From Chloroflexota bacterium (GTDB taxonomy: Bacteria; Chloroflexota; UBA5177; JANWHV01): DNA of 64,000 nucleotides. This document shows, piece after piece, positions 1 through 64,000 of this stretch (positions within the stretch are counted from its first letter, which is position 1; each line of letters begins with the position of its first letter). The translations under genes and the position numbers were made by a program. Under the pieces are notes generated by a model. The model made no database searches and had not been told where the DNA came from. It worked only from the letters and a program-made list of their open reading frames with translations. The stretch spans positions 9,459 through 73,458 of the forward strand of contig DATLQX010000150.1 of assembly GCA_035534995.1 (NCBI GenBank). Reading direction: 5' to 3'.

Positions 1-680
1 TCAAGGAAGCGCGCCGGCTCCTGATTCAAGAAGAGTCCAACAAGTTGGTCGATTGGGATCAGGTGGTGGACAGCGCGATTGAGAAGGTCGAACAGGGGGC
101 GATCGTCTTTATCGATGAGATCGACAAGATCGTCAGCCGGGGTAACGAGATCGGGCCCGATGTGTCGGGTGAAGGAGTGCAGAGGGATCTGCTCCCGATC
201 GTCGAAGGATCGTCGGTCAGCACCCGGTATGGTCCGGTCAAAACCGATCATATTTTGTTCGTCGGGGCCGGGGCCTTTGGCCGGGTCAAGCCGTCCGACC
301 TCATTCCCGAGCTTCAGGGCCGGTTCCCGATCAGGGTCGAGCTGGACACGCTCACCTATGAAGACTTCGTAACGATCCTGACCCAGCCGAACAATGCCTT
401 GACCAAGCAATATCAGGCCCTTCTCAAGATGGAGAACGTAGAGTTGGAGTTCTCCGAGGACGGGCTCAAGGAAATGGCGCGGGTGGCGTGGGAGATGAAC
501 GAGAGGATGGAAAACATTGGCGCGCGCCGCCTCCATACGATCGTGGAGAAGGTTCTCGAGGATCTGAACTTCACCGCCAGCGAACGGAGCGGCGACACCG
601 TGGTGGTGGATAAAGCTTTCGTCCTCAAGGAGCTGGCGGCCATCGCCGCCAACCCCGATCTGAGCCGCTACATACTTTAG
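1..680 (+). CDS. hslU: ATP-dependent protease ATPase subunit HslU, C-terminal part (5' end outside window)
   Basis: The reading frame (codons from nt 3) is open to the window edge. It contains [12 protein letters not shown] (Walker B), [27 protein letters not shown] and [14 protein letters not shown], all typical HslU/ClpX-type AAA+ motifs. Confidence 0.9.
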
Positions 681-883
681 GCTCCCAATCGGACTGATTG
701 GTCAGATCAGACCGATCGGTCCGATCCTCGGTTTGCCGTGCATTGGCCGGCGTGTTACCCTCTGTACTTGGCTCCAAGCCAAATACTCACACCGGTTGAT
801 CGTGCCCTGGTTGCCCCGCGCGGGGCGAGGGTTCCGAAGGGACGCCGGTGGAGGCCATAAACCATCCAGGAGGACATACAGGC

Positions 884-1747
884 ATGGCAGTAGCAAGCAT
901 GCGCCAACTTCTTGAGTCCGGCGTGCATTTTGGGCATCAGACCCGGCGCTGGAATCCCAAGATGCGCGAGTTTATCTTTACCGAGCGGAACGGCATTCAC
1001 ATTCTCGATCTCCAGCAGACCGTGCATCGGCTGCAAACGGCGTACGAGTATGCCCGTGACCTCGCCGAGGGCGGCCGCACGGTTCTCTTTGTCGGCACCA
1101 AGAAGCAGGCCCAGGAAGCGGTGGCCGAGGAAGCGCGTCGCTGCGGCATGTACTTCGTCAATCAGCGATGGTTGGGCGGAATGCTGACCAACTTTTCCAC
1201 CATCCAGCAACGGCTCCGGCGCTTGATGGACCTGGAGAATCAGGTCCGCAATGGCGATCTGGCCAAACGAACCAAGCGGGAGACCTTGCGTATTCAGGAA
1301 GAGATCACCAAGCTCAACCGGATTCTTGGCGGGGTGAAGGGGATGAATAGGCTCCCCGATGCCCTGTTCATTATCGACACCCATAAGGAGCGGCTAGCGA
1401 TTCAGGAAGCCACCCGGCTGGAGATTCCCGTAATTGCCCTCCTGGACACCAATAGCGACCCCGATGAGGTCCAGTATCCGATTCCAGCCAATGACGACGC
1501 CATCCGGGCGGTACGGCTGCTGACCAGCAAGATTGCCGACGCGATCATTGAAGGGAAGCAGGCCCGTGAGTCGGCCTTCGCCGATCTGGAGCCGAGCGCG
1601 GTCAGTGGCGAGGATCTGAGCTTCTCACCCACCCCGAACGAATACGACCAACCGGCCCCAGTGATCGTGGTCCCCGAGCAGCCGGTGGTCGCCGAGAGTG
1701 AGCTTGATCTGGCACCTCCGGCCGAGGAGCCGGTCGCCGCCGAGTAG
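884..1747 (+). CDS. rpsB: 30S ribosomal protein S2
   Basis: [27 protein letters not shown]... is the S2 signature. AGGAGG lies about 10 nt upstream of ATG 884, so the ORF-track start at 848 (GTG) is less likely. The protein has an acidic, Pro-rich C-terminal tail. Confidence 0.95.
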
Positions 1748-1847
1748 GAGGATACGCCGGAGGCGAGGATGACCTACCGCGTCACCTAGGAAAGAGTGGC
1801 GGGTGGTTGCGTGCCGCCCGCCGTTCAGCACGAAGGAGAGAGAGTCA

Positions 1848-2438
1848 ATGGAGATCAGTGCGCAGCTCGTGAAGGAACTGCGCGAGCGCACCGGCGCCGG
1901 GATTATGGATTGCCGGAAGGCGCTTGTCGAGAGTGAGGGGAGCATCGCCAGAGCGGAGGCCCTGCTCAGGGAAAAGGGGATGCGAGGCCCCAAGGATCCG
2001 ACCCGCGAAACCAACCAGGGCCTGGTAGAGTTTTATCGCCATGCCAACGGACAATTGGGCGCGATAGTGGAGCTTCTCTGCGAGACCGACTTCGTATCCC
2101 GCACGGAGGACTTCGGCAATCTGGCCCGTGAAATTGCCTTGCATATCGCCGCCGCGAACCCCCTCTACCGTGAACAGTCGGCCATTCCCGCGGACGTGGT
2201 AGCGCGCGAGCGCGCGGCAATCGCCGAACAGTTGCGCCTCACCGGAACCACCGAGGCGGACATCGAGACCGAGCTACCGGGCCGAGTCGAGAACTGGGTG
2301 AAGGAAGTGGCCCTGCTCGATCAGCCATATGTCCGCGATCCGAAACGGTCGATTCGCCAGTTGATCCTCGAGGTTGGGGCGAAAACTGGCGAGAACGTCC
2401 GGGTGGGCCGTTTCGCGCGATTCAAGATTGGGGAGTAA
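1848..2438 (+). CDS. tsf: Elongation factor Ts (short form)
   Basis: [26 protein letters not shown] is the EF-Ts N-terminal UBA-like signature. GAAGGAGAG lies upstream of ATG 1848. The gene sits in the conserved position after rpsB. Confidence 0.93.
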
Positions 2439-2445
2439 ACAATCC

Positions 2446-3174
2446 ATGTACCATCGCGTGCTGCTGAAGCTGAGTGGGGAAGCACTGGTTGGCGAGGCCG
2501 GCTATGGGATCGATCCGGCGGTGGTGCAACGAATCGCGATCCAGGTGGCGCGCGTGCGCGAATTGAACGTGGAAATGGCGATCGTGGTCGGCGGCGGCAA
2601 TATCTTCCGCGGCCTTTCGGCCAGTACGGCCGGGATGGATCGCGCGACCGCCGACTATATGGGGATGCTGGCCACCGTGCTTAACGCACTCGCGCTCAAA
2701 GACGCTCTGGAACGGAACCATGTGGACACCAGAGTTCAGACGGCGATCGCCATGGACGCGGTCGCCGAGCCTTTTATCCGGGGACGAGCGATGCGCCATC
2801 TGGAGAAGGGACGGGTGGTTATCCTGGCCGCCGGAACCGGCAATCCTTACTTCACCACCGACACGGCGGCGGCGCTCCGGGCCATCGAGCTTAAATGCGA
2901 AGTGCTGCTCAAGGCGACCCGCGTTGACGGCATCTATACCGCCGATCCAGAAACCGACGGCAGCGCCCGGCGCTACGAACGGCTCGACTACTACACCGCC
3001 CTGGGTAACGAGCTGAAGGTGATGGACGGCACCGCGTTCGCCCTCTGCAAGGAGAACAACCTACCGATCATCGTGTTTAACCTCGAAGGTCCAGACAATA
3101 TCGAGCGAGCGGTGCGAGGACACGAAGTGGGGACGCTGGTGGCGGCGGGCGAGCGGCCCGGCCTGGTAGGCTAG
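2446..3174 (+). CDS. pyrH: UMP kinase
   Basis: [23 protein letters not shown] and [17 protein letters not shown] are classic PyrH motifs. GGGGAG lies upstream of ATG 2446. Confidence 0.95.
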
Positions 3175-3205
3175 CGGGAGCACCGAGAGCGAGAGGAGCA
3201 CGACG

Positions 3206-3763
3206 ATGACCCAGGAACTACTTGACGATGGCGAGCGCCGCATGCAAAAAGCGATCGAGGCGTTGGTACACGATATGGCGACCGTCCGAACCGGCCGCGC
3301 GTCCCCCGCCCTGGTGGAGGGCGTGGTGGTCGAGTACTACGGCAGTCCGACCCCGCTCAACCAGCTCGCTTCGGTCAGCGCCGCCGATGCCCGATCCCTG
3401 GTGATCGCCCCGTTCGACCGGTCGGCCATCAATGACATTGACAAGGCGATCCGGAAGGCCGATCTGGGGTTCAATCCCACCAATGACGGAACGAATCTCC
3501 GCGTGGTCGTGCCGCCGCTGACCGAGGATCGCCGGCGTGAGATGGTGAAGATGCTCCACAAAAAGCTGGAGGAACACAAGGTCGCGGTTCGAAACGTGCG
3601 GCGCGAGGTCCATGACAAGCTCAAGGGCTTGGAGAAAGACAAAAGCGCCACGACCGATGAGGTTCGACGGGCTACCGAGCGCCTCCAAAAACTGACCGAT
3701 CGCAATATCCAGGAAATGGAAAGCTTGGGCGGGGCCAAGGAAGCCGAGATTCTCGCGGTCTAG
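3206..3763 (+). CDS. frr: Ribosome recycling factor
   Basis: The 185-aa product has the RTGRASPALVEGVVVEYYG and PPLTEDRRREMVK motifs. Synteny is pyrH-frr. Confidence 0.95.
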   Translation: MTQELLDDGERRMQKAIEALVHDMATVRTGRASPALVEGVVVEYYGSPTPLNQLASVSAADARSLVIAPFDRSAINDIDKAIRKADLGFNPTNDGTNLRVVVPPLTEDRRREMVKMLHKKLEEHKVAVRNVRREVHDKLKGLEKDKSATTDEVRRATERLQKLTDRNIQEMESLGGAKEAEILAV

Positions 3764-3798
3764 CACCTTACTCCCCAACTGAAGGCGGAAAAGATAGC

Positions 3799-4536
3799 GT
3801 GAGCGCCCCTCGACCGGCCGAGATCGCGGGAAAACCTACCACGGCCACCAGTGGCGTGCCCCGACATGTGGCGATCATCATGGACGGGAATGGGCGCTGG
3901 GCCCAGAGCCGCCACCGTCCGCGTCTGGAAGGTCATCGCCAGGGAGTGGACAATATCCAGCGGATCGTCCCCACCGCCATCGACCTGGGGATCGAGGTGC
4001 TTACCCTCTTCGCATTTTCCACCGAGAACTGGGGCCGCCCCACGGACGAGGTAAGCGGCCTCATGCGCCTGTTTACCTTGATCAGCCGGCGTGAAACCGC
4101 GAACCTGCACCGACAAGGGGTCCGGGTGGCGCACATCGGCTCTTTCGATGGGGTAAACAAGCTGCTGGCCCAGGCCATCCAGGATGCGGTAGCCCTGACC
4201 CGGAACAACACGCGCCTTCATCTGAATATCGCCTTCAACTACGGAGGGCGCGACGAGATCACGCGGGCGGTACGCTGCATCGTGGCCGAGGGCGTGGCGC
4301 CCGAGGAGGTGACGGAAGGACTGATCGACCGCTACCTCTCGACCGCCGGCTTGCCGGACCCTGACCTGATCCTTCGCACGGCGGGCGAGATGCGCCTCTC
4401 CAATTTCCTGATCTGGCAGGCGGCCTACAGTGAATACTACGCCAGCCCGAAACTCTGGCCGGATTTCGGGCCCGAGGATCTCCGGAAGGCCGTGGAGTCG
4501 TACGCCGGACGGCATCGCAAGTATGGCAAGCTGTAA
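3799..4536 (+). CDS. uppS: Isoprenyl transferase (undecaprenyl diphosphate synthase family)
   Basis: HVAIIMDGNGRWA, FAFSTENWGRP and RTAGEMRLSNFLIWQAAYSE are present. The start codon is GTG. Synteny is frr-uppS-cdsA. Confidence 0.93.
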   Translation: MSAPRPAEIAGKPTTATSGVPRHVAIIMDGNGRWAQSRHRPRLEGHRQGVDNIQRIVPTAIDLGIEVLTLFAFSTENWGRPTDEVSGLMRLFTLISRRETANLHRQGVRVAHIGSFDGVNKLLAQAIQDAVALTRNNTRLHLNIAFNYGGRDEITRAVRCIVAEGVAPEEVTEGLIDRYLSTAGLPDPDLILRTAGEMRLSNFLIWQAAYSEYYASPKLWPDFGPEDLRKAVESYAGRHRKYGKL

Positions 4537-4542
4537 TCGCCC

Positions 4543-5349
4543 ATGAAGGCGCGGGTGCTCAGCGCCCTGGTTCTCGCCCCAGTGATGATCGCACTGACCA
4601 TTCTGGGCGGGTTGCCCTATTTGCTGGGGATCGCGGTGATGTGCGGGGTAGGAGTCTGGGAAGCGACCGAACTTTTCACGAACTTCGGGGACGTGTCCGC
4701 GGACCCGGCTTGGCGCTACCTCGCGGTGGCGGCCTCGGTGATTGTGCTGGCTGGGGTCCAACTGGGATTCGACCACCAATATGTGGCCCAGGTAATCGCG
4801 GCCCTGGTCCTGGTGGCCAGCCTGGGAATGCTCCTGGCCGGCGGCCCACCGGCCCGACGGTTCCTGGCCTGGGCCATAGCCGCCGCGTCGATCCTCTACG
4901 TCGTCGGATTGGGATCTCACTTCCTCCTCCTCCGCGCGACTCGCCAAGGCTTGAGCTGGACCATTCTGGCCTGCGCCGTAACGTGGAGCACCGACACCGG
5001 CGCCTTCTTCGTGGGCCGCCAATTTGGACACACGGGCTTCTTCGCGGCGATTAGCGCCAAGAAAACCGCCGAGGGCGCGGCGGGCGGCCTGGCGGCCGGG
5101 ATCGTAGCCGCGATTGTCGTCGCGGCGGTGGCCGGCCTGCGCGTCCCCTGGGCCGTTATACCCTTCATCGGATTGAGCGTGAGTGCCGTGGCGCAGGGTG
5201 GCGATTTGGTGGAATCTCTCCTGAAACGGGAGGCGGGCGTGAAGGACTCCGGCACGATCATTCCGGGGCACGGCGGGGCGCTGGATCGCATTGACAGTTT
5301 GCTGTTCGCGGTAACGCTGACCTTCTACTGGCGGTTGCTCTTCCCATGA
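4543..5349 (+). CDS. cdsA: Phosphatidate cytidylyltransferase
   Basis: Polytopic membrane protein with the C-terminal signature SLLKREAGVKDSGTIIPGHGGALDRIDS. It sits between uppS and dxr. Confidence 0.87.
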   Translation: MKARVLSALVLAPVMIALTILGGLPYLLGIAVMCGVGVWEATELFTNFGDVSADPAWRYLAVAASVIVLAGVQLGFDHQYVAQVIAALVLVASLGMLLAGGPPARRFLAWAIAAASILYVVGLGSHFLLLRATRQGLSWTILACAVTWSTDTGAFFVGRQFGHTGFFAAISAKKTAEGAAGGLAAGIVAAIVVAAVAGLRVPWAVIPFIGLSVSAVAQGGDLVESLLKREAGVKDSGTIIPGHGGALDRIDSLLFAVTLTFYWRLLFP

Positions 5350-6485
5350 AACGCATCGTGATTTTGGGCAGTACTGGCTCCGTGGGGGAGCAGACCCTTG
5401 ACGTGGTGCGTCGCTTCCCCGACCGCTTGCAGGTGATCGGGTTGGCCGCCCGGCGTCAGGAGCGCCTGGCGGAACAAGCGGCGGAGTTCTCGATCCCCCA
5501 GGTGGTGATCGGCGATGGGGGTGAGCCCTCGGTCGCCTTCCCGGACGGAGTTGTGATCGGACGCGGCGCCGAGGCAATGGAGGCGCTGGCGTGCCATCCC
5601 GGGGCCGACCTCGTGGTGGTGGCGACCGTGGGGCGAGCGGGCCTCCTGGCCACCCTGGCAGCCCTCCGAGGAGGAAAGCGGGTGGGTCTCGCCAACAAGG
5701 AAGTGCTGGTAATGGCGGGTGAATTAGTCACCGGGACAGCGGCACGGCACGGGGGCGAACTGATCCCGGTGGACAGCGAGCATAGCGCGCTCTGGCAATG
5801 TCTGGTGGGCGAGGATCCGGCGACGATCAGGGAATTGGTCCTTACCGCTTCGGGCGGGGCGCTGCGCCACCGGCCGCTCGATACCCTGCACCTGGTCACT
5901 CCCGAGGAAGCGCTCCGCCATCCGACCTGGAAAATGGGCCCTAAGGTGACGATCGATTCGGCCACCTTGATGAATAAGGGCCTGGAGGTTATCGAGGCCC
6001 GCTGGCTTTTTGGCGTACCGTACGAGCGCATTCGCGTGGTCATGCATCCAACCAGCGTGGTGCATTCGCTGGTTCAGTTCGTGGATGGATCGATCAAGGC
6101 GCAAATGGGAGCCACCGACATGCGATTGCCGATCCAATATGCCCTGAGCTATCCGGAACGTTGGGAGGAGCCGGAACTTCAGGTAGACATAACAAAACTG
6201 GGCGATCTGCAATTCCTGGAGCCGAATTGGGACCGCTACCCGTGCCTGAGCCTGGCCATCGAGGCGGGGCGGCGGGGCGGCACCTATCCCGCGGCCCTGT
6301 GCGGAGCCGACGAAGTCGCGGTGGAACTTTTCAGTACCGGAGCCATCCCGTTGACCGCTATCGCCCCGCTCATCGAGTCGGTGCTGGAGACCCACAAATC
6401 CGAGCCAGAGCCCGATCTGGCCGCGATCCTGGCCGCCGACGAGGAAGGACGCCGGCGATGCGTCGAGCGGGCGCGCAGGCTCTAG
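5346..6485 (+). CDS. dxr: 1-deoxy-D-xylulose 5-phosphate reductoisomerase
   Basis: ILGSTGSVGEQTLDV, LANKEVLVMAG, PVDSEHSALWQCL and ATLMNKGLEVIEA are present. The start forms an ATGA overlap with the cdsA stop. Confidence 0.95.
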   Translation: MKRIVILGSTGSVGEQTLDVVRRFPDRLQVIGLAARRQERLAEQAAEFSIPQVVIGDGGEPSVAFPDGVVIGRGAEAMEALACHPGADLVVVATVGRAGLLATLAALRGGKRVGLANKEVLVMAGELVTGTAARHGGELIPVDSEHSALWQCLVGEDPATIRELVLTASGGALRHRPLDTLHLVTPEEALRHPTWKMGPKVTIDSATLMNKGLEVIEARWLFGVPYERIRVVMHPTSVVHSLVQFVDGSIKAQMGATDMRLPIQYALSYPERWEEPELQVDITKLGDLQFLEPNWDRYPCLSLAIEAGRRGGTYPAALCGADEVAVELFSTGAIPLTAIAPLIESVLETHKSEPEPDLAAILAADEEGRRRCVERARRL

Positions 6486-6577
6486 GCACGGCCTCGTTGG
6501 CATCGTGAGTTTGCTGCCCTGATATGCTCATAGAGCGGGTATGCCGCCTCGAACCTACTTGGAGCGCCAGGAATTTC

Positions 6578-7612
6578 ATGTACGCGCTTGTCTCCATCCT
6601 TTCCTTCATTCTCCTGCTTTTGGTTCTGGTGGGGATCCACGAGATGGGCCATTTTCTGTCCGCCCGCGCCTTTGGCATTCGAGTCTCCGAGTTCGGCTTC
6701 GGCTTCCCGCCCCGCTTATGGAGCCGGCGACGGGGCGACACCCTCTACAGCATCAACGCCATTCCCCTGGGTGGCTTCGTCCGCATGGAGGGCGAGAACG
6801 GCGATGATCTGGGGCCTGGCAGTTTCGGCGGGAAGCCTGCCTGGCAGCGGGCGATCGTCTTGGTGGCCGGCGCGGCCATGAACTTCGTGAGCGCCTTACT
6901 GCTCTTCTTCCTGGTCTACACCATCGCGCCCATTCCCCAAGATGTACCGGTGGTGGCCATGGTGCAGCCTCATTCGCCGGCCGCCGCCGCGTTGCATGTG
7001 GGTGATCGGATCACCGCGATCAACGGAGTCTCGGTGCCCACCCAGACCGACGCCGAGGATCAAATCGCCTGCACCCTGGGCAAGCCGACCATGCTCACGA
7101 TCGACCGGCACGGCGCGACCATCAAGCGAACGGTCATCCCCAGGGTTCATCCAGCACCTAACCAGGGACATATCGGGTTCCTGGGCAGCATTGTCTACAC
7201 GGGGACTGACGGCTGGAGCGCGCTCAAAAACACGCTGGGCCAGCCGGGAGTATTCGTCCAGTCAGTAGTGCACCAGTTCACGGCCCATCGTTGTTCCAGC
7301 GTAGGAGTTACCGGCCCCGTGGGGATCGCGCGGGTCACCGGTAGCGCCGCGAACGCCGTGCCGACCCTTGGGGCCGGTCCAGTGCTGTACATCGCGGCCC
7401 TGGTGAGCCTGAATCTTGCCTTCGTGAACCTGCTGCCGATTCCGGCCCTCGATGGCGGCCGGCTCCTGTTCGTACTGATCGGGGTGGTGCGACGGAGACG
7501 GGTAAGCCCCCTCCGCGAAGGGATGGCGCACCTGATTGGCATGGCGCTCCTCCTGACCCTGGTCCTGGTCGTGAGCGCGCATGACATTGGCCAGTGGCTT
7601 GGGGGAAACTAG
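6578..7612 (+). CDS. rseP: RIP metalloprotease RseP/M50 family (site-2 protease with PDZ domain)
   Basis: MYALVSILSFILLLLVLVGIHEMGHFL contains the HExxH motif in TM1. A central PDZ-like segment and the C-terminal NLLPIPALDGG motif are present. ATG 6578 is preferred over 6524. Confidence 0.85.
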   Translation: MYALVSILSFILLLLVLVGIHEMGHFLSARAFGIRVSEFGFGFPPRLWSRRRGDTLYSINAIPLGGFVRMEGENGDDLGPGSFGGKPAWQRAIVLVAGAAMNFVSALLLFFLVYTIAPIPQDVPVVAMVQPHSPAAAALHVGDRITAINGVSVPTQTDAEDQIACTLGKPTMLTIDRHGATIKRTVIPRVHPAPNQGHIGFLGSIVYTGTDGWSALKNTLGQPGVFVQSVVHQFTAHRCSSVGVTGPVGIARVTGSAANAVPTLGAGPVLYIAALVSLNLAFVNLLPIPALDGGRLLFVLIGVVRRRRVSPLREGMAHLIGMALLLTLVLVVSAHDIGQWLGGN

Positions 7613-7635
7613 CCTCCCCGAGGGAGGGAGTAACC

Positions 7636-8439
7636 ATGATCATTCGGAGAGTGGACGGAGAACTGGTGATCGCCAGACAAACCGATCACATGGCCCAGGT
7701 GGCACGGATGGCGGAGCGCTGGGGCAACACCCGCTTTCCCGCGCCGGAACATCGCGAGGAAACGATCCGGGCCGCCGGTCTGCATGATTGTGGCTGGCGG
7801 CTATGGGAAGATGCCCCTACCTTGTTCCCCGAAACCGGGCGACCACGTAACTTCACCGAGATAGAGCGTCCCATCCATGCCGCCTTCTATCGCGCGGGAG
7901 TGGAGAGCGCGGTGGGGGTAGACCCATACACCGGGCTTTTGGCTAGTCTCCACGCCAGCGTGCTCTGCGCGGGGGTCGAGGGTTGGGATCTTGAGTTGCT
8001 CACCCCGCCGGAAAACCCGGATCGGACCGCCATCGAGCGAGAGTTTATCGAGCAGCAGACGAGCCTGCAAGGCCGATTGCGATCCATGTTGGCCCTTGAA
8101 GCCCGCTATGCGGCTTCCATGGCTCCTGACCGGCTCTGGCCGGCCTATTTGCGCCTCAGAGCCTGGGATCGGCTCTCACTCTACTTCCTATCTCGGGGTC
8201 TCGGTGAGGGCGAGATCGATCACATCCCCGAAAACGACGGTGAAACCACTCTCGTTTTGCGGCAAACTGGTCAACGTTCGGCCATCGCCACGCCGTGGCC
8301 TTTCGGCCTCCCGGAGGTAACCTTTCCCGTCGTGGTCGCCCGCGTGCCGGATCGCCGGTACGAGGATGGGATGGAGTTTCTTTCTACTCTGGTACACGCC
8401 CAGCATGAGGTCTGGGACTACTCGCTGGCTCAGGGCTAA
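7636..8439 (+). CDS. DUF3891-like protein (putative metal-dependent HD-like fold), function unknown
   Basis: MIIRR...IARQTDHMAQVARMAERWGN...AAGLHDCGW matches my memory of the DUF3891 pattern (xDH...WGN...HDxGW). GAGGGAGGGAG lies upstream of ATG 7636. The start is 23 nt after the rseP stop. Confidence 0.6.
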   Translation: MIIRRVDGELVIARQTDHMAQVARMAERWGNTRFPAPEHREETIRAAGLHDCGWRLWEDAPTLFPETGRPRNFTEIERPIHAAFYRAGVESAVGVDPYTGLLASLHASVLCAGVEGWDLELLTPPENPDRTAIEREFIEQQTSLQGRLRSMLALEARYAASMAPDRLWPAYLRLRAWDRLSLYFLSRGLGEGEIDHIPENDGETTLVLRQTGQRSAIATPWPFGLPEVTFPVVVARVPDRRYEDGMEFLSTLVHAQHEVWDYSLAQG

Positions 8440-8444
8440 GCGCC

Positions 8445-9224
8445 ATGCTGAGAACCGTGCTGGCCACCCGCTACGTGACGCCCCTACGCGAGGGCGGATC
8501 GCTGCCGGCGATCATCGAGGCGGACGACGATGGCACCTACGTCCTCAAGTTCCGTGGGGCGGGCCAGGGTCAACGGGCCCTGATCGCCGAGCTGGTGGCG
8601 GGCGAGATCGGGCGGGCTCTTGGGCTGCTGGTCCCCGAGATAGTGCTGGTAGAGCTGGATCCGGTGCTGGCGCGCTCGGAACCTGATCCCGAGATCCAAG
8701 CCCTGATCGAGGCCAGCGGCGGCTTGAACCTGGCCCTTGATTACTTACCGGGATCGATTGGCTTCGATCCCCTGCTCGCCCCGCCCCCGGATCCTGATCT
8801 GGCGGCGGCGGTAGTCTGGTTTGATGCCTACGTGACCAACGTGGACCGCACGATCAAGAACCCGAATCTCCTGCTGTGGCACACGAAGGTGTGGCTCATC
8901 GATCACGGGGCCAGCCTGTTCTTTCATCACAGTTGGGATAACTACCTTCAACGCAGCCGCGCCCCATTCCCCAGAATCAAGGATCATGTACTGCTGCCCA
9001 CCGCCGCGAGTATCGAGAAGGTCGATGCTCACCTGGCGCGCCTGCTTCCGCGCGAGAAGCTAGAGGAGATCGTGGCCGCTATTCCCGAGACTTGGTTGGG
9101 TGACGAGCCGCTGTTTGCCGGCATTGGCGAGCATCGCGATGCGTACCTGACTTACCTGGTAGGCAGACTGGACGCGCCGCGCGCGTTCGCGGAGGATGCG
9201 GAACATGCGCGCGAACAACTTTGA
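8445..9224 (+). CDS. HipA-like serine/threonine kinase family protein (short, single-domain)
   Basis: A Gly-rich segment YVLKFRGAGQGQRALIAELVAGEIG, a catalytic-loop-like DAYVTNVDRTIKNPNLLLW and a Mg-loop-like WLIDHGASL resemble the HipA_C / PI3-4-kinase fold. No HipB-like HTH gene is adjacent. Confidence 0.6.
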   Translation: MLRTVLATRYVTPLREGGSLPAIIEADDDGTYVLKFRGAGQGQRALIAELVAGEIGRALGLLVPEIVLVELDPVLARSEPDPEIQALIEASGGLNLALDYLPGSIGFDPLLAPPPDPDLAAAVVWFDAYVTNVDRTIKNPNLLLWHTKVWLIDHGASLFFHHSWDNYLQRSRAPFPRIKDHVLLPTAASIEKVDAHLARLLPREKLEEIVAAIPETWLGDEPLFAGIGEHRDAYLTYLVGRLDAPRAFAEDAEHAREQL

Positions 9225-9594
9225 CTACGCGGTCATTCGCGTCATACCGCGGGTGGACCGAGGGGAGTTCTTGAACGCGGGCGTGATCCTGTTCTGCCGA
9301 CCCCAACGGTTCCTGGCGGCGGTGGTAGAACTGGACGAAGCCCGGCTGGCCGCGCTCGCGCCCGGTGCCGACCTGGTGGAAATACAGCGGCACCTCGACC
9401 TGATCCCGGCGATCTGTCGTGGAGGGGCCGGTTCCGGTCCAATCGGTGCCCTGAGCCAGGCTGAGCGCTTTCACTGGCTCGTCTCACCGCGCAGCAGCGT
9501 AATCCAGACCTCGCCGGTGCACTGTGGCCTGGCGGACGACCTGGAGGCGGCGTTGCGAGATGTGGTGGCCCGGCTGGTGGTGGTCGGTGCATAG
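9196..9594 (+). CDS. DUF3037-like protein, function unknown
   Basis: NFDYAVIRVIPRVDRGEFLNAGVILFC and ERFHWLVSPRSSVIQTS match my memory of DUF3037. The start is ATG 9196 or 9205, overlapping the kinase gene by 29 or 20 nt, which suggests translational coupling. Confidence 0.6.
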   Translation: MRNMRANNFDYAVIRVIPRVDRGEFLNAGVILFCRPQRFLAAVVELDEARLAALAPGADLVEIQRHLDLIPAICRGGAGSGPIGALSQAERFHWLVSPRSSVIQTSPVHCGLADDLEAALRDVVARLVVVGA

Positions 9595-9596
9595 GG

Positions 9597-9633
9597 AGCG
9601 GAGGTGCCCGTGAACTCCGCGGGCGCCTCCGCT
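9597..9633. terminator. GC-rich hairpin between convergent genes (candidate bidirectional terminator)
   Basis: AGCGGAGGTGCCCG (9597-9610) pairs with CGGGCGCCTCCGCT (9620-9633). That gives 13 Watson-Crick pairs plus one G-U, with a 9-nt loop. It begins 3 nt after the DUF3037-like stop and ends 17 nt before the stop of the convergent gene. There is no U-tract. Confidence 0.5.
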
Positions 9634-9649
9634 GCTCTGGCCGCGCCTC

Positions 9650-10198
9650 CTAGCCGAGGATGTTCATACTTTGCAGCATGGTAGTCGCGGCGGTCAACTC
9701 CGCCGGGTGGGTGGGGCCGCCCTTCGGCGTGCCGGCAACCACGGCGGTCATCAGGTAGAGCTTGTGGCCATGGCGGGCAGTCAACACCATGAGGCTCAAT
9801 TCCTCCCCGGTCGACGCTTTTTCAAAGGCCTGTGACGCCTCGAAGGCAATGCCGTGAATCTTTATCGCCTTGTAGGTTGGCGTGGTGACCATTTTCCCGC
9901 CACCTTTTAGGCCACCGAGATCGATTGCCTGCAATGAGACCGAGGGATGCGAGTCCGCGATTGCCACTACCCCGACGTACGCCTCGCCATCCGATGACTG
10001 CACGCTAAAGTCCGTGCCATCCTTATGGCTGTGGTCCGCCGTCCAGGCCAAGGGGTAGCTGATCGTATACCGCGAGGCTTTATTATGATACTGAGACCAT
10101 CCCGAGGCGGCATGGCTCGCCTGCGTGGCCACGAGCATGCACGGCGCGGCGAGCGCGCATCCAGCCAGAATACGCAGTCGGCGGCGTACGGACATCAT
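9650..10198 (-). CDS. Secreted hypothetical protein (N-terminal signal peptide)
   Basis: AAGGAAGG lies 8 nt upstream of ATG 10198. MMSVRRRLRILAGCALAAPCMLVATQASHA/AS looks like a Sec signal peptide with an AxA cleavage site. The mature part is beta-rich with no motif I recognise. Confidence 0.6.
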   Translation of the reverse strand: MMSVRRRLRILAGCALAAPCMLVATQASHAASGWSQYHNKASRYTISYPLAWTADHSHKDGTDFSVQSSDGEAYVGVVAIADSHPSVSLQAIDLGGLKGGGKMVTTPTYKAIKIHGIAFEASQAFEKASTGEELSLMVLTARHGHKLYLMTAVVAGTPKGGPTHPAELTAATTMLQSMNILG

Positions 10199-10310
10199 GG
10201 ATTTCACCTTCCTTGAACAGGGTCATTACACGGGGTACCCGCCTGGTTATATCCGATCAGGCGGGAACTCGCTACCACCCATTCGTGTGACCGTGTCCAG
10301 CGCGGGGCCC

Positions 10311-10568
10311 CTACTCGGAGGCGGTAAACTCATGCTCAAGTGCTGATCTTACCGCGTCTTTCGTCCCAAGCGGGATTCCAAGGACGAGGGTATCGGCGGA
10401 GGTGATGGCATCGCCGCGTTGGCTGAAGACGGTGAAGTGCCCATCTCGGTGAAGCTCCACCACCCGTTGGATGAACGGTAGCTCCGCAAGGTCATCCTGA
10501 ACCACATCCTCGAAGTCGCTTGATGCGAGAAATGCGTCCAGGGCGCCGCGAAAGTCGCTGTTAGGCAT
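10311..10568 (-). CDS. Small acidic hypothetical protein (85 aa)
   Basis: A strong GAGGAGGAAACC sequence lies immediately upstream of ATG 10568. Third codon positions are GC-rich. No family recognised. Confidence 0.5.
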   Translation of the reverse strand: MPNSDFRGALDAFLASSDFEDVVQDDLAELPFIQRVVELHRDGHFTVFSQRGDAITSADTLVLGIPLGTKDAVRSALEHEFTASE

Positions 10569-10802
10569 GGTTTCCTCCTCTTGCCTGGGCAATCCACCTG
10601 AGCACGCCTCGCTGTGTACAGTGAAGCTGACTGTGTTCTTTCCCAAGATACGTCATTGGCGAATCAGTCCGATCCGTCCGATCTTCACATAACCAACATT
10701 ATCGGAAGTTGAATCGTGGGCTGCCGTCAGCCCGCCAGGCATTTGGACGCGCTACCCGCACTCTCGGCCCGCGATTGAGGATGGCCTACCGTGGAGAATG
10801 TG

Positions 10803-11723
10803 TCAGGCCGCGGCGGTCGAAGCCTTTACCGGTGGGCGCTCGGTCCCCGAACCTTGGTAGGCCGGCGGGCCGTAGCGTAAACGCTGAAGCTGGTTGAGGA
10901 CGCGGTGCAAGGAGTGATGCCCACTGGCCCGCCAGGCCATGAGGAGCGCGCACAGCAAGGCAATCAGCACCACGACCTCAGCTCCCAGGGCATCACTGAG
11001 GAAGTGGTTGCCGGTCACGACCACGGTGGTCAGCATCACAAGCGGATAGATCAACCCAAGGACACGCATGATCCATGAACGAGAGGCCCAAAACAGGGTC
11101 ACGCCCACGATGGTGGCCCAGGCGACGTGCACGCTCGGCATGGCGGCGTATTCATTGAAACTGAACGAGACCCCCAAGCCTCCCTTGCCGAAAATAGGAT
11201 CCAGCATGTGGATCGGCCTGTATAAACGCGGCGGCGCCAAGGGGAAGGCCTCGTACAGGGCCACGGCCAGCAAGTTGGTAATGAGGAACACGTTCCGCAC
11301 GAAGGTAAACAGCCCCCGGCGATAAAAGAATACCCAAAGCGCGAAGAAGATTGTAAACAAGATATGGCCCTGGCCGTAGAGAGCATCGGCAACCGGGCGC
11401 ACTTGCTGCCAGCCTATTGCCTGCCCGAGGATCGTGTGGGTGTGGGTGAAAAAACTCTGGATGCCCGGCTCGATCCAGAAGCCATGGGCCATTTCAAAGC
11501 GCATGACCTCTCCGGCATGGACCACGCCGCTAGGTTCGTTGCCAAGAGGGTGCAGGGCATGGATGAAGTCGTCGCTCAGTTCCACCCCGGCAACGAGACC
11601 GACCTGGCCAATTAAATACAGCCAATCACGCCAGGTGGAGCGCCGTATGGGCTCCGGCAGGTGACATTCCGTACGATGACGGATGAGGCTGGAAACTCCA
11701 GCGGTCCGCTTCAAGGATACCAT
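10803..11723 (-). CDS. PAP2-superfamily membrane phosphatase / phosphotransferase-like protein
   Basis: Polytopic membrane protein. MPSVHVAW (PSxH) and TGNHFLSDALGA (Hx3D) correspond to PAP2 motifs C2 and C3. Confidence 0.7.
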   Translation of the reverse strand: MVSLKRTAGVSSLIRHRTECHLPEPIRRSTWRDWLYLIGQVGLVAGVELSDDFIHALHPLGNEPSGVVHAGEVMRFEMAHGFWIEPGIQSFFTHTHTILGQAIGWQQVRPVADALYGQGHILFTIFFALWVFFYRRGLFTFVRNVFLITNLLAVALYEAFPLAPPRLYRPIHMLDPIFGKGGLGVSFSFNEYAAMPSVHVAWATIVGVTLFWASRSWIMRVLGLIYPLVMLTTVVVTGNHFLSDALGAEVVVLIALLCALLMAWRASGHHSLHRVLNQLQRLRYGPPAYQGSGTERPPVKASTAAA

Positions 11724-11908
11724 TACTTACGCCCTTATCGCAGTATATGTACACCCTCGATGATGTTGAGCATAAATGCCATGCCGGCGGTGTTCGGGCG
11801 GCACCCCGCCCTCCCTGCCCCCGCCATGTTCGACCCTATCTACCGACAAGTATACTCCGCCCGCTGGCAATCCGAAAATCGCCGGACCTCGCGCCAGGGG
11901 CACGTTCG

Positions 11909-11967
11909 AGGATTCCTAATCCTGTATTGACCATACACCCAGATACCTTTATAATCAAGGTGTATGG
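11909..11967 (+). promoter_or_regulatory. Sigma-70-type promoter with embedded inverted repeats (candidate MarR operator)
   Basis: TTGACC (11927-11932), a 17-nt spacer, then TATAAT (11950-11955). A perfect 9-bp inverted repeat, CCATACACC (11931-11939) / GGTGTATGG (11959-11967), brackets the -10 element. A second palindrome, AGGATTcctAATCCT (11909-11923), abuts the -35. The site lies in the AT-rich divergent region between the PAP2 and MarR genes. Confidence 0.6.
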
Positions 11968-12001
11968 AGTAAGATTTGTTACGGTGACTGATAATTCCAG
12001 G

Positions 12002-12472
12002 ATGGCTGTTCTCACGGGGCAAACGCGCGGCGAACTGGTGGAGCGTTTCGTCTCCCTGCGCCCCAGGTTTAATCGTTGCCTGATCACCAAGGTGCTGCCA
12101 CCCGACCTGCAAGCCGAAGTACGGTCCATTACCATTCATCAACTTGAGGCCCTGGATCGGCTTTATCCCCATGGTCTGACCATGGGCGCCCTGGCCCGTG
12201 CCCTGGAGATCACCGATGGAAGCGCGGCCGTCCTGTCTGACCGGCTGGTCAAGCAAGGTCTGGCGATCCGCCGTCCCGATGTCCGGGATCGCCGCGTAGT
12301 GTGGCTTGAACCGAGTGAGCACGCCCTGGCCTTGGTCCAGCGTTTTCGCGCCGTGGAGCGAGAGACCCTGGAATTCAATCTGCGAGTTCTTGACGATCAG
12401 GAATTGAGCACCCTCATCGAATTGATCGAAAAAGTCGCGACCCGATTTCCGCGATCGGAGTGTTCTCGGTAA
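12002..12472 (+). CDS. MarR family transcriptional regulator
   Basis: About 156 aa with a winged-HTH region: ITIHQLEALDRLYPHGLTMGALARALEITDGSAAVLSDRLVKQGLAIRRPDVRDRRVVWLEPS. The start is uncertain: ATG 12002 or GTG 11984. Confidence 0.8.
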   Translation: MAVLTGQTRGELVERFVSLRPRFNRCLITKVLPPDLQAEVRSITIHQLEALDRLYPHGLTMGALARALEITDGSAAVLSDRLVKQGLAIRRPDVRDRRVVWLEPSEHALALVQRFRAVERETLEFNLRVLDDQELSTLIELIEKVATRFPRSECSR

Positions 12473-12541
12473 GAGGTTCCACGCCCGCGATCCGTCTACC
12501 CGAACTTCCACTAGGCGCCGTGTCCTGCTACCATTTCGCGG

Positions 12542-14080
12542 GTGCCATCACCTGTTCTCTCCCCCGCCTTTAGTGAGCGAGCCGTGCCGCGCGGCAACCG
12601 CTCACTGGTACTTTGGCTGAGCCTGTTTGTGTTCCTCCTGTACCTTCTGAGTGCTGGGAGTAACTTCGCCAGTGGTGACTCACTATCCGAACTGCGGGTA
12701 AGCCAAAGCCTGGTCAATCATGGAGGATTCGATGTACCCATCGTCGCTCCTCACACTACGTGCGCGGGTTGGGGTTGTCGGGGGCTGAACGGCCGCTACT
12801 TCGCCAGCCACGGGATCGGGTTCTCGCTCTTTCTCCTACCGTTCTATGGTCTGGCCCGGGCGGTGATGGACCTAGTTCCCTCCCCTCGCTGCGCGACCTG
12901 GGATTCCTGTCTACCCATTCATCTGATCAGTTGGAGCAATTGCCTGCTCGCCGCGTTGACCGTGACACTGTTATGTAGCCTCTGCCTGGACCTCGGCTAC
13001 CGCCGGCGACGGGCTGTATTTGTGGCCTTGCTTTATGGTTTCGGCACCCTCGCCTGGCCATATGCTCGCTTTGCCTTCGATGTGACGCCCACGGCGCTGC
13101 TGCTCCTGGCCTGCTTCCGCCAGGCGCTACTGGGCGCCGAGACGTTAAGTGGTACCCGGAGGTGGTGGTACGCGGGAATCCTCGCCGCCCTCGCGGTTCT
13201 GGTTCGTTTGCCTACCATACTGGCGCTGGTGCCGGTGGCCGTATGGGCGGTGCTGGCGCTCTCCGATCGTCCCGCCACTCGCCGGCGCCGCCTGGTGGCG
13301 TTTTCGCTGCCCGTCGCGGCCTCCCTGGCGTTTTCAGCCTGGTACAACCTGGTCCGATTTGGCGACATCCTCAACGACGGGCATGCCGCGAACGCCGCCG
13401 ACCACCTGCTGCTGCATCCCTGGGTGGGTGTTTTCGGCATGACTCTCAGTCCCGGAAAGGGCCTCCTATGGTATAGTCCCACTCTTCTCTTCGCGCTGGT
13501 CGCCCTACCGCGTTTCCATGCCCGGCATAGGGAGCCGGCCCGTGTGGCCCTCGCGATGGCGTTGCTCTCGCTTGTTCCCTATCTCTTCGTACCCGACTGG
13601 TATGGAGGCGATGCTTGGGGCCCACGCTTTGTGCTCCCAGTCCTGCCGCTCCTCATGCTGCCCGCCGTGGAGTGTCCACCCATCCTCCTGGCGACCTGGC
13701 GGCGGAGCGTGGCAGCTGCCCTGATCATCCTCTGGTCGCTCATCATGCAAGCCAGCGGCCAGTTGGTGAGTTATCCCTTGCGGCTGAGGGCGGCGGCGCG
13801 GGCGGGTATCTCGCCGACCCAACTGGCCTGGGATCCCCGTCACTCGCCAGTTCTGGACCAGCTTGGCACCCTGATCACCTATATCGTGCATCCCGGCTGG
13901 GCGGCCATGTCGACGGCGCGGGCTCAATCGTTTGATGTGTGGTGGCTTAACCTATGGCGTAACGACGGGCTACCCCGGATGCCGGTCCTCATGGCCGCCC
14001 TGGTGGTTCTGGCGCTTGCTCTCCCCACCGGAAGCCGCCTGGCTCGTGAGGTACGCCGGCCAGCCGACCATGGACCTTAA
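12542..14080 (+). CDS. Polytopic membrane glycosyltransferase, GT-C fold (ArnT/PMT/GT39-like)
   Basis: About 12 predicted TM segments. There is an acidic first extracytoplasmic loop (ASGDSLSE) and an ArnT-like hydrophobic architecture. The start is ambiguous (GTG 12542 or 12584). Confidence 0.6.
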   Translation: MPSPVLSPAFSERAVPRGNRSLVLWLSLFVFLLYLLSAGSNFASGDSLSELRVSQSLVNHGGFDVPIVAPHTTCAGWGCRGLNGRYFASHGIGFSLFLLPFYGLARAVMDLVPSPRCATWDSCLPIHLISWSNCLLAALTVTLLCSLCLDLGYRRRRAVFVALLYGFGTLAWPYARFAFDVTPTALLLLACFRQALLGAETLSGTRRWWYAGILAALAVLVRLPTILALVPVAVWAVLALSDRPATRRRRLVAFSLPVAASLAFSAWYNLVRFGDILNDGHAANAADHLLLHPWVGVFGMTLSPGKGLLWYSPTLLFALVALPRFHARHREPARVALAMALLSLVPYLFVPDWYGGDAWGPRFVLPVLPLLMLPAVECPPILLATWRRSVAAALIILWSLIMQASGQLVSYPLRLRAAARAGISPTQLAWDPRHSPVLDQLGTLITYIVHPGWAAMSTARAQSFDVWWLNLWRNDGLPRMPVLMAALVVLALALPTGSRLAREVRRPADHGP

Positions 14081-14318
14081 GTAGAGGCATTTTGCCGGCC
14101 TGATCCGCCGCGACAAGGGAACGGTGCACGAGCCGCTTGCCAAAGAGCCTTCTGGCACGGTATTCTTGCGAACGTCGTGTGGCTGCGTCCAGCGAATGCC
14201 GGCACCGTGCGTTTCACAGAGTTTGTGAACGGAATGAGGCCCGCATCGCCAAGCAAAAGCCCGCTTGACCAGGGCCGGCGCCCTGAACCAAATGCCAGGT
14301 TTACGTTATGACAAGTTT

Positions 14319-14364
14319 CTAGATACGCGAATGACCGGCGCTGGCCGGCCATTCGCGTATCTAG
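14319..14364. promoter_or_regulatory. 46-nt near-perfect palindrome / hairpin upstream of hppA
   Basis: CTAGATACGCGAATG (14319-14333) is the exact reverse complement of CATTCGCGTATCTAG (14350-14364). The inner segment adds 5 more base pairs (CCGGC/GCCGG) after one mismatch, around a GCTG loop. It lies about 50 nt upstream of the hppA ATG. No U-tract occurs on either strand. Confidence 0.45.
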
Positions 14365-14414
14365 GGCCAGCAGCCGGTCAATGCTGATCGGCGGTGGGGG
14401 AGGCAGACGGACAG

Positions 14415-16562
14415 ATGGATAGCTGGGGACCATGGTTCGCTCTCGTGTGCGCGCTTGCCGCCGTCGTGGCGGGCGCCCTGCTGGTCCAGTGGGTGCTCAA
14501 ACAGGACGAAGGCAATACGCGCATGATCGACATCGCGAAAGCGGTGCAAGAGGGCGCGGCCGCCTATCTTAACCGGCAGTATCGAACCATCGCCGCCGTC
14601 GCCGTGGTCGTCGCCGTGGCCTTGATTTTCAGCCGCAGCGGCAACACGTCCGAAGGGCTCAAGTACATGGTCTGTTTCCTGGTCGGCGCCATATTTTCGG
14701 CCGCCGCCGGCTACATTGGCATGAACGTCGCGGTACGGAGCAATCTACGAACGGCGCAGGCCGCCACCCACGGCCTGAACAGTGCTCTCCAGCTTGCCTT
14801 CCGTGGCGGTTCAGTGACTGGGCTTTTGGTGGTCGGGCTGGGACTGGCCGGCGTCACCAGCCTCTATAAGATCTATGGCGACCCGACGGTCCTGGTTGCC
14901 TTCGGCTTTGGCGGCAGCCTGATCAGTGTCTTTGCCCGCCTGGGCGGCGGCATCTATACCAAGGCCGCCGACGTGGGCGCCGATCTGGTGGGGAAGGTTG
15001 AGGTTGGGATCCCCGAGGACGATCCGCGGAACCCGGCGGTGATCGCGGATAACGTGGGCGATAACGTGGGCGATTGCGCCGGCATGGCCGCCGATCTGTT
15101 CGAAACCTATGCAATCACCTTGCTCGCCCCCATGGTCCTGGGGGCACTGCTGTTCGGAAAAACCTCCGCTCTCTACCTGGCCGCTTCTCCGACCGTGCAA
15201 AGCCAGCTCACCACTATTCACAATCAGCTGATTACCCTCCCCCTGGTCCTGGGCGGGATCTCGATTCTGGCCTCGATTATCGGTATCTTCTTCGTGAGGG
15301 TGCCCGCCGGCTCGAAGGCGATCATGAGCGCTATGTATCGAGGCACGATCGTGACCGCCGTGCTCGCGGCCCTCGCCTACATACCGGTCTTTTTCGGCCT
15401 GCTCCCCCACCTCGACCGCTTAAACGCGGCGGCGGCCCACGCGGGCTCATCGCTAAACTTGAGCAGTTGGGGCCTGTATGTGTGCGCCTTGGTGGGTCTG
15501 GCGATCACCGGCATTTTGGTGGTGGTCACCGATTACTACACCGCGTCCGGCTTCCGTCCGGTGAAAACCATTGCCCGCGCCTCCCTTACCGGCCATGCCA
15601 CCAATATCATCAGCGGCCTAGCGATGGGCCTGGAGGCCACGGCGATCCCGGTGACCGTGATCGCGGCCGGAATCTGGATTTCCTATGCCGTGGTGGGGAG
15701 CCTCTACGGGGTGGCCGTGGCCGCCACCGCCATGCTTTCGATGGCGGGGATCATCGTGGCCGTGGACTCCTATGGTCCCATCACCGACAATGCCGGGGGG
15801 ATCGCCGAGATGGCGGAGCTGCCCGAGGGCATTCGCACGATCACCGATGCCCTGGACTCGGTGGGCAACACCACCAAGGCGGTCACCAAGGGCTATGCCA
15901 TCGGCTCCGCCGCCCTCGCCGCGCTGGTGCTGTTCGCATCGTTCCAGCAAGAACTGCCTAAGGCCCTGGCGCCTAACGGTATACATGCCCTGGCTTTTCA
16001 ATTGACCAACTACAAGGTGATCGTGGGTTTGTTCATCGGCGGTATCCTGCCCAATATCTTCGCCTCGCTCAGCATGCAAGCAGTGGGCCGGGCGGGGGGT
16101 CAGGTGGTGTCCGAGGTGCGCCGGCAGTTCAAGGAAAAGCCGGGGATCATGGCCGGGACTGATCGTCCCGACTATGCCCGCTGCGTGGACATCGTGACCA
16201 GATCCGCTTTGCGAGAAATGGTTGCCCCTGCCCTGGTACCTGTCTTGACCCCAGTCGTGGTAGGCTTCGTCCTGGGCCCCGAGGCCCTGGGCGCCACCCT
16301 GGTCGGCAGCATCATCGTCGGGGTGTTCATGGCCATCGCCATGACGAGCGGCGGCGGCGCCTGGGACAACGCCAAGAAGTTTATCGAGGAAGGCAACTAC
16401 GGAGGCAAGGGGTCCGACGCCCATGCCGCTGGGGTGACGGGCGACACGGTTGGCGACCCCTATAAGGACACGGCGGGCCCGGCGATCAACCCAATGATCA
16501 AGGTGTTGAATATCGTGGCGGTGTTGATCGCTCCACTGCTGGCGAATTATCTGATCAAATAG
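14415..16562 (+). CDS. hppA: Membrane-bound proton-translocating pyrophosphatase (K+-independent type)
   Basis: [31 protein letters not shown] and [14 protein letters not shown] are present. The [10 protein letters not shown] motif carries Lys where K+-dependent enzymes carry Ala (GNTTAA). GGGGGAGG lies upstream of ATG 14415. Confidence 0.95.
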
Positions 16563-16621
16563 AGGGACATTATGCTTCGTTGCCTTCGGGAGCCAGGCCG
16601 GCGCCCTCGACCGGGGCGTTC

Positions 16622-17599
16622 ATGAAGGCTTTGGTCACCGGCGGGGCTGGGTTTATCGGCTCGCACCTGGTGGATGCGCTGCTCGCGGAAGGTCATCAGG
16701 TGTGCGTTTTGGATGATTTTTCCACGGGAAAGCGCGCGAACCTGACCCCGCATTCGCAGTTGACCATCCTGGAAGGCTCGGTGACCGATCCGCGCCTCGT
16801 GGCGATGGCGATTGAGGACTGCCAGGCGGTCTACCACCTGGCGGCCGCGATAGGGGTGCGCTACGTGATGGACGACGCTCTCTCTGGGATCGCGGTCAAC
16901 GTCCGTGGGACCGAGGAGGTGCTGGCCGCGTCCGCGCGAGCCGGAGCCCGCGTGGTGATCGCCTCCTCCTCCGAGGTGTACGGCAAGGGGAGGAGCGGCG
17001 CGGATTGGCAACCATTCCGCGAGGATGGCGATAGCATCATCGGTCCAACCCATATCACCCGCTGGTGGTACGCACTGGCAAAGGGTTTGGACGAACATCT
17101 GGCCTTTGCCTATCATCGTCAGCGTGGGCTGCCGGTGTCCGCCGTCCGCTACTTCAACATTTACGGTCCCCGCTGCGATCCGGGAGGCTACGGGGTGCTG
17201 GCCCGCTTTATCAGCCAGGCGCTGAAAACGGAGCCCGTGACGGTGTTCGGCGATGGCGAGCAAACCCGAAGCTTCACCTACGTGGCCGATGCCGTGCGGG
17301 CCACGGTACTGGCCGGCACGCACCCGGCCGCCATTGGCGAGGCATTCAACGTGGGATCAGGGGCCGAGATGAGCATCAACGCGGCGGCGGCGGCGGTCCT
17401 CCGCTTGACCAACAGTCCGTCCGCGATACACTATCTGAAGCATGTGGATGTATTTGGCGGCAATTTCGAGGACACGCGCCGTCGAGTACCGGACATCGCG
17501 AAGGCCGCGCGCCTGTTGGGTTTCACCGCCCGCGTGGATATTGTCGAAGGGATTCGCCGCACCGTGGATTGGTGGAGAGCGGATGCCCGCCTAACCTAA
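16622..17599 (+). CDS. NAD-dependent nucleotide-sugar epimerase/dehydratase (extended SDR)
   Basis: MKALVTGGAGFIGSHLVDALL contains the GxxGxxG motif. SSSEVYG and YALAK (YxxxK) are present. Confidence 0.85.
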   Translation: MKALVTGGAGFIGSHLVDALLAEGHQVCVLDDFSTGKRANLTPHSQLTILEGSVTDPRLVAMAIEDCQAVYHLAAAIGVRYVMDDALSGIAVNVRGTEEVLAASARAGARVVIASSSEVYGKGRSGADWQPFREDGDSIIGPTHITRWWYALAKGLDEHLAFAYHRQRGLPVSAVRYFNIYGPRCDPGGYGVLARFISQALKTEPVTVFGDGEQTRSFTYVADAVRATVLAGTHPAAIGEAFNVGSGAEMSINAAAAAVLRLTNSPSAIHYLKHVDVFGGNFEDTRRRVPDIAKAARLLGFTARVDIVEGIRRTVDWWRADARLT

Positions 17600-17613
17600 G
17601 GGCGGAGAGCCTC

Positions 17614-20331
17614 ATGCCGCGATCCTCATCACTGGTCCGCCTCCTCGACGGCCTCCTTGAACTGGGATGGCTTTTCATTCTGGTTGGCGTGCCAATCTTC
17701 TTCAATCTGCGCGACTATCGCACCTTCGAGCCCGACAAGATCGTGCTCATGCGGAACACGGTTCTCTTCATGGTGGTCGTGTTGATGATCAAGGGGCTCT
17801 ACCTCGCCCCAATCAATTTCGGGCGCTGGTTTGGGACCCAGGAGGCGCCGCCAAGCGGGAAGCTTCTGGAGGACACTCGTCTGGCCCTGCGCCAGCGGCC
17901 CATTTTCATCGCGGCCCTCGTATTCGGTTTCGTCTATATCCTGGCCACGATCACCAGCATCGCGCCCCGCATCAGTTTTTGGGGCTCCTTTGACCGCCTG
18001 GAGGGCACATATACCTACCTGACCTACATCACGCTGTTCTTAATTCTCGGCAGTCACGTGCGATCCTGGAACCAAGTGGAACGGATCGTGTCGGTGATTA
18101 TCCTGGCCAGTGTGCCGGTCGCCGCCTATAGCTGGCTGCAACATTTCCATAACGATCCGTTCGTCTGGGCGGATGGGAGTCAGACCGCCCTTCGTACCCC
18201 ATCGACCATGGGAAATCCCATTTTCCTGGCGGCTGGGCTCCTGATGGCCGTCCCATTCACCCTGTACCGCCTTGCCCTGTCCGTGCTCCGCCTGATCAAA
18301 ATGGATCTTCAGGACATCACGGGATCCGAACAGCTATGGGGAGCCCTGGCCACGGTCGGGTACCTCGTGGCGCTCTGCCTGCAACTGGGAGGGATTGGCT
18401 TTTCCGGCAGCCGCGGCCCCGCGCTCGGCCTCTTAGCCGCTCTCGTGGTGTTCGGATTCGCCGTGGCCCTGGCCCGGCACATTACCTGGCTTACCCGGTT
18501 ATCCGTGGCGGCGGCGGTCCTGCTTGCCCTCGTGTTCGGGGCGACCAACACGGTGCTTCAAACTTCCAATACTCCCGGCGCCGGCTTCAGCCGCTTCCTG
18601 CACTTGCTTCCCAGTGAGTCTGGCACCTCGGAAGTGCGGTCCCTCCTATGGAAGAGTGCCCCCGGACTGGTGGCGCAGCACCCGATCCTTGGCTGCGGAC
18701 CCGAGGTACTCATTTTTTGCTGGTATCCACATTACCCAGCCGCGCTGCGCACCGTGGAGCTCGCGAATGCCGCCCCGGACCGTAGCCACGACGAAGAGAT
18801 CGATATCTTGCTTACCACGGGCATCGTGGGCGAGATCAGCTATCTGGCCCTGCTGGTGACCGCCGGCTGGACCATGGTACGCCTTCTGCGTCGGGCGCGA
18901 GGCCTGAGGGAGGTACTGCTGGCTTCGGCCTTGTTTGGCGCCTTCATCGGGCACATCGTCGAAGGTGCGACCGGGATCGCGTTCTCGGATACCTTGCTCC
19001 TCCTGTGGACCATCATGGCCCTCCCAGTAGCCTTTATGGCGGGCGGTACGGCCGAGGTCGCCACCCTCTTCGCTGGTCCCCTGGGTACGGACCCCATGGC
19101 ACCCCCCGCGCCCGTGGCTCCCGTGACCCCGCCCCTTGACCCCCGGCAGTCAGCCGGACGGACGGGGCGCCCACCTTCCGGGGCTCGCGCGAGCGCCCGC
19201 GAGCGGAACCGCGTCGGCGGCCCCCGGCCGGGTCCACGTGGGACGACGTTCGTCCCGCGCGCTGACCGCTATTCATTCTCACGGGCCCTGGGAAAGCTGA
19301 AGACCGCCGGCGTGGCCCTGGTCGCCCTGTGCGCCGTTGGGGTTGCCGCGGGGACAATCCTCGCGGTGACCATCTTTGTCGGCAATATACAGCTCATCGC
19401 CGCCGACGCGGATTTCCGTTTCGCCGTGGACGTGGAGACCTCGGCCAATCAACTCGTGACCCAGCAGAACACGCTTCAGGAGGGCCTGAGCTATTATCAG
19501 ATCTCACTGAACTCCTACCAGGCTGCCCTATCCGCCGGTCCCAGTTGGGACTGGCAGCCGCCGGCGGACCTCTATTCGCTCTACTATGGCAAGACGCTCC
19601 TGGAGTACGCCGCCGCTATCATGGTCGATAAGACGAACCCCAACGCCAAGGTGCAGGCGACTGGGGCCGTGCAACAAGCACTCGCGGTGTTTACCACGGC
19701 CATGCACGCGAATCCGTTGAATCCTGACCATCCACGGAATATCGCCAAGCTCTACAACTGGTGGGCCACCACCCTCTCCAGTCCACCCGACACCGCGAAG
19801 CTGAAACTGGCGGCCGCCTTCGATGCCAAGGCATCCTCTCTGGCGCCTCACAATGCCGATATCCTGGATGAATGGGCGCAGAATGATCTGGCTTTAGGGC
19901 AGTACGATACGGCGCATTCCCGTGCCTGGTATGCCGATGCCCAAACCCGGTTGCTCGCCGCCGAGGCGCTTTTCCCCGAGGACGGCGCGGTCTATCGGGA
20001 TCTCGGATCGGTCTATGGGCAGTACGCGATATGGGCCGAGCAAGCGGGGAAGAAGACAGCGGCATTGAAGGAGTACCGTCTGCAGGTGAAAGCGTGGCTG
20101 GGCGCCCTGGAATATGGCGCCCCTGGGTATCCGAAGATCTATGCACCGCTGGCCAATATCTATGCGCTCAAGCTCAATGATCCCTGTAATGCTGCTTTGA
20201 ATGCCCACTTCGCCCTGGTCAATATCGCCAGTGGCAGCTTGAGCGATCCCAATGGCGCGATCAAGGCGCAGATGACGCAACTCACCCAGGCTGCCGCCGC
20301 CACCGGAAAGTGTCCCACCAAGTATCCATGA
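17614..20331 (+). CDS. O-antigen ligase/polymerase-like (Wzy_C-type) membrane protein fused to a Pro-rich linker, extra TM helix and C-terminal TPR-like domain
   Basis: GGCGGAGAG lies upstream of ATG 17614. The N-terminal ~480 aa are polytopic, with GFSGSRGPALGLLAALVVFG typical of O-antigen ligase family loops. They are followed by PPAPVAPVTPPLDP and an Arg-rich linker, a TM helix (VALVALCAVGVAAGTILAVTIFV), then helical repeats rich in A/L/Y/N. The ORF-track start at 17065 overlaps the preceding gene and is rejected. Confidence 0.7.
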   Translation: MPRSSSLVRLLDGLLELGWLFILVGVPIFFNLRDYRTFEPDKIVLMRNTVLFMVVVLMIKGLYLAPINFGRWFGTQEAPPSGKLLEDTRLALRQRPIFIAALVFGFVYILATITSIAPRISFWGSFDRLEGTYTYLTYITLFLILGSHVRSWNQVERIVSVIILASVPVAAYSWLQHFHNDPFVWADGSQTALRTPSTMGNPIFLAAGLLMAVPFTLYRLALSVLRLIKMDLQDITGSEQLWGALATVGYLVALCLQLGGIGFSGSRGPALGLLAALVVFGFAVALARHITWLTRLSVAAAVLLALVFGATNTVLQTSNTPGAGFSRFLHLLPSESGTSEVRSLLWKSAPGLVAQHPILGCGPEVLIFCWYPHYPAALRTVELANAAPDRSHDEEIDILLTTGIVGEISYLALLVTAGWTMVRLLRRARGLREVLLASALFGAFIGHIVEGATGIAFSDTLLLLWTIMALPVAFMAGGTAEVATLFAGPLGTDPMAPPAPVAPVTPPLDPRQSAGRTGRPPSGARASARERNRVGGPRPGPRGTTFVPRADRYSFSRALGKLKTAGVALVALCAVGVAAGTILAVTIFVGNIQLIAADADFRFAVDVETSANQLVTQQNTLQEGLSYYQISLNSYQAALSAGPSWDWQPPADLYSLYYGKTLLEYAAAIMVDKTNPNAKVQATGAVQQALAVFTTAMHANPLNPDHPRNIAKLYNWWATTLSSPPDTAKLKLAAAFDAKASSLAPHNADILDEWAQNDLALGQYDTAHSRAWYADAQTRLLAAEALFPEDGAVYRDLGSVYGQYAIWAEQAGKKTAALKEYRLQVKAWLGALEYGAPGYPKIYAPLANIYALKLNDPCNAALNAHFALVNIASGSLSDPNGAIKAQMTQLTQAAAATGKCPTKYP

Positions 20332-21473
20332 TGACCTATGGCCTTACCTTCTTCCTGTCCCTCATGGCGGCGCTGGCAGCCACGCCCCTAGCCCGGCGTG
20401 CCGCCATCTCGCTGGATATAGTTGATCATCCGGGAGGACGGAAGGCTCATCACGCTCCTATTCCTTACCTGGGCGGGGTGGCTATCTATCTGGCCTTCAT
20501 CGCTATCCTGGCGGCGGGCTGGGCCGCGCAGGGCCATGCCAGTGGGATGGCCAAGGCAACCGGACAGCTGGTCGCCCTGGTAGGCGGCGCCTCCCTGATG
20601 GCCCTTCTCGGCCTCCTGGACGATTGGTACGACTTGCCGGCCCTGGTAAAGCTGGGGGGTCAGCTGCTGGGAGCAGCCATATTGGTACGGGCGGGAATCA
20701 CCATCCACTTCAACCATCCCCAGTTTTCCATGCTGGAGACCCCGATTACCATCGTGTGGGTGGTGGGGATCACCAACGCCCTCAACCTCATGGACAACAT
20801 GGATGGCCTGGCGGTCGGCACCGCCGGGATCGCGGCCTGCTTCTTTCTCCTGCATGCCATTCTGGCCCTACCGGCCCAGTCCCTGGTGGCGACGCTCTCG
20901 GCCGCCCTCGCCGGTGCCTGCTTCGGATTCCTCTACTACAATTGGAGCCCGGCTCGGATCTTCATGGGAGACGCGGGATCGCTCTTTCTGGGCTACCTGT
21001 TGGCTGCCGTCGCCCTGAAACTTAGTCTCACCCCCACCACGCCTCAACTGGCGCGCCTGGCCGTGGCGGCCGGCTACTCCTCGACCGTCGGCCAGAGTCT
21101 GCACGCCATTGCCCTGCTCGCCCCAGTCTATGTGCTCGGTCTCCCCATCTTCGACACGTCGCTGGTGGTGATCTCCCGTCTCCGGCGCGGAGTACCGGTC
21201 TCCCAGGGCGGCAGCGATCATGTGTCCCACCGGTTGGTCGGGGCGGGACTCAGCCATCGCGAAGCGGTGTTGAGCCTCTATCTGGCCTCCTGTGCCCTGG
21301 GGGGGCTGAGCTTGCTGCTGACCCGTGCGAATCTGAAAGAGGGACTGGCGGTCAGCGTCGTCACCATTCTGATTGCCATCGCCCTAATGACGCGCTTTGA
21401 GCAGTTGTACGCGGTCCAGAGCCGCGACCGGATTCCGACCGCCCTGGCTGATCCGAGCCCGAACCTTTCCTGA
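20328..21473 (+). CDS. Polyprenyl-phosphate N-acetylhexosamine-1-phosphate transferase (MraY/WecA family, GT4 of the PNPT superfamily)
   Basis: LGLLDDWYDL, ITNALNLMDNMDGLA and IFMGDAGSLFLGY are PNPT signatures. The start forms an ATGA overlap with the upstream stop. Confidence 0.85.
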   Translation: MMTYGLTFFLSLMAALAATPLARRAAISLDIVDHPGGRKAHHAPIPYLGGVAIYLAFIAILAAGWAAQGHASGMAKATGQLVALVGGASLMALLGLLDDWYDLPALVKLGGQLLGAAILVRAGITIHFNHPQFSMLETPITIVWVVGITNALNLMDNMDGLAVGTAGIAACFFLLHAILALPAQSLVATLSAALAGACFGFLYYNWSPARIFMGDAGSLFLGYLLAAVALKLSLTPTTPQLARLAVAAGYSSTVGQSLHAIALLAPVYVLGLPIFDTSLVVISRLRRGVPVSQGGSDHVSHRLVGAGLSHREAVLSLYLASCALGGLSLLLTRANLKEGLAVSVVTILIAIALMTRFEQLYAVQSRDRIPTALADPSPNLS

Positions 21474-21521
21474 CCCGGCATCCGGCCTCTTACCCACGCA
21501 TCCGTACGCAAGGAGAAACCC

Positions 21522-22508
21522 ATGGCCTTTCCTGAAACCAGGCCGCGCAGACTCCGCCGAACCCCAGCCCTCCGCGCCATGGTCCGCGAAACGCACCTGA
21601 GTCCTGATGACTTTATCGCGCCGCTCTTTTTCGACGCCCGCCTTACTATCCCCCAGGCCATTGATGCCATGCCAGGCCAGGATCGGTGGCCGACCGCATT
21701 CGCGGAGCAAGCCTGCGCGCCCCTGGTGGAGGCTGGTGTGCGCGCCGTACTGCTCTTTGGCCTGCCCGATGCCAAGGACGCGGTGGGCAGCAGTGGCAGC
21801 CGGCCGGATGGAGTGGTCCAGACGGCCATCCTCGCCATTAAGCAAGCCTTCCCTGATCTCTACGTCATTACCGATGTCTGCCTGTGTGAATACACCGACC
21901 ATGGGCATTGCGGCATGCTGGATGGCGACACGGTGGACAATGACCGCACTCTGCCTCTGCTGGCCCGCCAGGCGCTCTCGCATGTGGAAGCGGGGGCGGA
22001 CATGGTGGCGCCATCCGACATGATGGACGGCCGAGTGGGCGCCCTCCGGGCCGCGCTCGACGCGGAGGGGCATACTGGGGTGCCTATCATGGCTTATTCC
22101 GCCAAGTATGCCTCCGCCTTTTATGGTCCATTCCGCGAGGCGGCGGAATCCACTCCAGCCTTTGGCGATCGGCGGTCGTATCAAATGGACCCAGGCAATG
22201 CCCGTGATGCGCTGGTCGAGGTGGCGCAGGATCTGGCCGAAGGGGCGGACATGGTCATGGTAAAGCCAGCTCTTCCTTATTTGGACGTGCTCCGCCAGGT
22301 GCGTGACGCGGTCAAGTGTCCGGTTGCCGCCTATAACGTGAGCGGAGAATATAGTATGATCATGGCGGCGGCGCGCGCTGGGTGGATCGATGAGGATCGA
22401 ACTATTCGGGAAGTGCTCACCGGGATCAAACGGGCCGGCGCCGATCTGATTATCTCGTATCATAGCTTGTATGCGGCCCGCCAGTTGCGCGCGGGCGCCT
22501 GGGAGTAG
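21522..22508 (+). CDS. hemB: Porphobilinogen synthase (delta-aminolevulinate dehydratase)
   Basis: RPRRLRRTPALRAMVRET, a Cys-rich Zn site DVCLCEYTDHGHCG, APSDMMDGRV and MVKPALPYLD are present. AAGGAGAAACCC lies upstream of the ATG. Confidence 0.95.
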   Translation: MAFPETRPRRLRRTPALRAMVRETHLSPDDFIAPLFFDARLTIPQAIDAMPGQDRWPTAFAEQACAPLVEAGVRAVLLFGLPDAKDAVGSSGSRPDGVVQTAILAIKQAFPDLYVITDVCLCEYTDHGHCGMLDGDTVDNDRTLPLLARQALSHVEAGADMVAPSDMMDGRVGALRAALDAEGHTGVPIMAYSAKYASAFYGPFREAAESTPAFGDRRSYQMDPGNARDALVEVAQDLAEGADMVMVKPALPYLDVLRQVRDAVKCPVAAYNVSGEYSMIMAAARAGWIDEDRTIREVLTGIKRAGADLIISYHSLYAARQLRAGAWE

Positions 22509-22825
22509 CTGGTAATATGGTCGTTGGCATCGCGGTTTCGCTCATGGAACTGATACCTGGCCGCTGGCCTGACCCAGTTTTCGTGGGCGAAGCCTGAGCG
22601 CGAGCCTGCGTCATGACCCGCGCGGAGCCCCGGAGCGGGGCGGAGCGGAAGACTGGGATCCCCGAACCGCCGGCGGCCACTATGTCTTTCTGGTGTTGCG
22701 GCCCGAGCGGATCCAGGCATGGAGAGAAGCCAACGAATTGGCGGGCCGGACGCTCATGCGTGCCGGCTCTTGGGTCGTCTAACGCCCGCGATTTCCCAGG
22801 CGGTTTGACCTGACCGTCACCGCTG

Positions 22826-23347
22826 TTAGGGCGGATCTTTCATTGGAGACTCGCATGGTTTCTCCATCGAGGTCACCCGGCGCGCGAGTTCCGCCTCGTT
22901 GGGATAGCGCATCATCCTCAAGGCATCACCGAGCGGAAACCAGCGGGCGAAATCGTATTCATGGTCGTGGAGGGCCGTGTCACCGCCTATCGCCACCATC
23001 GTATAATACACCACTCGCTTCCGGTAGCGGACTCCACGTTCCATGAAGGAATACGCGATGGCGCCCGCGTAACCGGTAATGGCCACCTCCAGGCCGGTCT
23101 CCTCGCGCACCTCGCGGAGGGCGGTATGTTGGGTCGTTTCACCCGCCACCGGCGTGCCCTTTGGCAGAGCCCACAATTGACCTCCCTTGGCCTGCTGGGC
23201 TCGCCCAACCAGAAGGATTTCCCGCGCGTCACACTGGCCGCGCAGCACGATACCACCGGCGGAGAAAGCGTGTACCACCCGCTTGGCCCGCGCTCCCTGC
23301 CCACTGGCCGCCTCGGCAACTCGGGCAGCCGGTTCATCGGTAGCCAT
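22826..23347 (-). CDS. NUDIX hydrolase
   Basis: The complete Nudix box is GTPVAGETTQHTALREVREETGL (Gx5Ex7REUxEExGU). ATG 23347 lies 5 nt after the tatD stop. Confidence 0.85.
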   Translation of the reverse strand: MATDEPAARVAEAASGQGARAKRVVHAFSAGGIVLRGQCDAREILLVGRAQQAKGGQLWALPKGTPVAGETTQHTALREVREETGLEVAITGYAGAIAYSFMERGVRYRKRVVYYTMVAIGGDTALHDHEYDFARWFPLGDALRMMRYPNEAELARRVTSMEKPCESPMKDPP

Positions 23348-23352
23348 TCCGT

Positions 23353-24153
23353 TCACCAGCCAAACAGCGTCGCCGAGTTCGCGACTATGCGCTGAGCCAG
23401 TTCGGCCGGCTCCCGCTTCATACAAGCGGCGAGGACACGTAGGGTGTGGACAACGTACGCTGGTTGATTTGGCGAGCCACGATGCGGCACGGGGCTCAGG
23501 TACGGAGTATCGGTCTCCACCAGTACTCGATCCAATGGGATCGCCCCTGCTGTCTCACGCAGAGGTCCCGCACTCGGATAGGTGAGATTTCCGGCGAAGG
23601 AGAGATAATACCCCAGTTTCAGCGCCTGCTCCGCGAATGAAGGAGTCCCGGAGAAACAGTGCAGGACGCCGCGGACCTGACCACTGAACTGATTCAGGAT
23701 CTCCAGGATGTCGGCATCCGCGGCCCGATTGTGAATGACGATTGGCAAGTCGCGCTCGGCCGCCAGTTTGAAGTGGGCAAGGAGCGAGGCACGCTGCGAG
23801 GCGCGATCCGTGCGATCTCGGTAGTAGTCGAGACCGGTCTCTCCAATGGCCCGCACGCGAGGATGCGAAGCCAGCTTGCACAGCGCCGGCCAATCGTCCG
23901 CGGGATCAAGGTCGTTGGGATGGATCCCCACGCCCGCGAACACCTCGGGAAACCGGAGCGCCTGCTCCACGGCCGCCGAGCTCGTTCGTACCGTGGTTCC
24001 CACCGCCAGCACGCGGATCACACTGGTGGCACGCGCGGTTCCAATGAGGGTCTCGGGATCGACCTCGGCGTATCCGGTGAGATGGGCATGCGTATCCACC
24101 AACGGATACCCATGGATCGCTCCCTCCGAATTCGCCTCGGCAGCCTCAACCAT
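23353..24153 (-). CDS. tatD: TatD family metal-dependent hydrolase (DNase)
   Basis: LVDTHAHL, GETGLDYY, PIVIHNRAA, VLHCFSG and VETDTPYL are the TatD motifs. GGAG lies 7 nt upstream of the ATG. Confidence 0.9.
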   Translation of the reverse strand: MVEAAEANSEGAIHGYPLVDTHAHLTGYAEVDPETLIGTARATSVIRVLAVGTTVRTSSAAVEQALRFPEVFAGVGIHPNDLDPADDWPALCKLASHPRVRAIGETGLDYYRDRTDRASQRASLLAHFKLAAERDLPIVIHNRAADADILEILNQFSGQVRGVLHCFSGTPSFAEQALKLGYYLSFAGNLTYPSAGPLRETAGAIPLDRVLVETDTPYLSPVPHRGSPNQPAYVVHTLRVLAACMKREPAELAQRIVANSATLFGW

Positions 24154-24236
24154 CTTTCATCTCCAGGTTGCCACACACAGGGCGATACGGCTGCCCCTCG
24201 GCGCGCGCGTCTCCCGTGCGTTTCTCAGTGCAGGGC

Positions 24237-24261
24237 GAAGGCCGCCAGATGGGCGGCCTTC
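24237..24261 (-). terminator. GC-rich hairpin in the HIT-tatD spacer (candidate terminator/processing structure)
   Basis: GAAGGCCGCC (24237-24246) and GGCGGCCTTC (24252-24261) form a perfect 10-bp stem with a 5-nt loop. There is no U-tract. Confidence 0.35.
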
Positions 24262-24423
24262 CGAGTTCCCTCAACTGTATAATACCCCGTCCTGTACTCC
24301 AGGACATCCAGTCCCAGGACAAGCACCGGCTCCCATCATGGAAACCGGGAGGGATATGGGCAGTTCTACCCACCTGCTTAGTCTCTGCGGCATGGGGCGA
24401 TTGAAGCGCGCTCGCCTGAGAAA

Positions 24424-24765
24424 TTAGCCAGGAGGCCAACCAAGGGCGCGCTGTCCAAGGACATGAAGATGAAGATGCGGGACGGTTTGCCCGCCATGAT
24501 CGCCCTGATTCACCACCACGCGAAAGCCCTGGTCGAGCCTCTCAATGGACACAACCTGTTGCACCGCCGCCATTAAGTCATTCCACAAGCCGTCACTCGC
24601 CGGCAATTCCGCCAGACCGGGCACATGGCGGCGGGGAAGTATCAGAATATGGGTCGGGGCCTGCGGGCTGACGTCCCGTATGGCAATTACCCTTTCATGG
24701 TCGAGTACGCGGGTCGCGGGGATCTCGCCCGCCACGATTCGACAAAAAACACAATGGTCGTTCAT
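24424..24765 (-). CDS. Histidine triad (HIT) family nucleotide hydrolase
   Basis: CVFCRIVAGEIPA and the HIT motif HLHLHVLG are present. Confidence 0.9.
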   Translation of the reverse strand: MNDHCVFCRIVAGEIPATRVLDHERVIAIRDVSPQAPTHILILPRRHVPGLAELPASDGLWNDLMAAVQQVVSIERLDQGFRVVVNQGDHGGQTVPHLHLHVLGQRALGWPPG

Positions 24766-24963
24766 GGCTGTGTAAGTCCTCTCGGCGCACGATGGAAGCT
24801 CTATCAGGGTGTGTCTTTTTCTATTCTATCGTTGGGTAGAGTTTAGTTGTGCTATGGAATTATTAGTTATGTGCTGTTCGCGAGGAAACATCGCGCTGAC
24901 CACTCGTCCCGTGGTCGGGTACCATACGGGAAAGAATAGGCACAGGTTCAGTTCGGAGACGCC

Positions 24964-26553
24964 ATGCAGAAGGGAGCAGTCCCCCGCGTCCAGGGGTTTC
25001 ATGATCATTTTGGCGGGCGCTACCAGCACCTACGGCGCATGGTGGATAGCCTTACCACGTCCTTTGACCGGCATGGGTTTGCCCTCATGGAGGTTCCTCT
25101 GGTCGAAGGACTCGATCTCTATCTTCGCAAGAATGGGGCCCAGGTACTGTCCAGACTTTATAGTTTCATCGACCCCGATCGCGGGGAGGTGGCCCTGCGG
25201 CCCGAGTATACGGCCTCGGTCATTCGAGCCCTGGCCTCCGCCAGGGAAATCACCGACCAGCCCTGGCGCGTCTCCTATGCTGGACCAGTGTTTCGTAACG
25301 CTCCCGGCCAGGAAGGCGAGTCACGCCAATTCACGCAGGCCGGCATCGAGATCCTGGGTGATAGCTCGGTCGTTGCCGATGCCGAGGTTCTGGCCCTCGC
25401 CTGTCGCGCCGTGCGCGACGCCGGCTTGCCACGAGTGCGGCTGGTGGTGGGGCATCTGGGACCACTCCGTACCCTTCTTGCCCATCTCAAGGTGAACGGG
25501 CAGGCCGAGGGCTACCTCCTCGAACATCTAGAGCATCGCTACCGGGGTGGAACTGGGGATGAAACAGTTCGCCGAAGACTTGGCTTGCAGTCACACGAGG
25601 GAGAAGGATTGCTTGATTCCGAGGCGTTGCCGGAGCACCTGGCGGAGGCGGTGCGGGGCGCCACGCCAGAGGAGGCGCGGGTACTGGTGCTCACCATGCT
25701 GGACCAGATGGGTCTAAGCATCGAAGGCACTACACGTACTCCCGATGAAATCATCGATCGAGTCCTGCTCAAGGCGCGGCGCCATGCGGCGCTTCGTGGC
25801 GGAAGGGGCCGGGAGGATCTTGAGCGTGCTCTGGATTTCACGGAGCAACTGAGTACTCTCCGAGGCAATCCCGATGAGATCATGCCGCGGGCTGAAGCAC
25901 TCATGGCCCACTACCAGGTGCCGCCGGAGGCCCTGGATGAGTTGCGGGAAGTGCTTGATCTTCTGCGACTGTACGAACTGGATGGAGTCACCATTGAACT
26001 GGCGCCGGGCATGGCCCGTGGCATCGCCTATTATAGTGGTCTCATCTTCGAATTGTATGGCGATCAATCAGCCCTGGGCCAGCCGGGAGCGCAAATCTGC
26101 GGCGGAGGCCGTTACGACATGCTGGCGTCCGCTATTACCGGAGGCCATGGCTTCCCGGCTCTGGGCTTCTCCTTCAACGTCGAAGCACTGGCTGCCGTCG
26201 TACCCCCCAATCCGTCGCCCTCCGATGGGCGGATCGGACTGATCGTACATGAGCCTGGTCAGAGGCGCGTCGCGTACCGCATGGCAAACCATCTGCGCGC
26301 ACGCGGCTTTCCGGTCACCACGCACGAGCCGGGCAATTCTTCCGTCCCGGAGCGCCATCTCCGCGACAATGGTTACGCGGCGGTCGTGATTCTCCCGCTT
26401 CCCCAGGCTGCTCGCGCACGGACCGAGATTCTCGTGTTTGAGAGTCGGGAGGATCATGCCCGCCTGGAGGAGGTTCTGGCCATAGCCATTGAGGAATGCG
26501 GCTTCCCAGTTGAGTGTCCAGACTTGATCGTGGCGGGGGAGGTTGGCCAGTGA
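24964..26553 (+). CDS. hisZ: Histidyl-tRNA-synthetase paralogue, HisZ-like (putative ATP-PRT regulatory subunit) with retained anticodon-binding-like C-terminal domain
   Basis: The class-II HisRS core is present: LRPEYTASVIRAL, FRNAPGQEGESRQFTQAGIEILG, AYYSGLIFELY and GGGRYD. Motif 3 is degenerate: GFSFNVEAL instead of GFxxGxERL, so the ATP-binding Arg is lost. A C-terminal ~110 aa resembles the HGTP anticodon-binding fold. The stop overlaps the hisG GTG start (GTGA). Confidence 0.7.
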   Translation: MQKGAVPRVQGFHDHFGGRYQHLRRMVDSLTTSFDRHGFALMEVPLVEGLDLYLRKNGAQVLSRLYSFIDPDRGEVALRPEYTASVIRALASAREITDQPWRVSYAGPVFRNAPGQEGESRQFTQAGIEILGDSSVVADAEVLALACRAVRDAGLPRVRLVVGHLGPLRTLLAHLKVNGQAEGYLLEHLEHRYRGGTGDETVRRRLGLQSHEGEGLLDSEALPEHLAEAVRGATPEEARVLVLTMLDQMGLSIEGTTRTPDEIIDRVLLKARRHAALRGGRGREDLERALDFTEQLSTLRGNPDEIMPRAEALMAHYQVPPEALDELREVLDLLRLYELDGVTIELAPGMARGIAYYSGLIFELYGDQSALGQPGAQICGGGRYDMLASAITGGHGFPALGFSFNVEALAAVVPPNPSPSDGRIGLIVHEPGQRRVAYRMANHLRARGFPVTTHEPGNSSVPERHLRDNGYAAVVILPLPQAARARTEILVFESREDHARLEEVLAIAIEECGFPVECPDLIVAGEVGQ

Positions 26554-27551
26554 CCCCGATTCTGCAAATCGCCGTTCCCAGCAAGGGAGCGATGGAGGAG
26601 CCGACGCTCCGCTTTCTCGGTGATTGCGGGCTGAAGGTGCGTCGGACTAATTCCCGCCAGTACAGTGCTCCCATGGGCTCGGGCGCGTTCCTCCAGGCCG
26701 TGTTCCAGCGCGCGGCGGACATCCCGCGGAAGTTGGCCACCGGCCTGGTGGATGTGGGGATCACCGGTTTTGACATCTTCTCCGAGCATATGGGTGATAC
26801 GCGGGACGTCATCGTCGCGGTGGAGGACCTGGGCTTCGCCCGCTGCTCCCTGGATCTGGCCGTGCCGGAGGCCTGGTTGGATGTCACCAACATGGAAGAT
26901 CTGGTGGATGTCGCGGCGGAGTTTCAGCATCGGGGGAGGCCGCTCCGGATCGCCACCAAATTCCCCCGCCTGGTTCGCCACTTCCTGCTTGGTCGCGGCC
27001 TGGTTAGCCATTCTCTGGTGGAAGGGACCGGAGCCCTGGAAATCGCGCCCGCCATGGGCTACGCGGACATCATCGCGGACATCAGCGAAACCGGTACTAC
27101 CCTCCGGGCCAATCATCTCAAGCCACTGGCCGACGGCGCCATCTTGCGCTCGCAGGCATGCCTGCTTGTCAATCGCGCCCGCCTCGCGTCCTCGCCCACC
27201 CGGCTGGAGGCCCTACGTGGCGTACTGGAGATGATCGAGGCTCACCAAAGAGCACGGGAGCTCGTGAGTATCACCGCGAACGTGGAAGGCGGCGACATGA
27301 GGCAGGTGGCCCAGACGGTGCTGCGGCGGCGGGATCTGGCCGGAATGCGCGGTCCGACGCTTACCCCAGTCTTTGACCCGGATTGTCCGGATCGGGTGTT
27401 CGCGGTCACCCTGGTGGTGGCGACCAGCCAACTGGCGGAAGCAAAGGATCATCTGCGCGCCTGCGGCGGCGGGGCGATTACCGTGCAGAGTCCGCTCTAC
27501 GTGTTCGAGCGGGAGTCAACGCTCTACGCGAGGTTACGCGAGAAGTTATAG
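26550..27551 (+). CDS. hisG: ATP phosphoribosyltransferase, long form (with HisG_C regulatory domain)
   Basis: LQIAVPSKGAMEEPTLRFL, VDVGITGFD and DIIADISETGTTLRAN are present. A C-terminal ~90-aa ACT-like domain runs from ITANVEGGD to the end. GTG 26550 is the preferred start. Confidence 0.88.
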   Translation: MTPILQIAVPSKGAMEEPTLRFLGDCGLKVRRTNSRQYSAPMGSGAFLQAVFQRAADIPRKLATGLVDVGITGFDIFSEHMGDTRDVIVAVEDLGFARCSLDLAVPEAWLDVTNMEDLVDVAAEFQHRGRPLRIATKFPRLVRHFLLGRGLVSHSLVEGTGALEIAPAMGYADIIADISETGTTLRANHLKPLADGAILRSQACLLVNRARLASSPTRLEALRGVLEMIEAHQRARELVSITANVEGGDMRQVAQTVLRRRDLAGMRGPTLTPVFDPDCPDRVFAVTLVVATSQLAEAKDHLRACGGGAITVQSPLYVFERESTLYARLREKL

Positions 27552-27576
27552 CGGGCGGGCGAACAGCCGGCGCTCA

Positions 27577-28902
27577 TCAGGAGACTCGCCACCCGGCCGG
27601 ACGCTCCGGCGTTCGCCGTCTGCCGTCATATAACTCAAGCACGACTTGCGAGAGTTTCTGCGCGTCGTGCCGCAGAGCATTGTGGGTATCCACCACGTCA
27701 TGCTCGATCACTTGAATGTCCCGACCGACGACCGGCGTGCCAGGGCGTACAACCTGGCTCTTCCAGACTCCCGGCTTCTCCGCTCGATAGTTGGAGTTGG
27801 TGATCACCACGTCAAACAACCGTCGACCGACATGACTCTCGATTGCCTTCACGAAGTCCCAGGCCGTGAAGCCATCGGTTTCTCCTGGTTCGGTGGCAAC
27901 ATTGCACACGAATACCTTGAGCGAGGCTTTCGACTCTTCAATGGCTTGGGCAATCCCAGGAACCAACAGATTCGGCATGATGCTCGTATAGAGACTCCCA
28001 GGGCCAATCACGATCACATCCGCTTCTCGTATCTCGGTAATTGCCTTGGCGTTGGCCTCCGGCGCCTCCGGCAAGAGGAATACGCGGTCGATCGGTGACT
28101 TGCCATTGGCCAGAACGGATTCGCCTTCCACGGTGGATTGATCGCGCAAGGAGGCGGCAAGCGTGACATCCTGTAAGGTGGAGGGAAGGATTTTCCCTCG
28201 CACCGCCAGGACGCTATTTGTTGCCTCAAGGGCCCCTTCAAAGCTGCCGGTAATGTCGGCCATGGCGGCGATGAACAAGTTGCCGAAACTATGACCTTCT
28301 AGACCCGACCCCTTCTTGAACCGATATTGCAACAACTCCACCATCATGTCCTCAACGTCCGCCAGCGCCGCGATACATTGGCGGAAGTCGCCCGGCGGCA
28401 GGATGCGCAATTCACGGCGGAGGCGGCCTGAGCTGCCGCCATCATCGGCCACCGTGACCACCACGGTAAGGTTCCGCGAGTAAGTGCGGAGGCCATGCAG
28501 GAGTAGCGACATCCCGGTGCCGCCTCCAATGGCCGTGATCCTGGGACCACGCTGCAGCAACTTATGCTGCGCTACCGCGCCGATGACCGAGATTTTGGGT
28601 GAGCTTGTCTTGCCGTTGATCTGGGGTATCACAGCCACAATGACCCGGTTGAGATGGCGTAGGGCCAGGACAATGGCCAGAATCCCAACAGTGAGGAACA
28701 ATGCCCCGCGGAGGGTGTGATCGATCCATTGAAGGGTAATGTCATAGATGTAAGGGGAAGCCCAGCTGGGAAATGGATATTGCCGATACAGGGCCAGCAA
28801 GATATAGTCGATACCGAGGAGAATGACCAACATTCCGAAGCCGAAGACAACTAACCATCGCTTGATGGTGCTGCCTGGAGCCATCCAGGCCGGGATAGTC
28901 AA
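27577..28902 (-). CDS. yvcK: YvcK/CofD-family gluconeogenesis-morphogenesis factor with N-terminal membrane anchor
   Basis: ITAIGGGTGMSLLLHGLR and VVTVADDGGSSGRLRRE are YvcK (UPF0052) signatures. They are preceded by ~100 aa with 2-3 hydrophobic helices. The TTG start at 28902 has AAGGAG 7 nt upstream. Confidence 0.85.
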   Translation of the reverse strand: MTIPAWMAPGSTIKRWLVVFGFGMLVILLGIDYILLALYRQYPFPSWASPYIYDITLQWIDHTLRGALFLTVGILAIVLALRHLNRVIVAVIPQINGKTSSPKISVIGAVAQHKLLQRGPRITAIGGGTGMSLLLHGLRTYSRNLTVVVTVADDGGSSGRLRRELRILPPGDFRQCIAALADVEDMMVELLQYRFKKGSGLEGHSFGNLFIAAMADITGSFEGALEATNSVLAVRGKILPSTLQDVTLAASLRDQSTVEGESVLANGKSPIDRVFLLPEAPEANAKAITEIREADVIVIGPGSLYTSIMPNLLVPGIAQAIEESKASLKVFVCNVATEPGETDGFTAWDFVKAIESHVGRRLFDVVITNSNYRAEKPGVWKSQVVRPGTPVVGRDIQVIEHDVVDTHNALRHDAQKLSQVVLELYDGRRRTPERPAGWRVS

Positions 28903-29123
28903 TGCATTGCTCCTTCACCTGTGGATGGCCGCGCCGCCGCCTCTGTCACAACTAGCCCATCTTCCACTCTAACAGGGGGATCATGGTATGTCAAACATGC
29001 TACGTCCCACGCCACCGGAGCCCTCGTTCCGCCTATGATATACTTTTCATATTCGTGCCGCGCGCGACGCGGTGGACTGTTCGAGGATTTTCCGTCATTA
29101 GCCCTTACAGGGGAGCAACTCAG

Positions 29124-29636
29124 GTGGCCATTCGTCCAATTCTTACCAGCGAAAAGCCGCTTCTGCATCAGCGGGCACGGCCAATCGCGCGCGTCGACAT
29201 CGCCCTGCGCCGGCTCTTGCGTGATATGGTGGACACCATGCGCGACGCCCCTGGGGTGGGGCTGGCCGGACCACAAATCGGGGTTCCGCTGCGGGTGGTG
29301 GTGATCGAATACGAGCAAACCCTCTATAAGCTGATCAATCCGGAGATCACCTGGTTTTCCTCCGAGCGCGTGGTGGCCGATGAGGGATGCCTGAGCATCC
29401 CCGGCTATATCGGTGCCGTCGAGCGATCCGAGCGGGTTAAAGTCAGGGCCAAGAATGAGCAAGGCAAGGCCATCAGCCTCACTCCCGAGGGTTGGTTGGC
29501 CCGCATCTTCCAACATGAAGTTGATCACCTGGATGGCATCCTGTTCCCTGATCGGATGGCCCTCGGCGAACGCCTGCGCCCCGCTCCGGACGAGGACGTT
29601 GACCAGCCGGCCGAACAGGTTGCCTCGGGGCAATAG
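29124..29636 (+). CDS. def: Peptide deformylase
   Basis: GVGLAGPQIG, EGCLSIPG and QHEVDHLDG are the three PDF motifs. GTG 29124 with GGGGAG upstream gives the canonical ~170-aa length. Confidence 0.9.
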   Translation: MAIRPILTSEKPLLHQRARPIARVDIALRRLLRDMVDTMRDAPGVGLAGPQIGVPLRVVVIEYEQTLYKLINPEITWFSSERVVADEGCLSIPGYIGAVERSERVKVRAKNEQGKAISLTPEGWLARIFQHEVDHLDGILFPDRMALGERLRPAPDEDVDQPAEQVASGQ

Positions 29637-29643
29637 GGCGCGG

Positions 29644-30969
29644 TCACTCCCTCTCGCCCACCAGGCTCGCGGCCAGCCCAACGCGAAGGGTACGTATACC
29701 TTTCGCGGCCAGTTCCTGGCTGGCCCGGGCATCCATGACCCCCCTGCCATCCAATACCACCTGAATACCGGGAAAGGCGGAGAGGTCCAGGGCCCGATAG
29801 GCATCGTGGTTGGCTTGCAGGATCACGGCGTCCACCTCCGGGAGAGGAGAAAGGGAGACCGGTTGAATCTTGAGCGCCCTTTGCTCCTCCAGAGTCAATA
29901 ATGGATCGTGGCCGAGGACGATGGCACCCCGATGGCGCAGCTCCCGCGAGAGCTTTTTAGCGCTGGTGTGCGCGCTCTCCTTTACGTTCTCCCGGTAGGC
30001 CAGACCCAAAATCAACACATGCAGACCCGCGAGTCCCCCGAGTGCCTCCTCCAGAAGGTCTACCCCGTGCGCCGCCATTGAGTCATTGATGGCCCGAGCA
30101 AGGGGCGGCAAACGGAACTCATCCCACTTACTAAAAAGGAAATACGGGTAGACGGGGATACAGTGTCCACCCACCCCTACGCTAGGTTGGTGTACATGCG
30201 AGAAGGGCTGGGAGTTCGCGGCCACGATCACCTCTTGCACGTCGAGTCCCTCGCGTTCGGCGTACAGGGCGAACTCGTTGGCCAGGGCGATATTCACATC
30301 GCGATAGGTGGTTTCCACCAGTTTTGTGTATTCCGCCGCCTCGGCGGAACTCAGGGCCCGCACTTCCGCTTGCAGGACCGACTGGTAGAAGCGGAGTGCC
30401 GCCTGGGTGCTGGCCTGGTCCACGCCGCCCACGATTTTCGGGTAGCGCGCCAGGTCACGGAAAATCCGTCCAGAATAGACTCGTTCGGGGCTGAAGGCAA
30501 GCTGAAAATCGGCTCCCGCCACCAGGTGGGAGGCCGATTGCAGGAGTTGGGCCAGCCGGCCCCTGGTGGTTCCCACCGGAAGGGTGGTCTCGTACACAAC
30601 CAGAGTACCTGGTCGGAGCCCCGCGCCGGCACTTAGAGTCGCCGCGTCGATGTGATGGTAGTCCACCTCACGGGAGTCGGTCAGGGCCACCGGGACGATG
30701 ATCACGATCACGGACGCGGCGGCGGCGGCGGCGGCGGTGTCGGTGGTCGCCCGGAGTCGTCCTTCCCCATGTACGCGACGTAACGCCTCGGCCAGCCCCT
30801 GCTCGGAGTCAAAGGGGGCGCTACCGTGATTCACCGCGTCCACCACGTCAACGGCAACGTCGCAGCCGATTACCTCGCGGCCGGCGAGGGCGCACTGAAC
30901 CGCAAGTGGGAGGCCAATTTTTCCCAGGCCGACCACGCAAACCACGCCGCTCCCGCTTGTTTCAGTCAC
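29644..30969 (-). CDS. Nucleotide-sugar 6-dehydrogenase (UDP-glucose/GDP-mannose dehydrogenase family; WbpA/WecC-like)
   Basis: VCVVGLGKIGLPLAV is the Rossmann motif, and GVGGHCIPVYPYF contains the catalytic Cys. The N-domain holds an Ala7 tract. Confidence 0.85.
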   Translation of the reverse strand: MTETSGSGVVCVVGLGKIGLPLAVQCALAGREVIGCDVAVDVVDAVNHGSAPFDSEQGLAEALRRVHGEGRLRATTDTAAAAAAASVIVIIVPVALTDSREVDYHHIDAATLSAGAGLRPGTLVVYETTLPVGTTRGRLAQLLQSASHLVAGADFQLAFSPERVYSGRIFRDLARYPKIVGGVDQASTQAALRFYQSVLQAEVRALSSAEAAEYTKLVETTYRDVNIALANEFALYAEREGLDVQEVIVAANSQPFSHVHQPSVGVGGHCIPVYPYFLFSKWDEFRLPPLARAINDSMAAHGVDLLEEALGGLAGLHVLILGLAYRENVKESAHTSAKKLSRELRHRGAIVLGHDPLLTLEEQRALKIQPVSLSPLPEVDAVILQANHDAYRALDLSAFPGIQVVLDGRGVMDARASQELAAKGIRTLRVGLAASLVGERE

Positions 30970-32015
30970 CCAACACCTCCCTGGCTGGCGGCCGCGACCG
31001 CGGATCCCGCCCGGCCAGATTCTACAATCAGCGTGGCCAGCCGGAGCGCCTCCAGCCCATCCTCGGCTGTCACCAAAACGGGCTCGGCGGTCCCTGGGTC
31101 ACCGGCGAACCAATTGTTCCGCGTCCGTCCGACGGCCATGGCGAATTGCTCAAGCTCAACCCGCAGCGGCTCGCGCTTCTCCACCTTGTAGCGGGTCATG
31201 CTACCTTCGCTGACACCGGTCAGATTCTGCAAGGTTCCCCATTGGGTCGCCGCGTAATCGTTGGCATAGAAATACAAATCCTGGACCAGATAGTCCACCA
31301 CGAACATCCCCCGCTCTCCGGTGAGGGTCAAGGTACGTACCTTGGTGGGAGTCAGCCAGTTTATGTCAAGAGAGGCAATTACTCCATTGGCGAAACGAAG
31401 TTGGCCGCAGAGCAAGTCCTCATGGGCGCTGTGGATGCGCCGCTCGGTTTCGGCGAACACCCGAATCACCTCGGTCCCGATCAGGAACCGCAGCACATCG
31501 ATGTCGTGCGTGGCCAGGTCAAGCACCACCCCGACATCCTGCACGCGGGCCGGAAACGGCCCCAGGCGTCGAACATGAGCGAGAAACATGCGACCCAACT
31601 CGCCCGTATCGAGCCGCCGCTTGAGTTCGATGATCGCTGGATTAAAGTGCTCCACGTGACCCACCGCCAGCAGCGCCCCGTGGCGGATCGCCAAAGAGGC
31701 AAGTTCGCGCGCCTGGTCCACGCTGGCAGCGATCGGTTTTTCGATGAGCGACGCGATCCCGGCCCGGAGAACGTCCCCCGCCACCGCGTGATGGGCGAGT
31801 GTGGGAACGGCTACCACGACGAAATCCGGGCTCGTGCTGTCCAGCAAATCCTGGTGGCGGGCGAACGCGGCCACGCCGAACCGGCGCACGGCTGCCTGCC
31901 GTCGGACCGGATCCTCTTCTACCATGCCCACCACCTCGATCCCATCCATCTCGGACAGCACCCTGAGGTGGTTGCGGCCCATCACGCCGCACCCGATAAC
32001 CGCCGCCTTTAGCAC
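30966..32015 (-). CDS. Gfo/Idh/MocA family oxidoreductase (WbpB-like sugar 3-dehydrogenase)
   Basis: KAAVIGCGVMGRNHLRVL and SLIEKPIA (EKP motif) are present. It overlaps both neighbours by 4 and 7 nt. Confidence 0.85.
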   Translation of the reverse strand: MLKAAVIGCGVMGRNHLRVLSEMDGIEVVGMVEEDPVRRQAAVRRFGVAAFARHQDLLDSTSPDFVVVAVPTLAHHAVAGDVLRAGIASLIEKPIAASVDQARELASLAIRHGALLAVGHVEHFNPAIIELKRRLDTGELGRMFLAHVRRLGPFPARVQDVGVVLDLATHDIDVLRFLIGTEVIRVFAETERRIHSAHEDLLCGQLRFANGVIASLDINWLTPTKVRTLTLTGERGMFVVDYLVQDLYFYANDYAATQWGTLQNLTGVSEGSMTRYKVEKREPLRVELEQFAMAVGRTRNNWFAGDPGTAEPVLVTAEDGLEALRLATLIVESGRAGSAVAAASQGGVG

Positions 32016-33082
32016 AGGGCCCGGACCTCCCGCACGATAGTCTCCAGATCCTGTTCGCTAAGTTGAGGGTGTACGGGGAGACATAGCACCTCGCGCGCCG
32101 CCCGCTCCGACTCAAGCAGAGAATCCTGGAACCCACGCTCAAGGTACAGGGGCTGTTGGTGGACAGGGATAGGATAGTGGACGGCGGTTCCAACTCCCCG
32201 TTCGCGGAGAGCCGCCGCCACCGCGTCACGCCGGCCGTCCGGGACGCGGATTGTGTATTGATGATACACGTGCGTGTACCCCGGCGCGACATACGGCGTC
32301 TCCACCGCCCCTTTCAGCCCTTGGTCGAGGAAGCGGGCATTAGCCTGCCGTTTCCGGGTGAACTCCTCCAGGCGATGCAATTGCGCCAGGCCAATCGCGG
32401 CATGGATGTCGGTCATCCTCAGATTGTAGCCAAGAATCTCATGCCGGTACCGCTCGCTCTGGCCATGGTTGCGTAACCGCCGTACCCGTTCCGCCAGTTC
32501 GGGATCGGCGGTGGTCAACATGCCGCCTTCCACCGAGGTAATGTTCTTGGTCGGATAAAGGGAAAAGTTCCCGGTGCCAAAGGTTCCTACCGGTTGCCCA
32601 TGAACGCTCGCCCCGTGGGCCTGCGCCGCGTCCTCCGAGACATACAGATGATGCCGCACCGCGAGTTCCATCAGGGCCGGCATATCGGCGGGATAACCGT
32701 ACAGGTGGACCGGCATGATCGCCTTGGTCCGGTCGGAGATCTTCCGCGCGACCTCCGCCGGGTTCAGATTAAAGGTCTTGGGATCGATATCCGCGAAGAC
32801 GGGTTTCGCGCCTACGTAAAGTATCGAATTGGCCGAGGCGATAAAGGTGAAAGGCGAGGTAATCACCTCGTCTCCTGGCCCCAGGCCGAGGCCCAGGAGA
32901 TTGAGGTGTAGCGACGCGGTGCCGGACGATGAGGCGACCGCGTATTTGGCGCCAATCGCGGTCGCGAATTGCTCCTCGAACGCCGCCACCCGAGCGCCCT
33001 GGGCGATTTGGCCGGAACGCAGCACCGCAAGAACGGCTGTTTCCTCGTCCACGCCAAAGGTGGGTTTGACCACCTGAATCAT
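32009..33082 (-). CDS. DegT/DnrJ/EryC1/StrS family PLP-dependent sugar aminotransferase (WbpE-like)
   Basis: The sequence spans the family from N to C terminus: ...FEEQFATAIGAKYAVASSSGTASLHL..., FSLYPTKNITSVEGGML (PLP Lys region) and LCLPVHPQLSEQD. Confidence 0.9.
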   Translation of the reverse strand: MIQVVKPTFGVDEETAVLAVLRSGQIAQGARVAAFEEQFATAIGAKYAVASSSGTASLHLNLLGLGLGPGDEVITSPFTFIASANSILYVGAKPVFADIDPKTFNLNPAEVARKISDRTKAIMPVHLYGYPADMPALMELAVRHHLYVSEDAAQAHGASVHGQPVGTFGTGNFSLYPTKNITSVEGGMLTTADPELAERVRRLRNHGQSERYRHEILGYNLRMTDIHAAIGLAQLHRLEEFTRKRQANARFLDQGLKGAVETPYVAPGYTHVYHQYTIRVPDGRRDAVAAALRERGVGTAVHYPIPVHQQPLYLERGFQDSLLESERAAREVLCLPVHPQLSEQDLETIVREVRALC

Positions 33083-33173
33083 CTATGTATCCTTTCCCAC
33101 GGCAGGCCGAGGAATCAAGGCGACTACCCGCGGCCACGCCATACCGTGCGCGGCCCCTAATGGCAGTTACGCC

Positions 33174-33773
33174 CTACTCAATTGGAAGTTCTGTTTCGCG
33201 ACCACAGCGGGCACAGGCCCCTACCTGGCCGGCGATGGGCAGTCCGGAGCCCACGAAGGTTAACTTTCCGCCGCAGGCACAGACGTAGCCGGCAAGCCTC
33301 GCAGGATTCCCGATCACCAGGCCGTACGCGGGCACCGAACGGGTGACCACGGCTCCAGCGCCCACGAGGGCGAAACGCCCGATCGTCACCCCCGGCAAAA
33401 TTATCGCGCCGGCACCAATCGCGCACCCATACTGAAGAAGAATTGGCCCCACTTGCCAATCATCGGCCGTCTTCAGTGTCCCCTCCGGGGTAATGGCCCT
33501 GGGCAACCGGTCATTCGTGATGCAGCAATGAGGACCGAGGAACACCCCATCCTCGAGCGTGGCGCCATGGAACACGCTGACATTGTTTTGAATCTTGCAT
33601 CGGTTCCCAATACGCACGTCGAAATCGACGTAGACGTTCTTGCCAAGGATACATTCGGCCCCGATGCGCGTGTCCTCCCGCACCTGGACCCCTTGCCAGA
33701 TACGAGTTAGGGCGCCAATGGTAGCTTTTGGCGATACGTCGGCGGTTGGATGAATCTGGACCGTTTCGTTCAC
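33174..33773 (-). CDS. Left-handed beta-helix N-acetyltransferase (WbpD/WlbB-like)
   Basis: Hexapeptide repeats are present (IHPTADVSPKATIG..., IGNRCKIQNNVSVF). FLGPHCCITND, GNPARLAGYV and a C-terminal CxCG...CxxCG tail match what I recall for this family. Confidence 0.85.
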   Translation of the reverse strand: MNETVQIHPTADVSPKATIGALTRIWQGVQVREDTRIGAECILGKNVYVDFDVRIGNRCKIQNNVSVFHGATLEDGVFLGPHCCITNDRLPRAITPEGTLKTADDWQVGPILLQYGCAIGAGAIILPGVTIGRFALVGAGAVVTRSVPAYGLVIGNPARLAGYVCACGGKLTFVGSGLPIAGQVGACARCGRETELPIE

Positions 33774-33791
33774 GTAGGGATTATAGCATCG

Positions 33792-35015
33792 TCAATCCGA
33801 TTTCGATCCTGATCGAATCAGACGCAGCACGTCGCCCACTACGCGATCGGCGTCATGGTGGGCCTCCACGAACTCCCGCGCGGCCTGGCCAAGGCGGTCC
33901 CGGAGGGCGGCGTCGGCTATCGCCTGCCTCAGATTCTCGACCACGGTAGCGGGATTGGTGCTGAGCACCGGAACATTGGCAACCCCATGAGCGCGTTCAA
34001 GGTCGGAACTGATATAGGTCAAAACACACTTACCCAGGGCCATGGCCTCTAGGGTGAGAAGTCCGTACCAACCGGCCATCAGTTGATCGACCACGATATC
34101 ACAGCGTTCGAGCTCCTCGCGAATCTCCGTGTGAGGCCGGTTGTGTAAGACCACGAAATCGAACTCGACCCCTTCGTCGCGCAGTTGCGCGATCGCCCAG
34201 TTGACGTACTTCGTCCCCTTGATCCCAGTGTGGCTGGGCGCGTGTACCACCCTGGGACGCGGATTATCCGCCCGAACCGGCGTCCATTGGCGGATATCGA
34301 GCGGGAACCAGAAATACGCATACTCCGACAGATATTGCGCGTACTCCGGCTGGGCTAGAACCAGATCCGCGTAGCGGGCGGCTTTGCGGGCGCGTGCCTG
34401 CTTCTCCGCGGCCACGCAGCGCTCCGTGCAGTCGGTGCAGGTGGCGAACGGACGTCCGAGGGGAAGTACGGCGTCCCTAGCCCGGATATCACAGCCGAGA
34501 AAAACCATCACCACCGTCCTCCGCAGGAATCGTAGCAGCGGCAAGTCGCGATTTTGCAGGTCCATGGAGCCGCCGAAGACGAAAATGAAGGTGTCATGGG
34601 TCAGAATGGTCCGCAAAACCAAAAGGATGCCGAGCAGTGTGTGCTCGCGTCGAGATGCGCTGGCGAGCCCGACATACTCCACGCGCCGGGGGAAGAGAAC
34701 CGCCTTGTACGGTCGGAGTCGTCGCCGGACCCTCGCCAGGAAGGAGGACGAAGGGCCGGCGCCGTCTTGCCCGGAATCGTAGAATGGATGCGTTTCCCAT
34801 GAAATCATGGTCGAGGCGATGTTCCGCCGCGCCAGAGCATCTTGCAGGGCTGGGTTCAGGGTGCCAATCTGGAACATCCCGATCAGGACGCGGCGCGGGC
34901 GGCGGCGGGATAGCGCCCGCCTCGTTATCGCCCGAAGCCGGCGCCCAAGCGGGTCGGCCCAGCGCAAGGGTTCAACTTGTTTCATCACGAAGTCCGCCGT
35001 GCTCCTGTGTCGCAT
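33792..35015 (-). CDS. GT-B-fold glycosyltransferase-like protein (divergent)
   Basis: The C-terminal half looks like a GT1/GT4 nucleotide-sugar domain: VVHAPSHTGIKGTKYV and CDIVVDQLMAGWYGLLTLEAMALGKCVL. The N-terminal half is Arg-rich with no clear family. The start is ATG 35015 or 34985. Confidence 0.55.
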   Translation of the reverse strand: MRHRSTADFVMKQVEPLRWADPLGRRLRAITRRALSRRRPRRVLIGMFQIGTLNPALQDALARRNIASTMISWETHPFYDSGQDGAGPSSSFLARVRRRLRPYKAVLFPRRVEYVGLASASRREHTLLGILLVLRTILTHDTFIFVFGGSMDLQNRDLPLLRFLRRTVVMVFLGCDIRARDAVLPLGRPFATCTDCTERCVAAEKQARARKAARYADLVLAQPEYAQYLSEYAYFWFPLDIRQWTPVRADNPRPRVVHAPSHTGIKGTKYVNWAIAQLRDEGVEFDFVVLHNRPHTEIREELERCDIVVDQLMAGWYGLLTLEAMALGKCVLTYISSDLERAHGVANVPVLSTNPATVVENLRQAIADAALRDRLGQAAREFVEAHHDADRVVGDVLRLIRSGSKSD

Positions 35016-35317
35016 TTTACTTCAACCGCCATGGAATGTCCGCCGTGTGCGTAACCGTCTGCCCCTACACCATACCAGCTCCAACTGTGTGGCCTATAAA
35101 CACCAGCATGGTCGGATTTGAGTGTACCGGTGCCGCCTGGTAAGGATTACCGGCCGGACAGATGGGCCCGTGGGAGAAGTGCTCTCGTCCTCGCGCACGG
35201 CGCGCACGCGGCGGCCAATTCCGTCTTTCCCCAGCGCGCGGGCGCGGCTACAATGGGGTCTGGGTCGAATCGAGGACCTGCTGGCGACCCAGATATGCCT
35301 ATGATGGGAACGAATAC

Positions 35318-36295
35318 GTGACAGTCCAGTCCTCTCGCAAGATTCTGATCACGGGCGGGGCCGGCTTTATTGGCTCGGCCCTGATCGCCCGCCTGATTGA
35401 ACGTTACCAGATAGTCGTCTTTGATACGCTGCAACGGAATGCCCTGGCGAAATCCGGACTGGCCGATCATCCCCATGTGCGAACCGTGCAAGGGGATGTC
35501 CTGGACCTGCCCGCGCTGGAGAGCGCGATGCGCGAGTGCTCCGCCGTCCTGCACCTCGCGGCGGTCGCGGGCGTCGACACCGTTATCCGCCAGCCTGTTC
35601 GTACCATGACCACTAATCTGGTCGGCACCCTCAATGTGCTGTCCGCTGCCCAGCGCCACGGTGGTATCGATCGCCTGGTCGCCTTTTCCACCAGTGAGGT
35701 CTTCGGCACGCATGCTTACAAGGTTGATGAGTTGCACGCTACCTCGCAAGGGAGGGTTGGCGAGGCTCGGTGGACCTACGCGGTGAGTAAACTTGCGGGC
35801 GAGCACATGGCGCATGCCTATTTTGATGAATACAGTTTGCCTATCGTGGTCGTGCGCCCTTTCAACATCTATGGTCCAGGCCAGATCGGCGAAGGCGCGA
35901 TCCATCACTTCACCGTCCGCGCCCTGCGAGGGGAGGATCTGGTCGTCCATGGGGACGGCTCGCAAATTCGTGCCTGGTGCTACATCGACGATCTCGTGGA
36001 TGGCACCCTCATGTGCCTGGAAGCGCCGAACGCGATAGGAAATACCTTTAACATTGGCAATCCTCGTTCAACCGTCACCATCTACGATCTGGCCGAACGA
36101 ATTATCCGCCTCGCCAACTCGCCGTCTCGGATTTCCTTCAAGCCGATCACCTATGCCGACATTGAACTACGGATCCCCGATGTCTCCAAGATGGAGAACA
36201 TGCTGGGCTATCGTGCCCAGATAAATCTGGATGACGGGCTTTCCCGAACCCTTGCCTGGTACCGCCGACAGCAACTTGACGCGGCGGGCGTTTAG
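35318..36295 (+). CDS. NAD-dependent nucleotide-sugar epimerase/dehydratase (extended SDR)
   Basis: KILITGGAGFIGSALIARL, STSEVFG and YAVSKLAGE (YxxxK) are present. GTG 35318 is chosen as the start because the ORF-track N-terminal extension has no homology features. Confidence 0.8.
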   Translation: MTVQSSRKILITGGAGFIGSALIARLIERYQIVVFDTLQRNALAKSGLADHPHVRTVQGDVLDLPALESAMRECSAVLHLAAVAGVDTVIRQPVRTMTTNLVGTLNVLSAAQRHGGIDRLVAFSTSEVFGTHAYKVDELHATSQGRVGEARWTYAVSKLAGEHMAHAYFDEYSLPIVVVRPFNIYGPGQIGEGAIHHFTVRALRGEDLVVHGDGSQIRAWCYIDDLVDGTLMCLEAPNAIGNTFNIGNPRSTVTIYDLAERIIRLANSPSRISFKPITYADIELRIPDVSKMENMLGYRAQINLDDGLSRTLAWYRRQQLDAAGV

Positions 36296-36299
36296 GCGG

Positions 36300-36839
36300 A
36301 TGCCAAGCCACGGGTCGGGGGCGTTCACCCTGGATCAGTTTCGCCGGCTCGGCCACAACGTGGTTTTCGAGCCTGGGGTGCTGGTCTTTCATCCAGAGAA
36401 CATCGAGATTGGGGATAACGTGTATGTTGGACACAACACGATTCTCAAGGGCTACTTTAAGAACTCAATGGTGATCGGTGCCGGTACCTGGATTGGCCAG
36501 CAATGCTTCCTTCATAGCGCGGGCGGCATCACCATCGGCGCCAATGCCGGGATCGGCCCAGCGGTGAGGATCATTACCTCTTCCCACGCGGACGAGGGCC
36601 GAGCGGTGCCGGTTCTCCACAGTGCCGTCGAATTTGCCCCAGTCACGATCGAGGATGATTCCGATCTTGGAGTGGGTTCCATCGTGCTCCCCGGGATCCG
36701 GGTCGGACGCGGAGCGATCGTGGGAGCCGGCGCGGTGGTCACCCGGTCCGTGCCCGCGTACGCGATTGTGGCGGGGACGCCCGCCCGGATACTGCGTTAT
36801 CGGCCCGGCTCGGAGGATGGAGGACATAATGGCGATTAG
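36300..36839 (+). CDS. Hexapeptide-repeat acyl/acetyltransferase
   Basis: LbH repeats are present: IEIGDNVYVGHN, ITIGANAGIGPAV and VTIEDDSDLGVGSIVLPGIRVGRGAIVGAGAVV. The ATG lies 5 nt after the upstream stop. Confidence 0.8.
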   Translation: MPSHGSGAFTLDQFRRLGHNVVFEPGVLVFHPENIEIGDNVYVGHNTILKGYFKNSMVIGAGTWIGQQCFLHSAGGITIGANAGIGPAVRIITSSHADEGRAVPVLHSAVEFAPVTIEDDSDLGVGSIVLPGIRVGRGAIVGAGAVVTRSVPAYAIVAGTPARILRYRPGSEDGGHNGD

Positions 36840-37950
36840 GCTGACCAAGCCGTATACCGATGAGGACGAGTTGCGCGAAATCGCGGGTGTGCTCGCATCG
36901 GGCCATCTCACCCAGGGTCCGAAAGTGGCGGAGTTCGAGGACGGCGTGGCCCAGGTCGTAGGCTGCAAGCACGCGATCGCGGTCAGTTCCGCCACCGCCG
37001 CCTTACATCTGGCCATGTGCGCGCTGGATATTGGACCAGGGGACCAGGTGGTAGTCGCGGACTTCACCTACCCCGCCACCGGCAACGTGGTCGCCCTCCG
37101 GGGCGCCATGCCGGTCCTGGCCGACATAGACCTGGAGCACTTCGGGATGGATCCGTCATCTCTCGAACCTCTCTTGAACGATCGTACTCGGGCCGTGATC
37201 GTGGTCCATCCTTTCGGGCTGGCCGCACCCATGACCGAGATTGTCGCGCTGTGCGGCGCTCGGGGTATCCCCATGATCGAGGATGCCGCCTGCGCCATCG
37301 GCGCCACCTATCTCGGCAGCCAGGTAGGCACGTTTGGGGCCATGGGGTGCTTTAGCTTCCACCCCAGAAAGGGGATTACCACCGGCGAGGGCGGCATGAT
37401 TACCACCAACGACGACCACCTTGCCGAGCGGGTCCGCCGATTGCGGAATCATGGCGCCGAGAAGTTGGACGGCTCTCTCGCCTTCGTGGAGGCCGGCTAT
37501 AACTACCGGATGAGCGACATTCTCGCCGCCGTGGGCGTGGCGCAGCTCCGCAAGCTCAACCATATCGTGGCGGCCCGCCGAGCCGTAGCCCACCGCTATA
37601 CCGCCGCTCTGGCCGATGTCCCAGGGCTCCGGTGCCCAGTCGAACCTAAGGGTGCGTTCCATACGTACCAATCGTATGTGCTCCTCTTGGATTCGGAATC
37701 CAATCGTGACTGGTTTCTCTCTGATCTCCGCTCTCGCGGGATCGAGTGCACAATTGGCACCTATGCGCTTCACGCGCAGCCCTTTTTCAGCCAGTCCTTT
37801 GGCTATACTCCCGGCCAATTGCCTCGGTCATGGCGGGCCTATACGAAGGCCGTCACCTTACCGCTCTTCGTGGGCATGACCGACGAAGAGATGGGCACGG
37901 TGATCGGCGCGGTCAAGGAAGCTGCCCACCCCTTACCGGCCCGCGGCTAG
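36829..37950 (+). CDS. DegT/DnrJ/EryC1/StrS family PLP-dependent sugar aminotransferase
   Basis: MAIRLTKPYTDEDELREIAGVLASGHLTQGPKV, SSATAALHLA and FSFHPRKGITTGEGGMI (PLP Lys) are present. GGAGGATGGAGGA lies upstream. It overlaps the acetyltransferase gene by 11 nt. Confidence 0.9.
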   Translation: MAIRLTKPYTDEDELREIAGVLASGHLTQGPKVAEFEDGVAQVVGCKHAIAVSSATAALHLAMCALDIGPGDQVVVADFTYPATGNVVALRGAMPVLADIDLEHFGMDPSSLEPLLNDRTRAVIVVHPFGLAAPMTEIVALCGARGIPMIEDAACAIGATYLGSQVGTFGAMGCFSFHPRKGITTGEGGMITTNDDHLAERVRRLRNHGAEKLDGSLAFVEAGYNYRMSDILAAVGVAQLRKLNHIVAARRAVAHRYTAALADVPGLRCPVEPKGAFHTYQSYVLLLDSESNRDWFLSDLRSRGIECTIGTYALHAQPFFSQSFGYTPGQLPRSWRAYTKAVTLPLFVGMTDEEMGTVIGAVKEAAHPLPARG

Positions 37951-38775
37951 CTTGAGCTGCGTCGCCACGCGCATGAGCCCGCCGGCAACAGGGCCATAGT
38001 GCCGAGTGTAAAAGCGCGCCAAGCCGTGGTAGTAGCGTCTCCGCCGCGCCCGATCCGCTGCAGTCGGCCGGTTGAAGTGTTCAACCGCCGCGCCTGGAAC
38101 GAAGGCGACTCCCCAGCCGCGAGCCCGGAGTCTTCGGCAGAGGTCGTTGTCCTCGAAATACATGAAGATTGTTTCATCCAACAAGCCAATGCTCTGTAGC
38201 GAGGCGGCACGAATCATCAGGCAGGTGCCTGCGACCCAGTCCGCGGGCCGTGGCTGCTTGCCTGCCCAGTCGTGCAGTTCACGTCCGCGCCGGTGGGCAA
38301 TCGCCCGGCGCAAGAGGTAAATCGGCGAGGGATCGCGGCCATAGGAGAATGCTTGTGCTGTCCCATCAGGCGTGACTAACCGGGGACCGCATGCCCCAAC
38401 TCGGGGATAGGCGCGCAGGTGATCACGAAGGATTGCGAGTGTATCGGAGCGCACCACGGCATCGGCATTCAACAAACAGATTGTCTCGGCGGCCAGCGAC
38501 CACAGACCCAGGTTATTCCCGGCGGCGAAGCCGATGTTCCCGCCCGCCCGCAAAAACACGGCTCGGCCGGGATCGGAGTCAGCGTATGCCTCCAGCTCCA
38601 GGTCACTGCCGTCCGTTGAGGCGTTGTCCACCACCACGAGCCCCACCCTTACCCCCGCGGAACGCAGGACCGCCTCGGCGGCGGCACGGGCCAGATCCCC
38701 TCCGTTGAAATTCAACATAACCACGCAGACATCGAACTCCATCTGGGTGTCCGCGGCTCCCGCGTGCCTATCCAT
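37933..38775 (-). CDS. Family 2 glycosyltransferase
   Basis: VCVVMLNFNGG, VVVDNASTDGS, NIGFAAGNNLG and LLNADAVV (DxD-type region) are present. The start is ATG 38775 or 38742. Its 3' end overlaps the convergent aminotransferase gene by 18 nt. Confidence 0.8.
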   Translation of the reverse strand: MDRHAGAADTQMEFDVCVVMLNFNGGDLARAAAEAVLRSAGVRVGLVVVDNASTDGSDLELEAYADSDPGRAVFLRAGGNIGFAAGNNLGLWSLAAETICLLNADAVVRSDTLAILRDHLRAYPRVGACGPRLVTPDGTAQAFSYGRDPSPIYLLRRAIAHRRGRELHDWAGKQPRPADWVAGTCLMIRAASLQSIGLLDETIFMYFEDNDLCRRLRARGWGVAFVPGAAVEHFNRPTAADRARRRRYYHGLARFYTRHYGPVAGGLMRVATQLKLAAGR

Positions 38776-38783
38776 CGCCGCTC

Positions 38784-40775
38784 CTACACTGGTGAGGCGG
38801 CCGGCGTTCCCGCCGGGTGAATGGTGGACGGCTGATCGATAAAGACCTTCAGCCAGCACGCCAGATTGACGAACCGCCAGACCAGGCTGGTGTCGCTCGC
38901 ATCTCCGTTCGCGAAGGTGGTAAAGACCTCGCGGGCCGCCTCGGGCTGGACGAACTGGCTGAATGACGGCGGCGGATCGGCCAGCAGCCGCTCGCATTCT
39001 TCTCTGGCCGGACCGCGGAGCCAGGCCGCTTCGGGCGTGTTGAAACCGAGTTTATCGCGGCGAGTCCAGACCTCCTCCGGCACCCACTTCCGCGCCACGC
39101 GCCGCAGGGTGCGTTTGCTCAAGCCGTCCTCGATCCTGAACGCATTGGGACGGCGGAACACGTACTCCACCAGCCGATAGTCCAGAAACGGCACCCGTGA
39201 CTCCACCCCAAAGGCCATTGAGTTGCGGTCCTCGTAGCGGAGAAGGGCAGGCAGGCTGGCCTTGGTGAATAGCCAGTGGGTGGCCGAGGGCAGGAATCCA
39301 GGTACTTCGTGCGAATAGAGCGTGGGCGGGGACCACTTGTTGGCGCGCGCCCAGTCGACCTGATCGGGCGCCATCCACGACGGAAGACCGTCCAGGGCGT
39401 GCGGCCGCCGGTGGCGAGGATTTCGTAGCCATGAATGCCGGGTCCGCAATGCCCGCGCGGTGAGGCGGGCGCCGGTGCCGAAACGGTCGCCGAAGTTCCG
39501 TTGGTAGAGATCAATCTCGCGCGCCAAATCACGGATCCGGCCATGGGTCAGCAGATCGGCGAAAAAGGGACCAAAGTAGCCGACATATCCACACAGCAAC
39601 TCGTCCGCTCCCTGGCCGTCCAGCAACACCTTTACCCCATGCGCCTGGGCCAGCCGCATCACCTCCCATTGCGCGAAGATACTGGAGGACAAAAAGGGCT
39701 CGTCCTGATGCCAAACAACACGGTCGAGTTGCCGAGCCAGATCCTCTCCCCGGGGGTAGGTATATTGGGGCTCGACGCCGGTTTGCCGAACCACCGCCTC
39801 CATGAAACGGCGCTCGTCGATCCGCTGGTCATCGAAGCAGGCCGAGAAGGTCATCTGCCGCTCACCACCGCGTCGCCAGGTTTCTCTCACCGCCTCGGTG
39901 TCCGCCCGATCCGGAAACAGCAGGCGGTTGACCATACAGACAATGGTCGATGAATCGATGCCGCCGCTCAGACAACTGCCAACAGTCACATCACTCCGTA
40001 AACGGAGGCGGACACTATCAAGGAGAAGGGCCTCGAATTCTTCCTCCCACTCGGTCCGCCCCGCCTTGGTGGAGCGGCCGCCTACCGGATCTTCGTTCCG
40101 CGGTAACTCCCAATATCTGCGGAGCGATCGATGCCCTGGTCCGATCGTAATGGTGTGGCCGGCGGGAAGGACTTGAATATCCTTGAAGAACGTTTCGTCG
40201 GTATGATCGACCAGCGCCACGGTCAGAAAGTCCATAACGCGCGCCTCATTGGGCTCGGTTCGCACCCAGGGTAAGGCGAGCAGGGCCTTGATCTCCGAGG
40301 CAAAGGCAAATCGACCTGCCCGCTCGACAAAGAAGAGTGGTTTCACCCCGCAACGGTCGCGGGCGCAAAACAGGCGCCCCCTATGCGCGTCCCAAATCGC
40401 GAAGGCAAACATTCCGTTGAAGCGCTCCACACAGCGCTCGCCGTACTCCTCATAGGCATGGAGAATGACCTCGGTATCGGCCATGGAGCGGAAGTGGTGA
40501 CCACGAGCAACCAGGTCAGGGATCAACTCACGGTAGTTGTAGATCTCTCCGTTGTAGGTAAGCCACATCGTGTGATCCTCGTTTGGCATCGGCCCATGCC
40601 CCGCCGGGGACAGGTCGAGAATCGACAAACGACGATGCGCCAGCCCAGCGGCCGGCGCGTGGAAGATGCCGCTATCGTCGGGCCCACGGTGGGCCAATCT
40701 CATTCCCAGCCGGTCCAGGTGGTCACGCTCGACCGGTATCCCGTCGAGCGACATGATCCCGGCAATCCCACACAC
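38784..40775 (-). CDS. Asparagine synthase (glutamine-hydrolysing) family amidotransferase
   Basis: The N-terminal nucleophile motif MCGIAGI, LAHRGPDD, the YNGEIYN region and the PP-loop SCLSGGIDSS are present. The GTG start overlaps the upstream stop by 1 nt. Confidence 0.9.
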   Translation of the reverse strand: MCGIAGIMSLDGIPVERDHLDRLGMRLAHRGPDDSGIFHAPAAGLAHRRLSILDLSPAGHGPMPNEDHTMWLTYNGEIYNYRELIPDLVARGHHFRSMADTEVILHAYEEYGERCVERFNGMFAFAIWDAHRGRLFCARDRCGVKPLFFVERAGRFAFASEIKALLALPWVRTEPNEARVMDFLTVALVDHTDETFFKDIQVLPAGHTITIGPGHRSLRRYWELPRNEDPVGGRSTKAGRTEWEEEFEALLLDSVRLRLRSDVTVGSCLSGGIDSSTIVCMVNRLLFPDRADTEAVRETWRRGGERQMTFSACFDDQRIDERRFMEAVVRQTGVEPQYTYPRGEDLARQLDRVVWHQDEPFLSSSIFAQWEVMRLAQAHGVKVLLDGQGADELLCGYVGYFGPFFADLLTHGRIRDLAREIDLYQRNFGDRFGTGARLTARALRTRHSWLRNPRHRRPHALDGLPSWMAPDQVDWARANKWSPPTLYSHEVPGFLPSATHWLFTKASLPALLRYEDRNSMAFGVESRVPFLDYRLVEYVFRRPNAFRIEDGLSKRTLRRVARKWVPEEVWTRRDKLGFNTPEAAWLRGPAREECERLLADPPPSFSQFVQPEAAREVFTTFANGDASDTSLVWRFVNLACWLKVFIDQPSTIHPAGTPAASPV

Positions 40776-42343
40776 TAGCTGCCATCCTTTCCCGACAATC
40801 CCGTCCGCCGCCGCGCGAACCGCTTGCCCATGGTCAGTAATCGCGCGTAGACGGTGCGCAATTTTGCTTGCTCGGTCTCGGCATTGTAGCGATCGCGCGC
40901 CGCCGCGAGCGCGCGCGTCCTCATGGTGGAGAGCATGTCCGGGTCCGCCGCCAGTTGCCTCAGGGCGCCAGCGAGCGCCTCGCGATCTCCGGGCGGCACC
41001 AGGAGGCCGCAGCCTGTCTGAAGAACGATGGCCCTGAGCACGGGCAGGTCACTGCAAATGACCGCCAGCCCCGCGCTCATATATTCAAAGAGCTTGTTGG
41101 GGGAGCACAGCTCATAACTCATTCCCTTGGGGAGAATAGGGACCAGTCCAACCGCGAATCCCTTGAGCGCCGACACCATTCCAGCCATCGGCACCGGGTC
41201 GAGCACGGACACCCGATCTTCCACGGCGAGTTCCCTGATCTGGGCCTTCAGGCCCGGTCTCAGGCTCCCAGGCCCGCGAAGGACCAGGCTTATCCCTGGG
41301 GTAGCCGCCACCGCGTCAAGTACCTCGGCCAGCCCACGGTTTGGCACAAGCACGCCCTGATAGATGGCTCGCAAGGGCGCCTTCGGCTCAATCGTGGGCG
41401 GTTCCCTGAGGTCCGGGGCCTCCGGGCAGTTCATCACAACCGCCGGGGGCGCGATCCCATAGCGAGCCGCCAACTCGTCAGCGATGGCCCCATTGACGGT
41501 GAGCACGGCGTCGGAACGGCGGATCAGGAAACGCTCCAGCCATCCTTGTAAGCGGCGGTAAAAGGGCGTCCACTCCGTATCCTGCTCCACCCACAACTCA
41601 TGGCTGTCGTACAGCAGGCGAGCCTGCCACGCCCTGGCCAGGAGGAAACCGGCCGGCAGGACGTTGAGGTCGTTGGCGTGCACCACGGCGGCGCCGATAG
41701 AGCGAAACTGACGGAAAATGGTCAGGTTCCAATACAGCAGGCGACCAAAGTCCCAGAGGTCATGAACCGTGCCGCCAATTCGCCGCGCAACCTGTGAGCG
41801 TATCTGGTATTCGTGGCAGTGCGTACCGCCTGGGAGCGCGAGCATCTTGCGCGCACTAGCGCGCCAGCGCCAGGGACGACGTTCCTGCTCCCCAGAGAAC
41901 CCATATCCACCGACCGAACCGTCTTCCGCGAGCGCGGACGGGGGCGAGCCGGGTACCCACTTGCGGATATCTCGCGCTCCCAGGGCGTGTTGCCCGGCGC
42001 CAAGATCGCGGGTTGGGCCAGCCCGCCCACCGGATCGTTTCCGCCCCCACCGCCGGAGGCGCCCGATGATGGTCATCCGTGGTCCGCTCTCGTAAACGTC
42101 CGCCCCGCCAACCCTGGCGCCCCACCTGTGCCCGCCTGGGCCTGGCGGCACGTCGGCGCAGAGCACGGCCGCCCGGCACCCCATCGCGACAATCGTCCCC
42201 ACCTGCCGGCTGACCCTCGGATCCTGCTCCAGCCGGTTATGGACTAGCACCACGATTCGCGGCGCCGCCCCAGATGACCGAACCGTGGGCGGTCTATCCA
42301 TATCGACCCCCGGCCGGGCCGCCTGGAACGCCTTCCGATCCAT
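40775..42343 (-). CDS. Family 4 (GT-B) glycosyltransferase with an extended Arg/Gly-rich linker in the N-domain
   Basis: RIVVLVHNRLEQDPRVSRQVGTIVAMG, VVHANDLNVLPAGFLLA, LLYDSHELW and the C-terminal EX7E-type region (PNKLFEYMSAGLAVICSD) are present. ATG 42343 lies 8 nt after the flippase stop. The ORF-track start at 42640 overlaps the flippase gene and is rejected. Confidence 0.75.
   Translation of the reverse strand: MDRKAFQAARPGVDMDRPPTVRSSGAAPRIVVLVHNRLEQDPRVSRQVGTIVAMGCRAAVLCADVPPGPGGHRWGARVGGADVYESGPRMTIIGRLRRWGRKRSGGRAGPTRDLGAGQHALGARDIRKWVPGSPPSALAEDGSVGGYGFSGEQERRPWRWRASARKMLALPGGTHCHEYQIRSQVARRIGGTVHDLWDFGRLLYWNLTIFRQFRSIGAAVVHANDLNVLPAGFLLARAWQARLLYDSHELWVEQDTEWTPFYRRLQGWLERFLIRRSDAVLTVNGAIADELAARYGIAPPAVVMNCPEAPDLREPPTIEPKAPLRAIYQGVLVPNRGLAEVLDAVAATPGISLVLRGPGSLRPGLKAQIRELAVEDRVSVLDPVPMAGMVSALKGFAVGLVPILPKGMSYELCSPNKLFEYMSAGLAVICSDLPVLRAIVLQTGCGLLVPPGDREALAGALRQLAADPDMLSTMRTRALAAARDRYNAETEQAKLRTVYARLLTMGKRFARRRTGLSGKDGS
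41829..41857 (+). repeat. Copy A of a 29-nt dispersed repeat (27/29 identical to 60311-60339)
   Basis: CCTGGGAGCGCGAGCATCTTG is identical at 41829-41849 and 60311-60331. Two mismatches follow, then CGCACT is identical again. Copy A lies inside the GT4 coding sequence. Confidence 0.8.
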
Positions 42344-42351
42344 GGTAGCGC

Positions 42352-43833
42352 TCACTTTCGCCTGGCCCGTACGCGGAGTGCGCGGGTCACGATCCCCACC
42401 TCGTACGGCTGAATGACCCCGCACGACAGTAACAGTACCGGATAGGCGACCATGAGCGCCGCCTCGATGAGCAACCCTGATGGGGACGTCGCCTTGACGA
42501 ATCCGTGCGAGACCTGTCCCAGGATCACCAGCATGGCCAAGATGGCAACGCTGGGAAATACCCGCTTGAGTTCGAATGGGATGGGGTAGAGGCGCTGGGA
42601 TACCCAGTACACCAGCCAGACGAGGATCGCGTTGCCACAAAGGATCGCCAGAGCCCCGCCCACCAGGGAAAAATAGGGAAGCGGGACGACAAATACGTTC
42701 ACTGCCACGGTCACCGCCCCACCCGCCACCGTAGGCCAGGTAAGGTGAATCGTCTTCTTGCTCAGGCTGGTGCCCACCGCGACGATATAATACGCGCCCG
42801 TGATTAAGTAGCTCATGGTAAGGAAGGGCACTACCTGGTAGGCACGCGCGTAGGCGGGCCGCCCCACTTCGAGGATCAGGGGCGCGAAAAGACTGAGAAC
42901 GAGGGCGAACCAGCCCATAACCGCTACGTAATAGGTCAGCACCCGCGCGTAGGTTCGGCGCGCGTCGGGCTCCTCCGAAATGCTAAAGGCGAACGGTCCC
43001 CAGGCCAGCGAGAAGGCGGTAACGGCCAGCAGCATGAGCTGTGCTACCTTGCTCCCGGCGGAAAAGAGGCCCGCGTCCGGTAGGCCCGTATGAGCTTTGA
43101 TAAAGAAGCGGCTACTCTGACCTATCGCCCAGGACGCGGCCGAGATTGGCACCAACGGCACCCCGTAGGCAAGGATCGCCCGCAGCATTCGCGGTGAGAA
43201 CCGTCGCGACAAGCGCCCACGTACCGCCCACATAGCCGCGATAAACGCCACGACGTTGGTGAGCGCGCTCGACACATACACTCCAGTCAAGCCTCCATGC
43301 ATGGCGACGACCACCACCAGTGTGAGGATGAACCCGGTGAGTATATTGACCGCCGACACCAGCAGATAGCGGCGGGGGCGGAGTTGCAACCGGAGAATCT
43401 CAAGCCCATAGCCGAAACTGGAACTCAGGGGGAAAACCGCCGCGACAAGCTGAAAATAGATCTTATCGTGTGGGTCGGGGCCGAGAACCACCTGGCCCAG
43501 GGGACCGGAGAGTAGGAATAAACACAGTCCGGCGAGCGTATTCAGGGCGAACTGAAAATAGAGCCAGGTTGAAATCAAGGCCCGCTTGCTCTCTTCATCC
43601 TTCTGCCGGTAGAAGTAGAAAGCCACCGCTGAGTCGGACCCTAGAATCAGAATGGCGCCAATGATCGACGTGAATCCAGTCACCAAATCGATTACCGCGT
43701 AGTCGGCGGGCGTAAAGATGTGGAGAAGGATCGGCACGATGATCAAGCCCACCACCTTGGTGAGCGCCCCCGACAAGCCATAGACAAGGGACTGTGAGGA
43801 CAGGGTGCGCATCCGAGACCGGAGGGTGATCAT
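42352..43833 (-). CDS. Wzx-like oligosaccharide flippase (MOP/polysaccharide biosynthesis protein family)
   Basis: 493 aa with ~12-14 TM helices. The N-terminus SLVYGLSGALTKVVGLIIVPILLHIFTPADYAV is typical of Wzx-type proteins. Confidence 0.8.
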   Translation of the reverse strand: MITLRSRMRTLSSQSLVYGLSGALTKVVGLIIVPILLHIFTPADYAVIDLVTGFTSIIGAILILGSDSAVAFYFYRQKDEESKRALISTWLYFQFALNTLAGLCLFLLSGPLGQVVLGPDPHDKIYFQLVAAVFPLSSSFGYGLEILRLQLRPRRYLLVSAVNILTGFILTLVVVVAMHGGLTGVYVSSALTNVVAFIAAMWAVRGRLSRRFSPRMLRAILAYGVPLVPISAASWAIGQSSRFFIKAHTGLPDAGLFSAGSKVAQLMLLAVTAFSLAWGPFAFSISEEPDARRTYARVLTYYVAVMGWFALVLSLFAPLILEVGRPAYARAYQVVPFLTMSYLITGAYYIVAVGTSLSKKTIHLTWPTVAGGAVTVAVNVFVVPLPYFSLVGGALAILCGNAILVWLVYWVSQRLYPIPFELKRVFPSVAILAMLVILGQVSHGFVKATSPSGLLIEAALMVAYPVLLLSCGVIQPYEVGIVTRALRVRARRK

Positions 43834-43872
43834 GGGATTAAATGTACCCGGATTCCCTGGTTCCGGCCCTCC

Positions 43873-44547
43873 TCATTCGGCGTGGCTGTCTGAGCCAGCG
43901 AGTTCATCCCCGGTCAAGATCCGAGCCACCGCGTCGTAGGCCGCCTCAGTCCCCTCGCCCAGTGCGGTGTCAAGGACGCCGGAATCCACGGCTTCCCGCC
44001 AGCGCCGAGCCCGCTCCAACGGATCGGGTTCCGCCAGGCGCAGTTCCGCGCGCAGAGTTGCGAGGCGATCAAGTATTTCGCCCAGACGCTCCGGCAGCGC
44101 GGTCTCGATTCGCCGGCGGAGCGCCGCCGTGACCGCCGGTGCGGCCCCGCCACTGTGCAGAGCCACCACTAAGCGTCCCCGGCGCGCTGTCGCCATGAAC
44201 ACACAGTTCCCCAGGTCCGGATCGGAGGCCACGCAGGTGAGGACCGAGCCGCCGGCGGCTTCCCGCGCTACCTCGGTGTCCACAATCGGGTTGCCGGTCG
44301 CAGCCATGACCAGAAACGCGCCTATGCAATCCCCCGGCTCGAATGGACGGCCCACATGCTCGCAGCGCCCAAGAGTCACCAGATCCCGCAAGGACGGATC
44401 CAGAGACGGAGCCACCACCGTGACGCGAGCGCCCCCGGCCAGCAAAACCGGCACCCGCCGAGCCGCCACCGAGCCGCCTCCGACACACACGCAACGGACT
44501 CCCGCCAGGCGGACCCCAAGCGGCACCAACGCCAGGTTGTCGTTCAT
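43873..44547 (-). CDS. sirC: Precorrin-2 dehydrogenase / sirohydrochlorin ferrochelatase (CysG N-terminal domain / SirC-Met8 family)
   Basis: It is collinear with the CysG N-domain: VCVGGGSVAARRVPVLLAGGARVTVVAP, LVMAATGNPIVD, VALHSGGAAPAVTAALRRRIETALPERLG and RRWREAV. ATG 44547 lies 19 nt after the upstream stop. Confidence 0.85.
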   Translation of the reverse strand: MNDNLALVPLGVRLAGVRCVCVGGGSVAARRVPVLLAGGARVTVVAPSLDPSLRDLVTLGRCEHVGRPFEPGDCIGAFLVMAATGNPIVDTEVAREAAGGSVLTCVASDPDLGNCVFMATARRGRLVVALHSGGAAPAVTAALRRRIETALPERLGEILDRLATLRAELRLAEPDPLERARRWREAVDSGVLDTALGEGTEAAYDAVARILTGDELAGSDSHAE

Positions 44548-44566
44548 CCTCAACCGATCATGACCT

Positions 44567-45676
44567 TCACGTCGCCAGTACTTTTCGATATGCTGCCACC
44601 GTACGCTCCGCGATCGCGGCCTGGGTGAAACACTCCAGCACTCGCTGCCGCCCGGAAGTGCTGAGCTGGGCGCGAAACGCGGGATCGTGATAAAGGCGCT
44701 TGAGGGCGGCCCGAAGTGCCTGGACATCATTCTCGGGGACGATCAGCCCGCTGTCGCCGATCACTTGAGGAATCTCGCCGGAGTCGGATCCGATCACCGG
44801 CACGCCGCAGGCCATCGCTTCCACGAACATGCGCCCGAATTGCTCCTTCCAGCGCGGGGTCGTGAGACTGGGACCAACCAGAACGTCGAAGCCCCGGTAT
44901 ACCTCGGGCATAGCCGTGGACGCGACCTGACCGGCGAAGGTCACCCGCGCCTCCACCCCCAACCCGTGCACATACTCAGCGTCATTATCCCGCCCAGGGC
45001 CGCTCCCCACGACCACCAGCCTCCAGTCAGCGGCCAGTCCAGCCAGGGCGTCGAGGAGCACCCGCAAACCCTTGGCCGGAATCAATCGGCCGACAAAGCC
45101 CACCGTGAACGGCTGCCGCTCAATGCCTGCGCCTACGGGGACTGGCCGGAAGAACTCCGGATCGGTACCGAATTGGGGCACTACCTCCTCCACACCCTTA
45201 AGCCCCTTGCGGCGCACGATGGCCGCCGCGTCCGCGTTTCCGGCCAGGCAAAGCGCGGCATGGCGGAGCACCTGCTTCTCCATCCAACCGAAAGGCGGAG
45301 GATAGCGACGGGGAATATTCTGCCAGGTGAAGAAGGCCAACGGTATCCCACGTTTCCGCGCCGCGCGCAGAGCTAGCCAGGTCGAGAGGTTGTATGCTTC
45401 CTCGTCAAAGTGCAACAGATCTGGTTTCACCTGGTCTAGTAGTCGGCCCAGGCCAGGGTAATAATGGAAGTGGTAGTGACCGTTGAAGCGCATAGGCACA
45501 ACCTTCAAGGTATATCCGGCGCCAAAACCGCGCTCCAGTCGCCAATCATGACCTTTCTCGCGCCAGAATGGAGGAACGGCTACCGTAAGATCTATATCCG
45601 GCTGGGCGGCAATTTCCTCAAGTTTGCGCTGGTAGGTGCCTACCACCAGCGCCTTGGATACCATCAGCACCTTCAT
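44567..45676 (-). CDS. Family 4 glycosyltransferase
   Basis: MKVLMVSKALVVGTYQRKLEE, GFVGRLIPAKG and the EX7E region EQFGRMFVEAMACGVPVIGSDSGEIPQVI are present. Confidence 0.85.
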   Translation of the reverse strand: MKVLMVSKALVVGTYQRKLEEIAAQPDIDLTVAVPPFWREKGHDWRLERGFGAGYTLKVVPMRFNGHYHFHYYPGLGRLLDQVKPDLLHFDEEAYNLSTWLALRAARKRGIPLAFFTWQNIPRRYPPPFGWMEKQVLRHAALCLAGNADAAAIVRRKGLKGVEEVVPQFGTDPEFFRPVPVGAGIERQPFTVGFVGRLIPAKGLRVLLDALAGLAADWRLVVVGSGPGRDNDAEYVHGLGVEARVTFAGQVASTAMPEVYRGFDVLVGPSLTTPRWKEQFGRMFVEAMACGVPVIGSDSGEIPQVIGDSGLIVPENDVQALRAALKRLYHDPAFRAQLSTSGRQRVLECFTQAAIAERTVAAYRKVLAT

Positions 45677-46845
45677 GCACCCACCGAGGCGATGATCTCA
45701 ACCACCCGCGACCCCGTGTCCGCCCAGCGAAAGCTGAGGGCCCGCGCCGACCCACGCCGGCTGAGATCCGCGCGTAGGCCGGAGTCGCCGGCCAATCGCG
45801 CGATAGCCTTCGCCCAGCCCTCCGTATCGTCCGGACCAACCAGCAACCCGGCATCACCGACCGCCTCGGGCAAACTCGTGGCGTTGGAACAGATGGTTGG
45901 AGCGCCACAGGCCATGGCCTCCAGAGGCGTGAGGCCAAAGCCCTCGGCCCGCGAGGGGAAGCAGAAGACCTGAGCCCCTCGATACACCGCCGCGAGATCC
46001 TCCTCGGCTACTCGCGCGATAAAGTGAACTCTGCCTTCCAGGCCAAGGCGCCGCGCCTGAGCGCGCCAATCGGGGAACAAGTCCGACTGTCCCGCTTTTG
46101 GTTCGCCCGCCACGATTACCAGCGTGGGGATCTCGGCATCATCGGGCAGCAAGGCGATCGCCCTTAAGAGAATGCCTATATTCTTCCGCGCATCCGCTCC
46201 CCCCAGATAGAGGAGATAGCGATCAGGCAAGCGGTACCGTCCCTCAATCCGAGACCGTGCCACCGGATCCGGGGTCGGGGAAAATGCTCCATCCACGCCT
46301 GGGTTGACCACCTGTACGCGACCACCAGGGACATCCAACAAGCGTTCGATCTCTCCTTTGGCATGGAGCGAGAGGGTGATCACCGCCGTGGCCTGACGGG
46401 CGGCCCGTCCTACCAGGGCGAAATAGGCGCGGGTAGCAGGGCTGCCGGCATAGACGGGGTCGCTGTAGGGGATCATATCGTGCACGCTGATTACGGTAGG
46501 TCGGCCAGGAAAGATCGGCATACTGAAGTGCGGCGAATACCACACGTCGGCACCGACCCGCCAAGCCGCCATCCGGAATCCCACCTGCTCCCAGAACAGT
46601 TTGTCCCCGTAGCCGCCGAGCGGAACCGGGAAACGCGGCGAGCGCACTGCCCGCAGCCGGTCACCACCACTGGCGGGCTTCTCGGTCGATGCGTCCAATA
46701 CCAGGGTGGTCCGGACGTCGGTCCGCGCGGCGAGGGCGGCGATCACCTCCCGAGCGTAGCGCGCGGTTCCGGTATGGGGAAATTGAAGAGAGTAACCGGA
46801 GACTGCCACGCGCAGTGGTCGCGGATGTCTGGCGCGCTCCTCCAT
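45673..46845 (-). CDS. Family 4 glycosyltransferase
   Basis: LRVAVSGYSL, LLYLGGADARKN and EGFGLTPLEAMACGAPTICSNATSLPEAVGDAG are present. It overlaps the downstream gene by 4 nt and abuts the upstream stop (TAG-ATG). Confidence 0.85.
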   Translation of the reverse strand: MEERARHPRPLRVAVSGYSLQFPHTGTARYAREVIAALAARTDVRTTLVLDASTEKPASGGDRLRAVRSPRFPVPLGGYGDKLFWEQVGFRMAAWRVGADVWYSPHFSMPIFPGRPTVISVHDMIPYSDPVYAGSPATRAYFALVGRAARQATAVITLSLHAKGEIERLLDVPGGRVQVVNPGVDGAFSPTPDPVARSRIEGRYRLPDRYLLYLGGADARKNIGILLRAIALLPDDAEIPTLVIVAGEPKAGQSDLFPDWRAQARRLGLEGRVHFIARVAEEDLAAVYRGAQVFCFPSRAEGFGLTPLEAMACGAPTICSNATSLPEAVGDAGLLVGPDDTEGWAKAIARLAGDSGLRADLSRRGSARALSFRWADTGSRVVEIIASVGA

Positions 46846-48006
46846 CTAGGCCGCCGCCGTTTTGAAGGCAGCCAACGCTACCCTGGCGGAGCTTTCCCAG
46901 GTATAGGCGCGGGCCCGGGCCTGTCCCGCCACACAAAGGCGCGCGCGCGCATCCTCATCGGTCAGCACGGCCTCCAGGGCGGCGCTCATGCCATCAAGGT
47001 CGAGAGGATCAAACCGCGCCGCGGCCTCGTCCAGTACCTCGGACAGGGCTCCACCGGTCGACGAGGCAACAGGGATGCCGCATGCCATGGCCTCTAGAGG
47101 AGGGATGCCGAAACCTTCGTAGAGCGACGCGCAGACAAAAGCCCCCGCCCCGCGATACAGCGTTGGTAGGTCGCGGTCGAGGACGCGGGTAAAGAAGCGC
47201 ACCCAGGGTCCGATTCCGAGGCGGGCCACCTCGCGAAAGATCGGCTCGAACCGCCAGCCTTCCCGCCCGGCAATCACCAAGATCGGACAGGGACGTGAGT
47301 AAAGCCGTCGCGCCCATCGCGACCGGAGCATCGCGTACGCCCCCAGGAGGCGAACCAGATTCTTCCGTGGTTCGAGGGTGCCTACGGTCAGCAAATATCC
47401 CGGTTGGAGCTGGAATGGTACCACGCGCCGATTCTCCTGTTCCCTTGCATCCAAGGTCATCATCGGGGTGAAGCGAGCGTCCACCGCGTTTCCCACCACG
47501 ACAATCCGTTCGGGTGCCACCCCCAGGAGATTGGTCAGCGCCGTAGCGGTTGTATGAGATACCGCGAGCACCAGGGATGCCTGCTCAAGCGACCGCGGCA
47601 CGATTTTCTCCAGATAGCGGCGCAAGCCATCATCGGCGCACTCCGGAAACAAGAGGAATGAGAGGTCGTGCACGGTTAGGATCGACGGGAGTCTCCCAAC
47701 CGCCGGCAGGGCATAGTCAGGGGTGACGAATAGGCCCGCCCCTCTCACCAGCCGCGCGGGTGATGGTCGGAGGCGAGCCCGTTGCCAGGTGATGGTGGCC
47801 AGGCGTTCGCTGACCGGTAGTCGCAGCCAGCGATGATGCCTGGGCAGTTCGTGGGCCGGCACCTCAATGCGGGCTCGACCGGTGGTCTGAAGATAATACT
47901 CGTTATCGGGGTCCGCCGTCGCCAATCCGGACAGCAGCCCACGGGCAAAGCGGCCCACCCCCGCTTGCTGGCGCACGGCGGCGGTAGCATCCATCACAAT
48001 CCGCAT
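46846..48006 (-). CDS. Family 4 glycosyltransferase
   Basis: MRIVMDATAAVRQQAGVGRF, LLTVGTLEPRKN and EGFGIPPLEAMACGIPVASSTGGALSEVL are present. It abuts the upstream stop (TAG-ATG). Confidence 0.85.
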   Translation of the reverse strand: MRIVMDATAAVRQQAGVGRFARGLLSGLATADPDNEYYLQTTGRARIEVPAHELPRHHRWLRLPVSERLATITWQRARLRPSPARLVRGAGLFVTPDYALPAVGRLPSILTVHDLSFLLFPECADDGLRRYLEKIVPRSLEQASLVLAVSHTTATALTNLLGVAPERIVVVGNAVDARFTPMMTLDAREQENRRVVPFQLQPGYLLTVGTLEPRKNLVRLLGAYAMLRSRWARRLYSRPCPILVIAGREGWRFEPIFREVARLGIGPWVRFFTRVLDRDLPTLYRGAGAFVCASLYEGFGIPPLEAMACGIPVASSTGGALSEVLDEAAARFDPLDLDGMSAALEAVLTDEDARARLCVAGQARARAYTWESSARVALAAFKTAAA

Positions 48007-49176
48007 CTAACCGACCGAGCTTGCCTGCCGAGCCCCGAGGGGAGCATCGCCGCCACCGGTGCCGGCACCGTTCCGAGGGGAAGCCACCGCCTGCCGGGTC
48101 TTTTTGCTTACGATATAGAGGATGAAGCCGATGATCACGATGCTCAAGTAGCTGATGATCCGATCCAGCAGGGCCACCGCTGCTGCCTGTCCCCCCGTGG
48201 AGCCGGCCTTCAAAGTCTTGATTGAGGCGATTAAGAAGGTCTCCACGAACCCTAACCCACCGGGAGCGAGCGGAAGGGTGGTAATCACCGAGGAGCCCAG
48301 CGCGAGGAAAAGTGCGGCACTGGGACCAAGCTTTCCCGGCTCGGTCAGACCGAGCGAGGCCAACACCAGGTACAGGCGGCCACCCTCGCAGGACCAGACG
48401 AGAATGGTCAAGCCAAAAAGCGGCAGGAGATCGCGGCGCACACTATGCAGGGCGCCCTCGCGGAAGGCGTGGTACATCCGCCGCACCCGCCGGGGCAGGA
48501 GGTTGTGGAGGTGGTCACCGAGTTTCCACAGCACGAGTACCACCACCAGCGCGAAGAGACCGAGCCCCAGAGCCCCGAAAAGGACATAGCGGAGGGCGCT
48601 GTCGGCAAGGAGCCGATCTCGGAAGGTCAAGAGCGCGGCGGCGAGGAGCAGAGGGAAGAGCACTAGCAAATCCAGCACCCGTTCGGCGAGAATCGTGCCC
48701 ACCGTCCTTGATGCCGAAATCCCTACCCAACCTCGCGTAAGGTAGGCCCGATAGACATCGCCCAACTTGGCGGGTATGACGCAATTCGCGAACCAGGAGA
48801 GGTAGAGAATTTCCAGCAGATCGAAAAAAGATGCCTTTTGCAGGCGCTCGGCATCGACACCGGTATTCGCGTTCCGCATCAGGATGCGCCAGCGAATGGT
48901 TCTCAAGGGGAAGGAGACATAGTAGACGAGGAAGGCCGCCACATAGAGCACCGGATTTACCTGCCGTAGGGCGTCCTTGAGATCGGTAACACTGACCCCA
49001 CTTTTGCTGAGCGCCACAATGAGGATAATCAGGGCAAAAGTAAACGAGGCAACGGTGCGCCAATTGGCGAACTTCCGCCCAAGATCCACCTTCTGCGCGA
49101 TTTCGCCATCCGAGATTTCCAGCTCGTCATCCGAACCGGCCTCAAGCAGATCGTCCGATTGCTGCTCCGTCGTCAT
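48007..49176 (-). CDS. Lysylphosphatidylglycerol-synthase-TM-like (UPF0104, flippase-like) membrane protein
   Basis: An acidic N-terminus is followed by ~8 TM helices. PLRTIRWRILM and the Gly-rich C-terminal helices LPLAPGGLGFVE are as in the LPG_synthase_TM family often paired with glycosyltransferases. Confidence 0.7.
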   Translation of the reverse strand: MTTEQQSDDLLEAGSDDELEISDGEIAQKVDLGRKFANWRTVASFTFALIILIVALSKSGVSVTDLKDALRQVNPVLYVAAFLVYYVSFPLRTIRWRILMRNANTGVDAERLQKASFFDLLEILYLSWFANCVIPAKLGDVYRAYLTRGWVGISASRTVGTILAERVLDLLVLFPLLLAAALLTFRDRLLADSALRYVLFGALGLGLFALVVVLVLWKLGDHLHNLLPRRVRRMYHAFREGALHSVRRDLLPLFGLTILVWSCEGGRLYLVLASLGLTEPGKLGPSAALFLALGSSVITTLPLAPGGLGFVETFLIASIKTLKAGSTGGQAAAVALLDRIISYLSIVIIGFILYIVSKKTRQAVASPRNGAGTGGGDAPLGARQASSVG

Positions 49177-49263
49177 ACCCTGTTCCGTTCATCGCCGGCC
49201 ATCCCGCCCGAGCGAGTGCCGAGCCGCGTGTCATCCGCCATTAATCATCCCATACTGCGCGCA

Positions 49264-50289
49264 TCAGTGCCCGATTAGCCCTGGGGTAGCCGGAGTGTCG
49301 GTCGTCTCCGCGCTTGCGGCAGTTGACAACACGCGAGGTTGGAACCAGGCAATCGTGTCACGCAGACCCTCCTCGAGCGACACCGTGGGCCGCCAACCTA
49401 ATATTTGGATCGCTTTGTCGATCACGGGCTGGCGACGGCTCGGGTCATCAACGGGCAGGTCACTCCATTTCAGCTGAGGACTGGGCACTCCGCAGAGCCG
49501 CGCCACGATCTCGCCAAACTCCAGGATGGTGTGCTCCTCGGGATTTCCGAGATTGAACACCTCACCTCCCACGCCCGGAGTGAACATGGCCGCGATCAAT
49601 CCCGCCACCAGATCACTCACGTAGCAAAAGCTCCGAGTCTGGGCACCACTGCCATAGATGCTCATCGGTTCGCGGCGGAGGGCCTGCCCGACAAAGTTGG
49701 GCACGACCCGCCCGTCGTCAATACGTGAGTGCGGGCCATAGGTATTGAAAATGCGCACGATGCGGCCGTCCAGACCGAACGAGCGCCCATATTCCGCCGT
49801 CAGGGCCTCGCCATACCGTTTCCCCTCGTCGTAGCAGCTGCGGGGCCCATTGGGATTGACGTTTCCCCAGTAGGTCTCTGGCTGCGGGTGTACCAACGGA
49901 TCTCCATAGATCTCCGATGTCGATGTATAGAGGAAACGGGCCTGTTGCCTCCGAGCCAGCTCAAGCATGCGATGGGTGCCCTGGCCGTTTACCAATAAGG
50001 TCTCCAGCGGCAGACGGAGATAATCGACTACGCTGGCTGGACTGGCCAGGTGAAACACGTAGCGGTACGGGTGATCGGCACCGTCGACGGCCAGCCGCTC
50101 GGAGTCAAGGCCGAGAATGTCAATGGGGAGAAAGTGGAATCGTGGATGAGAGAGGAGAGCCGAGATATTGTCCCGCGATCCCGTGGAGAGGTTATCCGCG
50201 CAGACCACGAAGAAATCCCGCTCAAGAAGGGCCGCGCAGAGATGCGAGCCGATGAATCCCGCGCCTCCACTCACCAACAGGTATTCCAC
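49264..50289 (-). CDS. UDP-glucuronate decarboxylase (UDP-xylose synthase)-like SDR
   Basis: LVSGGAGFIGSHLC, TSTSEIYGDP and the UXS-type catalytic segment RSCYDEGKRYGEAL are present. Confidence 0.85.
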   Translation of the reverse strand: MEYLLVSGGAGFIGSHLCAALLERDFFVVCADNLSTGSRDNISALLSHPRFHFLPIDILGLDSERLAVDGADHPYRYVFHLASPASVVDYLRLPLETLLVNGQGTHRMLELARRQQARFLYTSTSEIYGDPLVHPQPETYWGNVNPNGPRSCYDEGKRYGEALTAEYGRSFGLDGRIVRIFNTYGPHSRIDDGRVVPNFVGQALRREPMSIYGSGAQTRSFCYVSDLVAGLIAAMFTPGVGGEVFNLGNPEEHTILEFGEIVARLCGVPSPQLKWSDLPVDDPSRRQPVIDKAIQILGWRPTVSLEEGLRDTIAWFQPRVLSTAASAETTDTPATPGLIGH

Positions 50290-50373
50290 TCAGGCTACCC
50301 TTTCTAGGAAAGAGTGATCAGTCATGATGGGCAGCCGGCGCCGGACGGCCGCCGGTTTGGGACCATACATGTG

Positions 50374-50841
50374 TTATTGCTCGGTAAGCCAGGGATCGAT
50401 AGCCCGGCGGTAGTCCGAAATTTCCTCGGAGCGGAAATAGAGGGCAATCTCATGATTCGCGGACTCGACCGAATCGGAACCATGGACCAGGTTGCGGCTG
50501 ATTTCCAGGGCGAAGTCACCGCGGATCGTTCCCACGGCCGCCTCAGCCGGATTGGTCGCCCCAATCGTGGCCCGCGCCACGGCCACCGCATTGGGGCCCT
50601 CGAACACGGCCACTACCACGGGCGCTGAACCAATGTATTCCACCAGTCCGCTAAAGAACGGCTTTCCCTTGTGAACCGCGTAATGCCGCTCGGCCAGGCT
50701 CCGGTCGATACGCATGAGCCGAAGTGCCGCCACGCGAAGCCCACGAGCTTCCAATTTACCTAGCACGGTGCCGATCAAACCTCGGTGCACCGCGTCGGGC
50801 TTCACGATGATCAACGTCTTTTGGATGGTGTTTTCCGCCAT
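50374..50841 (-). CDS. ndk: Nucleoside diphosphate kinase
   Basis: TLIIVKPDAVHRGLIG, GATNPAEAAVGTIRGDFA and NLVHGSDS (catalytic His) are present. Confidence 0.95.
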   Translation of the reverse strand: MAENTIQKTLIIVKPDAVHRGLIGTVLGKLEARGLRVAALRLMRIDRSLAERHYAVHKGKPFFSGLVEYIGSAPVVVAVFEGPNAVAVARATIGATNPAEAAVGTIRGDFALEISRNLVHGSDSVESANHEIALYFRSEEISDYRRAIDPWLTEQ

Positions 50842-50859
50842 ATATTCCTCTTAAGTCAA

Positions 50860-51189
50860 CTAGGATCCGATGTGCAACGTCTGGCGAATTTCCAGGCGAA
50901 GCACCCCAAGGTTGGTATCCGGTTCGGTGGACACCAGTAACATGGCATCTGGGAGCTGGGCCACATGGAGAGCGCCTTGCTCTCCCTCGATGGTAATAGT
51001 CACCGGATCGTTGAATATGGGAAGACTCGATTGCAGATCACGCAGCGCCCGGCCCAGGCCGGCGGCCGAGGCGCCGAGCACGGGCTGTCGACTCGAACTC
51101 TCCAGTAGTTCCCCTCCAGGGCCGCATAGGGTGGCCTCGATCACGCCGTCCAGGCGCCCAATGGCCTCGACCTCTTGCTTTCCCGCCAT
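50860..51189 (-). CDS. Roadblock/LC7 (MglB-like) domain protein
   Basis: 109 aa. The pattern LDGVIEATLCGPGGELLESS...ITIEGEQGALHVAQLPDAMLLVSTEPDTNLGVLRLEI fits the Robl/LC7 alpha-beta-alpha fold. AGGTGA lies upstream of the ATG. Confidence 0.5.
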   Translation of the reverse strand: MAGKQEVEAIGRLDGVIEATLCGPGGELLESSSRQPVLGASAAGLGRALRDLQSSLPIFNDPVTITIEGEQGALHVAQLPDAMLLVSTEPDTNLGVLRLEIRQTLHIGS

Positions 51190-51237
51190 GGCTCACCTAC
51201 CCATTCTTTCCGTTTGCGAGTGCGGCGACGTCTCCGG

Positions 51238-52521
51238 CTATCCCAGCCGAAGAGCCGACTCGAGACCACGAGCCCCACCACTGGGTCCCAAGGCTGCCAG
51301 CCTCAAATACTCATCCCGAAAGCAGTCCCCCGCCAGGCGCTGAATGTCGGCGCGGGAAACGCGATCGAGGGCCGCGCACACGTCTTCGGGCAAGAGTATC
51401 TCACCATGGAGTTGTTGCTGCTCGCCGCACCAACCGGCCACGCTCTGAGTATCCTCCAAGCCAAGGAGGAGTCTTCCCTTGCAATAGTCCTTCACTTTTT
51501 CCAGTTCGGCCTCCGGCACCGGTTCGTCCCGCAGCCGGGTAAGCTGCCGCAGTACCTCCGCCACCACGTCCCGGCAATTCTCCGGATCCACGGCCACGTA
51601 GGTCACCAGCGATCCCGTGTCGGCCAGCTTACTGTTATAGGTGTGAATGTCGTACGCGAGCGCGTTTCGCTCGCGCACCTCCACGAAGAGGCGAGAGCTC
51701 ATCCCTCCGCCCAGGATGGCCGTCAGCAAATCAAACGCGAAGCGATCGGCGGAGCGGTGCGACACTCCGGCGGTGGCCAGACAAAGATTTACCTGCTCGG
51801 TTTCTCGCGTTTCATAAAGAAGCGATGGCCTGCCGCCCGCATAGGCCGCGGACTCCGGCGCTGGGAGGGCATGGGAGTCGGGCCGCCAATGACCGAACAT
51901 CCGCTCGGCCAGATCCAGAGCCACGTCGGTCTCGATGGCCCCCGCCATGGAGAGAACCACATTCTCCGGCTGGTAGGTTCTATCCTTGAAGGCCAGAACG
52001 CGCGCCCGTGTCAGCGCGGCAATACTTTCCCTGGTTCCCAGCACGTCGCGGCCCACGGGCGAGCCAGGCCAGCACTGCTCATCGATTAAGCTGTGCACCC
52101 AATCCTGGGGCGCGTCGAGCGACATGCTCAACTCTTCCAGCACCACCCGCCGCTCTTTCTCCATATCGGAGGCATCCAGGCGACTATGGAGCACCATGTC
52201 AGCCAGGAGATCGCAGGCGGTCACCGCCTGGGCACCGCTGACGCGCGCCCAGAGGGTAGTAAGCTCCTTGTCGGTGCCGGCATTGATCATGCCGCCCACT
52301 CGCTCAATGGTTTCCGAGATCGCTTCGGCGCTTGGTCTCCGGGTCGTGCCCTTGAAAAGCAAGTGTTCAATAAGGTGGGCGCTGCCGGCGTCGGTCGGTT
52401 GTTCATGGCGAGAGCCAACCCCGATCCCCACCGAAATGGCGACCGAATACATGCCGGGCATGGGAGCCGCTATCACCTGTATCCCATTGTCCAGCCGGGC
52501 GAGGGAAAACTTCATCACCAT
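51238..52521 (-). CDS. M16 family zinc peptidase (pitrilysin/insulinase-like)
   Basis: The inverted zinc motif HLIEHLLFKGT (HxxEH) and a downstream Glu region (RVVLEE) are present. The architecture is two-domain M16. Confidence 0.85.
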   Translation of the reverse strand: MVMKFSLARLDNGIQVIAAPMPGMYSVAISVGIGVGSRHEQPTDAGSAHLIEHLLFKGTTRRPSAEAISETIERVGGMINAGTDKELTTLWARVSGAQAVTACDLLADMVLHSRLDASDMEKERRVVLEELSMSLDAPQDWVHSLIDEQCWPGSPVGRDVLGTRESIAALTRARVLAFKDRTYQPENVVLSMAGAIETDVALDLAERMFGHWRPDSHALPAPESAAYAGGRPSLLYETRETEQVNLCLATAGVSHRSADRFAFDLLTAILGGGMSSRLFVEVRERNALAYDIHTYNSKLADTGSLVTYVAVDPENCRDVVAEVLRQLTRLRDEPVPEAELEKVKDYCKGRLLLGLEDTQSVAGWCGEQQQLHGEILLPEDVCAALDRVSRADIQRLAGDCFRDEYLRLAALGPSGGARGLESALRLG

Positions 52522-52643
52522 CCATAAGTTGGGCCATGAAACGGACGCACATAAGTTACCATGTCAGCCTCAAGGCCGACATGGTCCGATGCACACTATA
52601 CAGGTGCCCGAGGTTCACTGCCAATTCCCCACCTGGATTCGCC

Positions 52644-52673
52644 TTGACGCGAAGGAGCATGCCTGCTTACGAT
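52644..52673 (+). promoter_or_regulatory. Candidate sigma-70-type promoter for the LCP gene
   Basis: TTGACG (52644-52649), an 18-nt spacer, then TACGAT (52668-52673), about 95 nt upstream of GTG 52769. This is a sequence match only. Confidence 0.3.
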
Positions 52674-52768
52674 AAGCGGCGTGGGCCACGCGCGGAGGAA
52701 TTCTCTACCGTCCTGCCCGTGCCGGCGTTGCCGTAGCGTTGAAGTCTAGAGCAAAGAGTCAAGAATAG

Positions 52769-53818
52769 GTGCGCCGGTTCAGCCTCTGGATCCTTCTGCT
52801 GATCATCGCGGCCGCCCTGGGTGGCTCGTTTGCCTACGCCGCGCGTCCCTGGTACGACGCCGGGCGGGTGATCGCGAATGACACTGGCGTGAACCCTGTT
52901 GACGTCCGTGCCACCTTCACCACGACACCGACAAAGGTTAGGCCGGTGAGTCTCCCCCAACCAACCGCCACGCCGACCTTGCCGCCGATTGTAAGCCCCT
53001 CAGGGCGCGTCAACTTTTTGCTTCTCGGCAGTGACAACGACGCCAAGAATGCCCCAGGCGTGGACCCGAATACGCAGGTGATTATCTTTGTCTCATACGA
53101 CACGGTCAAGAAACAGGTCTATTCGATAACCATTCCCCGCGACTTATATGTGCCGATTCCGGGCTTTTTACCGGATAAGATTGACACCGCGCCTGGGTAT
53201 TCCAGTCGCCAGTTGGTGATCAAGACCGTGGAAGCGAACTTCCATGTGCATATTGATCACTACGCCTGGATCGGCCTTGTGGGCTTTATCAACGTGGTCA
53301 ATTCACTCGGTGGAGTGGACATCAACGTCATGCACCCCATGGTGGAAAACGACTTTCCCGACGATCTCAACCCTAACGGCGGCCTCTACGCCATTCGTCG
53401 CTTCTTCATCCCGGCTGGGCCGCAACATCTCGATGGCGTCACCGCGCTTCAGTACGTGCGCGCCCGCCATGCCGACCTGATCGGAGACTTCGGGCGATCA
53501 CAGCGGCAGCAGCAGGTGCTGCTCGCCCTCCGGAAGAAGCTTAAGGGCCTGGATCTTGGGCAGGTGCCCGCGCTGATCCAGGATATGGGCGATCAGTTCA
53601 AGACGGATCTCCATGTCCCCGAGATCCTTTCGCTGGCTGAAAGTACCCTGGGGATACCGTCCTCCTCGATTCATCAGTACTATATGACCAATAGCAACGG
53701 ATTCACCAGCAACGGGGTCAATGAGCGAGGCGACGTAGAGATCGGGAATTGGCCCAAGATTAACGCCCTATTCAGCTGCGTGATGTCGAACGCGGCGATC
53801 AACGGTTGCCCAACCTGA
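52769..53818 (+). CDS. LytR-CpsA-Psr (LCP) family glycopolymer ligase
   Basis: An N-terminal TM anchor is followed by NFLLLGSDND, IIFVSYDTVKKQVYSITIPRDLYV, LVGFINVVNSLGGVDINV and ALQYVRARH, which are the LCP core motifs. Confidence 0.85.
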   Translation: MRRFSLWILLLIIAAALGGSFAYAARPWYDAGRVIANDTGVNPVDVRATFTTTPTKVRPVSLPQPTATPTLPPIVSPSGRVNFLLLGSDNDAKNAPGVDPNTQVIIFVSYDTVKKQVYSITIPRDLYVPIPGFLPDKIDTAPGYSSRQLVIKTVEANFHVHIDHYAWIGLVGFINVVNSLGGVDINVMHPMVENDFPDDLNPNGGLYAIRRFFIPAGPQHLDGVTALQYVRARHADLIGDFGRSQRQQQVLLALRKKLKGLDLGQVPALIQDMGDQFKTDLHVPEILSLAESTLGIPSSSIHQYYMTNSNGFTSNGVNERGDVEIGNWPKINALFSCVMSNAAINGCPT

Positions 53819-55008
53819 TGGGTACGGAAATTCCGCCTGGGCCAACTCACCGCGATACGCGGCCGCTCTGGAACTACATGAAGCTCGGTGCCGCGGTCCT
53901 GATCGCGGTCATTGTGGCAGTTTTGATGCTGGGCAGTACGCAGCCAAACGCGGTGCCCGCCGCCCCCGACGCCACGTCAACTCCGGAGGGTATCGTGACC
54001 CCATTGGTGGCGCCCCTCACGCCCACCGTGGCGGTCACCGCTCCCACCCCCATTCTCCCCCCGGATGCTTACGTGCCAGGGCACCTCTATTATGTTCAGG
54101 GGCGAACCATCTACTCTGTGCATCACACGGACCCGCCCGTCTTCGTGACCACTGGGACCGAGCCGGCGATCTCCCCCGACGGCAGTCACCTGGCCTTCAT
54201 TCTGTTCTCCAAGAATTATCAAGACCTCTGGCTCCTCGATCTCAAGACCCACGCGCTCACCAAGTTAGTGGATGACGCACCGCGGAACCCGATTAACGTG
54301 AGCACCGCCTACACCGCCGCCATGCCGGCCTGGACCGACGATGGTCAGAGAGTGGTATTCTCCTGGAGTTACCCTGGCGCTCCTCTCCAGGGCACTACCA
54401 ATTTCGATCGGCTGGGGTTTAGCATCACTCGCTGCGCGGTGACCAGTCCCTGCGCCGAAGGAAATGCAACCAAGCTGACGACGCCCGCTTTTGAAAGCGG
54501 CGGGGATTACGACGCGGCCCCTCGGCCAGGCGATCCCACCACGTTGGTCTACAGCAAGTACCAATACGAGACGGCGCGCGATAACACCAGCCGTGCCCTG
54601 GCCTTCCTGCAGGCCCTGAACCTCTCCACCGGGGCACTGACTCCCTTGACCCCGTTGCTCGACAACATTTCCCAGCCTACCTGGAGTCCGGACGGCAAGA
54701 CCCTGGTCTTCCTCAAAACCTCCGATGACCAAAAGCAGACCTCCATCTGGGAAATGGATTTCCATGCCCCGGGCGACCCCACCGACTATGCCAGGGCCCA
54801 CCTTCTAGTGGCGGGAAACCCCTTCGCCGCCGATCCCGTGTTCTCCCCGGATGGCAAGGATCTTGCGTTCTTGCAGACCTCCAGCGATGGGCGGCTGCAC
54901 CTGTACATCTCCGAGATCCACCTCGGCAAACACCCCGGCGTGGACCATATTCAGATGGTCCAGCGGGCCCATGTGGTGGATGGCGATCGTTTGGTCTGGG
55001 CCCACTAG
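53818..55008 (+). CDS. Membrane-anchored PD40/TolB-like beta-propeller protein
   Basis: A TM helix (LGAAVLIAVIVAVLML) is followed by repeated PD40 signatures: AISPDGSHLAF, PTWSPDGKTLVF and PVFSPDGKDLAF. The ATG overlaps the LCP stop (TGATG). Confidence 0.7.
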   Translation: MGTEIPPGPTHRDTRPLWNYMKLGAAVLIAVIVAVLMLGSTQPNAVPAAPDATSTPEGIVTPLVAPLTPTVAVTAPTPILPPDAYVPGHLYYVQGRTIYSVHHTDPPVFVTTGTEPAISPDGSHLAFILFSKNYQDLWLLDLKTHALTKLVDDAPRNPINVSTAYTAAMPAWTDDGQRVVFSWSYPGAPLQGTTNFDRLGFSITRCAVTSPCAEGNATKLTTPAFESGGDYDAAPRPGDPTTLVYSKYQYETARDNTSRALAFLQALNLSTGALTPLTPLLDNISQPTWSPDGKTLVFLKTSDDQKQTSIWEMDFHAPGDPTDYARAHLLVAGNPFAADPVFSPDGKDLAFLQTSSDGRLHLYISEIHLGKHPGVDHIQMVQRAHVVDGDRLVWAH

Positions 55009-55152
55009 CCAACAGCGTCTGGCCGAACGTGCCCCTTTCCCGTACCATGCGCTTGTCGCGACTAAAGCGGGGCCCAAATACCTTGGCGGTTCGGTAGGGG
55101 CGCGGGAAGCGTGGGCAAAACTGTCCTACGGTATCTCAAAGGGGTTGGGCGA

Positions 55153-55461
55153 ATGTTGGCTTTCGTGATCCTCTACACGCACCCAGAGCAGGTGCCTGAG
55201 TTTGAGCGCCGGTATCTGGATGAGTACATGCCCCTGATTCGGCGCCTCCCAGGAGTGGCCGAGGTTACGACCCAGCGCGTGGTTGGCGCTCCGAATGGGG
55301 ATCCTGTGTATATGAGAATGGAAACCTGGCGGCTGCGTCCCGGCATCACACCCGAGACAGTGCTTGCGTCGGAAGAGTGGCGAACCGCCCAGGAAGTTCT
55401 TCGGTTTGCCCGAGGGCTCTCCACCATGATGGTGGTTGAGGAGGAGACGGAGAGTGGCTGA
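55153..55461 (+). CDS. EthD family protein
   Basis: About 100 aa. MLAFVILYTHPEQVPEFERRYLDEYMPLIRRLPG matches the EthD/dimeric alpha-beta barrel family as I recall it. Confidence 0.65.
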   Translation: MLAFVILYTHPEQVPEFERRYLDEYMPLIRRLPGVAEVTTQRVVGAPNGDPVYMRMETWRLRPGITPETVLASEEWRTAQEVLRFARGLSTMMVVEEETESG

Positions 55462-56233
55462 GAAATTTCAGCATATTCTGGTTGAAGCGAGGGCCGGCTA
55501 TGCGGTCGTTCGCCTGAACCGGCCTAAAGTACTGAATGCCTTGAACGGCGCCTTGATTGGGGAGCTGGTAACCGCGCTAGAGGCCCTGGACGCGGATTCT
55601 ACCTGCCGATGCGCCGTGATCACGGGAAACGAACGGGCGTTCGCCGCCGGGGCCGACATCGGCGAGATGGCCGAGGCGGAGGCGATTCCCTTCCTCCTGA
55701 ACGATCGATTCGCCCAATGGGATCGCTTCCGCAACATTCACATGCCTCTCATCGCGGCGGTGAGCGGTTTCGCGCTCGGCGGCGGTTGCGAGCTTGCCAT
55801 GAACTGCGACCTGATCATCGCCTCCGAGACTGCCCAGTTTGGTCAGCCAGAAATCAACCTGGGAATCATGCCGGGAGCCGGCGGTACGCAGCGCCTGACC
55901 CACGCGGTTGGCAAGGTGCGGGCGATGGAAATGATCCTCACCGGGGCGCCGATCACGGCCCAGGAGGCGTTACGGGCCGGGCTGATCAATCGCGTGGTTC
56001 CGGTGGAACTCTATCTGCGGGAGGCCGAGGCGCTGGCCGCTCGGATCGCCGCCCAGGCACCAGTAGCAGTTCGCCTGGCCAAGGAAGCAGTGCTCAAGGC
56101 CCTGGATGCCTCGATCGCTGACGGGGTTGACTTCGAGCGGAAGAATTTCTTTCTGCTCTTTGCCGGCGCGGATCAAAAGGAAGGCATGCGCGCCTTCCTG
56201 GATAAACGGCAACCCCACTTCGAGGGGAGGTAG
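55454..56233 (+). CDS. Enoyl-CoA hydratase (crotonase family)
   Basis: NRPKVLNALN, ITGNERAFAAGADI, ALGGGCELAMNCDLIIASETAQFGQPEINLGIMPGAGGTQRL and EGMRAFLDKRQPHFEG are present. The start is uncertain (GTG 55454 or TTG 55436). Confidence 0.9.
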   Translation: MAEKFQHILVEARAGYAVVRLNRPKVLNALNGALIGELVTALEALDADSTCRCAVITGNERAFAAGADIGEMAEAEAIPFLLNDRFAQWDRFRNIHMPLIAAVSGFALGGGCELAMNCDLIIASETAQFGQPEINLGIMPGAGGTQRLTHAVGKVRAMEMILTGAPITAQEALRAGLINRVVPVELYLREAEALAARIAAQAPVAVRLAKEAVLKALDASIADGVDFERKNFFLLFAGADQKEGMRAFLDKRQPHFEGR

Positions 56234-56260
56234 GGCTGGGAACTCCCCACCCGCACGCAC

Positions 56261-57049
56261 ATGGATGAAAATCAGCCTGTCTTACTGACCGAACAGGTAG
56301 GCGCGGTCTTGACCCTCACCCTCAATCGGCCCACGCGCTTCAACGCCCTTGACGACGAACTGAAGGATCGCCTCCTGGCTGCCCTGCTGGCCGCTTCTCG
56401 CGATTCCGGCGTGCGGTGCGTGGTGCTCACCGGAGCCGGGAAAGCATTTTGCGCCGGTCAGGATCTGAACCTCGATGGCGACCTTCGTCCGGAGCAGGTG
56501 GGCGACACAGTGCGGCGGAGCTACAACAAGATCGCCCGGCTCCTCCATGGTATGGAGAAACCGATCATCGCCGCCGTGAACGGAGTCGCCGCCGGCGCCG
56601 GCATGAGCCTGGCCCTGGCTTGCGACCTGCGGGTATTGGCAGAGCACTCCAGCCTCCGCCTGGCCTTCTCCAACATCGGCCTGATTCCGGATTGCGGCGC
56701 CACTTACAGCCTCTCCCACCTGCTTCCTCGCGGCCTCGGCCTGGAGATTGCCTACACCGGGCGGGCCATCGAGGCGCCGGAGGCGCTCCGCCTGGGTCTT
56801 GCGAACCGAGTGGTAGCGGATGCCGATTTGTTCACGGAAACTGCCACCCTGGCCGCCAGCCTGGCGGCGCGTCCCACCCGCGCCCTGGGGCTAACCAAGC
56901 GCGCTTTCAATCGGGCGACGACCGGCACCCTGGAGGACGCGCTCGAATACGAGGCGTATACGCAAGAAATCGCCGCCGGTACGGCGGATTTTCAAGAGGG
57001 CATTGCCGCTTTTCGCGAGAAGCGGCAGCCCCGATTCGAGGGCAGGTAA
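56261..57049 (+). CDS. Enoyl-CoA hydratase/isomerase family protein (PaaG-like)
   Basis: LTLNRPTRFNAL, LTGAGKAFCAGQDL, AAGAGMSLALACDLRV and EGIAAFREKRQPRFEG are present. Confidence 0.9.
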   Translation: MDENQPVLLTEQVGAVLTLTLNRPTRFNALDDELKDRLLAALLAASRDSGVRCVVLTGAGKAFCAGQDLNLDGDLRPEQVGDTVRRSYNKIARLLHGMEKPIIAAVNGVAAGAGMSLALACDLRVLAEHSSLRLAFSNIGLIPDCGATYSLSHLLPRGLGLEIAYTGRAIEAPEALRLGLANRVVADADLFTETATLAASLAARPTRALGLTKRAFNRATTGTLEDALEYEAYTQEIAAGTADFQEGIAAFREKRQPRFEGR

Positions 57050-57898
57050 ATGGCAGTCCTTGGCATCGCGGGCGCCCGTGGAGTTGGCGCGTCCCTGGCG
57101 CAACTTGCCCTTCAGCGCGGACATCGGGTCATCCTTTTCGACCAAAACCTTCAGCACCTTCAGGAGGCACACGGCCGGATTGCTCGTGTCCTCCAAGCCC
57201 CTCCGACCGACGCGGAGACTCCCGCGCGCGACTCCGGCTCGCTGCAAGGACTGGAGACCGTGACCGAGATTGCCGGCCTTGCCCAGGCCGAGATCATCAT
57301 CGAAACCGTGGTGGACTCGCGGGAGAGCAAGCGGGCCGTACTGTCCCGGCTGGACGCGGTTCTCGGCGAAGCCACGGTGGTAGTGACTACCACCGGTACC
57401 CTGAGTGTCACCAACCTGGCCGCCATGCTACGTCATCCGGAACGGGTGATCGGGATTCACTTCTCGCGCCCAGTCGCGAACACGGCCATCGCGGAAGTAG
57501 TGAGCGGCTTGAGAACCAGTGAGGATACGATCAGCCAGGCTCTGGCCCTCACGCGATCGCTGGACAAGTCACCGATCCAGGTGAGGAACCGGCCCGGTTT
57601 CGTGATCAACCGCCTGACCAATCTCTTCCGTCTAGAGGCCGTGCGACTCCTCGAGGAAGGGGTTGCCGATCCTACCACCGTGGACGCGCTGCTGGCCGCC
57701 CTGGGTTTCCCTTCCGGCCCGCTGGCCCGCATGGACGCGCTGGGGGTGGATGCCTGCCTCGCCATGAGCCGGGCCCTCTACGAGGGCAACCTGGGTGAAC
57801 CCCGGTACCAGCCGTCACTCCTCCAGGCCGAAATGGTTGATGCCGGATTGAATGGTCGGAAGGCCGGAAAGGGGTTTCATGAGTACCCCACGCGCTAG
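57050..57898 (+). CDS. 3-hydroxyacyl-CoA dehydrogenase
   Basis: A divergent Rossmann motif GIAGARGVGASLA, the catalytic His region VIGIHFSRPVANTAIAEVV, and NRPGFVINR are present. The ATG lies immediately after the upstream TAA. Confidence 0.85.
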   Translation: MAVLGIAGARGVGASLAQLALQRGHRVILFDQNLQHLQEAHGRIARVLQAPPTDAETPARDSGSLQGLETVTEIAGLAQAEIIIETVVDSRESKRAVLSRLDAVLGEATVVVTTTGTLSVTNLAAMLRHPERVIGIHFSRPVANTAIAEVVSGLRTSEDTISQALALTRSLDKSPIQVRNRPGFVINRLTNLFRLEAVRLLEEGVADPTTVDALLAALGFPSGPLARMDALGVDACLAMSRALYEGNLGEPRYQPSLLQAEMVDAGLNGRKAGKGFHEYPTR

Positions 57899-58721
57899 GC
57901 CCCGTCAAACGCCCTTCCGCGTCCTGGATAGCAAGCCGGGCGCTCTCGTTGCCGGCACCAAGGCCGAGATCGAGGCGTTCGCGCCTTTTTTGCGGAAGGC
58001 CGGAGTCGAAGTAATCGGGTTCCCCATCGATCCGCTCCGCTTCGACTTTGAGGTGGAAGCCCTGGAGGGCAACCTCACTGCCTTGGCGGGGGGGGCAAAC
58101 CTGGCCTTGATGTTGGCCGATGTGGTTGGCGATGACCGCTTACCCTTGATTAACTGCATTGATGAGGCGCTCCCCTCGTCCAGTCCGCTGCTGGTTTCTT
58201 GCCTGCAGGCCGGGGCGCAGGAGCAGGCGGCAATCTGCGAACATCCCGAGCGGGTAGTTGGTATCGGTCCGCTGGGCGTGTTGAGCGGAAAGCTGGTAAT
58301 CGAGCTAGCGTCTGCCCTCACCACCAGCCAGGTCGTGGCGGATCGCGCGCGGGCCTTCCTGGCGAGCGGTGGCTTGCAGGTCTATCAAGTCAACGACAGT
58401 CCCGGGCTGGTGCTGGCCCGCGCCCTGCTGCCCGTGGTCAACGAGGCGGCGTTCGCCTTGACCGAGCGCGTGGCAACCGCCGAGGACATTGATACCGCTA
58501 TGACCCTGGGCGCGGGTTTTCCCTTCGGACCGCTGAGCTGGGCGGATGAGATTGGGGTTGATCGGGTATTGCTCGGCCTCGAATACCTGGTCCAGGCAAC
58601 CTATGCCGAGCGCTACCGGCCGGCCCCGCTCCTCCGCCGCATGGCCCAGGCTGGCTGGATCGGGAGGGCATCTGGACGTGGGTTCTTCACCTACGACGCG
58701 GGCGCCAGGGGATCGCGCTGA
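57879..58721 (+). CDS. 3-hydroxyacyl-CoA dehydrogenase-like paralogue, probably catalytically inactive
   Basis: The C-terminal HADH domain is conserved: DSPGLVLARALLPVVNEAAFAL, EDIDTAMTLGAGFPFGPLSWADEIGVD and [12 protein letters not shown]. The N-terminus has no GxGxxG, and the catalytic-His position reads VVGIGPLG instead of IGxHFxxP. Confidence 0.7.
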   Translation: MSTPRARPRQTPFRVLDSKPGALVAGTKAEIEAFAPFLRKAGVEVIGFPIDPLRFDFEVEALEGNLTALAGGANLALMLADVVGDDRLPLINCIDEALPSSSPLLVSCLQAGAQEQAAICEHPERVVGIGPLGVLSGKLVIELASALTTSQVVADRARAFLASGGLQVYQVNDSPGLVLARALLPVVNEAAFALTERVATAEDIDTAMTLGAGFPFGPLSWADEIGVDRVLLGLEYLVQATYAERYRPAPLLRRMAQAGWIGRASGRGFFTYDAGARGSR

Positions 58722-59326
58722 GCCGCGGTCGCCAACAGGCGCTCGTACTCTACGTAATCCACGATCCCCACAATCCCATATCCCTGAGCGAGCCAGGTTG
58801 GGACCGCCACGACGCCCTGGGCATGAGCATCGCTCCGTGACTGGGCTACGCGCTCCCTGTACGTTTCGGCACGCAACGCTGCCTCCAAATCCTTGTTCAG
58901 CCCGGTCTCCTTGGCCACATCGAGTACCGTCGCGAGGTCACCAATGTCCCGCTGGTCGCGATAAAACGCATCGAACAGCGCCCCGTGCATGCGATCCACG
59001 GCGCCGAGTTCCCCGGTGCTTTGGCGCGCGTGTTCAACCGCGCATAGGGCAAGGTTGCTATTGAGCAGCCGCTCACGGATGTGTAAGGTCAAAGCGTAGT
59101 GTTCGGCCAGCCGGAGGGCCCACGCCGCCTCGCCGCGCCGGACGAAAGCCGGATTTTGCGGCATGGCCCCCTTCGGTGGCAAATAGTCGATCACCTCGAA
59201 GGGCCGCCAGGTCACGGTTATGGGGCGCGACGTTGCCAGCCGCGCCACGATGGCGCGGGCGATATAGCAAAAGGGACTGGCAAAGTCGTAATAGACGGTA
59301 AGTTCCAGGGGCCGAATATCGCTCAT
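58691..59326 (-). CDS. DsbA/FrnE-like thioredoxin-fold protein (2-hydroxychromene-2-carboxylate isomerase family-like)
   Basis: [11 protein letters not shown] is an SPFC active-site variant, and the C-terminal VVAVPTW cis-Pro loop is present. The start forms an ATGA overlap with the lipA stop. Confidence 0.7.
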
Positions 59327-60270
59327 GCCTCGCTCGGAAGGAGTGCCGCATGCTCGTGCGCGTGGTAGGAGCTACGAACCAATGGCCCGGATTCCACATG
59401 GGTAAAGCCAATGCTCATCCCGAACTCGCGCCATTGCCGGAACTCATCGGGAGTGACGAACCGATCGACTGCCAGATGCTTCATACTCGGCCTGAGATAC
59501 TGACCAATGGTGATAATGTCCACCCGCGACTCCCGCAAATCACGCAGCGCGTCCTCGATCTCACTCGCATGCTCCCCCAGGCCAAGCATGATCCCGGATT
59601 TGGTGAGCTTCTTCGGCGCCAACTCCTTGGCGCGGCACAGCACCTGAAGCGACCGCCGGTATTGCGCCCGCCGGCGCACCCGCTTGGTAAGCCGCTCCAC
59701 GGTTTCCAGATTATGGTTCAGGATGTCGGGACCGGCCGCCAGGACGTTTCCCAGTGACTCCTCTACCCCCTCGAAGTCCGGGATCAACACCTCGATGGTG
59801 CAACCGGGATTGGCCGATCGCACTTTCCGGATCGTGGCGGCGAATACCGCCGACCCGCCATCCGCCAGGTCGTCCCGGTTCACGGAAGTAATCACGACGT
59901 GCCGGAGGCCCATCTTCTGGACCGCCACAGCTACTCGTCCCGGTTCGTGGAGGTCCAATCCTACCGGTTTTCCGCTGGTCACGGCACAAAAGCCGCAGGC
60001 GCGCGTACAGACATCCCCCAGGATCATAAAGGTAGCGGTTCGATGTTCCCAGCACTCACCAATGTTCGGACAGCGAGCCTCCTCGCAGACCGTGTGCAAT
60101 GCATGCTCCCGCATGATCGTCTTCAGTTCGGTATAATTTGATCCGCCGGGAACCCGTACCTTGAGCCATTCCGGCCGGCGAACCGGGGTGATTGGGGTCG
60201 CGCTGTCTATCACGAATTCATCCTCTTCCGATTGCAAACCTACACCGGTCAGCATAGCAAGGGCTGGCAA
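59323..60270 (-). CDS. lipA: Lipoyl synthase
   Basis: [13 protein letters not shown] is the auxiliary cluster motif and [10 protein letters not shown] is the radical-SAM CxxxCxxC motif. GIMLGLGE and RSSYHA are also present. Confidence 0.95.
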
Positions 60271-60310
60271 TGCCGCCTATCTGAAGTATCAGCGGGCACG
60301 GAGACCCAGT

Positions 60311-60345
60311 CCTGGGAGCGCGAGCATCTTGTTCGCACTCCCAGG
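60311..60345 (-). terminator. Hairpin between proline dehydrogenase and lipA (candidate terminator/attenuator); also copy B of the 29-nt repeat
   Basis: CCTGGGAGCGCGA (60311-60323) pairs with TCGCACTCCCAGG (60333-60345) at 12 of 13 positions, with a 9-nt loop. It lies 37 nt downstream of the proline dehydrogenase stop and 41 nt upstream of the lipA start. Confidence 0.4.
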
Positions 60346-60381
60346 GCGGGACCGCTCGCCACGGAAGCGCTGTGCGCCCGA

Positions 60382-61320
60382 TCATGATGGCGGCCGGCGC
60401 TCGCGGATCAGATTCCCTACCAGGAACCAAAGATTTGCCGGGCGCTCGGCCAGTCTCCGGGTGAGGTAGGGGTACCATTGCGCGCCGTATGGCAAGTAGA
60501 TCCGCACGCGGTAGCCGGCGCGCGCAAGCTGTTCTTGCAGATCCCGCCGCACCCCATACAACATCTGAAACTCGAATCGATCGACCCCGATACCGTGCAC
60601 TCGCGCGAAGTCCCGCGCGTGGTCGATAATCGCCGGATCATGGGTGGCGATCGCCGGCTGAGCGTCCTGGCGCAAGAGGTATTCCATCAGTCGCACGAAA
60701 TTGCGGTCAGTGTCACGCTTCCTGCGATAGGCGATATGCGGCGGCTCGCTATAGGCGCCCTTGCACAGGCGGACCTGCCCACCTAACCGAGTTATCGCCT
60801 CCAGATCCGCGCGTGTGCGGTAGAGAGATGCCTGCAGGACGATCCCCACGTTGTCGAACCTCGGTCGCAGTTCGCTAAATACCTCAATGATCGCCGAGGT
60901 ATAGCTCGAACTCTCCATGTCCAGGCGCACGAACGCTCTTAGGGCTCGGGCATGCTCCAACAGGCGCACCGCGTTGCTTACCGCGACGTGCCTGCCCACA
61001 TCCAGACCGAGTTGCGTGGGCTTGACTGAAATATAAGGGTCAAGTCCGCGGGAAGAGATCGCATCGAGGACGCGCAAAGCCTCGTCCGTGGCGGCGTCCG
61101 CCTCCGCCGCGGAGGCCGTGTTTTCTCCCAGATAGGCCATGGCGACCGTGAATCCGCCGTCGCCAAGCGATTGCGCCACCGCCAAAGCCTCGTCCAGGGC
61201 TTCTCCCGCCACGAAGCGCCGCACCAATCCTCGGGTAATCGGTGAGGCGGTGGCAGTGGCGGCCACCGCCGGTTGATTGGCGGCGGCCAGAATCAAGCGG
61301 CTGAACAGACTACCGGCCAT
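60382..61320 (-). CDS. Proline dehydrogenase (monofunctional PutA-like)
   Basis: FVAGEALDEAL, AMAYLGENT, the ISVKPTQLGL region, VRLCKGAY and IATHD are proline dehydrogenase family landmarks. Confidence 0.85.
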   Translation of the reverse strand: MAGSLFSRLILAAANQPAVAATATASPITRGLVRRFVAGEALDEALAVAQSLGDGGFTVAMAYLGENTASAAEADAATDEALRVLDAISSRGLDPYISVKPTQLGLDVGRHVAVSNAVRLLEHARALRAFVRLDMESSSYTSAIIEVFSELRPRFDNVGIVLQASLYRTRADLEAITRLGGQVRLCKGAYSEPPHIAYRRKRDTDRNFVRLMEYLLRQDAQPAIATHDPAIIDHARDFARVHGIGVDRFEFQMLYGVRRDLQEQLARAGYRVRIYLPYGAQWYPYLTRRLAERPANLWFLVGNLIRERRPPS

Positions 61321-62617
61321 TCCCCACTCTCCCCTGGCGTAGTCGCTTTTCAGCCCGATAGGCGCGGTCCAGAAGATCCACCGGATGCGCCACGGTCATG
61401 GGCAACCCGCGAGCGCGGATTCCGGCCCCGATCTGGATCGCGCAACCAGGATTGGCCACCGCGAGAATCGTGGCGCCCGTCGCCTGCACGGCGTCCATCT
61501 TCCGTTCGAGCAATTCTCGGCTCAACGCTGGCTGGGTCAGATTGTAGATGCCGGCACTACCGCAGCAGACATCGCTGCCCGCCAGTTCCACCAACTCCAG
61601 GCCCGGAATCGCCTGGAGCACCGCCCTCGGCTGTTCTCGGATTTGCTGGGCATGGACCAGGTGGCAGGCATCCTGGTACGTCACGCGTCGTTCCAGGGCC
61701 GCCCCGGGAGCCCGCAAGGGTAAGCTCGCCAGCAGTTCGTTGATATCGCGCACCCGCTGGGAAAAATCCATGGCCCGTACGGCGTACATCGGGTCGTCCG
61801 CCAAGAGATGCCCGTATTCCTTGAGAGTTGATCCACAGCCGGCGGCATTGATCACGATCAGATCCGGTTTGAGACCCAGTATGGCATCGATCATCAGCCG
61901 CGCCAATCCCTGAGCCATGGCACGGTCGCCCGCGTGCACATGCAGGGCGCCGCAACACAGGGGGGCTGGAGGGGCCACGACGGTGCAGCCATTCTCCACC
62001 AATACCCGCGCGGTCGCCTCGTTGGTCCGGGCGAAAAACTGCTGCATCACGCAGCCGCGGATCAGAGCGATCCGCGGCCCCGTTTTCCCGCGTGGCTGGT
62101 ATTCGGTAGCCCGCCTCCCCTGCCACACCGGTCCCTGGGCTTGGGGCAGTAAGGCTTCCATGGCGGCCAGTCGGCCCGGCAGGCCCACCCTCCGCACCAG
62201 GGATTGCGCCCCGGAGCGCTGATACGCCCGCACGGAGGCGCCAAGCAGGTCCAGCAGGCGCGGGCGGGGAAACAACCCCCGCAACACCAGCGCGCTCACC
62301 ACCGACCCTCCGCGGCCGGCAGGCGGCAGCGAGGCGCGGGCTCCCTCGATCATCCTCCCGTAGGGGACGCCAGACGGACACGCGGTCTCGCAGGCCCGGC
62401 AAGCTAGGCAGAGCGAAAGGTGCTCCCGCAGGGCAGGCTCATCAAGCGAGATCTCGCCCCGCTTGGCCGCCTGCATCTGCATGATCCGCCCGCGCGGCGA
62501 GTCCATTTCCACCCCCAGCACCTGATAGGTGGGACAGGTGGGCAGGCAGAAGCCGCAATGGACACAGGTGCGCAAATCGCGCATCTTGACGAACGGTAGC
62601 GCGTCAACAGCCATCAC
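61310..62617 (-). CDS. glcF: Glycolate oxidase iron-sulfur subunit GlcF-like ((Fe-S)-binding, CCG-domain protein)
   Basis: Two ferredoxin-type motifs, CVHCGFCLPTCPTY and CLACRACETACPSGV, are followed by two CCG-type Cys-rich repeats (CCGAL..., CCGSAG). Confidence 0.85.
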   Translation of the reverse strand: MMAVDALPFVKMRDLRTCVHCGFCLPTCPTYQVLGVEMDSPRGRIMQMQAAKRGEISLDEPALREHLSLCLACRACETACPSGVPYGRMIEGARASLPPAGRGGSVVSALVLRGLFPRPRLLDLLGASVRAYQRSGAQSLVRRVGLPGRLAAMEALLPQAQGPVWQGRRATEYQPRGKTGPRIALIRGCVMQQFFARTNEATARVLVENGCTVVAPPAPLCCGALHVHAGDRAMAQGLARLMIDAILGLKPDLIVINAAGCGSTLKEYGHLLADDPMYAVRAMDFSQRVRDINELLASLPLRAPGAALERRVTYQDACHLVHAQQIREQPRAVLQAIPGLELVELAGSDVCCGSAGIYNLTQPALSRELLERKMDAVQATGATILAVANPGCAIQIGAGIRARGLPMTVAHPVDLLDRAYRAEKRLRQGRVGNGR

Positions 62618-62620
62618 GAC

Positions 62621-63874
62621 TCACAATCCATAGCAGAAGCGACCCGGATTCAGGGTAGCATGGGGATCCATCTTTGCCTTTATTGCCCTGGCAAGCCCAG
62701 CGCCGCCTGGCGCTCCGGCCCATGCGTCCACGGAGCGGCGGAGCGACACCGGCCCATCGGCCACTACCAGATGACCGCTCAGGGGACGCAAGGCAGCCCG
62801 AGCGGCGCCGATAGCCGCCCTAAGGGCCGGCTGATCTCCCCCTATCCGCGCGAGTATTGTACCCACGCCCGTATCCGCCTGCCAGGCCATCGTCAACCCA
62901 TGGTCCTCGCCAGCGGCGGCAAGCGCCTCCACGGCGCCCGCCAAGCGACCGGGCGCCACCCCGATCCGAAGCAAGGCCATCGAAGGTTGGGGTAAGATAC
63001 GCCACTCGGTCAGCCGACCAAGTAGCTCGTCCACCTCGGTAGGATCGTCGATCGACCGGGCGCGACCTTGACTGGCGGCGATAGTGGCATGCGCGGCGCT
63101 CATGGCCGACCGCACCGCCGCCGTGAACCCCTCGACAATCACCACCAGCGACGGTTCGACAGGACCTTCCGCGATCAGCGCGCTCCAGGCGTGGCTCTGA
63201 CCGGCTAGCGCGAGGCCCACCGCGATACAGGTCCTCGCGTCGGAGAAGGTGCCGACCACGGCGGTGCGAACCCTGCACAGCGGATGTACGCGGAGATTGG
63301 CCGAGACGATGACTCCCAGCGTGCCCAGAGAACCCACCCAGAGTTTACAGAGATCGTAGCCTGCCACGTTTTTTACCACCCGCCCACCGGATTTGCAGAT
63401 CTCGCCGGAGGGCAAGGCGACTTCCAGGCCAATCACGAGATCGCGGGAAGCACCGTACCGATAGCGGCGAATCGGCGGCGAGTTAGCCGCGAGAACGCCG
63501 CCAAGAGTGGCACGTCGCGGGTGAGGCAGGTCAAACGGGAGGAACTGCCCATGGGGGGCCAGCGCCGCTTGCACCTCCTCGAGGGTCGTCCCCGCCCGCA
63601 CACTCACCGTGAGATCCTCCGGGGCGTAGGCGACAATTCCCGACAGCTTCGTGGTCTCAACCACCAAGTCGCAGCGCGTTGGCGGCGACCCCAGGCGTTG
63701 TTCAGTGCCACCGCCCCAGGGTACCACCGCCAAGCCGGCATCCTGGGCTTCCCGAAGAGCGACGGCTAAGTCCTCGGCTCCCGCCGGGACCAGCCGGCGG
63801 GGCCGCCGATCCAGGCCGAGCACATCCTCCGGCGCGTCGACGTCGCAGATACCAGGATCCTCCTGTGTTTTCAC
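62621..63874 (-). CDS. glcE: Glycolate oxidase FAD-binding subunit GlcE-like
   Basis: FAD_binding_4-type N-domain: LAVVPWGGGTEQRLG, VKNVAGYDLCKLWVGSLGTLGV. It ends with DPHATLNPGRF. It sits directly upstream of glcF. Confidence 0.8.
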   Translation of the reverse strand: MKTQEDPGICDVDAPEDVLGLDRRPRRLVPAGAEDLAVALREAQDAGLAVVPWGGGTEQRLGSPPTRCDLVVETTKLSGIVAYAPEDLTVSVRAGTTLEEVQAALAPHGQFLPFDLPHPRRATLGGVLAANSPPIRRYRYGASRDLVIGLEVALPSGEICKSGGRVVKNVAGYDLCKLWVGSLGTLGVIVSANLRVHPLCRVRTAVVGTFSDARTCIAVGLALAGQSHAWSALIAEGPVEPSLVVIVEGFTAAVRSAMSAAHATIAASQGRARSIDDPTEVDELLGRLTEWRILPQPSMALLRIGVAPGRLAGAVEALAAAGEDHGLTMAWQADTGVGTILARIGGDQPALRAAIGAARAALRPLSGHLVVADGPVSLRRSVDAWAGAPGGAGLARAIKAKMDPHATLNPGRFCYGL

Positions 63875-63904
63875 TCATTCAGTGTAGCAGACGGCAATCG
63901 GATC

Positions 63905-64000
63905 CTAGCCGCCGGCCCGGACCCCGTTCTCCGCGTTCATCTTGGCCAGATCGGCGGCCAAACGCTGAACCACCCGCTGGCCCTCCATCCGAGAGGCCTC
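63905..64000 (-). CDS. 3' end of an unidentified CDS running off the window (position where glcD would be expected)
   Basis: The reverse-strand frame is open to the window edge and ends at TAG (complement of 63905-63907). 28 of 31 codons end in G or C. The translated tail (...RVVQRLAADLAKMNAENGVRAGG) does not show a GlcD signature I recognise. Confidence 0.3.
   Translation of the reverse strand, partial: EASRMEGQRVVQRLAADLAKMNAENGVRAGG

Follow-up and report, generated by a model that had tools for sequence, protein, structure and literature searches.

The window analyzed here is a 64,000-nucleotide stretch of DNA from a Chloroflexota bacterium. Directly 3′ of rseP, the sequence together with Pfam searches revealed three co-directional open reading frames, encoding a DUF3891 protein, a HipA_2 kinase, and a DUF3037 protein (Table 1). 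The 23-nt and 5-nt gaps and the shared direction given in a preliminary description of this DNA were read directly from the sequence. That description had also placed the overlap of the last two genes at 20 to 29 nt. A start at position 9196 would yield a DUF3037 protein of 132 aa and a 29-nt overlap with the kinase gene, while the ATG at 9205 yields an overlap of 20 nt. The shorter overlap is the likely one because the GGAGG motif sits 9 nt 5′ of that ATG, and public gene calls for DUF3037 also use it (129 aa).

Table 1. Features of the locus, with positions counted from the first letter of the window
Feature	Position	Strand	Details
DUF3891 gene (ORF A)	7636-8439	+	267 aa; starts 23 nt past the rseP stop (7612)
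HipA_2-family (PF20613) kinase-like gene (ORF B), putative toxin/effector	8445-9224	+	259 aa; 5 nt after ORF A
DUF3037 (PF11236) gene (ORF C), putative kinase-binding neutralizer	9205-9594	+	129 aa, domain-only form
Translational-coupling junction	9191-9224	+	GGAGG Shine-Dalgarno at 9191-9195 within the 3′ end of the kinase gene; kinase stop TGA at 9222-9224
GC-rich hairpin between convergent genes, end of the unit	9592-9639	.	Perfect 16-bp stem, 9597-9612 with 9618-9633

The closing hairpin proved stronger than the 14 bp originally noted, as its perfect stem can be extended to 21 bp. It folds with a free energy of −49.3 kcal/mol (z = −5.7), and none of 200 shuffled sequences folded as well. 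The hairpin has no T-tract and was missed by the terminator scan because it lacks a T run; it is probably a bidirectional terminator. The promoter and terminator scan of positions 6400 to 10400 was otherwise uninformative, and Rfam and tRNA scans of the entire window returned no matches. As stated earlier for the cassette, there is no helix-turn-helix (HTH) open reading frame within 7613 to 9650. The nearest HTH gene is a MarR gene at approximately 11.7 to 12.5 kb, which is part of the flanking synteny.

Pfam profile searches confirmed the families that had been guessed for all three proteins, and the sequence motifs quoted for them were present and conserved in alignments of 18 kinases and of DUF3891 proteins. 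The kinase matched HipA_2 (PF20613) with an E value of 2e-19 and 70.2 bits (cut-off, 27). It carries a Gly-rich loop (K35-FRGAGQG), a catalytic N-V-D134-R motif followed by N139 and N141, and a Mg-binding I-D153-H-G motif. Across the 18 kinases, which represent at least eight phyla, 96 of the 259 columns were invariant, including K35, G38, G40, G42, D134, N139, N141, and D153-H154-G155. Whether the catalytic residues are conserved had been raised as a check on the kinase assignment; they are, and K35, E49, D134, N141, and D153 were unchanged even when the kinases of the long-form systems described below were aligned. None of the NCBIfam models matched any of the three proteins, and searches of the PDB by sequence and profile found no relative of any of them.

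The DUF3037 protein matched its Pfam family with an E value of 6e-41, and its E-R-F-H-W-L-V-x-P-R-S signature was invariant in the alignment. An AlphaFold2 model of this protein was confident (pLDDT, 86). Foldseek found no significant match for the model in the PDB (best E = 0.42), so there was no structural match to HipB or HipS. In BFVD, the only matches were borderline ones to uncharacterized phage proteins (best E = 1.4e-3; TM, 0.60). A role for DUF3037 as a mimic of HipS or of the HipA N-subdomain was considered and is unsupported, there being no significant fold match in the PDB.

We then looked at how the two genes are arranged elsewhere, using 80 species-level loci from at least 10 phyla. 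Carriers include Chloroflexota, Acidobacteriota, Cyanobacteria, Abditibacteriaceae, Proteobacteria, Myxococcota, Rubrobacteraceae, Bacteroidota, and Nitrospirota, and a genome scan confirmed at least 594 matches among 185,579 species genomes. In all 80 loci, a short DUF3037 gene lay directly downstream of the kinase gene on the same strand, and the start of one overlapped the stop of the other. This overlap was 23 nt in 54 of the 80, although the procedure took whichever start codon lay closest to the expected site, which favors a constant length. Pairwise identities of the kinase and of DUF3037 were correlated (r = 0.67). All-against-all clustering of the flanking open reading frames at the 80 loci found no recurrent third gene family. 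Thus, the conserved unit consists of two genes, kinase and DUF3037, and DUF3891 is merely adjacent. Apparent kinase-DUF3037 fusions among 50% cluster representatives were set aside as evidence of interaction, since both domain matches were partial; they are most likely frameshift or assembly artifacts because the two genes overlap out of frame.

The preliminary description knew of no functional account of this pairing, a statement that is now outdated. The pairing was first described in 2025, and it corresponds to the PADLOC candidate PDC-M66, to DS-6/HipAD of E. coli, which came from DefensePredictor (PMC13092281), and to the kinase/DUF3037 module of Retron-Sda1 (PMC12548924). In the Sda1 module, deletion of the kinase abolishes defense, while deletion of DUF3037 is toxic (PMC12548924). 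In DS-6, the catalytic mutant D139A loses defense, and an A-B complex is predicted by AlphaFold3 (PMC13092281). Both systems have the architecture seen in the window, with a HipA_2 kinase followed by an overlapping, co-directional DUF3037 gene and no HipB-like HTH antitoxin. They also share the N-x-D-R…N…I-D-H motif, including the Asp required for DS-6 defense. A Klebsiella phage encodes a pair in which the partner protein shares 84% identity with DS-6B. The window kinase is approximately 26% identical to the kinase of this phage pair, and in the alignment D134 falls on the Asp of the phage NADR motif. That Asp would be residue 139 if the phage protein started at its second Met (249 aa). We therefore infer that D134 is the counterpart of DS-6 D139, by way of the phage homologue rather than DS-6A itself.

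Judged by its sequence, the copy in the window is nonetheless a distinct short variant, remote from these long forms. The HipA_2 Pfam family is centered on the long form, whose kinases score 261 to 266 bits compared to 70.2 for the window kinase. Both PDC-M66 profiles match the pair. The kinase fits PDC-M66A (E = 1e-22) with 78 bits, compared to 42 to 50 bits for DS-6-like kinases, whereas DUF3037 fits only positions 2 to 128 of the 281-position PDC-M66B profile (E = 3e-11), the C-terminal half of which has no counterpart in the window partner. The short-form kinase has the KFRGAGQG Gly-rich loop and a longer C terminus, both missing from the long form. DS-6B is a protein of 275 aa in which HHpred identified a DUF1829-like domain after DUF3037, and the window partner, at 21% identity to it, consists of DUF3037 only. 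Across the 80 loci, short-form partners were 127 to 173 aa long, apart from two truncated matches, and they lack the C-terminal domain of approximately 150 aa found in long-form partners. No C-terminal domain could be detected in the long-form partners from P. syringae and the Klebsiella phage (270 to 280 aa). The differing C-terminal domains of the long-form partners fit a role for DUF3037 as the kinase-binding core. A further reference for DS-6/HipAD is Brenes and Laub (2025; pmid 40409266).

The kinases of the canonical HipBA and HipBST systems carry HipA_C (PF07804) and target GltX and TrpS. The window kinase has no Pfam match to HipA_C or Couple_hipA, and it is much shorter than canonical HipA (259 versus 440 aa). 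In HipBA, an HTH protein, HipB, is encoded upstream; here there is no HTH gene, the putative antitoxin gene lies downstream, and the upstream gene encodes DUF3891. What the systems would have in common is the proposed logic, in which a small cognate protein from the same operon restrains a kinase that arrests growth, and, from the match of the model, the kinase-like fold of the HipA/CtkA/PI3-4K branch. The AlphaFold2 model of the kinase (pLDDT, 71; pTM, 0.78) matched the folds of CtkA, Fam20, PI4KII, CotH, and HipA. The HipA match (4pu5; E = 0.18; TM, 0.43) is a likeness at the level of fold alone, and hhalign found no significant similarity between the kinase profile and E. coli HipA (probability, 0.8%). 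The “HipA-like” label consequently rests on curation by Pfam and KINtaro and on the fold; KINtaro merges PF20613 and PF07804 into one kinase family (bioRxiv 10.64898/2026.09.18.752743).

The preliminary description had proposed a three-gene cassette in which an HD-like hydrolase, the DUF3891 protein, reverses or reads the modification made by the kinase. Several features fit this proposal. In the window, only 5 nt separate the DUF3891 and kinase genes; three related Chloroflexota lineages retain this gene order, and purifying selection acts on each of the three genes. The protein (Pfam DUF3891, E = 9e-43) also has an invariant H…HD…H…D pattern (H18, H50-D51, H106, and D178) like that of HD-domain metal-dependent phosphohydrolases, but its match to Pfam HD over residues 17 to 57 was below threshold (E = 0.039; 14.7 bits; cut-off, 22). 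However, a check of genomic co-occurrence that upheld the adjacency of the kinase and DUF3037 genes did not uphold the link to DUF3891. Only one of the 80 loci, from the window's own lineage, had DUF3891 beside the pair, and DUF3891 homologues (58 to 68% identity) were found in four of four cases in unrelated contexts with neither HipA_2 nor DUF3037. Among the three lineages, the spacer to the kinase gene measured 5, 75, or 197 nt, and vertical inheritance of the whole region from rpsB to the H+-PPase gene would produce conservation within the lineage anyway. DUF3891 is thus an independently distributed neighbor rather than a conserved part of the module. The comparative data give no support to the proposed hydrolase and have already largely refuted the three-gene cassette, which we consider very improbable. 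Alternatively, the substrate of the HipA_2 protein could be a small molecule or a lipid, as for PI4K, aminoglycoside phosphotransferases, or CotH-type kinases, with DUF3037 as an accessory subunit and no role as a toxin. The model matches PI4KII-alpha, VPS34, CotH, Fam20, and a macrolide phosphotransferase with TM-scores close to that of HipA, a Bacteroides orthologue has a weak Pfam PI3_PI4_kinase match (E = 0.0055), and similarity to E. coli HipA is undetectable in sequence. Yet the best fold match is a protein kinase (CtkA, E = 2e-4), PF20613 is curated in the same family as HipA_C, homologous long forms act as toxins (PMC12548924), and the pair has no consistent metabolic neighbor. We consider a small-molecule or lipid kinase improbable.

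The conservation of the short form raises a more serious alternative. Between Chloroflexota and Gammaproteobacteria, the kinase is 62 to 67% identical and DUF3037 54 to 57%, compared to 50 to 52% for RpsB, PyrH, and Frr of the same operon (52% for ribosomal protein S2). Mean kinase identity plateaus, at 64% for pairs from different phyla and 68% for pairs from one phylum. The GC content of the pair follows that of the host from 0.34 to 0.74 (r = 0.96), and the kinase phylogeny is largely coherent with phylum, the nearest neighbor belonging to the same phylum in 62 of 78 cases (13.7 expected by chance). In the window's lineage, dS of the pair equals that of neighboring genes. The short form was not found in 2.9 million viral contigs or in 50,697 phage genomes, where the sole match was one long form. 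The window pair sits within a housekeeping operon whose synteny is shared by three lineages. Further copies lie among sugar-metabolism or regulatory genes, and contexts are mostly ordinary chromosomal ones. Long forms, by comparison, occur on prophages and IS-flanked plasmids and are far less conserved; the short form is unlike a typical mobile toxin-antitoxin or defense gene. Together with the 96 invariant kinase columns, these observations argue for an ancient, slow-evolving physiological signaling module in place of toxin-antitoxin or defense, in which the kinase, with DUF3037 as its dedicated regulator or substrate, would target a component of the cell that is universally conserved and might thereby control, for example, dormancy or translation in soil and freshwater bacteria. 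On the other side, the pair is not universal among the species genomes scanned and its contexts differ by genus, as suits accessory genes. One copy follows directly after an integrase gene, and another lies beside an AAA_15/DUF4058 pair and a transposase gene. Moreover, the homologous long forms are demonstrated toxin/neutralizer defense systems (PMC12548924, PMC13092281), and both PADLOC candidate-defense profiles match the pair. On balance, we view a physiological module without a toxin as possible but unlikely. A little more tentatively still, the short pair could form a separate, ancient class of chromosomal kinase and regulator, spread over at least 10 phyla, through which environmental bacteria control dormancy or the arrest of growth. 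Its housekeeping-grade constraint would then come from docking of the pair onto a target conserved universally, for instance a component of the translation machinery. Under this speculative scheme, the long-form anti-phage systems on mobile elements would descend from this class, having acquired a C-terminal domain for sensing or for DNA binding.

Taken together, we favor the reading, with a probability of roughly 0.6, that positions 8445 to 9594 carry a self-contained two-gene module of a toxin kinase and a DUF3037 neutralizer behind an unrelated DUF3891 neighbor. The earlier suggestion that the kinase and DUF3037 are functional partners, with no HTH antitoxin involved, agrees with the adjacency in 80 of 80 loci and with the homology to the long-form systems. 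A toxin-antitoxin or phage-defense function, also suggested then, is still the best reading, by homology with the validated long forms. According to this model, a HipA_2-family Ser/Thr-type kinase is translationally coupled to the 129-aa DUF3037 protein by the 20-nt overlap. The kinase may be read as a growth-arresting toxin because of its homology with DS-6/HipAD and the Retron-Sda1 pair, with a conserved and essential component of the cell as its predicted target of phosphorylation. Binding by the DUF3037 protein would keep the kinase neutralized until an event such as phage infection or stress released it, and growth would then cease. The sequence comparisons establish the two-gene unit, its intact catalytic residues, the independence of DUF3891, and purifying selection on both genes of the pair (dN/dS, 0.08 to 0.10 for the kinase and 0.06 to 0.18 for DUF3037), while toxicity, neutralization by DUF3037, and any part in defense or persistence are inferred. 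The bare-DUF3037 subfamily has no counterpart of the variable C-terminal domain, be it DNA-binding or DUF1829-like, and so would not use such a domain for autoregulation or sensing. The pair presumably landed behind the rpsB…rseP-DUF3891 cluster in the window's Chloroflexota lineage and was then inherited vertically with it.

All of the systems tested thus far (validated in 2025 and 2026) are long forms from mobile elements, while the window carries a minimal form. Since a bare DUF3037 accompanies the kinase here, DUF3037 is probably the core that binds the kinase, with the C-terminal domains as additions to it. It is puzzling that such a pair should be conserved above ribosomal protein S2, share the GC content of its hosts, and be absent from the phage sequences searched. 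Should this conservation stem from docking onto a target that is itself conserved, study of the family could lead to the substrate of HipA_2 kinases, and the short form could serve to test whether some “defense” kinases began as physiological regulators of growth. With 259 and 129 aa, the two proteins make a compact candidate complex suited to structural work, the DUF3037 model being without a solved counterpart. For annotation, DUF3891 should not be bundled with the HipA_2/DUF3037 system.

The 5′ end of the window carries the 3′ end of hslU, followed by rpsB, tsf, pyrH, frr, uppS, cdsA, dxr, and rseP, all on the + strand, with three more + strand open reading frames (ORFs) downstream of rseP. 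The preliminary description had read these as a cassette of DUF3891-like, HipA-like kinase, and DUF3037-like genes. Pfam agreed with all three family guesses; no NCBIfam model matched ORF A, B, or C. The co-directional layout and its short gaps were borne out by the sequence, and the last two ORFs are coupled by an overlap of 20 nt when ORF C is read from ATG 9205, the start used by public gene calls (an alternative ATG at 9196 gives 132 aa). The closing hairpin, previously put at 14 bp, proved longer, with a fold energy of −49.3 kcal/mol (z = −5.7 versus shuffles).

Features at and around the kinase/DUF3037 locus in the window
Feature	Coordinates	Strand	Remarks
ORF A, DUF3891	7636-8439	+	267 aa; 23 nt after rseP (gap 7613-7635); Pfam E=9e-43
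ORF B, HipA_2 (PF20613) kinase	8445-9224	+	259 aa; 5 nt after ORF A; Pfam E=2e-19
GGAGG	9191-9195		9 nt upstream of ORF C ATG 9205
ORF C, DUF3037	9205-9594	+	129 aa; Pfam E=6e-41
GC-rich hairpin closing the unit	9597-9612 with 9618-9633		perfect 16-bp stem; extends to 21 bp
Convergent gene facing the hairpin	9650-10198	-	182 aa in public records
ORF adjoining the convergent gene	~10311-10568	-	85 aa
Antisense ORF opposite uppS, cdsA, dxr	3760-5577	-	605 aa

The 182-aa protein has an N-terminal signal-peptide-like segment. It is kept, with the 85-aa ORF, in all three related lineages (79 to 87% identity for the 182-aa protein), and neither had a Pfam match. Besides the 605-aa ORF, several antisense ORFs of 100 to 260 aa lie opposite real genes in the window. 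We rejected these long antisense ORFs as genes, as antisense frames with few stop codons are common in a genome of 63% GC.

A species-level scan (one genome each) gave at least 594 confirmed matches, and the best 80 loci came from Chloroflexota, Acidobacteriota, Cyanobacteria, Abditibacteriaceae, Gamma- and Betaproteobacteria, Myxococcota, Rubrobacteraceae, Bacteroidota/Ignavibacteria, and Nitrospirota. By tblastn with the window proteins, a short DUF3037 ORF lay directly 3′ of the kinase in 80/80 of these best loci, while DUF3891, RseP, and Dxr were near the pair in only one, an 89%-identical Chloroflexota metagenome-assembled genome (MAG; L001) with synteny as in the window. All-against-all clustering of the flanking ORFs of the same 80 loci found no other recurrent neighbor. 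Exact-protein look-ups showed that the rpsB-to-H+-PPase arrangement, with H+-PPase downstream, is common to three related Chloroflexota lineages: that of the window and two with kinases of 89% and 84% identity to its own. Between DUF3891 and the kinase lie 5 nt in the window (8440-8444), 75 nt in the 89% lineage (L001 4926-5000), and 197 nt in the 84% lineage (L084 7805-8000). DUF3891 homologs (58 to 68% identity) were found in four contexts, all different and all lacking HipA_2 and DUF3037. Thus, the conserved unit is the kinase and DUF3037 genes, and DUF3891, which is independent, should be dropped from the cassette; of the three-gene linkage proposed earlier, only the kinase-DUF3037 part recurs.

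DUF3891 is plausibly an HD-like hydrolase because of its invariant H18...H50-D51...H106...D178 pattern, which bears out the metal-site-like pattern reported for it. The further proposal that it reverses or reads the kinase modification fared worse, as the comparative data held no functional link between DUF3891 and the pair, and we regard a three-gene model with DUF3891 as eraser as very improbable. In relatives the pair may be transcribed from a promoter of its own, and in the window by read-through from DUF3891. A TTGACA lies ~30 nt before the kinase ATG in L084.

The preliminary description knew of no functional account of this pairing, but the pairing has been described. The PADLOC phage defense candidate PDC-M66 is a kinase/DUF3037 pairing, and both its HMMs match the window pair. 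In the Retron-Sda1 study, DUF3037 showed a strong association with HipA-like kinases; kinase deletion abolished defense against phage Bas51, DUF3037 deletion was toxic, and the authors concluded that the two form a stand-alone kinase toxin/DUF3037 neutralizer system (PMC12548924). DefensePredictor validated DS-6, renamed HipAD and independently found by Brenes & Laub 2025; its D139A kinase mutant lost defense, and AlphaFold3 gave a predicted A-B complex (PMC13092281). The earlier idea of a toxin-antitoxin or defense module is partly supported: it remains the best reading for the kinase and DUF3037 genes and finds no support for DUF3891. The pairing itself is already published; the new variant is the short, DUF3037-only form.

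The short form differs from DS-6-like pairs in both proteins. DS-6B, the DUF3037 partner in DS-6, has 275 aa and joins DUF3037 to a DUF1829-like region. The window kinase shares 24 to 28% identity with long-form kinases, and the window DUF3037 shares 21% with DS-6B. An N-x-D-R...N...I-D-H core is common to both kinase forms. In the alignment, window D134 falls on the NADR aspartate of the Klebsiella phage kinase, and since this is residue 139 in 249-aa numbering, D134 corresponds to DS-6 D139. Partners were short in every one of the 80 best-scoring relatives (of at least 594), so that the window pair is a member of a distinct short subfamily. We found no experiment on this subfamily in the literature.

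Short form in the window compared with the DS-6-like long form
Property	Window	DS-6-like long form
Partner length	129 aa	270-280 aa
Pfam HipA_2 score, kinase	70 bits	261-266 bits
Pfam DUF3037 score, partner	140 bits	82-91 bits
KFRGAGQG Gly-rich loop	present	absent

Among 18 kinase sequences from many phyla, 96 columns are invariant, including K35, the G38/G40/G42 loop, D134, N139/N141, and D153-H154-G155; the Gly-rich, catalytic-loop-like, and DHG motifs noted before are among them. The AlphaFold2 model (pLDDT 71, pTM 0.78) has a protein-kinase-like fold, closest to the H. pylori HipA-like kinase CtkA (E=2e-4), then to Fam20, PI4KII, CotH, VPS34, and HipA. That the HipA_2 protein is instead a small-molecule kinase seems improbable to us. 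No sequence-level similarity to E. coli HipA was detectable, so the name “HipA-like” rests on curation and fold; both PF07804 and PF20613 are in Pfam clan CL0016, and KINtaro merges them. The DUF3037 model, of high confidence (pLDDT 86, pTM 0.81), shows helices packed with a sheet of three strands and had no significant fold match in the PDB. The protein is most conserved in the segment E-R-F-H-W-L-V-x-P-R-S, which is invariant. Borderline BFVD matches (TM 0.55 to 0.60, E=1e-3 to 2e-2) were the uncharacterized phage proteins A0A6J5NRF1 (125 aa), A0A516KTX2 (261 aa), and A0A516KZK0 (287 aa), the latter two of which may be phage-encoded long-form partners. Single ORFs of 378 to 429 aa with both HipA_2 and DUF3037 matches (50%-cluster representatives P0345, P0313, P0386, P0390, P0392, P0393, and P0431) were rejected as true fusions: each domain match is partial, and, given the out-of-frame overlap of the two genes, frameshift or assembly artifacts probably explain them.

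We compared window 8445-9594 with loci L011, L035, L037, L062, L070, and L101 (E. coli). Between Chloroflexota and Gammaproteobacteria, the kinase (62 to 67% identity) and DUF3037 (54 to 57%) are more conserved than RpsB (52%), PyrH and Frr (50% each), UppS (46%), Dxr (41%), RseP (30 to 36%), and CdsA (32%) of the same operon, a phylum-level comparison, since the pair was set against Xanthomonadales-type gammaproteobacteria and the housekeeping proteins against E. coli. Mean kinase identity plateaus, at 68% within and 64% between phyla, values somewhat inflated because the 80 loci are the best-scoring of at least 594. Within this set, 62 of 78 kinases had their nearest neighbor in their own phylum (13.7 expected by chance), and pair GC tracked flank GC from 0.34 to 0.74 (r=0.96). 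In the window lineage, dN/dS was 0.08 to 0.10 for the kinase and 0.06 to 0.18 for DUF3037, with dS equal to that of dxr, rseP, and other neighbors. No short-form kinase or partner occurred in 2.9 million viral contigs, the only pair in 50,697 phage genomes was a long-form Klebsiella match, and close relatives appeared in few plasmid records. Contexts are heterogeneous: housekeeping genes in the window, elsewhere glycan metabolism, STAND/LuxR regulators, or an integrase or transposase. Of the contexts inspected, just one was clearly mobile: in a soil metagenome contig (L099 6991-7992), 9 nt separate the end of a phage-integrase-family gene from the kinase start. In a Chloroflexia MAG (L096 9158-11285), an AAA_15/AAA_21 (SMC_N-type) ATPase and then DUF4058 lie on the opposite strand directly 3′ of the pair, with a DDE transposase ~4 kb upstream; this region, on an 11.3-Mb chromosome, may be a small defense island.

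This profile is atypical for a mobile defense or toxin-antitoxin gene. The main rival reading, in which the short form is an ancient kinase-regulator module of cell physiology and not a defense element, would account for its conservation, yet we consider this reading unlikely. We favor, with a probability of about 0.6, a two-gene system in which a growth-arresting kinase is held inactive by DUF3037. For the short form, we infer that the kinase, its catalytic machinery intact, would phosphorylate a conserved essential target and so arrest growth; that DUF3037, made by translational coupling from the same mRNA, would bind it and hold it inactive; and that phage infection or stress would free it. 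That the partner consists of the bare domain points to DUF3037 as the kinase-binding core, to which the variable C-terminal domains of long forms would add DNA binding or sensing. Its minimal architecture, a DUF3037 fold without a solved counterpart, and puzzling housekeeping-grade conservation recommend this subfamily as a starting point for experiments.

Among long forms, the Klebsiella phage partner is 84% identical to DS-6B, and a similar pair on P. syringae plasmids is flanked by IS elements. In Klebsiella phage Kp4864-1 (L082 2121-2843), the DS-6-like pair lies directly downstream of a 240-aa CI-like repressor (HTH plus S24 peptidase-like), a position typical for prophage-encoded defense cargo.
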